Source of the DNA: a virus
Virus record (IMG/VR): IMGVR_UViG_3300045988_128427
Reading direction: 5' to 3' (one strand)
Length of the DNA: 36,356 nt
Part shown: positions 1 to 36,356 of the stretch, in pieces
Layout: each line of letters begins with the position of its first letter
Position numbering within the stretch: the first letter of the stretch is position 1
Made by a program: the position numbers and the translations under genes
The notes under the pieces: generated by a model
Databases searched by the model: none
What the model saw: the letters and a program-made list of their open reading frames with translations, nothing else
Told to the model about the DNA's origin: nothing

Positions 1-130
1 TGGTGGCAATGCTTGGGTTGATGGCAATGCTCGGGTTGATGGCAATGCTCAGGTTGGTGGCAATGCTTGGGTTGGTGGCAATGCTTGGGTTAGAGGAAAT
101 GCTCAGGTTTGCGGTGATGCTCGGGTCTTT
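1..130. repeat. 18-bp tandem repeat array (ggcaatgctNNNgttNNN), distal part; same array as 36105..36356
   Basis: Direct reading shows about 7 consecutive 18-nt units. They differ mainly at codon 4 (tgg/cgg/cag) and codon 6 (ggt/gat/aga/tgc). Confidence 0.9.
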
Positions 131-352
131 TCTATTAATCATATTTTAACGATTGGTGTTATTGGTAGTCGTGACGATTTTACAACATTCTATCGTGATA
201 AAGATAATGAGATCACAGTCAAGTGTGGCTGTTTTTCTGGCAAGATTGATAAGTTTCTTGAAAAAGTAGCGCAAACGCACGGCGATTCAAAATATGCTCA
301 AGTATATAAGAAAGCTGTAGAACTTGCAAAACTGCAAATTCTCACTGGCTAA
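2..352 (+). CDS. C-terminal part of a hexapeptide (GNAxVxG) repeat protein; continues from 35952..36356 across the circular junction
   Basis: The frame is open from the window edge (codon phase starts at nt 2) to TAA at 350-352. It translates to GGNAWVDGNARVDGNAQVGGNAWVGGNAWVRGNAQVCGDARV, then a non-repeat tail ...ITVKCGCFSGKIDKFLEKVAQTHGDSKYAQVYKKAVELAKLQILTG. The phase matches the 3' partial ORF once the 55-nt overlap is removed (350 + 352 nt = 234 codons). Confidence 0.8.
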   Translation, partial: GGNAWVDGNARVDGNAQVGGNAWVGGNAWVRGNAQVCGDARVFSINHILTIGVIGSRDDFTTFYRDKDNEITVKCGCFSGKIDKFLEKVAQTHGDSKYAQVYKKAVELAKLQILTG

Positions 353-429
353 TTAAAAAAGTCCCTCAGAAGCGGCAGCTTCAAAAGGGACGCACAAAAA
401 AACTTTACATTTATGTATTTTAACAGATA

Positions 430-696
430 ATGAGTAATAAGAAAAAAAGAGATATTTCAGAAACTGCTATGGGGCTGTGGACAGGTATCTGCTTTGGCGG
501 CTGGTTGTGTAATGTTATCGAGTGCAAAGACACAGAAGCATTATTGTGTGCTGTGGCTTGGATTGTAGGACCGGCAGTAATTTTCTTCCTTGCTGGTTTA
601 TGGCAGGTAAGAAAGAAAAATAAAGCAAAGAAGCAGGCGGAGAAGTTTATTGAGAACTGGGCAAAATTTAAAATCGAGGAGGACAAGGCATCATGA
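430..696 (+). CDS. small membrane protein, unknown function
   Basis: 88-aa ORF with two hydrophobic segments (GLWTGICFGGWLCNV and AVAWIVGPAVIFFLAGLW) and a basic tail. Its stop overlaps the next start (ATGA). Confidence 0.6.
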   Translation: MSNKKKRDISETAMGLWTGICFGGWLCNVIECKDTEALLCAVAWIVGPAVIFFLAGLWQVRKKNKAKKQAEKFIENWAKFKIEEDKAS

Positions 697-911
697 GCAA
701 GGTGGAAATAGAGTTTACTGTATTAGAGGAGTTAATTAGAGACTCAGAGAAAGTCAGAGTCTTAAACAGCTTGTTAGACAATTCAAGAGAGTGCGGAGAG
801 GAGAAAATAGCACTGGACGTACTTAGTGCAGTGCTTGGTGTAGAAACGAGAGAACCGTTGACAGTAGATAAAGTTGTAGAGCTGTTTGAAGAGAAATGGA
901 AAGAGGGTTGA
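693..911 (+). CDS. hypothetical acidic protein
   Basis: 72-aa ORF translationally coupled to its neighbours. No motif recognised. Confidence 0.55.
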   Translation: MSKVEIEFTVLEELIRDSEKVRVLNSLLDNSRECGEEKIALDVLSAVLGVETREPLTVDKVVELFEEKWKEG

Positions 912-915
912 GAGG

Positions 916-1155
916 ATGCCAGTTACATATTTAAGTAAAGAGCAACAACGTGCCGCTCAGGTAAGACGGTGCTTAGGTGGTGCAATCTGTGCAAACGGAA
1001 GCTATAAAAAAGACTTAGCTAAAAATGCAGGTATGAAGTATCACACATTCTTAAAACGTCTGAATGAACCGGAAACATGCACACTTAGCGAACTGTGGAC
1101 AATTTTGGATGCGTTGAACGTTCCGGAAGAGGAAAGAAGCAAGATGTTAATTTAG
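916..1155 (+). CDS. small helix-turn-helix DNA-binding protein
   Basis: ATG at 916 is preceded by gagagg. The track ORF starts at 886, but that start would overlap the upstream gene. The KDLAKNAGMKYHTFLKRLNEPETCTLSELWTILDAL segment looks like an HTH. Confidence 0.6.
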   Translation: MPVTYLSKEQQRAAQVRRCLGGAICANGSYKKDLAKNAGMKYHTFLKRLNEPETCTLSELWTILDALNVPEEERSKMLI

Positions 1156-1168
1156 GAGGAAAGAAAAC

Positions 1169-1318
1169 ATGATGGATGAATACTTACTTGAAATGAAAGT
1201 CGGTGTCGGATGCTCTGTAAGTGCGACCTCTGCCGGACATAGAAGAGAACAGGCAAGAGAGCATGAAACGTTAGAAAGAACAATTTTAATCACCAAAAAG
1301 GAGGATACAAAATGTTAA
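1169..1318 (+). CDS. possible 49-aa ORF (below the track cutoff)
   Basis: ATG at 1169 lies after aggaggaaagaaaac. The frame is open to TAA at 1316-1318 and fills the gap between flanking genes. No homology recognised. Confidence 0.3.
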   Translation: MMDEYLLEMKVGVGCSVSATSAGHRREQAREHETLERTILITKKEDTKC

Positions 1319-1806
1319 AACTTTACGAAATCACAGGGGAATATTTGACGCTTTGTCAGATGGCAGAAGATACCGACGTGGATGCAACTGTATTTGCGGA
1401 TACTCTTGCATCTATTCAGGGAGAACTGGAAGTAAAAGCGGACAGCTATGCAATGATTATCACCAATTTGAGCGGTGATATCGAGAAAATTGATAAGGAA
1501 ATTGAGCGTTTGACACACATGAAAAAGGTGCTTAAGAATCGTACCAATCACTTAAAAAATAACCTCGAAAACGCAATGAAAATGATGGATGTAAGAAAGT
1601 TGAAAACAGATTTTCGTTCATATTCAATTCAGAAAAATCCACAGTCATTGAATATTATTGATGAGTCGAAAATTCCTGCTGAGTATTTGATTTCGCAGGA
1701 TCCGAAGTTAGATAGAACTCGACTGCTTGCAGATGTCAAAGCAAATCCGAATAAGTTTGTAGGGATTGCAGAAACAAAACAGACGGAGTCTTTGAGAATC
1801 AGATAA
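1312..1806 (+). CDS. Siphovirus Gp157-family protein (recombination-module accessory protein)
   Basis: N-terminus MLKLYEITGEYLTLCQMAED, a coiled-coil middle and the position directly upstream of ERF and SSB are typical of the Gp157 family as I recall it. Confidence 0.75.
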   Translation: MLKLYEITGEYLTLCQMAEDTDVDATVFADTLASIQGELEVKADSYAMIITNLSGDIEKIDKEIERLTHMKKVLKNRTNHLKNNLENAMKMMDVRKLKTDFRSYSIQKNPQSLNIIDESKIPAEYLISQDPKLDRTRLLADVKANPNKFVGIAETKQTESLRIR

Positions 1807-1822
1807 GGGTGAAAAGTAAAAA

Positions 1823-2440
1823 ATGGAAAAGATTTATGGAGCGATTGTCTCAATTATGGAAAATATCGGGGCAATTGAAAAAAAACGAACAGCGAAAGGA
1901 AATAAGTTTTCGTATACATATCGAGGTATTGACGATGTTTTTAATGCGTTACAGCCTTTAATGATTAAATTCAAGGTTTTTTGTTTGCCAAAGCTTAGAA
2001 ATATAGATTCGACAGTAGAGGCATCTGGAAGTTTAGTTATGAAGAGATCAATCATAACTATGGATTATCATTTTGTGTCAGCAGAAGACGGTTCTGAAAT
2101 TGTGGTATCTATTGCCGGAGAAGGCGTGGATAATGGCGATAAGTCACTAAGTAAAGCCTTTTCAACTGCATTTAAGTATGCTTGCTTTCAGCTGTTTTGT
2201 ATCCCAACAGAGGGAGAAATGAAAGATTCAGAGGAAGAATTTTTGACTGAAAAAGAAGTGGAAAAAATTCGTGTTGCATTGAAATACGCTAATAGAAGCG
2301 AGCAAGATGTCTTGAAATATTTAGCAAAAAAAGGTTCTACTGCACAGAAGATAGAGGATATTTGTTTTGATGATTACTACATGCTAATGGAGTTGCTTGC
2401 AACTTCTAAGCGAAAAGAACAGGAGGTAAAGAATGAATAA
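1823..2440 (+). CDS. ERF-family single-strand annealing recombinase
   Basis: KFSYTYRGIDDVFNALQPLM and GEGVDNGDKSLSKAFSTAFKYACFQLFCIPT match the ERF superfamily pattern. The gene is adjacent to SSB. Confidence 0.85.
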   Translation: MEKIYGAIVSIMENIGAIEKKRTAKGNKFSYTYRGIDDVFNALQPLMIKFKVFCLPKLRNIDSTVEASGSLVMKRSIITMDYHFVSAEDGSEIVVSIAGEGVDNGDKSLSKAFSTAFKYACFQLFCIPTEGEMKDSEEEFLTEKEVEKIRVALKYANRSEQDVLKYLAKKGSTAQKIEDICFDDYYMLMELLATSKRKEQEVKNE

Positions 2441-2846
2441 AGTAACATTGATGGGAAGATTAACAGCAGCACCAGAGGTTAGATACACTCCTGGCGAAAA
2501 TTCAACAGCAATTGCAAGATATACTCTTGCCGTTGACAGACGTTTTAAGAAAGAGGGCGATTCATCTGCTGATTTTGTTAGATGCGTGGCATTTGGAAAG
2601 CAGGCAGATTTTGCAGAGAAATGGCTGGAAAAAGGAACGAAAATCTGTATCTGCGGAAGAATCCAGACTGGAAGCTATACAAACCGTGATGGAGCAAAAG
2701 TGTATACGACCGATGTGGTTGTGGAAGAACATTATTTCTGTGAGAGCAAGGCAACAGGAGCGGGGACTCATTCTGCTCCGGAACAGAGACATGTGGATGA
2801 TGATGGATTTATGAACTATCCAGACGACGGAGAACTTCCGTTCTAA
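2433..2846 (+). CDS. ssb: single-stranded DNA-binding protein
   Basis: MNKVTLMGRLTAAPEVRYT...FVRCVAFGKQAEF-type OB fold and an acidic C-terminal tail ending DDGELPF. Confidence 0.92.
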   Translation: MNKVTLMGRLTAAPEVRYTPGENSTAIARYTLAVDRRFKKEGDSSADFVRCVAFGKQADFAEKWLEKGTKICICGRIQTGSYTNRDGAKVYTTDVVVEEHYFCESKATGAGTHSAPEQRHVDDDGFMNYPDDGELPF

Positions 2847-2856
2847 GGAGGGGAAA

Positions 2857-3627
2857 ATGGCAGAAGTAAAATGGATAAAAATCGTGACGGATATTTTCGA
2901 TGATGAAAAAATTTTGTTAATCGAGAGTATGCCTGAACATGATGCTATTATCGTAATCTGGTTTAAACTGCTCTGTATGGCTGGAAAGACTAATAATAGT
3001 GGGGTGTTTACCCTGAACGACAAGATAGCTTATACAGACGAAATGCTGGCAACCATTTTCAGACGACCGAAAACGACTGTACAGTTGGCACTTAAGACAT
3101 TTGAGCAATTTGGCATGATTGAAATTGTCGATGGAGTGATAACGATTCCGAATTGGGGAAAACATCAGAGTCTTGATGCTTATGAAAGAAAAAAGGAGCG
3201 TGACAGGGAAAATAAACGCAGGAAACGAGCGGAGCAAAAGGCACTTGCACAGAAATCCGACGATGTTGTCGCCCGACAGTCGCCCGACACGTCGACGGAC
3301 GGCGCAAAAAGTCGCTCCCTAGAAAAAGAGGGAGAAGAAGATAAGAAGGAGATAAGAGGGAGAGTAGAAGAGAACACCGAATTGCCCCCACCCCCTCCAC
3401 AAACAGACTATGAATGTCTTTGCCAAAAATATGGGAAGTCATTTGTTGACGAAAGGGTTACAAGAGCTAAAAAATACAGTGGCACAACAATGGCAACTGT
3501 TGCTAAATGGTGCGAAGAGGATGCAGCAGCAGGAAGAACTAAGAAAACAAAATTCAGTAATTTTCCGAACAGGGATTATGATGTCTCTGATTTGGAAAGA
3601 AAGTTATTGATGAGCAGACAGGGGTGA
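2857..3627 (+). CDS. phage replisome organizer (N-terminal domain type)
   Basis: MAEVKWIKIVTDIFDDEKILLIESMPEHDAIIVIWFKLLCMAGK...ITIPNWGKHQSLD is the characteristic replisome-organizer N-domain. A charged low-complexity linker follows. Confidence 0.8.
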   Translation: MAEVKWIKIVTDIFDDEKILLIESMPEHDAIIVIWFKLLCMAGKTNNSGVFTLNDKIAYTDEMLATIFRRPKTTVQLALKTFEQFGMIEIVDGVITIPNWGKHQSLDAYERKKERDRENKRRKRAEQKALAQKSDDVVARQSPDTSTDGAKSRSLEKEGEEDKKEIRGRVEENTELPPPPPQTDYECLCQKYGKSFVDERVTRAKKYSGTTMATVAKWCEEDAAAGRTKKTKFSNFPNRDYDVSDLERKLLMSRQG

Positions 3628-3631
3628 GGTA

Positions 3632-3886
3632 ATGAATAAAGGAAAAATTATACTTACATTTTATTTTAAAAATGGGTGCGTAATTAAGAAAAATATGAAT
3701 TTGAGCGAAATAAGCGAGAAGAAAGCAGTAGAGTTAGTAGATTCACTTTTAAAACTTCAAGATGATTTAAAAACATTTTTTAGTTCTACAACAGAAGATT
3801 TCCAGATTACTGCAGAAGGACTTACTGTAAAAGGAAGTGAGCTTATTGCACTTGATATTGAAATGGAAGAAGAGGTATCTGAATGA
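3632..3886 (+). CDS. hypothetical protein
   Basis: 84-aa ORF with RBS gggtgagg. Its stop overlaps the next start. Confidence 0.55.
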   Translation: MNKGKIILTFYFKNGCVIKKNMNLSEISEKKAVELVDSLLKLQDDLKTFFSSTTEDFQITAEGLTVKGSELIALDIEMEEEVSE

Positions 3887-4164
3887 AAATCCCGATTCCA
3901 TGCAGGTTTGGAGAACATGCCAAGTGTAACGGAAGCGGATTGCTTCTTTTTAACGGAGTGGATTGGTTCAAATGGACCGAAGGGATGGAATATACATATT
4001 TCTTTGATACAGGTAATAAATGGCATCCAGTTGAATTTTACGTGACGATGGAAAGTCGACAACCGCACGAGGTCGAGATAGACGACAGCTTGCTGGTTGA
4101 CACTTATCTCAAAGAAAGAGGTTATCCGCTTCGTGGTACTGGCTATGCGACCGGATTAAGATGA
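3883..4164 (+). CDS. hypothetical protein; the frame stays open past its TGA (see findings)
   Basis: 93-aa ORF with an ATGA overlap to the upstream gene. Confidence 0.55.
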   Translation: MKIPIPCRFGEHAKCNGSGLLLFNGVDWFKWTEGMEYTYFFDTGNKWHPVEFYVTMESRQPHEVEIDDSLLVDTYLKERGYPLRGTGYATGLR

Positions 4165-4406
4165 CAAAATAACAAAAGGTATATTGATTTCATCCTGACG
4201 AGTCACTATCTAACACATATCAAAGTGCAGTATGATGAAAAAGGGATGTACGTTCCAGGCGGGGATATCATTTATCCCCCAAGCTGGGATACAAAAGAGA
4301 AAAAAGAAAAGATACTACTGAAAACAGCGAAAATTGAGAGAGAGCAAGAGCTGATGGAGGCAGTGCAGATGAATATATTTGATTTTTTAGGAAAGAAGTA
4401 AAACAA

Positions 4407-5111
4407 ATGTTAGAGTTTGGATATTACAACATGAATTGTATGGATGGTATGAAAGAATTCCCGGATAAGTATTTTGAGCTTGCAATAGTAGACCCACCCT
4501 ATTTTTCTGGACCCGAGCGTAGAAACTATTATGGTAGAAGAAAAAGCCCAATAGGGGTGCAAAGAATATACAAAAAAATGAATAACTGGGAAGTTCCGTC
4601 GCAGGAATATTTTGAAGAGTTATTTAGAGTATCGCAAAATCAAATAGTTTGGGGATGCAATTATTTTACATATAATTTTCCACCAGGGCGCATCGTGTGG
4701 GATAAATGTAATGGGAAGAGTAGCTTTTCCGATTGCGAGATTGCATACTGCAGTTTTCATGACAGCGTGAGACTTGTTCGATACATGTGGAATGGAATGT
4801 TTCAGGGAAAGAGCATCGAAGAAGGATGGATTCAGCAAGGAAATAAAAAGCTGAATGAAAAAAGAATACATCCAACGCAGAAGCCTGTGAATTTATATCG
4901 CTGGATACTGCAGAAATACGCAATTCCGTCTGAATGGAAAATATTAGATACTCATGTTGGAAGCGCAAGTAGCTTAATTGCTTTCGCAGAAAATGGAAAC
5001 AGATTTGTGGGATTTGAAGTAGATGAGAGCATGTACAATGTGTCAAAGAGAAGAATGGAGGAGAGAAATCTTGAGAGTAACACTGAAAAATGGAGTTGTA
5101 TTAGAATTTGA
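4407..5111 (+). CDS. DNA methyltransferase, beta-class N6-adenine/N4-cytosine type (orphan)
   Basis: Motif IV IVDPPYFSG lies near the N-terminus. HPTQKPVNLYRWIL follows, and an AdoMet motif I-like ILDTHVGSASSLIAF lies near the C-terminus. No restriction endonuclease gene is adjacent. Confidence 0.9.
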   Translation: MLEFGYYNMNCMDGMKEFPDKYFELAIVDPPYFSGPERRNYYGRRKSPIGVQRIYKKMNNWEVPSQEYFEELFRVSQNQIVWGCNYFTYNFPPGRIVWDKCNGKSSFSDCEIAYCSFHDSVRLVRYMWNGMFQGKSIEEGWIQQGNKKLNEKRIHPTQKPVNLYRWILQKYAIPSEWKILDTHVGSASSLIAFAENGNRFVGFEVDESMYNVSKRRMEERNLESNTEKWSCIRI

Positions 5112-5283
5112 CTCGACCGGAATGGCGGAAGATTTCAGAGATTGTGCACGGATGGCAGAAGAAACAGATTGTGAGGATGGCAAAGATTGCAAGACATGTA
5201 AATGCAATGTAGCAGTTGGTAACGTAGGATTGTGTACAATTCCGGAAGTGGCAAAAGCATTGGAGGAAGAGACAAATGAATGA
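5071..5283 (+). CDS. small Cys-rich hypothetical protein
   Basis: The track ORF starts at 5023, inside the methyltransferase gene. TTG at 5071 follows ggaggagag and avoids most of that overlap. Contains CEDGKDCKTCKC. Confidence 0.5.
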   Translation: MRVTLKNGVVLEFDSTGMAEDFRDCARMAEETDCEDGKDCKTCKCNVAVGNVGLCTIPEVAKALEEETNE

Positions 5284-5776
5284 GTTATTTGAAATTTTAG
5301 ATGAATTATATGGAATAGAAGTACAAATGGAATCAGGAATTGATATCTTGAAAGATTTAGAAGACTTGTATATGCAGAAAGAAGCTGAAATTTGTGAAGA
5401 AACGGGCGAAATGATGAAAACATCAGAAGAAAGAAAAATAGCAATATTTTCACGAAGCTATATGGAATCAATGAGAAAAAGTTTGAGAGATGCAATCGAA
5501 CGTCTTGATGATGCTTCGGTAGGATCTTTGCGGGAAGAGCATAAAAGAGAATATTGCCAGAAAGAGATTCCCCAAAAGCCAACCTTTGATGGCGATGGAT
5601 ATGCTCCAGACGGAACGGCGGTATGGGACGAGTGGATTTGCCCATGTTGCGGAAGCAGATATGAAGTTGATTATGATGAATATGAATACTTCATCCTGCT
5701 GCGAATTAAAACAAAAGCAGGAAACGGCTTTTGTGAATCGTTTGCGTGGAAAGAATTTGAAGCAATGAGAAAATAG
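5276..5776 (+). CDS. hypothetical protein with a CxxC motif
   Basis: 166-aa ORF containing WICPCCGSRYEV. No family recognised. Confidence 0.6.
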   Translation: MNELFEILDELYGIEVQMESGIDILKDLEDLYMQKEAEICEETGEMMKTSEERKIAIFSRSYMESMRKSLRDAIERLDDASVGSLREEHKREYCQKEIPQKPTFDGDGYAPDGTAVWDEWICPCCGSRYEVDYDEYEYFILLRIKTKAGNGFCESFAWKEFEAMRK

Positions 5777-5792
5777 TACGGAGAGCAATCTA

Positions 5793-6260
5793 ATGGCAAA
5801 AAGTGAAGAAATCAGAATGAAAGAAGAATTTCTCGAACAGTATCGGAAATCTGTTGAAGAGGAACAATATCTGCTTGTAGAAATAAAAGAACTAAAGGGC
5901 GATATGCTGCAAAGTGGGATTGCTGATGGGATGCCACGAGGAAGAAGTGGACAGAGCGATTTGGCAGATTGGATTATAAGAAGAGACAAGCAATTAGAAA
6001 AGTTGACAAGTAAGCTCTGCACAGAGAAATTCAAACAATTAAAAATCAGAGAAACGATTGGAACGCTGAAAGATGCAAGAGAAAAAGAAATTCTGAAAGA
6101 CATTTATATTTACGGCTTAACATTTAGCGAAATGGAAGAGAAGACTGGAAAAGCAAGAGTGACTTTAAAAAGATTAAAAAGTAATGCTTTAGAGAAACTT
6201 GAAATTATAGCAGATGATTTAAAAGAAGTTTTAGATTATAAATGGAACGAAATGATATGA
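5793..6260 (+). CDS. ArpU/RinA-like late transcriptional activator (sigma-70 region-4-like HTH)
   Basis: GMPRGRSGQSDLADWIIRR loop followed by REKEILKDIYIYGLTFSEMEEKTGKARVTLKRLKSNALEKL (region 4-like HTH). It is the last early gene, immediately upstream of the packaging module. Confidence 0.65.
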   Translation: MAKSEEIRMKEEFLEQYRKSVEEEQYLLVEIKELKGDMLQSGIADGMPRGRSGQSDLADWIIRRDKQLEKLTSKLCTEKFKQLKIRETIGTLKDAREKEILKDIYIYGLTFSEMEEKTGKARVTLKRLKSNALEKLEIIADDLKEVLDYKWNEMI

Positions 6261-6293
6261 AATGGAACGAAATGATGTGAAATGGAACGAAAT
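6241..6293. repeat. 20-bp direct tandem repeat, about 2.7 copies (aatggaacgaaatgatRtga)
   Basis: 6241-6260 and 6261-6280 differ at one base. 6281-6293 is a partial third copy. The first copy contains the stop codon of the activator gene. Confidence 0.9.
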
Positions 6294-6298
6294 TACTA

Positions 6299-6327
6299 TT
6301 GATAGTCAAATGAGTCAGGTGTAAACT
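6299..6327 (+). promoter_or_regulatory. sigma-70-like promoter candidate (TTGATA-17-TAAACT)
   Basis: ttgata at 6299-6304, a 17-nt spacer, and taaact at 6322-6327, starting 5 nt after the tandem repeats. Confidence 0.4.
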
Positions 6328-6402
6328 ATAAGCTGTCAGAAGGGTACAAAATACTTTAACTTTTCTTTTTAAACCTAAAGTCCCCTAAATGTATTATGAG
6401 GT

Positions 6403-6476
6403 TGAAGCGTAGCTCAGTGGTAGAGCACTTGCAAGGCATCTGCAAGAGGTCGGGGGTTCGATTCCTTCCGCTGTTG
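6403..6476 (+). tRNA. tRNA-like element with a non-canonical anticodon arm (centred triplet GCA) and a weak acceptor stem; possibly a degenerate tRNA
   Basis: Canonical D arm (ta gctc agtggta gagc), AGGTC variable loop and T arm (ggggg ttcgatt ccttc). The anticodon arm is 19 nt (cttgc aaggcatct gcaag) instead of 17. The acceptor (tgaagcg / cgctgtt) has only 4 Watson-Crick pairs plus 1 GU pair. Confidence 0.45.
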
Positions 6477-6571
6477 CTCACACGTGACGGTGTGCCCACT
6501 TGTTCGGGTAATGGACAAGAGCTGGTAAGTGCTAAACTTGCATGTTTCTCTTTTCTTTACATTTTATCTAT

Positions 6572-6604
6572 ATAGCACCCGGTATTTACTGGGTGCTATT
6601 TTTA
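6572..6604 (+). terminator. rho-independent terminator upstream of the packaging genes
   Basis: 9-bp stem atagcaccc / gggtgctat (6572-6580 / 6591-6599) with additional inner pairs, followed by ttttta. Confidence 0.7.
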
Positions 6605-6637
6605 TACATAAATTTAGCAAGACAGGAAGGTGGGTGG

Positions 6638-7105
6638 ATGGCAAACTATGAAAACATAAGAGATAAAGGTTTTGATAAACGAACTACGAATGAACTACGA
6701 GTGATCGCATCAAAAGGTGGAAAGGCATCCGGTGAGGCGAGGAGAAAAAAAGCAAACTTCCGGAAAACTTTAAACTTGCTGCTTTCTGCAAAAATTGAGA
6801 ATGAGGAGTTGACTCCATTTTTAGAAAGCCTTGGTATAGACAGCACCCTTGAAAGTGCAATCAATATGGCGATGATAAAAAAAGCATTAAAAGGCGATGT
6901 AAAGGCTTATGAGGCGGTGGCACGGTTTGCAGGACAGTATGAAGTGCCAGACGAAGAAATCAGAGAGAAAGAAGCAGATATTGAGTTGAAGAGGGCAAGG
7001 AAACAGCAGATAACTGGTGAAAACGAGACGGATGAAGCGTTAGACAGACTGGATGCGATACTAAAGGAGATGCGGGACAATGCAGTTAAGCAAGAAACAG
7101 AATGA
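6638..7105 (+). CDS. terS: putative terminase small subunit
   Basis: ATG at 6638 follows ggaaggtgggtgg. The track start at 6542 runs through the terminator hairpin and is rejected. Basic N-terminus RVIASKGGKASGEARRKKANFRK. The gene sits immediately upstream of, and overlaps, the large terminase gene. Confidence 0.55.
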   Translation: MANYENIRDKGFDKRTTNELRVIASKGGKASGEARRKKANFRKTLNLLLSAKIENEELTPFLESLGIDSTLESAINMAMIKKALKGDVKAYEAVARFAGQYEVPDEEIREKEADIELKRARKQQITGENETDEALDRLDAILKEMRDNAVKQETE

Positions 7106-16619: not shown

Positions 16620-17276
16620 ATGGCAGACGGTAAAATTGTAATCGAAACCGGTCTGGATACCAAGGGAATCGAAAACGGACTTGGAAAAATCTCTTCGTTG
16701 GCATCTAAAGGGCTTGCGACAGCGACAAAAACGATTACTGCAACATCCGCCGCCCTGTCTGGCATGGGTGGATATGCAATAAAAGTAGGCTCAAGCTTTG
16801 AAGCGGCAATGAGTCAAGTGGCTGCAACGATGGGAATGTCTGCGGAAGAAATCCACAATGGAAGTGCAGAGTTTTCTAAGTTGCAGGAAGCTGCAAAAAA
16901 TGCCGGAGCAACAACAAAGTTCTCTGCTACACAGGCGGCAGAGGCATTAAATTACATGGCTCTTGCCGGATACGATACAAACAAATCAGTGCAAACTTTG
17001 CCAACAGTGCTTAATTTAGCAGCGGCAGGAGATATGGACCTTGCGACCGCATCAGACATGGTAACAGACAGTATGTCTGCTCTGGGCGATAAAGCAGGAA
17101 CAGTCGAAAGTTTTGTCGACAAGATGGCGAAGACGTCTCAAAAGAGTAATACAAGTGTTCAACAGTTAGGTGAAGCACTTTTAACAGTGGGTGGTACTGC
17201 AAAATCACTTGCTGGAGGGGTAACAGAAGCCAATACCGTGTTGGGAATCTTCGCTGACAATGGTGTAAAAGGGGCT
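16620..17276 (+). CDS. tail tape measure protein, exon 1 (or N-terminal fragment)
   Basis: TP901-type TMP core (FEAAMSQVAATMGMS...ALNYMALAGYD...LGIFADNGVKGA). The unspliced ORF runs 5 more codons to TAG at 17292-17294. Confidence 0.8.
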
Positions 17277-18438
17277 AAACTTTTGGTCGCTTAGATAGAA
17301 ATATCTTTGAAAAAACATTGGGTGAATTCGGTGAAACCTAAATTTATTTAATCGCCGTTTATTGCAATTATACCTAATTATGATAAAATTGTAATAAGAG
17401 GTGAGATTTTGAAAACTAAAATTTGTAAAGAGTGTAAAAAGGAATTATCCATAGATAATTTTTCAAAAAGTAAATTATTAAAAGATGGGTATGAAAATAA
17501 ATGTAAAAGCTGTAGAAACAAGGCTCGTTTAAAATATGAGTGTGTTTGTGAAACTTGTGGAAAAGTATGGAAAGCGCAAAAACCTAATTCAAAATATTGC
17601 TGTGCTGAATGTAAACCACAAAGCAAACCGAAAAGAATAAAAACAAAGTGTTCATATTGTTCTAAAGAAATAGAAGTAATACCATCCAAGATTGATAAAT
17701 TTCCAATGCATTATTGCAGTATGCAATGCAAAAATAAGCATTATGGAGAACTCCATAAAGGAGACAACAATATAAAATTTAATAAGATAAAGGTCAAATG
17801 TTATACTTGCGGCAAAGAATTTTTAAAAGTAAGAAGTCAAGTTGATAAGTATAAATTTCATTTTTGCACTTTACAATGCAAGAATGAGGGCTATAAGCAT
17901 ATATTTTCTGGAAAAAACAATCCTAATTATAATCCAAGCAAAGAAGAAAAAGAAAGAGAAGAACATAGAAATATTGATGGATATAATGAATGGATAAGAA
18001 ATGTTTTTGAGAGGGATAAATATACATGCCAATGCTGTGGAGACAGTAAAGGTGGAAATTTAAATGCCCACCATAAGTATAATTATTCAGAACATAAAGA
18101 GTTACGAACAGATATAAGCAATGGAATAACTTTGTGCGAGAGATGTCATGTAAATTTTCATAAAATGTATGGATATAAAAATAATACTCAAGAACAAATT
18201 GAAGAATTTATCTTAAATAGACAAGGCAATACCGAGCTAAGCTAGGAGGGAAACCACTAGAAAGCGTAGAGACTAGATAAGAAGCTAACCAGAAGCACTC
18301 ATTAAAAGAGTGCTTTTTGTATGCCTAATTATCCACGAGTGCCCAACATCTTAGCAAGTAAAGTTGAAGATGAAGATATAGTCCAACTCTAAGAGAAATC
18401 TTAGTTCTAGGATAAAGAGCCTAGACAATGAAGAATAG
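17277..18438 (+). mobile_element. intervening sequence in the tape measure gene: probable group I intron carrying an HNH homing endonuclease ORF
   Basis: Exon junction GVKGA|EGGTALRNVILSLSAPT restores a conserved TMP motif in frame. The last exon-1 base is T (17276) and the last intron base is G (18438). ggtc at 17285-17288 could pair with exon ggct as P1. The element is visibly AT-rich. Confidence 0.6.
17409..18245 (+). CDS. HNH homing endonuclease with repeated zinc-finger modules
   Basis: TTG start after aagaggtga. Three to four CxxC...(Y/H)(C/F)C..(E/Q)CK modules are followed by CQCCGDSKGGNLNAHHKYNYSEH...NGITLCERCHVNFH (HNH). Confidence 0.85.
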   Translation: MKTKICKECKKELSIDNFSKSKLLKDGYENKCKSCRNKARLKYECVCETCGKVWKAQKPNSKYCCAECKPQSKPKRIKTKCSYCSKEIEVIPSKIDKFPMHYCSMQCKNKHYGELHKGDNNIKFNKIKVKCYTCGKEFLKVRSQVDKYKFHFCTLQCKNEGYKHIFSGKNNPNYNPSKEEKEREEHRNIDGYNEWIRNVFERDKYTCQCCGDSKGGNLNAHHKYNYSEHKELRTDISNGITLCERCHVNFHKMYGYKNNTQEQIEEFILNRQGNTELS

Positions 18439-21400
18439 GAAGGTGGAACCGCCCTTAGAAATGTTATCTTAAGCCTATCCGCACCAACGGATACGGCGAA
18501 AAAGAAAATGGGAGAGCTTGGTTTGAATGTATTTGACGCAGAGGGAAAAATGCGTCCTTTAAATGATACATTCAATGATTTGAACAAAATCTTAGGCTCA
18601 ATGAATGAGGGTGAGAGAACACAGGTTTTAAACACCATTTTCAACAAGGTCGACTTGAAGAGCGTCAATGCATTACTGGCGAACTCAGGAGAACGTTTCG
18701 ACCAGCTGAAAGGTTATATTGAAGATGCAGACGGAGCAGCCGGACAGATGGCTGATACGATGCAGGACAACTTACAAGGAAAAATGACAACATTAAATTC
18801 TGCTCTTGAGGGATTAGGCATCGGAATCTACGAGAACATCGAAGACTCTTTGAAAGAAGCGGCAGAAGAGGGAATTAGTGCAGTCGGCAGGATATCAAAT
18901 GCTTTGCAAAATGGTGGACTGGATGCGGCAGTAGAGGAAGCTGGTGCAGTGCTTGCGGATTTATCGGTAAAAGTAGCGCAGTCCGCCCCGAAGATGGTAA
19001 ATGCATCGGTATCTTTAATCAAAGCGTTTGCAAAAGGAATTGTAAACAATAAGAGTCAGCTTAAAAAGTCAGCAACAGAGATTGTAAATGTATTAAGCAC
19101 TGGACTCATTAAACTTTTGCCGAAGAAAATGCAAGAGCCAGCGGAAAAAGGAATGGATGCTTTAAAACGAACATTTGATGCTGGATTAAAAAGTGTTGTA
19201 AAGATTGCAGAACCAATTGTAAGTGGACTTGGAAAAATATTCATTAAACTTGCTGACAATATGGATAAAATAGCACCTGTTACTGTTTCGCTTGTAGCTG
19301 CTTTTAAGACTTTTAAAACAGTCAGCGGACCGGTTACAACAGTTGTATCTGTAATTACGAAGTTAAGCAGAGTATCTTCCGAAGCTGGTGGAGTAATGGC
19401 TGCATTAAATGCGGTGATGAGCGCAAATCCAGCGGCAATGATTGCAATCGGAATTGGTGCACTGGCAGGTGGAATTGCCTTTCTTGCACTTAAATCAAAT
19501 GAGGCAAGCAAAGAACAGGTTGCATTCCAGAAAGAAATTGACAACTTAAGCGCTTCGATTGAGAAGAACCGGAACGAATTAGATGAGTTATCCAGTTCTA
19601 TTGAAGGCACAAATAACTCCGCAGAAAGTTCCGCAGCTCCATTGGAACGTCTGAAAGGTAAATTGTCAGAAGCTTTTGATGAAACCGGAAAGATGAAACA
19701 GGGCTGTGAACAGCTTGCAGGATCTATTTTAAATCAGTTAAATGAGGCAATGGGAACAGAATATTCCATTACCGCAGATGGATTTATACAGAATAATGAG
19801 GGTGTGAAGCAGTCTCTTGGAGATGTAACACAGTCCATTGATGAATATGTGCGTAGCTTGAAAAAGAAAGCGGTGCAGGAAGCTGTAACAAACCAATATG
19901 CTGATAATTTGCAGAAACAGTCTGAAATACAGGCAGATTTGACAAAAGCCCAGAAACAGTACAATAAAGCATTAGAGAACTATATTGCAACTGAAAACGG
20001 AAGCACAAAGGAAAGAACCAAGGCAAACGAACAACTTGAACAGGCAAAGAAAAACTTATCGGATGCTACGAAAGAGGCTGCTAAGGCAGAGTATCAGACA
20101 AAAGCATTAGATGAAGTTATGGATTTGCTTGGTGAGGGAAGCATAGAAAGTATTCAAAAAGCCTTAGATTCCTACGCAAAGATACCAACCGAAGCAGATA
20201 AAGCTGCAAAAGGTGTGAAATACAGCCATGAAGAGATAGAAAAAACACTCTCTTCAACAGATTTTTCTGTTATGGCAAAAGGGTTTGAAATGGCTACAGA
20301 GGAAATTAAAGCCTCTGGTGGAAAGATTCCTGAAAGTTTGCAGAAAGCAATTTCACAGGCAGTGGAAAAACTGAATAATTTAGGACCGGCTGGCAAAAAG
20401 TCACTTGCTTGGAGTTTGTCAGAAATGATGCAGGGAATGGAAGAAAAAATTCCAGAGTTTAAAGGTACTGCATCTATGACGTCTGATGAAATTATAAAAA
20501 CCTTTGCTACATATTTAAAAGATAGTGGGGCACTTGGTGATGTTGGAACAGAGGCAATTGAACAGCTGATTCAAGGAATTGATGAAGTGGACACACAGAC
20601 CACTCCGGCACAAAAAGCAAGAGATGCTATTGACTCTACAACAAATCAACTTGAAACCGGTGAAGATTTCATCCGGACAGCGGCAGGAAACAGTGCAGGT
20701 GCAATTACACGAGGATTTACAGAAACAGATTATTCCGGAGCAGTGTTTGCGGCGGCAAAAGCGTGCGGAATGACAGTAGAGGAAGTGCTTGCGCATCAGG
20801 AAGAACTGTATATGGCGGCATTAACAGTTGCTCAGTCTGGCGCAACTGGATTTACGGCGGCAGACATGCCGGCAGTGTTTGGCTCAAATGCATCTGCCGC
20901 CGCATCGGCAGCGAATACATATTTGTTAAGCAGTGCGGAATCTATGCAGTTGTCAGCATCAGCCCTTGGAAATGCAGCAAATACCGGGATTGTTGCCGGA
21001 AATATGCCAGGAACATTTTCAACTCAATCACAAAGCGCAGTATCAGGACTTGTAAATAGCTTGAACAGTGGAGCAGGTAGCGCTTCATCGGCAGCATCAG
21101 CTCTTGGAAATGCGGCGAAATCTGGTCTTGGAAATATGTCTGTTGCTGGAAACTATCAGACCGCAGCGACATCAGCAACACAAAATTTTGCAAGGACATT
21201 ATCTGCAGGGCAGGGAAATGCAAAATCATCAGCATCCGCACTTGGAAACTCTGCAAAAAATTCCTTAAAAGGAACGAACATTCCGAGTAATTTTACTCAG
21301 CAGGCAAAAACAGCGACAAATCAGTTTGCGGCTGGAATCCGGAATGGAACAAATAGTGCTTCATCGGCAGCAAGAGGACTTGGAACAGCAGCGACAAAAG

Positions 21401-22050
21401 GCTTAAGTAGTGTTAATGTAGCAAGTTCTGCAAAGACACAAGGAAGCAATTTAGCATCTAATTTCGTATCAGGAATTAATAGTGGAAAAGGTTCAGCGGA
21501 TTCCGCAGCGGCATCGCTTGGAAGAACAGCGGTTTCGGGCTTATCAAGTAATTCTGGTGGCAGTTATTCGATTGGAGTAAATTTCTCAAATGGCTTTGCG
21601 AATGGTATTCGTGCTGGTAGTTATGGAGTTGCCAGTGCAGCGGCATCCGTAGCAGCAGCTGCAGCTAATGCGGCAAAGGCAAACTTACAAATTCATTCTC
21701 CATCACGAGTGGGCGGCTGGATTGGTAAGATGTTTGATTACGGTATCAGTGGAGGAATGGAAGATAATACTTCTGTTGTAACACAGGCTGCGGAAATGGT
21801 AACCGATGCCATGCAGGTGGATGTAAAGTCTCTGCTTGGAATGATGAGAGGAGCAGTAAGTGAAACAGTTTCCAGAATCACGACAAACAAGACAAACAAA
21901 ATGCTTGAAAGAGCGCCACAGGCTTACGGATATGCAGCTTCTCAAAATACAGAAGTGAAACAGGAAATTAATTTCTATCAGCCAGTTCAGTCTCCGGTAG
22001 AGATGAGCCGTGCACTTAGAAAAGAAGCAAGGAGGTTGGCATTAACTTGA
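18439..22050 (+). CDS. tail tape measure protein, exon 2 (or C-terminal fragment)
   Basis: The frame is open from 18439 (EGGTALRNVILSLSAPTDTAKKKMGELGLNVFDAEGKMRPL). The track ORF begins at the internal Met at 18508. Features include long coiled-coil regions, a TM-like segment and Ser/Ala-rich repeats of about 40 aa. Confidence 0.8.
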   Translation, partial: EGGTALRNVILSLSAPTDTAKKKMGELGLNVFDAEGKMRPLNDTFNDLNKILGSMNEGERTQVLNTIFNKVDLKSVNALLANSGERFDQLKGYIEDADGAAGQMADTMQDNLQGKMTTLNSALEGLGIGIYENIEDSLKEAAEEGISAVGRISNALQNGGLDAAVEEAGAVLADLSVKVAQSAPKMVNASVSLIKAFAKGIVNNKSQLKKSATEIVNVLSTGLIKLLPKKMQEPAEKGMDALKRTFDAGLKSVVKIAEPIVSGLGKIFIKLADNMDKIAPVTVSLVAAFKTFKTVSGPVTTVVSVITKLSRVSSEAGGVMAALNAVMSANPAAMIAIGIGALAGGIAFLALKSNEASKEQVAFQKEIDNLSASIEKNRNELDELSSSIEGTNNSAESSAAPLERLKGKLSEAFDETGKMKQGCEQLAGSILNQLNEAMGTEYSITADGFIQNNEGVKQSLGDVTQSIDEYVRSLKKKAVQEAVTNQYADNLQKQSEIQADLTKAQKQYNKALENYIATENGSTKERTKANEQLEQAKKNLSDATKEAAKAEYQTKALDEVMDLLGEGSIESIQKALDSYAKIPTEADKAAKGVKYSHEEIEKTLSSTDFSVMAKGFEMATEEIKASGGKIPESLQKAISQAVEKLNNLGPAGKKSLAWSLSEMMQGMEEKIPEFKGTASMTSDEIIKTFATYLKDSGALGDVGTEAIEQLIQGIDEVDTQTTPAQKARDAIDSTTNQLETGEDFIRTAAGNSAGAITRGFTETDYSGAVFAAAKACGMTVEEVLAHQEELYMAALTVAQSGATGFTAADMPAVFGSNASAAASAANTYLLSSAESMQLSASALGNAANTGIVAGNMPGTFSTQSQSAVSGLVNSLNSGAGSASSAASALGNAAKSGLGNMSVAGNYQTAATSATQNFARTLSAGQGNAKSSASALGNSAKNSLKGTNIPSNFTQQAKTATNQFAAGIRNGTNSASSAARGLGTAATKGLSSVNVASSAKTQGSNLASNFVSGINSGKGSADSAAASLGRTAVSGLSSNSGGSYSIGVNFSNGFANGIRAGSYGVASAAASVAAAAANAAKANLQIHSPSRVGGWIGKMFDYGISGGMEDNTSVVTQAAEMVTDAMQVDVKSLLGMMRGAVSETVSRITTNKTNKMLERAPQAYGYAASQNTEVKQEINFYQPVQSPVEMSRALRKEARRLALT

Positions 22051-22889
22051 ACAGGATAGAGTTTCGTTTTTCAAAAGGAGAAGAGACGCTTGTGTTGGAT
22101 GAACCGGACTTTGGTGTAACAGAATATTCCGGAATTGAAGCAACAGATTATGAACTGGAAAAAAGCGTAAATTCGAACTTTATTGGAGAACGGTTAAAAC
22201 GAAAAAAAGTTCTTTCAAGACCGATTGCTATTTCTGCGGATTATCTCGGAAATGAAGATAAATCTGATAAGCGTCAGGAGTTAATCCGTTTTTTTAGTCC
22301 GTTCTCTTCCGGAACCTTAACAGTGAATCATCTTGGTGTAGAAAGAGAAATTGAATACGAAGTAGAGAGTTTTCATTTTACAAGCCAGAATATTTATGAT
22401 GTGCTTGAATTTGAAATAGAACTTTCCTGTATGGATCCAATGTTCCAGGACATTGTGCAGACTGGAGAGGCAATTTCTACATGGGTAAAAGGGTGGGCGT
22501 GGAAATTCACGCTCCCTTTTAAACTCAAAGAGAGAGGAGAGCCGAAGAAAAATGTCTTTAATTCCGGACATACAGAAGCACCTCTTGAAATTTATTTTCA
22601 CGGACCGGCAGTCAATCCGAAGATTACAAATCTCTCTACAGGGGAATTTATCCGAATTAAGAGGGAACTGACTTCGGATGATATTTTGTATATTAATACC
22701 GCTTTTGGGCAGAAGAAAGTTGAAATTATAAGAGGAGGAATAAGTACAGATGCATTTGATTATATTGATTTACAGTCTGTATTCTTCTCTTTGCAGGTAG
22801 GTGACAACATGCTTGAATATACGTCTGAAAACGGATTAGACCCACAATCCGTGGAAGTACGGTATAAGAACAGATACATAGGAGTATAA
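22047..22889 (+). CDS. distal tail protein (Dit-like)
   Basis: 280-aa ORF overlapping the TMP stop. TTG start after aggagg. Positional call. Confidence 0.65.
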   Translation: MNRIEFRFSKGEETLVLDEPDFGVTEYSGIEATDYELEKSVNSNFIGERLKRKKVLSRPIAISADYLGNEDKSDKRQELIRFFSPFSSGTLTVNHLGVEREIEYEVESFHFTSQNIYDVLEFEIELSCMDPMFQDIVQTGEAISTWVKGWAWKFTLPFKLKERGEPKKNVFNSGHTEAPLEIYFHGPAVNPKITNLSTGEFIRIKRELTSDDILYINTAFGQKKVEIIRGGISTDAFDYIDLQSVFFSLQVGDNMLEYTSENGLDPQSVEVRYKNRYIGV

Positions 22890-22890
22890 A

Positions 22891-23514
22891 ATGGAATATT
22901 ATGGTTTTTTTAATGGGGGTACAGAATATGGTCAGGAAGAATTTAACAGGTATTTTGATAATATCTACGAATCCGGAATTGCAGTAAATTCAGATGGTTC
23001 TATGCAGTATCCGATTACAATCTCTTCCGGAAAAGTGACAGTAGGAAAAGGGTTTGCTATTTTAAAAGGTTTTTATCATTATAATGATTCGCCAAAAGAG
23101 TTCCAGCTTTCTCCGGATGTAAATTATTCAAAAAAATATAGAGTGATTTTGCAGTTGAATGTTGCTCAATCATCTGTGAAACTGCTTGTAAGAGCTGGCG
23201 GTGCATCCAGTGCTCCATCAACACCGGCACTTACAAGAACGGATTCTATTTATGAATTGTCATTAGGACAGTATAGAGTGACTAAAAACGGAGGAATTAC
23301 ACTTGAAAGAGATGAGAGGTCGAATAATCTTGTATGCGGTGCAATTCGTCCAAAAACTTTAACTGCTTATAATGCTGCTATGAAAGAAAATCAGCGTCTG
23401 TTTGACGAATGGTTTAAACAGCAGCAGGGAACAGGCTGGCGCAATATTTATACACAGAGTACGACACCAACAGGGGCGGTGAGCGGAAGTATATGGATAA
23501 ACGAATTAACGTAA
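22891..23514 (+). CDS. tail/baseplate-associated protein, unknown function
   Basis: 207-aa ORF. Its C-terminus GAVSGSIWINELT resembles the end of the mini-ORF at 26304..26480. Confidence 0.5.
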   Translation: MEYYGFFNGGTEYGQEEFNRYFDNIYESGIAVNSDGSMQYPITISSGKVTVGKGFAILKGFYHYNDSPKEFQLSPDVNYSKKYRVILQLNVAQSSVKLLVRAGGASSAPSTPALTRTDSIYELSLGQYRVTKNGGITLERDERSNNLVCGAIRPKTLTAYNAAMKENQRLFDEWFKQQQGTGWRNIYTQSTTPTGAVSGSIWINELT

Positions 23515-24665
23515 GATTTTTTGATAAAAACTTAAAATTTATCGGCGAACTGGATGCTTATGAGGGTTTGGAATTTATTACACGCTGGACGAAATACGGA
23601 ACATTTCAGATTTTTGTCTATAAAATTACTGAGCAAATGAAAATAGGCAATTATATTATGTTAGACAATGACAGACGAAAAAGCGGAATCATTAAAAGAA
23701 TTGAATGCTCGGATGATGATAACAATGTAACTGCAACAATCAGCGGCTATACATTGTTACATTTGTTAACACAACGTATTACATACCCGCCGAGTGCTCC
23801 GGCAATGTCACATTATCGTTTTCATGATAGAGCAGAAACAATAATTTGCAACTTAGTAAAACTAAACGCAACAAATGCGGCAGTTGCAAACAGAAATATT
23901 CCGTATTTGCGAGTGAAAGAATCAAAAAGAAGAGGCGATGTTGTTTATTTCCAAACCCGATATGACAATTTAGACGAGGCAATAACGACACTATGCGAAG
24001 CTTCAGGTTTAGGTGTGAGCATTTCTTTAATACCAGAAGAACAAGAACTTTTGTTTGAAGTTTTAGAAGGTGTAGATCGCTCAGCAAATCAAACGAAACG
24101 TCCGCCGATGATTTTTAATGTCGACTATGACAATGTTTCGAATCGTGAATTTATTTCCGATATCACAGAGTATAAAAATACTGCAATTGTGGCAGGACAG
24201 GGCGAAGGTGTCAATCGTCGAATTCGTTACGTCGGAAATGAAAATTCCGGCATGAATCGCTATGAACTTTTTGTAGATGCACGAGATATTGAAGATGATA
24301 CAGCACTTCCGGATAGAGGTAAATCTAAGCTTGCAGAGTGTGCATGTAGCGACACATACTCTTCCGAGGTAGATGCTGCACAGTATAAAACAAAATGGGA
24401 TTTAGGAGATATAGTTGTTACAATTGACCGTGAATATGCTGTAAACATAAACGAAAGAATTGTTGAAATAACAGAAATGTTTGATGAAAACGGCTATGCC
24501 ATTTCGCCTACTTTTGGAACAACACAAAAAACAATTTTAGAAAAAATCTCAGGTTCTATGATGGGCTTTGCGGAAAGTAAACAAGGTGAAAAAGGCGAAG
24601 ATGGAAAAACACCTCAGCTAATGATAAACGCAGACGGACATTTAATTGCAATTTATGAAGATTAG
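23493..24665 (+). CDS. Gp37-like (ReqiPepy6-type) tail protein
   Basis: MDKRINVRFFDKNLKFIGELDAYEGLEFITRWTKYGTFQIFV resembles the Sipho_Gp37-like N-terminus. It ends with a short collagen-like GEKGEDGK segment plus INADGHLIAIYED. Confidence 0.6.
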   Translation: MDKRINVRFFDKNLKFIGELDAYEGLEFITRWTKYGTFQIFVYKITEQMKIGNYIMLDNDRRKSGIIKRIECSDDDNNVTATISGYTLLHLLTQRITYPPSAPAMSHYRFHDRAETIICNLVKLNATNAAVANRNIPYLRVKESKRRGDVVYFQTRYDNLDEAITTLCEASGLGVSISLIPEEQELLFEVLEGVDRSANQTKRPPMIFNVDYDNVSNREFISDITEYKNTAIVAGQGEGVNRRIRYVGNENSGMNRYELFVDARDIEDDTALPDRGKSKLAECACSDTYSSEVDAAQYKTKWDLGDIVVTIDREYAVNINERIVEITEMFDENGYAISPTFGTTQKTILEKISGSMMGFAESKQGEKGEDGKTPQLMINADGHLIAIYED

Positions 24666-24684
24666 AAGATTAAAGGAGCAAATA

Positions 24685-26289
24685 ATGAGTACAGTTGATT
24701 TAGGTAAAGTAATTGGTCCACAAGGACCGCAAGGAGCACAGGGTCCACAGGGACCTCAAGGAAAACAGGGGCTAAAAGGTGACCCAGGAGAGCCGTTTAA
24801 AATCGCTAAAATTTACAAAAGTGTATCAGCCATGAACGCTGGATATTCTACAGATGGAGTAAGTGTAGGAAGTTTTGTCATGATTGATACCGGAAGTGTA
24901 AATGATGTAGATACCGGTAAATTATATTGCAAAAGTTCAAGTGCCTATACTTATATCGTTGACTTATCTGGTGCACAAGGTATTCAGGGACCGAAAGGTG
25001 ATAAAGGAGACCAAGGCATTCAGGGACCACAGGGTATTCAGGGTGTAAAAGGTGACAAAGGCGATACTGGTGCGACTGGACCACAGGGACCGAAAGGTGA
25101 TAAAGGTGAACAGGGTGTTCAGGGACCGGCAGGAAGTACAGAAAGTTATATTCGTTTTGAGAAGATTTTTACCTCTACAGAGGGACAGACTTCTTTTTCT
25201 TGGACAGATTATCAGTTTCCGTTAAAAAGAAATGCTCTGGAAGTATATGTTAATGGTGTACGACAGGATGGAACGACATTTACTGAAAACTCAGACGGAA
25301 AGGGAATTAAGTTAAAAGCGGGACTTCCGGCAGGGTATAAAGTACATATCTCCGGTTTCCAGATGGTAGTTGACTTACAAGGACCAAAAGGTGACAAGGG
25401 TGATAAAGGTGATACCGGTGCAACCGGAGCGACAGGTGCAAAGGGTGCAACAGGTGCAACCGGAGCTAAGGGCGCAGATGGCGCAACATGGTTAACTGGA
25501 ACGGCTGCTCCAACTACATCGCAGGGAAAAGACGGAGATTTCTTCTTAAATACATCGAATTTTGATGTGTATAAAAGAGCCTCTGGTGCATGGTCGAAGA
25601 CCGGCAATATCAAAGGAGCAACAGGAGCTACCGGAGCGACAGGTGCAAAGGGTGATACTGGTGCGCAGGGACCGATTGGAGCGCAGGGACCGCAGGGGGC
25701 ACAAGGTGCAAAAGGTGTGAGCATGCGCTTAAAAGGCGCATGGGCATCTGGAACCGCTTATGTCAATGATGGAACGTATATTGATATTGTAGCTTACAAC
25801 GGCAGTACCTACGCTTGTGCAAAAGGTCATACTGCTTCTTCCAGCATCGTTCCGACAAATACTACATACTGGACTCAAATTGCAGCAAAAGGTGCAACCG
25901 GAAATACTGGTGCGACCGGAGCAAAGGGAGATACAGGCGCAAAAGGTTCGGCTGGTGTCAGTATGAGACTGAAAAATACATGGGCATCTGGGACAGCTTA
26001 TGTGAATGATACATCTTATATTGATATCGTTACATACAATGGCAATACTTATGCCTGCATCAAGAGCCACACAGCTTCTTCTAGCATTACCCCAGCAAAT
26101 GCTACGTATTGGCTCAAAATCGCTTCAAAAGGCGATACAGGGGCTAAAGGAGATAAAGGTGATAAGGGCGATACAGGAGCAAAAGGTGCGACTGGAGAAA
26201 AAGGCGCAACTGGTGCAAAGGGTGATAAAGGTGATAGCCCGACGTTTCAGATTGATTCAAATGGGCATTTAATTGCAATTTATCCGTAA
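24685..26289 (+). CDS. collagen-like tail fibre with two tandem carbohydrate-binding-like domains
   Basis: ATG at 24685 follows aaaggagc (the track start at 24646 overlaps the upstream gene). Several GXY runs. Two units of about 80 aa read VSMRLK..WASGTAYVND..YIDIV.YNG.TYAC.K.HTASSSI.P.N.TYW. The protein ends DSNGHLIAIYP. Confidence 0.85.
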   Translation: MSTVDLGKVIGPQGPQGAQGPQGPQGKQGLKGDPGEPFKIAKIYKSVSAMNAGYSTDGVSVGSFVMIDTGSVNDVDTGKLYCKSSSAYTYIVDLSGAQGIQGPKGDKGDQGIQGPQGIQGVKGDKGDTGATGPQGPKGDKGEQGVQGPAGSTESYIRFEKIFTSTEGQTSFSWTDYQFPLKRNALEVYVNGVRQDGTTFTENSDGKGIKLKAGLPAGYKVHISGFQMVVDLQGPKGDKGDKGDTGATGATGAKGATGATGAKGADGATWLTGTAAPTTSQGKDGDFFLNTSNFDVYKRASGAWSKTGNIKGATGATGATGAKGDTGAQGPIGAQGPQGAQGAKGVSMRLKGAWASGTAYVNDGTYIDIVAYNGSTYACAKGHTASSSIVPTNTTYWTQIAAKGATGNTGATGAKGDTGAKGSAGVSMRLKNTWASGTAYVNDTSYIDIVTYNGNTYACIKSHTASSSITPANATYWLKIASKGDTGAKGDKGDKGDTGAKGATGEKGATGAKGDKGDSPTFQIDSNGHLIAIYP

Positions 26290-26303
26290 AATGGAGGTAA
26301 AAA

Positions 26304-26480
26304 ATGGCAAGCACAGTTGATTTAGGTAAAGTAGTTGGAGCGACTGGACCGAAAGGAGATACTGGACCAAAAGGAGCAACAGGACCGGCTGGTCCTAAAG
26401 GCACAGATGGAACAAAAATTTATGCACAGACATCTGCTCCAATTGGAGTAGCGACTGGAACAGTTTGGATTAATATATAG
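26304..26480 (+). CDS. 58-aa mini collagen-like protein (not in the ORF track)
   Basis: ATG at 26304 follows ggaggtaaaaa. It translates to MASTVDLGKVVGATGPKGDTGPKGATGPAGPKGTDGTKIYAQTSAPIGVATGTVWINI. It shares 21 identical nt (acagttgatttaggtaaagta) with the start of the long fibre gene. Confidence 0.55.
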   Translation: MASTVDLGKVVGATGPKGDTGPKGATGPAGPKGTDGTKIYAQTSAPIGVATGTVWINI

Positions 26481-26494
26481 TAGGAGGCAAAAAG

Positions 26495-26935
26495 ATGGCA
26501 ATTAAGAAAGCAATTTTTAAAATTTTTAACGGAAGTACATGGGATGAATATCATCACAAGACAGATTCTGCACAGGTAGCACATACAAATTCGGATAATT
26601 CTGCAACAACAGCGGAAGCAATTTTCAATGGAACGACAGCAAAAGCAACTTTAGCAAGCGGAAACACAGGAGATATCACACTTAGAAAGCATGGTAATAT
26701 TGTGGTTGCATTAGGAAGATTAAAAACAAGTGCAACAGCGGCAGGTGCAACACTTGCAACGATTCCGGCGGGTTATCGCCCGAATCGCTATGTGCGTCTC
26801 CTTGCTCCTCGATATGATTTGCGTTACGGAAACATCGGAATTAATACAGATGGAGTAGTAGCTCTTGTAAATGACACACAATTATCAGAGGCTAACAAAG
26901 AATATTATATTAATCTTTGCTGGGTATTAGCATAG
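26495..26935 (+). CDS. hypothetical tail fibre-associated / receptor-binding candidate
   Basis: 146-aa ORF with RBS taggaggc. It is the last structural gene before the lysis cassette. Confidence 0.5.
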   Translation: MAIKKAIFKIFNGSTWDEYHHKTDSAQVAHTNSDNSATTAEAIFNGTTAKATLASGNTGDITLRKHGNIVVALGRLKTSATAAGATLATIPAGYRPNRYVRLLAPRYDLRYGNIGINTDGVVALVNDTQLSEANKEYYINLCWVLA

Positions 26936-26946
26936 GAGGTGGCGCA

Positions 26947-27186
26947 ATGCAACCAGAAGTTGTAGTTGCAGTCTGCTCCTTGCTTGGCACACTTGCAGGG
27001 TCTCTTGCGGGGATTATGACGGCGAATAAGCTGACAATGTATCGCATTGAACAGTTGGAAGAAAAAGTAAAGAAACATAATAATCTGATTGAGAGAATGG
27101 TAGTGGTGGAACAGTCTACACGCTCTGCTCATCACAGAATTGATAGCTTAGAAGAATTAGAAAGAGAGGTTCAGAATGGACATTAA
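26947..27186 (+). CDS. small membrane + coiled-coil lysis-associated protein (XhlA-like role)
   Basis: ATG at 26947 follows aggaggtgg. An N-terminal TM segment (VVVAVCSLLGTLAGSLAGIM) is followed by a coiled coil. It lies directly upstream of the holin gene. Confidence 0.5.
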   Translation: MQPEVVVAVCSLLGTLAGSLAGIMTANKLTMYRIEQLEEKVKKHNNLIERMVVVEQSTRSAHHRIDSLEELEREVQNGH

Positions 27187-27451
27187 CTTTTTGCTAGAAT
27201 ATATTAATTTACCAATTTTAGGAATTTGTCTGATGGTTGGCTATGTATTGAAAACAGCTTTTGTTAAATTTCCTAATAAATATATTCCGCTTGCCGCATT
27301 GACACTTGGAACAATTATTGCAATTGTAGTTAATGTGAAATCTGGAATTAATATAGATGTAGTCCTTGGAGGTATGATTTCAGGGCTTGCATCGACAGGG
27401 TTATATGAAATGTTAAGAAATTTATTAAATAAAGATGAAAAGGTTGGATAA
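27176..27451 (+). CDS. holin
   Basis: 91 aa, with multiple TM segments and a charged C-terminus (NKDEKVG). It lies immediately upstream of the endolysin gene. Confidence 0.75.
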   Translation: MDINFLLEYINLPILGICLMVGYVLKTAFVKFPNKYIPLAALTLGTIIAIVVNVKSGINIDVVLGGMISGLASTGLYEMLRNLLNKDEKVG

Positions 27452-27455
27452 AAAT

Positions 27456-28268
27456 ATGAAAATTAATGTACACGCAGGACACAACTTTAAAGTTCCAGGC
27501 GCAAGCGGAATCTTTAGCGAAACGGTAGAGGATAGAAAAGTAAAAGATTTAGTGATTACAAAGTTTAGAGCGCTCGGACACACAGTCTACGATTGCACGG
27601 ACGAAACTGCAACAACTGTGCGTGGCAATTTAGAAGCGATTGTTGCAAAATGCAATGCTCACAGCGTAGATTTAGATGTGAGTATTCATTTCAATGCATT
27701 TAACAGCTCAGCAAATGGAACAGAAGTGTGTATTTACAGTGAAAATTCTGCATCAAAAAGCACGGCGCAGAAAATTGCGAATGAAATCGAAAAGCTCGGC
27801 TACACAAAGCGAAATGGCGGAATCTCTATCCGTAACGGTTTGTATGTGTTGAGGCACACAAATGCGCCAGCACTGCTTGTTGAGTGCTGTTTTTGCGACA
27901 ATAAAAAAGATGCTGCACTTTACAGTGCTGAGAAAATGGCAAATGCAATCGTAAAAGGTATCACAGGGCAGACTGTAAAAGCATCAACTAACGCATCGGC
28001 AAATACAACAACTAAGGAGAAAAAGTATATGTTTAGTCCAGCAACCTGCAAAGTCGGAGATTCTAGCACTAGTGTATTGCTCTTGCAGGAAATTCTGAAA
28101 GCGAGAGGATATTATTCCGGAAAGCTTGACAGAAAATTTGAAAAAGAATTAATGACAGCGGTTAACAAGTATCAGATTGAGCGCATGAAGCAGGGTAAAA
28201 AACTTGGCAATGGAAAAGGCGATGGCATCTGTGGACAGGATATGTGGCGTGACTTGATTGCAATTTGA
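27456..28268 (+). CDS. endolysin: N-acetylmuramoyl-L-alanine amidase (amidase_3 type) with a C-terminal peptidoglycan-binding domain
   Basis: MKINVHAGHN...DLDVSIHFNA...ALLVECCFCDN catalytic pattern. The C-terminal LLLQEILKARGYYSGKLDRKFEKELMTAVNKYQ is PG_binding_1-like. Confidence 0.9.
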   Translation: MKINVHAGHNFKVPGASGIFSETVEDRKVKDLVITKFRALGHTVYDCTDETATTVRGNLEAIVAKCNAHSVDLDVSIHFNAFNSSANGTEVCIYSENSASKSTAQKIANEIEKLGYTKRNGGISIRNGLYVLRHTNAPALLVECCFCDNKKDAALYSAEKMANAIVKGITGQTVKASTNASANTTTKEKKYMFSPATCKVGDSSTSVLLLQEILKARGYYSGKLDRKFEKELMTAVNKYQIERMKQGKKLGNGKGDGICGQDMWRDLIAI

Positions 28269-28280
28269 GTTAAGCTTCTG

Positions 28281-28653
28281 CTTAGACTAATCTTAGACTA
28301 CAAAGTCGAGTTTCTACCTATTTAAATAGACGTTTTCAAATAAATTTTTGAGTGAATTGTCTGACAATAGTTGCCAGCATAAAAATTCTGTCAATATGCT
28401 GGCAACTAAAAATTGTATCATCTCCGTGTTGCATTTCGTGTTGCATAGTGTTATATTTTAACATAAATAATCATGTTAAAACGGAATTGAAAATCATGAA
28501 AATACTGTATTTACGGTACTTTTACGGCTTTCAAATAATTAGTTAAATTTAAACAATATCGCTGTTATGGGTTCGAATCCCTCATCCCCTGCTTTAAAAG
28601 TACTGTATTTACAGTACTTTTTTTATTTCGTGTTGCATTTCGTGTTGCATAGT
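28281..28653. other. attP region with core and repeat (arm-type) sites
   Basis: 25-nt perfect direct repeat cgtgttgcatttcgtgttgcatagt at 28425-28449 and 28629-28653. 21-nt hairpin repeat tactgtatttacRgtactttt at 28503-28523 and 28601-28621. cttagacta occurs twice at 28281-28300. All flank a tRNA 3' fragment and lie next to the integrase gene. Confidence 0.6.
28569..28591 (+). other. tRNA 3'-end fragment (T-loop plus acceptor 3' strand), probable attP core
   Basis: gggttcgaatccctc atcccct g reads as T stem/loop, 3' acceptor strand and discriminator G. No D arm or anticodon arm lies upstream, so this is not a complete tRNA gene. Confidence 0.55.
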
Positions 28654-28698
28654 TTTTAAAATAGCTAAAAATGGGTGTTTTTCCTCTCATGAAGAGAT

Positions 28699-29829
28699 TT
28701 ATTCATGAGAGGGCTTGTCTAAACAATTCATACAATTCGAAAGATTCTGAACAATGTTTTCAAAGAAATTATCCATAACATTATCCACTGCAATTCGTTC
28801 ATCTGAAAAGGTATGAGTGTATACTTTTTTCATTATCTGGTCTGTTTTCCAACCACCACGTTCCTGGGCATATTTATCCGGTACACGAAGCTGTGCCATG
28901 ACAGAGGCATTTATGTGTCTGAGGTCGTGAAATGTCATGTGTGGCATATCGGACTCTTCTAATAAGTACTGGAAACGCTTATAGAGGGTGTTATAGGAAT
29001 ATGGTACAAGCACATCGCCAGGTACTTTTTCAATTAAGCTTTTTATATATTCCGGAATCCTGTGTCTGCGGATTCTGGTATTATTTTTTGCTTCTTTCTT
29101 TCTGATATCGTCATTATCCACTTTTACAACTGTTTCCGTGACTGATATATAATTTCCGTCCTTAGAGATAGATTTTGATTTTGTAAGACCACGAATTTCT
29201 GACATCGAGAAACTAAGCCACATAGCAAGTAACACTGGCAGTTCGATGTCTGTGCCCTCGAATACAGCAAAGATTGCATCAGGAGTCTGTAAATCTTTAA
29301 TTAATACCGGAACGGTAGGAAGTTTTACATTGGTATCAATTCCTTGGCAGAAAGCATTTAAAGCTGCACTGATTAAGCCATATTCATTTTTTACGGTCTT
29401 TGGTGAAATAGTTTCTGTTGGTCTTTTGAGGCTCTTTCGCTTGGCTTCACGGTTTACTGCCTCTTGCAGGTATTCCTTATCAACACTTGTAAGATAAGTA
29501 TTCATGATATGTTTAAATCCATTTTTTTGCATCCTTTTGTATCCGGCTATTGTAGAGGGGCTTAAGATACCATCTTTTGAATTAATATACATCTCAATCG
29601 CTTCACCAATCGTGCAGTTTAAGATATTTTTCTTATGTTCCTTTTCAGAAGCCCATTCGGCAGCCATCCGCTCTGCCATTCGCTTGCCTTTTGGACCAGG
29701 TACGTCACAGGTAAATGATTTGTAAAATCGTTTCTGTTTAACAGAGCCGTCTGGCTGAATAATTTCCTCAGTATGACTATAGATCTGGCATCGCCAAGAG
29801 CCGGATGCAAGTTTTCGTGCTGTTGCCAT
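28699..29829 (-). CDS. int: tyrosine site-specific integrase
   Basis: Start taken at the Met of MATARKLASGSWRCQIY (RBS aaaaaggagtg). The track start at 29913 adds 28 unlikely residues. Catalytic elements are SEIRGLT, HDLRH and VYTHT. An arm-binding-type N-terminus is present. Confidence 0.9.
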   Translation of the reverse strand: MATARKLASGSWRCQIYSHTEEIIQPDGSVKQKRFYKSFTCDVPGPKGKRMAERMAAEWASEKEHKKNILNCTIGEAIEMYINSKDGILSPSTIAGYKRMQKNGFKHIMNTYLTSVDKEYLQEAVNREAKRKSLKRPTETISPKTVKNEYGLISAALNAFCQGIDTNVKLPTVPVLIKDLQTPDAIFAVFEGTDIELPVLLAMWLSFSMSEIRGLTKSKSISKDGNYISVTETVVKVDNDDIRKKEAKNNTRIRRHRIPEYIKSLIEKVPGDVLVPYSYNTLYKRFQYLLEESDMPHMTFHDLRHINASVMAQLRVPDKYAQERGGWKTDQIMKKVYTHTFSDERIAVDNVMDNFFENIVQNLSNCMNCLDKPSHE

Positions 29830-30013
29830 GTTATCACTCCTTTTTGGGTATAAAAATAACAGCCAGCTTGGAACAGATGTTCTGCTTGCGTGACTGCTCC
29901 GGAGATGATACAATAATTTTGTTAGGTTAGGAGATTATATGCGTCTCCGGATATTTACTTGTATTTGCCGGTTTCTGTTGGAGCAGGAACCGGTTTTTCT
30001 TTTGTTAATAAAA

Positions 30014-31204
30014 TTAGTATTGATACTGATTTGTATAAGCAAATACTTTATAATCTGCAATGGATGCGCTTGTGATATCTTCCGGAAGAAATACCGGTTC
30101 TAATTCAAATCCAATTTCTTCATCAGGCTGTAAAGTGTTTGCAAGAACAGTCGAAAGCTGACCAATCGGTTCAGCATTTTCATTGAATAAGACCGCAGTT
30201 ACACAAATATCTGTCTGAGCTGCTCCGGTTGTGTTTTTTACTTTTCCGTGTAAGTCAACACTACCCATATCCTTATCGTAAACCTCTGTATTACTTACTT
30301 CTAAGCGAACATTGTCTACTTTCGCAGTGGAAGCATTAATGTGAGGAGTGATTGTAATTCCTTCGGTTGGAGTTTGGTCATCCATAAGTTGTTCTTCGTA
30401 ATAATAACCTTTTTCACCCGGTTCAATTACTTGAGGAGCAGGTGTAAAACTTCCACTGGTTGTATGAATGATTGTTCCATCTTCTGCAGTTAATTCATAG
30501 GAACTGAAATCTAAATACAAATTACTACTTCCGGTATTTTCAATTTCAACAATAGACTGTCCAATTAAATCAGAGATGCTATCCCGATAAAATGAAACAT
30601 TCTTATAAGTAACTTCAAAAGCAGCTTGTTCTTTGGAAGTATTATTTGCGGTGTCAGAGGATGAAGAATCAGAAGTAGCTGTATCACTTGTTCCGGTTTC
30701 TGATTCAGTTGCTGTTTCTGGAGCATCTTTAGAAGTTTGAGTCAATTCAACAGTAGAAGTTGTACCCATTGCTGAGACTTCATAACTAATTTTCCCATTT
30801 TTGTATGTAAATTCTTTGGTATCATCAGTCGATGCAAGCAATGCGGAATCTGTTTTTTCTTTATTCCTATCAGAAGTCCATGAATATTCTTCAACAAATT
30901 CAGTTGGTGCAGTATACGTTCCAGACCAATAAACGGATTTTGTTGCCCCATCATCGGAAATCCAGTTAATTTCGATAGAATCATCAGTTATTGTTGCTTC
31001 TTGATAAGAACCATCTTTATTTTCAGATGCCCACACACCGGTTAGGTCAGTTGGTTCTTTTGCCTCTTCCTCTTTTTCTTCACTTTGGGAAGTTTTAGTG
31101 TTTTCTTTTGTGCTTCCGGAAGAGGAACTGGTTCCGCATCCTACGACACTGACTGATAATGTAGCCAGTAGAAGCATTGTTACAATTTTTCTTTTCATTG
31201 GCAA
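30014..31204 (-). CDS. prophage-encoded surface lipoprotein
   Basis: Signal peptide with lipobox MKRKIVTMLLLATLSVSVVG|C, then S/T/E-rich linkers separating beta-rich domains. It has its own RBS (aaaggag). Confidence 0.8.
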   Translation of the reverse strand: MPMKRKIVTMLLLATLSVSVVGCGTSSSSGSTKENTKTSQSEEKEEEAKEPTDLTGVWASENKDGSYQEATITDDSIEINWISDDGATKSVYWSGTYTAPTEFVEEYSWTSDRNKEKTDSALLASTDDTKEFTYKNGKISYEVSAMGTTSTVELTQTSKDAPETATESETGTSDTATSDSSSSDTANNTSKEQAAFEVTYKNVSFYRDSISDLIGQSIVEIENTGSSNLYLDFSSYELTAEDGTIIHTTSGSFTPAPQVIEPGEKGYYYEEQLMDDQTPTEGITITPHINASTAKVDNVRLEVSNTEVYDKDMGSVDLHGKVKNTTGAAQTDICVTAVLFNENAEPIGQLSTVLANTLQPDEEIGFELEPVFLPEDITSASIADYKVFAYTNQYQY

Positions 31205-31276
31205 TTCTCCTTTACTTGTTTTTTATAATGTAGATCAATTCCCTTATTTTATCTTTTGTATGATTTATTTATTAAG

Positions 31277-31305
31277 CAAAAAGACCCTGTATCAATACGA
31301 GGTCT
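31277..31305 (-). terminator. rho-independent terminator (minus strand)
   Basis: Minus strand: stem agacctcgtat...atacagggtct with one mismatch, followed by ttttt. Confidence 0.55.
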
Positions 31306-31381
31306 CTGCATAATAACTTAGAACTGAATAAATGCCCTATAGCCCCTTTAAGGATAAATTAAAAAACTTTCGTATAACGTA

Positions 31382-31409
31382 AAAGACCCCGCATTACTGC
31401 GAGGTCTTT
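31382..31409 (-). terminator. terminator-like hairpin (minus strand)
   Basis: Long stem aaagacc(c)cgc / gcg(a)ggtcttt of about 10 bp. The T-run is short and partly inside the stem. Confidence 0.4.
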
Positions 31410-31533
31410 AATACTGCACGTCAGTTGTCTGAGTGCTTTGTCTTCTATACTGCCGGTCAACGGCTATGTTTTTTTACTAAACTAGTATAACCTCATTATA
31501 TGAAATTGTCAAGAAAAATATACATATTTATAT

Positions 31534-32292
31534 TTATTTTATTCCAGTAAAATTTTTAATGATTTCACGGTCTAATAAATCAAGTTTATCATTAGATAAT
31601 TTTACATTGCTTAGAATATCAAAATTAGTTTTAGGGTCGTATATACGAATTTTACTGATAGTAGTAATCTGGTTTGTTAAAGCAATGCTTCCAGAACGCA
31701 TTTTGGCTACTTCATTCATCATTCGAAAAAGTAATTTTTTCTCTTTATTTGCGACATTTAGTTCTTTTTTGATAGATATAAGTTCGGTAATATCATCTGG
31801 ACTGACATTATCAATTCGTGAAGATAAATCAGTTATACGTATATCTATTTTTTTTCGGGTAGTAGAAATTTTTGAACTTAAACTAGTAAATAGTTCATTT
31901 CCAAGATAAACTTTTCCATCTTTAAGATTTTTGATATTAGTAGTAGATTTAACCGAAGTAAGAGGAAGCACCGTTATTACAGGAGAAGAAATAGGATTGT
32001 TTTTATCAAGTACTACGCAATAATGAAGTCCACCTTCTTCACTTCCAACATTGTAGCCTAAATGAGCTTTAATAATTTCGCCACGTTTATATCTTCGTAA
32101 TTTGGAAGGTATAAATTTGGGTTCAAATTCAAGATAGGTAGTCCAATCTTCGAGCCAGTAACTTAACTTATCAGATTTAGATTGATTTTTGTGATTTGGG
32201 TCATTAATTAATGAGTCTAAATATGAGTCAAGTCTAGCAAGAGCCTGTTTTTTATGAATTGTTAATTCACTTTGAGATAAAATTCTGCCCAT
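31534..32292 (-). CDS. atypical long MazF/PemK-like toxin-fold protein (N-terminal extension plus internal helical insertion)
   Basis: YKRGEIIKAHLGYNVGSEEGGLHYCVVLDKNN...VITVLPLTS and GSIALTNQITTISKIRI match the two halves of the PemK/MazF barrel. They are separated by an insert of about 80 aa. The gene is visibly more AT-rich than its neighbours. Confidence 0.6.
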   Translation of the reverse strand: MGRILSQSELTIHKKQALARLDSYLDSLINDPNHKNQSKSDKLSYWLEDWTTYLEFEPKFIPSKLRRYKRGEIIKAHLGYNVGSEEGGLHYCVVLDKNNPISSPVITVLPLTSVKSTTNIKNLKDGKVYLGNELFTSLSSKISTTRKKIDIRITDLSSRIDNVSPDDITELISIKKELNVANKEKKLLFRMMNEVAKMRSGSIALTNQITTISKIRIYDPKTNFDILSNVKLSNDKLDLLDREIIKNFTGIK

Positions 32293-32400
32293 AATGAATA
32301 AAATCCTTTCTATGAATAGTTTATTGAAAATAATAAATCATCATTTGTATATGTATTTGTAAAAGAATCTTTTACGAATACGTCTTTTCCTCCTTTCAAC

Positions 32401-32859
32401 TCAATCTATCTTCAACACTCCCAGAGTAGGAGTGAAATATACCACATAATTATCCACAGTCGCATACACACCGTACTTGCTCCGGTAGCAGTCAACTGCT
32501 TCTTTCAAATATTCTTCCGTCACATCCAGATATTCCGCTATGTCTGATGCGGACCGGCAGCCATGCTCAAATGCTCTGATAAGTCCCATGAGTCCAATTT
32601 TGAGATTGAATCCATAGAGCCGTGCACGGTATTCTTGTTTCCTGTTCGATACGTCTGTCTGGTCTAAGATGTTTCCGGAAGTTGTGTAGTAGTGTCCGAG
32701 TTCTTCTGCGAGGACGCAGGATTTTTCTGTTTGTGACATTTTTCTTTCAAGTGCAATATTTCCATCAAAGTAAAGTCCTTTTAACCCTTTTACTTCTGAC
32801 AAATCCATTTCAACAATATTCAAGTCTTTATGTTTTGTTTTTAATTCTTCGTAAGTCAA
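32401..32859 (-). CDS. ImmA/IrrE-family metallopeptidase (anti-repressor protease)
   Basis: The HExxH-type motif AEELGHY. The gene lies immediately downstream of, and is coupled to, the XRE repressor gene. TTG start after ggagtgagg. Confidence 0.85.
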   Translation of the reverse strand: MTYEELKTKHKDLNIVEMDLSEVKGLKGLYFDGNIALERKMSQTEKSCVLAEELGHYYTTSGNILDQTDVSNRKQEYRARLYGFNLKIGLMGLIRAFEHGCRSASDIAEYLDVTEEYLKEAVDCYRSKYGVYATVDNYVVYFTPTLGVLKID

Positions 32860-32865
32860 GAAGCC

Positions 32866-33186
32866 TCACTCCTTTGGGCGTGCTGCGACAAGTAGTTTTT
32901 TATATTCCTCTATCTTATTTAGCTCCTCAGGAGTAAAATTTTCTCCATCTTTGTGTGCTGCGGTAGTGGAAGACTCAGTTCTTTCTTCCCAACCCATTAG
33001 TTCTTGTGGAGAAACTTTTAATGCTTTAGCGAATTCTCTTATTTTAGATTCAGCTAAATCAACTTCACCTTTTTCTATTTTTGCGATAGATGACCTATCT
33101 TTATATCCAGTCAGTTCGGCTAGGGAATCTTGAGACATTTTTAATTCCAAGCGTCTTGCCTTTATGTTCTTATACAGGTCAAGCAT
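32866..33186 (-). CDS. XRE-family repressor (ImmR/CI-like)
   Basis: IKARRLELKMSQDSLAELTGYKDRSSIAKIEKGEVD is a classic HTH_XRE. It is divergent from the early operon. Confidence 0.85.
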   Translation of the reverse strand: MLDLYKNIKARRLELKMSQDSLAELTGYKDRSSIAKIEKGEVDLAESKIREFAKALKVSPQELMGWEERTESSTTAAHKDGENFTPEELNKIEEYKKLLVAARPKE

Positions 33187-33228
33187 AATTGAAAGCTCCT
33201 TTCTGCGTTGTTAATTTTTCTTAACACT

Positions 33229-33257
33229 ATAATAACATGTTGTGTAAAATAATTCAA
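33229..33257 (-). promoter_or_regulatory. leftward (repressor) promoter TTGAAT-17-TATTAT
   Basis: Read on the minus strand: ttgaat (33257-33252), a 17-nt spacer, and tattat (33234-33229). It is about 43 nt upstream of the repressor ATG. Confidence 0.55.
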
Positions 33258-33275
33258 CAAAAATATAAAAAGATG

Positions 33276-33304
33276 TTGACAGAAATTCACATAAGTGATA
33301 TAGT
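33276..33304 (+). promoter_or_regulatory. rightward early promoter TTGACA-17-TATAGT
   Basis: ttgaca at 33276-33281, a 17-nt spacer, and tatagt at 33299-33304. It is about 30 nt upstream of the Cro-like gene. Confidence 0.65.
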
Positions 33305-33317
33305 GAATTTAGTTCAC
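33303..33317. promoter_or_regulatory. operator-like inverted repeat gtgaatttagttcac
   Basis: It overlaps the -10/+1 region of the rightward promoter and shares half-sites GTGAA/TTCAC with the site at 33542-33556. Confidence 0.5.
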
Positions 33318-33337
33318 AGATGGGAGGTGAAAAAAGA

Positions 33338-33538
33338 ATGGCAAATGTAGATTTGTTGAGAAATAAAATGACTGAATCAGGTATGACAGTTTCAGCGATT
33401 GCTACTAAATCAGGCATTTTGAGAGAAACTTTGTACAACAGAATGAAAGAAGGCGATTTTAGAGCATCTGAAATTGTAGCACTTTCTAAGACCCTTAATT
33501 TATCGAAAGGGGAAAGAGACAAAATTTTTTTAACTTAA
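33338..33538 (+). CDS. Cro-like small HTH regulator
   Basis: ATG at 33338 follows ggaggtgaaaaaaga. 66 aa, with MTVSAIATKSGILRETLYNRMKEG as the HTH. It is the first gene of the rightward operon. Confidence 0.65.
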   Translation: MANVDLLRNKMTESGMTVSAIATKSGILRETLYNRMKEGDFRASEIVALSKTLNLSKGERDKIFLT

Positions 33539-33541
33539 ATA

Positions 33542-33556
33542 GTGAATTAAATTCAC
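33542..33556. promoter_or_regulatory. operator-like perfect palindrome gtgaattaaattcac
   Basis: 15-nt perfect palindrome starting 4 nt after the Cro-like stop codon. Confidence 0.5.
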
Positions 33557-33613
33557 ATAAAGTAAAAACTAAACCATGAAACTTTACAACACCCGAAAGG
33601 AGAATGAGAGAAA

Positions 33614-34174
33614 ATGAAAGTAAATCCTATTAAGTTTGAACAAAAGTTATTTGTGGCATTAGCGGATAATGTTCCTTTTGATATTAAATGTGATGTGAAT
33701 TATAAGACATCCAGCGGAGGAGTTATCAAAGCTATTTGTGTAAAAAATGTAGCGGTTAGTGTGGATGACGAGGATTACTGCGGAGTATATAAAAATGGTG
33801 AAATGATGGAAGCCTTTAACTATGGGCTTTATCATAATGAGGCTTCTCTTTGCACAGCTATTGTGTTAGCAGTGTATGAGCAACTGAATTCTTCAAAGGA
33901 AGATGCTTTTGGTGTTCTTGACATTGAAAGTGCAAAAGATAACGGGACTCGAAGCATCGCACTCGCAAAAAAAGAGTGGAGCAGTATCGAAATTTATTTG
34001 ATGTTTACGAAAGAGTATTTCAAAAAAATTATTGGGGTTTGGGAAGAATTATCAAAACAAAAAGATTTTGAAGGAAATTCGAAGTATCCGGTTGCAATTA
34101 AAAACGTTAAGTTTTTAAGAGGAACAGAGCAGGACGCTGAAAGACTTCTCTTAAATGTCAAAGAATTGAAGTAA
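33614..34174 (+). CDS. hypothetical early protein (paralogous core with 34211..34651)
   Basis: 186-aa ORF with RBS aaaggag. Confidence 0.6.
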   Translation: MKVNPIKFEQKLFVALADNVPFDIKCDVNYKTSSGGVIKAICVKNVAVSVDDEDYCGVYKNGEMMEAFNYGLYHNEASLCTAIVLAVYEQLNSSKEDAFGVLDIESAKDNGTRSIALAKKEWSSIEIYLMFTKEYFKKIIGVWEELSKQKDFEGNSKYPVAIKNVKFLRGTEQDAERLLLNVKELK

Positions 34175-34210
34175 TGAAAATGGATAAAAGAGAACGAGGA
34201 GAACGAGGCT

Positions 34211-34651
34211 GTGCAGGACCAGAAAAAAGATAAAACTTACAATGCTCTGTCAGATTTCATCAACAACGAGTTAAAAATAGTTTTGACAGTAAAAAACATT
34301 AAAGATGGATATGCGGATTGTGAAGTGCATTTTGAAACAACAGAGCACAAAAATGATGAACGAGGATGGAAAGTAAAAAGAGAGGTATTTGCAAGTGAAC
34401 TTTTTACAATATTGGATAAAACTCTTGTAGGAGCTGATGTCAAATTTAATGCCGATGCAAATGTTATCTTTGTAGAGAATATAAGAATTGAGGTACGTAA
34501 ACATCATTGCGCTGTGTATCAAGATAATGAGTTTATCATGAGTTTTCCTGGCAGAATTTGTTCCGAAATTTACGCATATACAGCAATTGCATTATTAGTT
34601 AATAAGATGCTTCGAGACCAAAAACTAAAAAAGGATGCCCCTTTTAAATAA
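34211..34651 (+). CDS. hypothetical early protein (paralogue of the preceding gene)
   Basis: GTG start after gaggagaacgagg. 146 aa. Confidence 0.5.
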   Translation: MQDQKKDKTYNALSDFINNELKIVLTVKNIKDGYADCEVHFETTEHKNDERGWKVKREVFASELFTILDKTLVGADVKFNADANVIFVENIRIEVRKHHCAVYQDNEFIMSFPGRICSEIYAYTAIALLVNKMLRDQKLKKDAPFK

Positions 34652-34679
34652 AAAAGAACAGATAGGAGGAGTAACAAGG

Positions 34680-35228
34680 ATGAAAAAATTATTTATTTCG
34701 CAACCGATGCGAGACAAAACAGATGAGGAAATTCTTGCCGAAAGAGAAAAGGCGGTAAAAGTAGCAAAAGAAATGTTAAATGAGGATGTTGAGGTTATTG
34801 ATTCTTTCTTCTGGGAAGCACCTCATGATGCTCCACATTGGTATCTTGTTGGAAGATCACTTGAGTTACTTGCTACAGCAGACGTCGCTTTCTTTTGCAC
34901 CGGATGGGAAATGGATACAGGGTGCAGAATTGAACATATATGTGCCAACGAATATGGTATTCGAATCATTAGAAAAATGGATACTAAAGAAAACAATACG
35001 CTGACCAAAAGCGACATAGGTGACATTAAAACCCATTTACTTCAGGTGCAAGGATATTACAGAAAGAGTTTAAATGCCTGGGAACAGTTAATGTCCAAAA
35101 TGTCCAACCCGATAACAATTTTAAACGACAACCTTAAATATTCGTCAGTGGTCGAGAATGTTGCGGTTTTAAGAGAATTGGATCAGAATGTGGAACAGCT
35201 TCTCAATAAAATTGAAGGATTGGAGTGA
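34680..35228 (+). CDS. nucleoside 2-deoxyribosyltransferase-like fold protein (DUF4406/DUF1937-type) with a C-terminal extension
   Basis: ATG at 34680 follows ggaggagtaacaagg. MKKLFISQPMRDKTDEEI...LLATADVAFFCTGWEMDTGCRIEHICANEYGIRII matches the pattern I recall for this family. Confidence 0.5.
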   Translation: MKKLFISQPMRDKTDEEILAEREKAVKVAKEMLNEDVEVIDSFFWEAPHDAPHWYLVGRSLELLATADVAFFCTGWEMDTGCRIEHICANEYGIRIIRKMDTKENNTLTKSDIGDIKTHLLQVQGYYRKSLNAWEQLMSKMSNPITILNDNLKYSSVVENVAVLRELDQNVEQLLNKIEGLE

Positions 35229-35233
35229 GGAAA

Positions 35234-35935
35234 ATGAACAATTTACAGATTTTTAGCAATGAAGAATTTGGTGCTGTAAGAACAATGGTAATTGATAATG
35301 AGCCATGGTTTGTCGGCAAGGATGTAGCAGACATTCTTGAATACACAAACACAGCAAAAGCAATCAGAGACCACATTGATGAGGAAGATAAGCTGACCGA
35401 ACGAATCGTTCTGTCAGGTCAGAATCGAGAAGTGATATTTATTAACGAATCGGGTCTTTACAGTCTTATCCTTTCCAGTAAAATGCCTAATGCGAGAAAG
35501 TTTAAGCGTTGGGTAACCAGCGAAGTCCTTCCGACCCTGCGCAAAACAGGACACTATGAAATGGAGAACTACTCTCCAGAGATGCAAGCAATCTTAATGC
35601 ATGACAAGAAGCTTGTCAAAATGGATGAGAGAGTAACGACTCTGGAAAATACAATGACTTTAGACTATGCTCAGCAGCAGGCACTTGGCGAGGCAGTTAA
35701 TTACGTTGTCATTGATGCGCTTGGTGGAAAAGAAAGTGATGCGTATAAAGAAATCGGAAAGAAAGTATTTTCTGAGTGTAATAGAGACTTGAAGAGATAT
35801 TTTCATGTGAACGCACGAAATAATGTGCCGAAAAAACGCTTTGAAGAAGCTGTTGAATATGTGCAGTGCTGGAGACCTTGCACAAATACTCAAATTGCAA
35901 TCAAGGAGCATAATTCGCAGATGCGATTTGCATAA
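35234..35935 (+). CDS. Bro-N domain antirepressor-like protein
   Basis: MNNLQIFSNEEFGAVRTMVIDNEPWFVGKDVADILEYTNTAKAIRDH...SGLYSLILSSKMPNARKFKRWVTSEVLPTLRKTG is a canonical Bro-N domain. Confidence 0.85.
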   Translation: MNNLQIFSNEEFGAVRTMVIDNEPWFVGKDVADILEYTNTAKAIRDHIDEEDKLTERIVLSGQNREVIFINESGLYSLILSSKMPNARKFKRWVTSEVLPTLRKTGHYEMENYSPEMQAILMHDKKLVKMDERVTTLENTMTLDYAQQQALGEAVNYVVIDALGGKESDAYKEIGKKVFSECNRDLKRYFHVNARNNVPKKRFEEAVEYVQCWRPCTNTQIAIKEHNSQMRFA

Positions 35936-35951
35936 AGAAAGGGGAATCATT

Positions 35952-36356
35952 ATGAAAAAATACGAATTTACAGGAGAAACAAAAACAGTACAGTTTCTTT
36001 TTGAAAATGTAACACTGCACAGAATTCAGGCTATTACTAGTTTTGAAAATGTGGTAGCAGGGGAACTTGGCGGTTGGATTGAGAAAGAAGAAAATCTTTC
36101 TCAAGGTGGCAATGCTTGGGTTGGTGGCAATGCTTGGGTTGGTGACAATGCTCGGGTTGATGGCAATGCTCAGGTTGGTGGCAATGCTCAGGTTAGTGGC
36201 AATGCTCAGGTTAGAGGAAATGCTTGGGTTGGTGGCAATGCTTGGGTTGGTGGCAATGCTCAGGTTAGTGGCAATGCTCAGGTTAGAGGAAATGCTTGGG
36301 TTGGTGGCAATGCTTGGGTTGATGGCAATGCTCGGGTTGATGGCAATGCTCAGGTT
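35952..36356 (+). CDS. N-terminal part of the hexapeptide (GNAxVxG) repeat protein; continues at 2..352
   Basis: ATG at 35952. It translates to MKKYEFTGETKTVQFLFENVTLHRIQAITSFENVVAGELGGWIEKEENLSQG, then GNAWVG/GNAQVS/GNARVD units, and stays open to the window end. Confidence 0.8.
   Translation, partial: MKKYEFTGETKTVQFLFENVTLHRIQAITSFENVVAGELGGWIEKEENLSQGGNAWVGGNAWVGDNARVDGNAQVGGNAQVSGNAQVRGNAWVGGNAWVGGNAQVSGNAQVRGNAWVGGNAWVDGNARVDGNAQV
36105..36356. repeat. 18-bp tandem repeat array, proximal part (about 14 units)
   Basis: Direct reading. Blocks of 72-90 nt are themselves repeated, for example ggcaatgctcaggttagtggcaatgctcaggttagaggaaatgcttgggttggtggcaatgcttgggtt, which occurs twice. Confidence 0.9.

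Follow-up and report, generated by a model that had tools for sequence, protein, structure and literature searches.

A probable mobile group I intron with an HNH endonuclease gene in the tape measure gene of a temperate siphovirus of gut Clostridia

The stretch of DNA analysed here (IMG/VR record IMGVR_UViG_3300045988_128427; 36,356 nt, hereafter the window) carries a tape measure protein (TMP) gene in two parts, separated by an element that harbors a gene of an HNH endonuclease (Table 1). Without splicing, the TMP reading frame occupies 16620-17294 and ends in ...NGVKGAKLLVA. At 18439 the frame of exon 2 opens with EGGTALRN, the preceding codon of the same frame being TAG (18436-18438), and no ATG, GTG or TTG is found in this frame from there up to the ATG at 18508. 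When position 17276 is joined to 18439, an open frame of 1,422 codons with a single stop at its end is obtained, exon 1 contributing 657 nt. The length of the element is of the 3n+1 type, hence exon 2 lies in another genomic frame than exon 1 and comes into frame only after removal of the element. The GC content of the element is 30.0% vs 43.3% in the exons. Several of these traits had been noticed in a previous sequence-only reading of the window (the stop at 17294 after ...KLLVA, the resumption of the TMP at 18439, an AT-rich element with stops in the TMP frame, and an exon 2 devoid of its own ribosome-binding site and start codon before the methionine at 18508), and they are borne out by the present analysis.

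With 17277-18438 removed, the TMP is colinear with the TMPs of many phages lacking the intron: a 180-aa junction probe is matched over at least 80% of its length, in one place, by 712 phage records. The closest IMG/VR relative (97% amino-acid identity) is itself devoid of the intron. In the TMP of phiCP39-O the corresponding stretch, ADNGIKGA-EGGTALRN, is unbroken, in agreement with the earlier claim that GVKGA and EGGTALRN are contiguous in uninterrupted TMPs. The element cuts the Pfam domain PF10145 between profile positions 133 and 134. That 17277-18438 splits one TMP gene is confirmed. Boundaries shifted by -1 also fit the protein colinearity taken alone (GCG for GCT, both encoding Ala); the boundaries given here are preferred because only they place U before the 5' splice site (T17276) and G as the last base of the intron (G18438), just as the sequence-only reading had it. 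A TMP match longer by 210 nt (L217/L220) produced no Rfam match and was dropped.

Table 1. Features of the split TMP gene and of the element inside it (window coordinates).
Feature	Position	Strand	Sequence, pairing and basis
TMP exon 1	16620..17276	+	219 codons; PF10145 profile positions 1-133 match
P1	17269..17292	+	5' exon 17269-17276 with internal guide 17285-17292; 7 pairs and one G·G mismatch; read from sequence
Group I intron	17277..18438	+	1,162 nt; covariance model, covariation, colinearity with intron-less alleles
P10 guide CUUUU	17280..17284	+	pairs with GAAGG 18439-18443 (first five bases of exon 2); directly 5' of P1 guide
In-frame TAG	17292..17294	+	closes exon 1 translation six codons into the intron (Lys-Leu-Leu-Val-Ala, then TAG)
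P2 hairpin AGAUA-GAAA-UAUCU	17293..17306	+	from sequence; in phiCP13O a GUAA loop on the same stem
P3 5' strand UUGGG	17318..17322	+	pairs with 18342-18346
P4 5' strand UUCGGUG	17327..17333	+	pairs with 18230-18236; 12 pair types, e.g. UUGCUGG/UCAGCAG in most relatives
P5 and its loop	17337..18226	+	CCU 17337-17339 with AGG 18224-18226; loop houses the endonuclease gene
Promoter-like TTGCAA-16-TAAAAT, TG extension	17362..17389	+	5' of HNH ORF; weak, by consensus scan only
HNH homing-endonuclease ORF	17409..18245	+	278 aa, TTG start; Pfam HNH, PHROG 1271, 208 homologues
P4 3' strand UACCGAG	18230..18236	+	conserved in phiCP13O, there read by a different ORF in another frame
P6 hairpin CUAG..GG-GAAA-CC..CUAG	18242..18260	+	double changes in 4/4 pairs; 93.9% of cells paired
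P7 5' strand GACUA	18271..18275	+	pairs with UAGUC 18379-18383; P3/P7 form a pseudoknot
P7.1	18276..18333	+	GAUAA 18276-18280 with UUAUC 18329-18333; 24-37 double changes per pair
P7.2 hairpin and U-run	18291..18320	+	enclosed by P7.1; also in JCL1032 and other relatives
P3 3' strand CCCAA	18342..18346	+	partner of 17318-17322
P8 hairpin	18347..18372	+	92.6% of cells paired; double changes in 3 pairs
J8/7 AAGAUA and P7 3' strand UAGUC	18373..18383	+	most conserved group I core motif; Rfam alignment
P9 hairpin CUAAGA-GAAA-UCUUAG	18389..18404	+	compensated in same-site alleles (CUUAGC-GAAA-GCUAAG); in the family 7/7 pairs double-changed
P9.1 hairpin CUAGG-AUAAAGAG-CCUAG	18407..18424	+	fifth pair G-C, C-G or U-A in same-site alleles; 99% of cells paired
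Terminal G (omega G)	18438	+	last intron base; from sequence
TMP exon 2	18439..22050	+	1,203 codons and stop; PF10145 positions 134-200 match residues 2-68

A complete group I core is present in the element, with P1-P9.1, P10, the P3/P7 pseudoknot and a terminal G. The wobble at the 5' splice site is formed by U17276 and G17285, the GGTC stretch lying at intron positions 9-12 (17285-17288), and the P1 helix with a G·U wobble suggested earlier is found in its place; the contiguous pairs of P1 adjoining the splice site are only four, followed by the G·G mismatch. In ORF-less alleles the bases equivalent to P1 are taken by the first helix of the Rfam model. At the beginning of exon 2, GAAGGTGGAAC is kept in all intron-containing alleles. 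The core of the window's intron features P7.1/P7.2 and AAGAUAUAGUC, and the additional P7.1/P7.2 between P7 and the 3' strand of P3 assigns it to subgroup IA, putatively among the IA2-like phage introns. A search of the window for the J8/7 motif, aimed at a second intron, returned a single exact copy only. As to the hairpin with the U-run at 18291-18320, it could in principle terminate some transcripts upstream of exon 2; the terminator scan did not call the P7.2 hairpin as a terminator.

At the gathering threshold, Rfam reported only a tRNA in the whole window. The group I model RF00028 matched the element below its gathering cut-off of 50 bits (32.7 bits, E=3.4e-6), because the 837-nt ORF in the P5 loop splits the model. 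The search with this model, by which the sequence-only reading had proposed to check the intron, thus fell short on the window itself; the same-site alleles lacking the ORF, whose P5 loop closes in 20-90 nt, scored 71.5, 80.3, 78.8 and 67.3 bits. The first of them (L007, 71.5 bits) is identical to the ribozyme parts of the window's intron in 339 of 340 positions. Comparative structure, Rfam and the intron-less alleles uphold the group I nature of the element, its splice sites and the P1 pairing.

Further support comes from covariation. Under the named structure, 92.6% of cells were paired in 41 relatives, vs 66.0% after shuffling and 31-42% with slid partners; none of 500 shuffles reached the observed pairing. 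The covariation score was 0.643 vs 0.160 for shuffled sequences, and 32 of the 43 pairs contained double changes. Among members anchored by P4 alone, P3 was fully paired in 54 of 63 (10.7% in the shuffled control), with 30 pair types; on alignment A3 it was paired in 99%, with double changes in 5/5 pairs. Since A3 admitted only sequences with P4 complementary at 6/7 positions or more, the P4 signal is in part there by construction. Compensated changes in P3, P6, P9 and P9.1 are also seen among alleles occupying the same TMP site, e.g., UUGGG/CCCAA, UUUGG/CCAAA and UUCGG/CCGAA in P3. Members of the family were collected with a pattern that comprised J8/7-P7' and the loop of P9.1, and were filtered further on GACUA; the invariance of P7 is uninformative either way, since both its strands were in the search patterns. 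P1 and P10 do not vary among the same-site alleles and so carry no covariation. P9 was not recovered by MAFFT and RNAalifold on 60 3' domains, owing to misalignment, and is supported instead by the named-structure counting and by direct comparison. One more argument is provided by the 3' end of the HNH ORF, the last ~22 nt of which double as P5', P4' and the 5' strand of P6. Two unrelated ORFs (HNH here, a DUF2726-type nuclease in phiCP13O) use different frames across the segment AAUACCGAGCYAAGCUA, which indicates that the constraint on it acts on RNA and not on protein.

The ORF in the P5 loop is preceded, five nt upstream of its TTG start, by a Shine-Dalgarno-like AGAGGTG. Promoter-like sites in the region number 11 vs 7.1±2.7 expected, i.e., within chance expectation. 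Residues 207-251 of the product match the Pfam HNH domain (PF01844; E=4.4e-6, 27.2 bits at a cut-off of 21.4), and the protein belongs to PHROG 1271 (E=7e-26). Of the three to four zinc modules supposed by the sequence-only reading, four are found (CxxC...Cxx(x)C, at about residues 6-35, 47-68, 81-107 and 130-156); the HNH domain has a zinc site of its own in addition. No variation was seen in 41 homologues at H221, H222, N238, C207, C210, C243, C246 and H247. The AlphaFold model (mean pLDDT 88, pTM 0.42) has a beads-on-a-string look. Foldseek, run with the whole model, returned nothing at E<=0.001; the HNH domain resembled those of phages and Cas9 with a probability of 0.9-0.99 and weak E-values (>=0.08), and the zinc modules showed weak resemblances to DotN and YacG. 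A sequence search of PDB gave nothing below E=0.2, and hence no solved structure related to the protein by sequence.

This protein belongs to a large clostridial HNH family with three to eight zinc-ribbon modules (CxxC-x18-CxxxC), whose close members all reside in TMP introns; the genes of the homologues P0010, P0013, P0029 and P0063 all occupy the P5 loop of a related intron that splits a TMP gene. A cluster of near-identical proteins, one residue off that of the window, is listed on hundreds of contigs, and the TMP context of the cluster representative was the same in 24/24 contigs read. Among phage group I introns, HNH homing endonucleases are represented by I-HmuI, I-BasI, I-TwoI and I-TevIII. 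Like them, the window's enzyme is intron-encoded and has the HNH beta-beta-alpha-metal core with its His, Asn and zinc ligands; unlike them, it bears an N-terminal zinc-ribbon array in place of NUMOD or helix-turn-helix modules. It is conceivable, though on balance rather doubtful, that the family reads DNA via its tandem array of near-identical zinc ribbons, module number and sequence setting the target, which would make the recognition re-targetable and TMP-specialised.

Group I introns are known in the TMP genes of prophages of the B. cereus group, namely TMP-IVS1, TMP-IVS2 and TMP-IVS3 (Tourasse & Kolsto 2008, PMC2504315). According to their published description, these are, like the intron of the window, IA1/IA2 phage-type introns inserted in frame in a prophage TMP and provided with early stops, an early stop codon being the rule for phage and prophage introns (PMC2504315). 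Homing-endonuclease genes are present in some of them and absent from others, and different introns or ORFs are found at the same site; their hosts are Bacillus, whereas that of the window belongs to Clostridia. The best match to the 3' half of the window's ribozyme among 50,697 phage records is Lactobacillus delbrueckii phage JCL1032 (89% coverage, 71.8% identity; 59.4 bits with RF00028), whose TMP CDS is annotated as joined in GenBank. The JCL1032 intron, the closest among those of isolated phages, lies in the same host gene and in the same conserved motif region (ANRGMDGTRAGTGLRKV in JCL1032, ADNGVKGAEGGTALRNV in the window), and shares the P7.2 hairpin with the U-run and the P9.1 loop. In contrast to the window's intron, it has no ORF, is inserted about 10 nt upstream (as read by eye from the sequence) and uses other P1/P10 guide sequences. 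Moreover, self-splicing of the JCL1032 TMP (ORF17) intron has been reported from experiment (Riipinen & Alatossava 2004, Arch Virol 149:2013, as cited in PMC6669764 and PMC2504315), while splicing in the window is predicted.

Further counterparts are found in Clostridium perfringens phages phiCP13O, phiCP34O, CPQ4 and vB_CpeS-17DYC. Their insertion site is identical, as are the first 22 intron bases, with the same P1/P10 pairings; the core is homologous to that of the window, with compensated changes in P3, P6, P8, P9 and P9.1. What differs is the nuclease of the P5 loop (267 aa, Pfam DUF2726, PHROG 559/9084). Judging by these sequences, sequenced genomes of C. perfringens phages already contain the same intron without annotating it: their GenBank records contain two TMP CDS and no intron, and a literature search on the phiCP13O group found no paper mentioning it. 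On the whole, the alleles at one TMP site comprise empty sites such as those of L148 and phiCP39-O, an ORF-less intron, an intron with the HNH gene, an intron with the DUF2726-type nuclease gene, and an ORF-deleted derivative.

Could the TMP be made as two polypeptides, its gene interrupted by a free-standing HNH homing-endonuclease gene, with no RNA splicing? T4-like phages do have genes interrupted in this way by free-standing endonuclease genes, and both gene callers and GenBank annotators assign separate CDS. However, exon 2 has neither a start codon nor a Shine-Dalgarno sequence before 18508, and initiation there would cost 23 conserved PF10145 residues. The ORF is surrounded by a full group I core with strong covariation, and the ORF-less allele L007 keeps an intact 345-nt ribozyme in the same place, which a free-standing gene would not explain. 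We consider this explanation very improbable, and assign about the same small weight to the supposition that the intron is a decayed, splicing-defective relic and the prophage TMP gene is broken. Decay is frequent in prophages, and a bacterial contig of 476 kb harbors, as a prophage, the close relative L132 (96% identity); besides, one member of the HNH cluster has lost a zinc ligand of the HNH domain (C243Y). Against this, both exons are open, all core helices pair in the window's own sequence, the ribozyme is nearly identical in the ORF-less allele L007, and the HNH proteins recur, nearly unchanged, on the contigs mentioned above, with one TMP context in the 24 that were read. As for an intein, a group II intron or another insertion unrelated to group I, nothing speaks for these beyond the bare insertion into a conserved protein motif, and their probability is practically negligible. 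RF00028 is the sole Rfam family that matches the element. An intein is excluded, since TAG closes the TMP frame six codons in and the length is 3n+1. A group II intron, for which a domain V/VI RNA and a reverse-transcriptase ORF would be expected, was rejected: no group II family of Rfam matched, and the ORF encodes an HNH nuclease only.

We therefore interpret 17277-18438, with a probability of roughly 93%, as a mobile intron of group I, phage IA type, residing in the conserved N-terminal TMP domain of a temperate siphovirus from gut Clostridia. The course of splicing and homing may be predicted as follows. Transcription of the tail operon should run through the intron, and ribosomes translating exon 1 should halt at TAG 17292-17294, short of the ribozyme core; the RNA would fold into P1-P9.1. 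External guanosine would attack after U17276, held in P1 by the U·G wobble; exon 2 would be aligned by P10 (CUUUU with GAAGG), G18438 would take the guanosine site of P7, and the exons would be ligated. The ligated mRNA would be translated into one TMP of 1,422 aa, ...NGVKGA-EGGTALRN..., containing the junction stretch GVKGAEGGTALR. The P5-loop ORF should give the HNH endonuclease, in which four zinc-ribbon modules in tandem precede a C-terminal nuclease of the beta-beta-alpha-metal type; this enzyme presumably cuts or nicks intron-less TMP alleles of co-resident phages or prophages near the insertion site; repair from the intron-bearing copy would then spread the intron (homing).

The sequence-only reading implied that the site of the intron and its zinc-finger HNH enzyme are unusual. 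The split proved real and its reading as a group I intron is supported, yet the case is less unusual than that: introns in TMP genes are published, and the HNH protein belongs to the large family PHROG 1271. The finding is correct but ordinary, because group I introns in TMP genes have already been described, and the current understanding of group I introns is unchanged by these results. What follows from them is that the TMP genes of this phage group, those of phiCP13O, phiCP34O, CPQ4 and 17DYC among them, now presented as two genes and an unannotated gap, should be reannotated as one spliced gene with an intron-encoded nuclease. This is of consequence for any inference of tail length or TMP domains from annotation. 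The variable zinc-ribbon array of the HNH family may merit biochemistry. The set of alleles at one site forms a compact natural series for the turnover of homing endonucleases, and, if the re-targetable reading of DNA by zinc ribbons is true, the locus would display invasion, swapping of the endonuclease gene and its loss, i.e., every stage of the homing cycle.

The sequence-only reading had described the tape measure (TMP) gene as interrupted, and each sequence feature on which it relied was found in place. The TMP frame, opened at 16620, is closed early by a TAG (17292-17294) after ...NGVKGA and the tail KLLVA, as read in the sequence, and resumes at 18439 as EGGTALRN..., with the first start codon in that frame at 18508. 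The bases at the proposed splice sites are T (17276) and G (18438), GGTC occupies intron positions 9-12, and the element is AT-rich (30.0% GC versus 43.3% in the exons). Its length of 1,162 nt equals 3n+1, and joining of exons 1 and 2 (16620-17276 and 18439-22050) yields a frame that stays open for 1,422 codons, with the DNA junction GGGGCT|GAAGGT and the peptide ...NGVKGAEGGTALR. Exon 1 closes with a match to positions 1-133 of the Pfam profile PF10145 (PhageMin_Tail) and exon 2 opens with one to positions 134-200, which indicates that one domain is cut in two.

Alignment of the spliced product with intron-less TMPs, suggested as a check, showed the two to be colinear: a probe of 180 aa across the proposed exon joint matched 864 phage records, 712 of which cover at least 80% of it in one place, and most of the best 80 TMP relatives in IMG/VR are without interruption. 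The DNA of the Clostridium perfringens phage phiCP39-O is uninterrupted at the site (...GGTATAAAAGGCGCA|GAGGGAGGAACT..., corresponding to ADNGIKGA-EGGTALRN), as is that of one of these relatives, L148, whose TMP shares 97% protein identity with that of the window and whose site reads GTAAAAGGTGCA|GAAGGTGGAACT. All intron-containing alleles have AAAGGGGCT|GAAGGTGGAAC in common at the exon junction (17268-17276 / 18439-18449 in the window); the intron-less alleles (L148-L227) encode the same amino acids there by many different synonymous codons, such as GGTGCA|GAAGGT, GGAGCA|GAAGGC, and GGCGCA|GAGGGA. The invariant junction of the intron-containing alleles would fit either a constraint imposed by P1/P10 pairing or co-conversion. 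In two other TMP relatives, L217 and L220 (match 2501-3250), the match is 210 nt longer across the region of the 180-aa probe; this extra stretch has no Rfam match and is probably an in-frame insertion, not an intron.

As to the catalytic core, the Rfam search proposed earlier missed the element at the gathering threshold. A sensitive scan did produce a match to the group I intron model RF00028 at 18289-18405 (32.7 bits, E=3.4e-6), below the 50-bit cut-off. The alignment spans P8, J8/7 (GAAGAUAUAGUCC) and P9. The score is low because the ORF in the P5 loop parts P1-P5 from P5'-P9.1 by more than 800 nt. Alleles that occupy this TMP site and lack the ORF do exceed the cut-off of 50 bits. One of them, in L007, a close relative of the window phage, is a 345-nt intron (71.5 bits) that differs from the window's by a clean 817-nt deletion (17400-18216), the remainder being identical at 339/340 positions; the deletion takes out the Shine-Dalgarno sequence and nearly the whole HNH ORF and leaves the upstream promoter-like region and the ribozyme. 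The other three (L121, L131, and L133; 275-342 nt; 78.8, 67.3, and 80.3 bits) lie between exons only about 74% identical to the TMP of the window. Three states of the site occur within one metagenome dataset (3300045988): intron with ORF (L122, L125), ORF-less intron (L007), and empty site (L148). In L131 (7140-7481; MAG Clostridia MGBC162170), the P5 loop nearly duplicates the final ~21 nt of the allele's own exon (GCAGATAATGGTATAAAAGGC in the loop, GCAGATAATGGTATTAAAGGGGCT in exon 1). Such a copy could have been left by invasion of an endonuclease gene, or by recombination at a sequence that resembles a target.

Elements of the predicted ribozyme structure (window coordinates)
Element	Position	Remark
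P1	17269-76 with 17285-92	U17276·G17285
P10	17280-84 with 18439-43	
P2	17293-17306	hairpin
P3	17318-22 with 18342-46	
P4	17327-33 with 18230-36	
P5	17337-39 with 18224-26	loop contains ORF
P6	18242-18260	hairpin
P7	18271-75 with 18379-83	
P7.1	18276-80 with 18329-33	
P7.2	18291-18320	hairpin plus U-run
P8	18347-18372	hairpin
P9	18389-18404	hairpin
P9.1	18407-18424	hairpin
Terminal G	18438	

The motif TGAAGATATAGTC...GGATAAAGAGCC is present in more than 119 IMG/VR contigs; this phage intron family is a large one, and its members provide covariation for the structure. RNAalifold, applied to 60 3' domains, recovered P7, P7.1, P8, and P9.1, the variable helices having 9-37 double changes per pair; the family search pattern had itself included P7 and the P9.1 loop. 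In an independent test of P3, with its 5' strand placed solely by P4 complementarity and the TGAA spacer, the two strands of the helix were complementary throughout in 54/63 members, versus 10.7% with shuffled partners, and 30 pair types were observed. Over 41 ORF-less cores, a set that covers the same-site alleles as well as the TMP intron of Lactobacillus phage JCL1032 and was pre-filtered on P4 complementarity, 92.6% of cells are paired in the structure of the table, versus 66.0% after shuffling (0/500 reach the observed value) and 31-42% with partners slid; the covariation score is 0.643 versus 0.160 for shuffled data, and 32 of the 43 pairs show double changes. Alleles that share this TMP site have UUGGG/CCCAA, UUUGG/CCAAA or UUCGG/CCGAA as P3 and compensated changes also in P6, P9, and P9.1, with no variation in P1 and P10. 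Upstream of exon 2, a stable hairpin followed by a U-run takes the position of P7.2, and this feature is also present in JCL1032 and in several relatives from IMG/VR (L030, L036, L090, and L097); a terminator scan of the window did not call this hairpin.

The HNH ORF within the element (17409-18245, 837 nt) has a TTG start, a good Shine-Dalgarno sequence and a Pfam HNH match, and its product matches PHROG 1271 (E=7e-26). The repeated zinc modules noticed upstream of the nuclease domain are four in number (CxxC...Cxx(x)C). For 208 homologues of the protein, Clostridia (C. difficile, C. tetani, C. sporogenes, Sarcina) are the main source. Family members have from 3 to 8 modules, and protein length rises with module number; in 41 four-module homologues all module cysteines and, in the HNH domain, C207/C210/C243/C246, H221, H222, N238, and H247 are invariant. 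The AlphaFold model, locally confident (mean pLDDT 88) but with a pTM of only 0.42, means that the protein is predicted to consist of independent small domains on a string. Foldseek matches were all weak: phage and Cas9 HNH nucleases for the HNH domain, DotN and YacG for the zinc modules. A PDB sequence search retrieved no related solved structure. The protein is unusually cysteine-rich (roughly 24/278 residues); the window also encodes a tRNA-Cys (6403-6477, + strand, anticodon GCA, Rfam 43.6 bits). P0124, a near-identical protein of the same cluster, has one of the invariant zinc ligands in its HNH domain replaced (C243Y) and may be an inactivated copy.

Four closer homologues (P0010, P0013, P0029, and P0063) are located inside split TMP genes. 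The introns that hold the first three were confirmed as members of the same family, again with the ORF in P5; one of them uses a second insertion site, AEGLQYLA|LAGWD, and the other two lie close to the same motif. Hundreds of contigs are listed for the cluster of near-identical proteins, and the TMP context of its representative, one residue off the window's protein, was the same in 24/24 contigs read. A distant homologue with a weak NUMOD3 match lies in a split portal gene of the SPP1 type, between pieces of 344 aa and 88 aa (L146 1293-3863). In L144 (701-5897), the order of a 563-aa TMP piece, a homologous HNH ORF, a 73-aa PF10145 piece, a gap and an 861-aa piece suggests a gene interrupted twice, by two introns.

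In the C. perfringens phage phiCP13O, this site is occupied by the same intron, there with a different ORF of 267 aa (Pfam DUF2726, PHROG 559/9084). Both ORFs extend into AAUACCGAGCYAAGCUA, which makes up P4' and the beginning of P6, and read it in different frames, hence this stretch is conserved for RNA. The GenBank records of phiCP13O (L001 4401-5467), phiCP34O, CPQ4, and vB_CpeS-17DYC contain two TMP CDS and an unannotated gap, which is the same group I intron; the annotated start ATG of the second CDS is formed by the last three intron bases, and the DUF2726-type nuclease ORF (L001 4505-5308) is unannotated. A related group I intron 5' core (P2-P7, ~81% identical over 57 nt) occurs in the crAss-like phage cr4_1 (NC_055893, L135 ~2500-2640) and also in cr6_1, in a gap without an annotated gene on that strand.

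The window is a siphovirus-type genome of roughly 36 kb with the gene order tail tube, chaperones, TMP, Dit at the locus; since a contig of 476 kb from the human-gut isolate Firmicutes bacterium OM04-13BH contains a 96% identical copy, the window represents a prophage of gut Clostridia. TMP genes of Bacillus cereus-group prophages carry group I introns at three sites, of the IA1 and IA2 types, with or without endonuclease genes (PMC2504315). Among isolated phages, the best match to the ribozyme is the TMP intron of JCL1032 (RF00028 59.4 bits), annotated in GenBank by a joined CDS and cited as experimentally self-splicing (PMC6669764). As both have already been described, the element joins a known kind. 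By the literature search, the intron in the published C. perfringens phages, annotated with two TMP genes, appears to be undescribed so far. The tandem zinc-ribbon HNH family likewise appears undescribed in its biochemistry. The group I intron interpretation is thus supported by the ORF-less same-site alleles scoring above 50 bits, by covariation and by empty-site alleles, and, as far as can be deduced from these comparisons, the element very likely operates by self-splicing and HNH-driven homing.

Follow-up and report, generated by a model that had tools for sequence, protein, structure and literature searches.

A MazF/PemK-family phage protein and a conserved small RNA: a putative type III-like module in the repressor-integrase interval of temperate phages

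The textbook example of a type II toxin is MazF, to which the type III toxins were linked only by a distantly shared fold. The locus described herein raises the question of which partner, if any, belongs to a phage-borne MazF/PemK-family protein (hereafter PemK-long) that carries long helical additions and is flanked by no conserved small protein ORF, either in the window (i.e., the whole 36,356-nt stretch of viral DNA analyzed, IMG/VR record IMGVR_UViG_3300045988_128427) or in the neighborhoods of its relatives. The original prediction, which had correctly noted the lack of a small antitoxin-like ORF next to the gene, read PemK-long as solo, possibly a single-polypeptide toxin plus sensor, and named an overlooked antitoxin as evidence to the contrary. 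A candidate partner has indeed come to light, albeit in an unexpected form, namely an RNA gene and not a small ORF; its features and those of the protein are collected in Table 1.

Table 1. Positions of the PemK-long gene, its protein segments, the downstream RNA elements, and the neighboring genes in the window.
Feature	Position	Strand	Basis or remark
immR (HTH_3)	32866-33186	-	upstream, co-directional with PemK-long
immA (Peptidase_M78)	32401-32859	-	directly upstream, co-directional with PemK-long
PemK-long gene	31534-32292	-	252-aa MazF/PemK-family protein; ATG start, stop codon 31534-31536
Residues 1-66, N-terminal helical hairpin (helices 7-29, 34-59)	32095-32292	-	AlphaFold2, conservation
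Residues 67-131, first half of MazF barrel	31900-32094	-	profile alignment to MazF chains, column conservation
Residues 132-199, inserted helical hairpin (helices 133-162, 168-197)	31696-31899	-	AlphaFold2
Residues 200-252, second half of MazF barrel (GSIALTNQITTISKIRI) and C-terminal helix	31537-31695	-	profile, AlphaFold2, conservation
Near-consensus sigma-70 promoter, TTGACA-17-TATACT	31484-31512	-	11/12 match; starts 21 nt past the stop codon
Conserved small structured RNA, ~96 nt, candidate RNA antitoxin	31381-31476	-	covariance model R1, covariation
RNA hairpin 1	31452-31464	-	
Single-stranded RNA tail AGUAUAGAAGACA	31439-31451	-	
RNA hairpin 2	31416-31436	-	
Intrinsic terminator of the RNA	31381-31407	-	
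Decayed second RNA copy (hairpin remnant and terminator), promoterless	31279-31366	-	R1 21.6 bits, E=0.085
Lipoprotein with FxLYD domain	30014-31204	-	downstream of PemK-long
Tyrosine integrase	28699-29913	-	downstream of PemK-long

PemK-long combines a MazF/PemK fold with an extended N-terminus and a large insert of helices. The ORF is present as originally quoted and matches Pfam PemK_toxin (PF02452) with 37.8 bits against a cut-off of 23.1, PHROG 1412 covers the protein over its full length (E=9.5e-50), and an identical protein is held by NCBI as a "type II TA system PemK/MazF family toxin" of Blautia stercoris. A profile of 93 family members matched solved MazF chains (E=7e-6) in two separate stretches, wherein profile positions 69-119 align to MazF 4-55 and positions 202-238 to MazF 69-105; therefore both halves of the barrel are present, as had been claimed, and are split by the insert. 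In the AlphaFold2 model (pLDDT 97.2, pTM 0.89), a compact and confident one, four long helices pack onto the barrel and a C-terminal helix covers residues 234-249; the model bears out the two proposed additions as helical hairpins of ~135 aa in total, of which the insert accounts for 68 aa, and together these hairpins probably form a four-helix bundle. Structure comparison likewise upheld the MazF fold, as the best 50 PDB matches in Foldseek were all MazF chains (probability 1.0, target TM mostly 0.7-0.85), including those of S. aureus, B. subtilis, and M. tuberculosis.

Conserved residues of the N-terminal extension include W46, E57, and F60. Pfam returned nothing for this region up to E<=10 and, for the insert, only weak matches to coiled coils, and at E<=1 the whole protein matches only PemK_toxin and one coiled-coil family. 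Neither addition resembles MazE or another antitoxin domain in Pfam, and the notion that the N-terminal extension is a fused MazE tail was rejected for want of such similarity. Across the family, no part of the protein varies more than the insert (mean pairwise identity 0.20 vs. 0.51-0.52 for the core; length 52-93 aa), a hypervariability that fits a role in specificity or sensing. A sequence search of the PDB returned MazF relatives only, with no ToxN/AbiQ, CptN, or TenpN among them, and as a known defense system the protein went unmatched both in PADLOC, which lacks a model of it, and in NCBIfam. PdpSau, an abortive-infection protein of S. aureus prophages, was also considered and is unrelated, being a 278-aa membrane-anchored OB-fold protein.

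In MazF, catalysis depends on an Arg in the beta1-beta2 loop (R25 in B. subtilis, R29 in E. coli) and on a Thr/Ser that follows a conserved Pro (T48/T52). The first barrel half of PemK-long carries a GSEEGGLHY loop and a PLTSxK motif (T112, S113, K115), and profile alignment to 7bxy and 4hke places H90 at the position of the catalytic Arg, which is His in 91 of the 93 members and Arg in the other two. P110 and S113 of the PLTS motif never vary, and residue 112 is T or S in 83/93 members. Together with E85, G87, G88, H90, P110, T/S112, S113, and K115, the invariant or near-invariant groove and active-site positions comprise S202, Q208, T211, S213, K214, and R216. Given this conservation, PemK-long looks like an RNA-handling enzyme, although RNase activity is not assured because His replaces the catalytic Arg.

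The genomic setting agrees with the original description. The gene order, all on the minus strand, is immR - immA - PemK-long - lipoprotein - integrase, and the interpretation of this interval as a slot for exclusion or defense cargo is sustained by the relatives, which usually occupy the same repressor-to-integrase interval of prophages beside either tyrosine or serine integrases. The claim of an AT-rich gene with AT-rich flanks was correct for the ORF, whose GC content is 29.4% (17% at GC3) compared with 39.1% for the window, i.e., the 1.5th percentile of 759-nt windows, and incorrect for the 3' flank, where the RNA region reaches 43.8%. Upstream neighbors vary among loci that encode an identical PemK-long protein, and a search of the 108-nt upstream spacer returned no promoter for the toxin gene at >=9/12.

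The family is large. Relatives fall into 1384 protein clusters when grouped at 90% identity and are covered by 958 representatives at 50%, nearly all of 230-290 aa, and the family is found in at least 384 species-representative genomes; because so many clusters of near-uniform length match, the ORF is not a chance one. Phages that carry it include those of gut Clostridia such as Lachnospiraceae, of Streptococcus, and of S. aureus, among them the Streptococcus Javan phages and the S. aureus phages B236, 85, 92, phiMR25, and SA12/SA13; there the RNA bears no annotation, and the protein is labeled "PemK-like", "hypothetical", or even "antitoxin MazE-like". A literature search found only passing annotations of a "PemK-like phage protein" and no functional study of protein or RNA.

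Directly past the stop codon lies the RNA gene, consisting of a promoter, two hairpin units that are each followed by AGUAU…AAGAC, and an intrinsic terminator. Covariance model R1 scores the RNA at 107.9 bits (E=1.6e-20), the sole strong match in the 36-kb window. Two terminator hairpins had been reported downstream of the gene; both exist, the first being the terminator of the RNA gene and the second a part of the decayed RNA copy, which resembles a type found in Blautia ammoniilytica (L098, L215) and gives local alignment scores of 53-57 against a shuffle maximum of 38. The order in the window, wherein the toxin gene precedes promoter, RNA, and terminator, is the reverse of the canonical type III arrangement and speaks against a type III-like reading, as does the small number of RNA units, of which there are only two, and in about one third of lineages one long hairpin in their stead.

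Covariation supports the structure of the RNA. When a structure was assigned by hand to a MAFFT alignment, pairing held in 98.9% of cells, with double changes at 10 of the 22 pairs; none of 500 shuffles reached this, and slid controls paired 31-52%. In the 41-sequence alignment to the model, 99.1% of cells are paired, 18/22 pairs are compensatory, and 135 cells are changed on both sides. As U-G pairs are frequent and A-C pairs very few, the RNA is assigned to the same strand as the PemK-long gene. Misalignment of divergent rows in a broad MAFFT alignment limited RNAalifold to hairpin 1 and the terminator, and a curated core alignment and covariance model were used in its place. The hairpin units share a frame of GC-stem-GC plus a AGUAUAnAAGAC tail; they have diverged from each other in the window and are near-identical direct repeats of 30-33 nt in L055, L085, and L088. 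The architecture of the RNA tracks the toxin lineage. An extra helix, in which the 3' part of the RNA pairs with the -10 region of its own promoter, is possible only in read-through toxin mRNA and weighs against a type III-like reading; in streptococci, this helix overlaps the 5' arm of the terminator in an antiterminator-like manner.

Other identities for the RNA were tried and set aside. A 33-aa ORF with a TTG start (31359-31460) lies inside it and was rejected as a peptide antitoxin, having no Shine-Dalgarno sequence and substitutions that follow the base pairing, while an integrase leader or arm-type site is disfavored by pairs of toxin and RNA genes that occur without an integrase and by the G-U wobbles and compensatory changes, which favor an RNA on the gene strand. 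One candidate structured RNA, RF02913, is named for its association with pemK genes. It is the pemK RNA motif of Rfam (PMC12627772), and an Rfam 15 cmscan returned no family match, RF02913 included, in the window or in 21 loci. For the 311-nt region this held up to E<=10. The best of the chance-level matches was to ncr1015 (27.5 bits vs. a gathering score of 60).

Linkage argues for a partnership. In each of the 120 unique loci examined, the toxin gene is directly followed by an RNA gene, a result at odds with the notion of a solo toxin. A promoter matching at >=10/12 was found within 110 nt of the stop codon in 112/120 unique homologous loci, as opposed to 66/1224 control regions downstream of other ORFs, and promoter plus terminator by strict rules in 101/120 (9/1224 controls); in the 19 regions that failed this combined test, the RNA element was recognized either with the covariance model or by eye, and it was likewise present in all further downstream regions that were read or scanned with the model. 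In 54 unique downstream regions from viral and genome loci, the stop codon is directly followed by promoter, hairpin unit(s), and terminator; examples are Streptococcus phage Javan166 (44% identity) and S. aureus phage B236 (29%), and one RNA region of the S. aureus phages is KP893290 1176-1312. Pattern matches in IMG/VR lay 36-96 nt 3' of a PemK-long gene in 37/37 and 41/43 cases, and hairpin-bearing metagenome matches lay just 3' of one in 66/77.

Of the R1 matches at E<0.005 across ~0.98 Mb of loci, all but three closely follow the toxin gene on its own strand. Two of the exceptions (L069, L155) are extra gene-strand RNA copies directly 5' of the toxin gene, in the order hairpins-terminator-RBS-ATG; in L155 there is no integrase nearby, and in L069 the pair follows a lysin-like gene at the contig end. 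The third (L157, E=0.0011) is on the opposite strand, overlaps the 3' end of its RNA, and looks like a terminator read in reverse. A further opposite-strand match at 2725-2838 of L172 (25.9 bits, E=0.009) lies ~1.4 kb from the RNA of that locus. The linkage is one-sided, in that the toxin gene never occurs without the RNA element in the loci examined and the RNA is occasionally found without the toxin gene. Toxin-less copies with an intact promoter stand beside a PIN/VapBC-like pair (L231) and a lipoprotein gene (L314), and decayed ones adjoin Abi_2, a DUF3800-like gene, and an unknown gene; in L133, an Abi_2-like gene takes the place of PemK-long in the prophage slot. Given these toxin-less copies, the RNA might have a toxin-independent role or be a recombination flank.

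Taken as a whole, the comparative data lean modestly toward a module of toxin-antitoxin or abortive-infection type, akin to type III systems and built around a genuine MazF-family toxin, in which the small structured RNA is probably the antidote of PemK-long. PemK-long would be the protein half of a two-gene module, and the ~96-nt RNA with its own promoter and terminator the other half. In a lysogen, the toxin gene would be read with the immR-immA operon, a co-transcription suggested because the genes share a strand with no good promoter or terminator between them, and the near-consensus promoter would drive an excess of the RNA. Together with its conserved single-stranded tail, AGUAUAnAAGAC(A), each hairpin unit could bind the protein and keep the enzyme silent, probably by occupying the conserved RNA groove of MazF in the manner of a pseudo-substrate while the two helical hairpins serve as a clamp. 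Should the supply of RNA stop or the RNA be titrated, for example when another phage infects, transcription is shut off, or the prophage is lost, the presumably more stable protein would be freed, cleave cellular or phage RNA, and arrest the cell, whereby an invader may be excluded or cured cells killed. An abortive-infection function is plausible.

The notion of a self-contained, autoinhibited toxin and sensor, wherein the N-terminal hairpin and/or the insert masks the MazF groove until a phage trigger arrives and the RNA is a mere terminator or 3'-UTR element, is considered unlikely. Fused toxin-antitoxins that sense phage proteins are known (CapRel), and the missing protein antitoxin, an insert that is hypervariable in the manner of sensor domains, and the close packing of the four long helices on the barrel in a confident model all count in its favor. 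Nevertheless, it leaves unexplained why a promoter, two covarying hairpins, and an invariant single-stranded motif are kept down to 29% identity and why extra upstream RNA copies exist in L069 and L155, and the extensions share no Pfam similarity with MazE or other antitoxin domains. Antisense action, in which the RNA pairs with the ribosome-binding region of the toxin mRNA and not with the protein, has some precedent, as certain type I systems have a small RNA with its own promoter adjoining the toxin gene; however, the present RNA is on the same strand as the gene without overlapping it, and RNAduplex predictions against the toxin mRNA (-40 to +20) were no better than those for shuffles over 72 loci (mean z = +0.28; z < -2 in only 2/72), which makes this type I-like scheme very improbable.

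There is also only a small chance that the protein is a non-toxic component of the lysogeny module, i.e., a regulatory ribonucleoprotein that binds or processes the RNA or the read-through mRNA and tunes neighbors such as the integrase, one possible route being control of termination at the terminator of the RNA. Such a role would suit the conserved position between repressor and integrase, the helix with the -10 region and its antiterminator-like overlap in streptococci, the His in place of the catalytic Arg, and the persistence of orphan RNA copies in the same slot beside other cargo genes. It sits poorly with pairs that lack a nearby integrase (L155) or follow a lysin-like gene at a contig end (L069), with the lipoprotein gene and second terminator that lie between RNA and int in the window, and with a slot that otherwise holds defense-type cargo (Abi_2, PIN, and DUF3800-like genes).

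Returning to the type III-like module, a broader proposition may be ventured, although the chances that it holds in full are evenly divided: that these loci represent a type III-like family of toxin-antitoxin or abortive-infection systems that is very widespread and has so far gone undescribed, in which a genuine MazF/PemK toxin has gained a built-in helical module and is neutralized not by MazE but by a small RNA of repeated hairpins with a promoter of its own. The family would reside between repressor and integrase in temperate phages that infect gut Lachnospiraceae, streptococci, and S. aureus; cassette swapping would have left the orphan RNAs, and the single-unit copies seen in very large phage contigs may be decoys. 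If true, a single lineage of toxins would be shown to be able to exchange one chemical class of antitoxin for another, the type III systems, of which few families are known, would gain one more, and a direct link would be drawn between the type II MazF and type III ToxN lineages. The family occurs in well-studied, genetically tractable phages of S. aureus and Streptococcus, and an abortive-infection system expressed from prophages would bear on phage therapy against S. aureus as well as on phage-host dynamics in the gut.

Several known systems invite comparison. In type II Gabija, a validated defense system, the effector GajC is likewise a MazF split by a helical insert (PMC13069673); it works with the UvrD-type helicase GajB and has no described RNA partner. 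No helicase was found beside PemK-long in the window or in any context of relatives examined. AbiF of a Clostridioides difficile prophage is neutralized through direct RNA-protein contact by the adjacent non-coding RNA RCd22, which carries two conserved motifs, and its authors call the pair type III-like (PMC12373285); the protein families (Abi_2/AbiD/F vs. MazF) and the RNAs are nonetheless unrelated to those described herein. With the type II systems MazEF, PemIK, and Kis-Kid, PemK-long shares homology of barrel sequence and fold, the conserved active-site Thr/Ser, and groove residues; it differs in having no gene for MazE, PemI, or another protein antitoxin, in its length (252 aa vs. ~110 aa), in the 68-aa insert that splits its barrel, and in the His that replaces the catalytic Arg.

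The type III systems (ToxIN/AbiQ, CptIN, TenpIN) differ in other respects. PemK-long is a true PemK/MazF protein (PF02452) and not a ToxN, CptN, or TenpN, and it adds two helical hairpins (~135 aa); its RNA is mostly 3' of the toxin gene with its own promoter, in contrast to the type III order of promoter, repeats, Rho-independent terminator, and toxin, and it is built from one or two simple hairpin units in contrast to 2-5.5 pseudoknotted repeats. Nevertheless, type III toxins share the Kid/MazF fold, and in both cases a Kid/MazF-type beta core stands beside a small structured RNA with an intrinsic terminator, which is built of repeated units in type III systems (PMC5086642) and shows clear repeats here in L055, L085, and L088. 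The extra upstream copies in L069 and L155 even have the canonical order of repeats, terminator, and toxin, which was seen nowhere else. Likewise, the RNA type follows the toxin lineage here, just as it co-varies with it in type III systems, and both reside on mobile elements, where type III systems have been linked to abortive infection (PMC5086642).

The toxin gene (PemK-long) was originally predicted to be solo, a description that fails because the spacer after its stop codon holds an RNA unit, encoded on the gene strand and conserved across relatives. A set of 54 unique downstream regions, drawn from phage, IMG/VR and assembly loci, shows the same promoter-RNA-terminator layout, and the two RNA units of loci L055, L085 and L088 are near-identical direct repeats of 30-33 nt. 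In a strict test of 120 unique downstream regions, a promoter was present in 112 and a promoter plus terminator in 101, compared with 66 and 9, respectively, of 1224 control regions located 3' of other ORFs at the same loci; many loci share descent, so these counts exceed the number of independent events. The 19 regions failing this test were all positive by covariance model or by eye, and 31 more distant relatives missed by the covariance model of the RNA (R1) all possess a promoter, a terminator, and a single long hairpin with a tail of AGAAGAC or AGAAUAC. Two terminator hairpins had been described downstream of the gene; the second belongs to a decayed further RNA copy, as its 3' part, which suggests that an older cassette was replaced.

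Features of the PemK-long locus in the window and at related loci (L numbers denote the loci compared; L001 is Streptococcus phage Javan166; protein features refer to the AlphaFold2 model)
Location	Feature	Position	Strand	Details
Window	tRNA-Cys (GCA) gene	6403-6477	+	within phage region
Window	lipoprotein gene	30014-31204	-	396 aa, between RNA and integrase; signal peptide, lipobox VVGC; C-terminal FxLYD domain (NF038353, E=4.5e-6)
Window	decayed second RNA copy	31279-31366	-	no promoter; mismatch in hairpin; resembles RNA type of Blautia ammoniilytica loci L098 and L215 (GCCUAUAGGGCAU ... AUUAUGnGAAGACCUCG)
Window	RNA gene	31381-31476	-	two hairpins, each followed by AGUAU/AGUAA; linker between them ends AAGAC
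Window	intrinsic terminator		-	stem likewise begins AAGAC
Window	near-consensus promoter	31512-31484	-	TTGACA-17-TATACT, 11/12
Window	PemK-long ORF	31534-32292	-	252 aa
Window	inverted repeat	32351-32383		15 bp, AT-rich, within 108-nt immA-toxin gene spacer
Window	extra helix	31405-31490		weak
L010-L061	extra helix	e.g. L013 5800-5935
L001	extra helix	4700-4830
L168	extra helix	3688-3825
L001	Rfam Spy779816 match	4840-4926	-	76 bits
L069	upstream RNA copy	2884-2972	+	immediately 5' of toxin gene
L155	upstream RNA copy	2854-2939	+	immediately 5' of toxin gene
L172	lone R1 match	2725-2838		E=0.009, 25.9 bits; opposite strand
L231	orphan RNA	1132		intact promoter and RNA; adjoins PIN/VapBC-like pair
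L314	orphan RNA	1031		intact promoter and RNA; homologue of window lipoprotein directly upstream
L133	RNA copy beside other cargo gene	14166
L283	RNA copy beside other cargo gene	6156
L219	RNA copy beside other cargo gene	5956
L137	single consensus RNA unit	434-460		193-kb viral contig
L228	single consensus RNA unit	725-751		181-kb metagenome contig
PemK-long protein	N-terminal helical hairpin	helices 7-29 and 34-59
PemK-long protein	inserted helical hairpin	helices 133-162 and 168-197
PemK-long protein	C-terminal helix	234-249

As judged from base-pair covariation, the downstream element is a structured RNA encoded on the gene strand. A structure drawn by hand (hairpin 1, hairpin 2, and terminator) was tested on a curated MAFFT alignment of 21 sequences: 98.9% of cells pair and 10 of the 22 pairs show changes on both sides; none of 500 shuffles matched the observed values, and pairing fell to 31-52% in a slid-partner control. 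RNAalifold independently recovered hairpin 1 as well as the terminator; of the 14 pairs it predicted, 12 covary. Among 41 sequences aligned to R1, a fit that biases the alignment towards the structure, 18/22 pairs were compensatory (135 cells), U-G pairs were common, and non-standard pairs were rare. Conservation of the single-stranded tail GCAGUAUAnAAGACA exceeds that of the stems and thus points to its putative sequence-specific recognition. In approximately 17 Lachnospiraceae loci, the -10 hexamer together with the first transcribed bases (TATAAUGAAUAC) pairs with the segment following hairpin 2 (GUAUUCAUUAUG) in an extra, covarying helix of 8-12 bp (vs. about 5 bp in shuffles). The helix was also seen by eye in streptococci, where its 3' strand overlaps the 5' arm of the terminator; it could form in read-through toxin mRNA only.

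The RNA and the toxin gene are tightly linked. R1 gave exactly one strong match in the 36-kb window, the RNA itself (107.9 bits), and over approximately 0.98 Mb of loci all but three of its matches at E<0.005 (E-values are rough, from a shortened calibration) share the strand of the toxin gene and immediately follow it on the 3' side. Two exceptions, at L069 and L155, are copies additional to the downstream one, arranged as hairpins-terminator-RBS-ATG, the canonical type III order; L155 sits between MoxR/VWA-type genes and a transporter gene, has no integrase, and is not part of a prophage lysogeny module, and L069 is preceded by a lysin-like gene at a contig end. The third is an opposite-strand match at L157 (E=0.0011); it overlaps the RNA of this locus at the 3' end and resembles a reverse reading of the terminator. 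The lone weaker match at L172 lies approximately 1.4 kb from its RNA. A specific pattern search of IMG/VR returned 37 stretches, all located 36-96 nt 3' of a PemK-long gene, and a degenerate pattern returned 43, of which 41 adjoin such a gene. In metagenomes, 66 of the 101 stretches found with the degenerate pattern adjoin a PemK-long gene; 20 have no hairpin and are the expected chance background, four lie at contig edges, and 11 bear a hairpin beside a different neighbour, in a few contexts within the same prophage slot. Besides the intact orphans at L231 and L314, decayed copies neighbour an Abi_2/AbiD/F-like gene (L133), a DUF3800-like gene (L283), and an unknown 147-aa ORF (L219) (neighbour families at L133, L283, L231, L219, and L314 were assigned by eye from translations). 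The toxin gene was never found without the RNA element and the RNA was sometimes found without the toxin gene; the repressor-integrase interval therefore behaves as a cassette-exchange hot spot for defence cargo, and such asymmetry is predicted by a toxin-antitoxin pair. The single units in L137 and L228, which include the 5' flank AAAACACAGC and the tail AGUAUAGAAGACA and have no PemK-long gene nearby, may be antitoxin decoys, by analogy with pseudo-ToxI of phage TE, or remnants.

The 252-aa protein quoted in the original prediction is encoded as described, and its assignment as a MazF fold with an N-terminal extension and a helical insert is borne out by several lines of evidence. It scores 37.8 bits against Pfam PemK_toxin (curated cut-off, 23.1 bits), and a profile of 93 diverse members aligns with solved MazF chains over two stretches that lie apart (profile 69-119 with MazF 4-55, and 202-238 with MazF 69-105), so the barrel is complete but split. 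AlphaFold2, run on the 93-member alignment, modelled the barrel and the helices tabulated here (pLDDT 97.2, pTM 0.89); every one of the top 50 Foldseek matches in the PDB is a MazF, at probability 1.0 and with a target TM mostly of 0.7-0.85, and among viral proteins an unnamed phage protein of 246 aa gives the best full-length match (TM 0.72). Across the 93 members, the barrel is highly conserved, with E85, G88, P110, S113, S213, and K214 invariant and H90, Y91, Q208, T211, and R216 near-invariant. The Thr/Ser position of MazF is retained, and 91/93 have His where MazF of B. subtilis or E. coli has its catalytic Arg. The insert is the most variable segment (52-93 aa; mean pairwise identity 0.20, vs. 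0.31 for the N-extension and 0.51-0.52 for the core), and Pfam detected no domain in the N-extension or insert apart from weak coiled-coil matches.

PADLOC and NCBIfam gave no match for the window protein. PHROG family 1412 matches it over its full length (E=9.5e-50) under the label "antitoxin mazE-like", evidently a mis-annotation; this name has propagated to RefSeq phage records (e.g., NC_007064 and NC_028915) despite the toxin (PemK/MazF) fold, and in such records the adjoining RNA is unannotated or its terminator alone is marked. An identical protein, Blautia stercoris "PemK/MazF family toxin" in NCBI, was found on 385 contigs. The family is large and conserved in length, comprising 1384 clusters at 90% identity, and its 50%-identity representatives (958 at E<=1e-3, 188 at E<=1e-30) are almost all 230-290 aa. 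Relatives are encoded by at least 384 GTDB species representatives, the listed matches including Coprococcus, Muricomes, Hungatella, Roseburia, Blautia, Lachnospira, Intestinimonas, Oscillospiraceae, Anaerovoracaceae, Streptococcus mitis, and Streptococcus suis. Matching records in the phage collection include 56 from Staphylococcus and 25 from Streptococcus, and 32 S. aureus phage records contain the RNA region of the phage B236 type at >=98.5% identity.

Within the window, the minus-strand gene order is immR (HTH_3), immA (Peptidase_M78), PemK-long, the FxLYD-domain lipoprotein gene, and a tyrosine integrase gene. The AT-richness noted earlier is real for the ORF (29.4% GC vs. 39.1% for the window, the 1.5th percentile). 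Contigs with the identical protein carry different upstream immunity genes, relatives at 57-62% identity have a tyrosine or a large serine integrase gene directly downstream, and Javan166 and B236 share the order cI-like repressor, PemK-long, integrase; because relatives occupy the same setting, placement in a prophage cargo slot proves both right and general. The immA-toxin gene spacer is unchanged in length in contigs carrying different immunity genes, and a scan of its gene strand found no promoter-like site (>=9/12). The lipoprotein is a candidate superinfection-exclusion protein.

We lean, if only slightly, towards a type III-like toxin-antitoxin or abortive-infection module in which a genuine MazF-family toxin is partnered by the RNA. 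Were PemK-long instead a self-contained, autoinhibited toxin, the RNA gene would be left unaccounted for; the earlier proposal of a solo single-chain toxin plus sensor is right only in part, sound in its observation of a MazF-type protein in this slot and wrong as to "solo". Antisense regulation of toxin translation by the RNA is not supported, as complementarity to the translation-initiation region was absent in 72 loci (mean z +0.28), and a role as integrase leader is weakened by the existence of integrase-free loci. That protein and RNA form a non-toxic regulatory ribonucleoprotein is less likely but keeps some plausibility through the replacement of the catalytic Arg with His, the orphan RNA copies, and the 8-12-bp helix between the 3' part of the RNA and the -10 region of its own promoter. 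The proposed PemK-long/RNA module is abundant, and S. aureus and streptococcal phages would make it easy to test.

A search of Rfam 15, including the pemK motif RF02913, gave no match to the RNA, and a literature search found no study of the protein or its RNA. In Javan166, a match to Spy779816, an S. pyogenes small RNA, exceeds the gathering score; it occupies the opposite strand, with the terminator of the RNA on one side and the integrase gene on the other. PdpSau, a known S. aureus prophage abortive-infection protein, was considered and is unrelated to PemK-long. Type III toxins are endoRNases of the ToxN, CptN, or TenpN families with a common Kid/MazF core fold, and their adjacent, tandem-repeat RNA is processed and bound by the toxin, with which it co-evolves, in the order promoter-repeats-terminator-toxin (PMC5086642). 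PemK-long shares the fold and has next to it a predicted structured RNA that is partly repeat-like and co-varies with the toxin, but falls outside these sequence families and lacks the usual gene order. Unlike type II MazEF, its locus has no protein antitoxin and its protein no catalytic Arg. AbiF-RCd22, built of unrelated parts, is a functional analogue of the proposed module (PMC12373285). Finally, type II Gabija is a validated defence whose GajC is already a split MazF carrying a helical insert, but GajC requires a helicase that is missing at PemK-long (PMC13069673).
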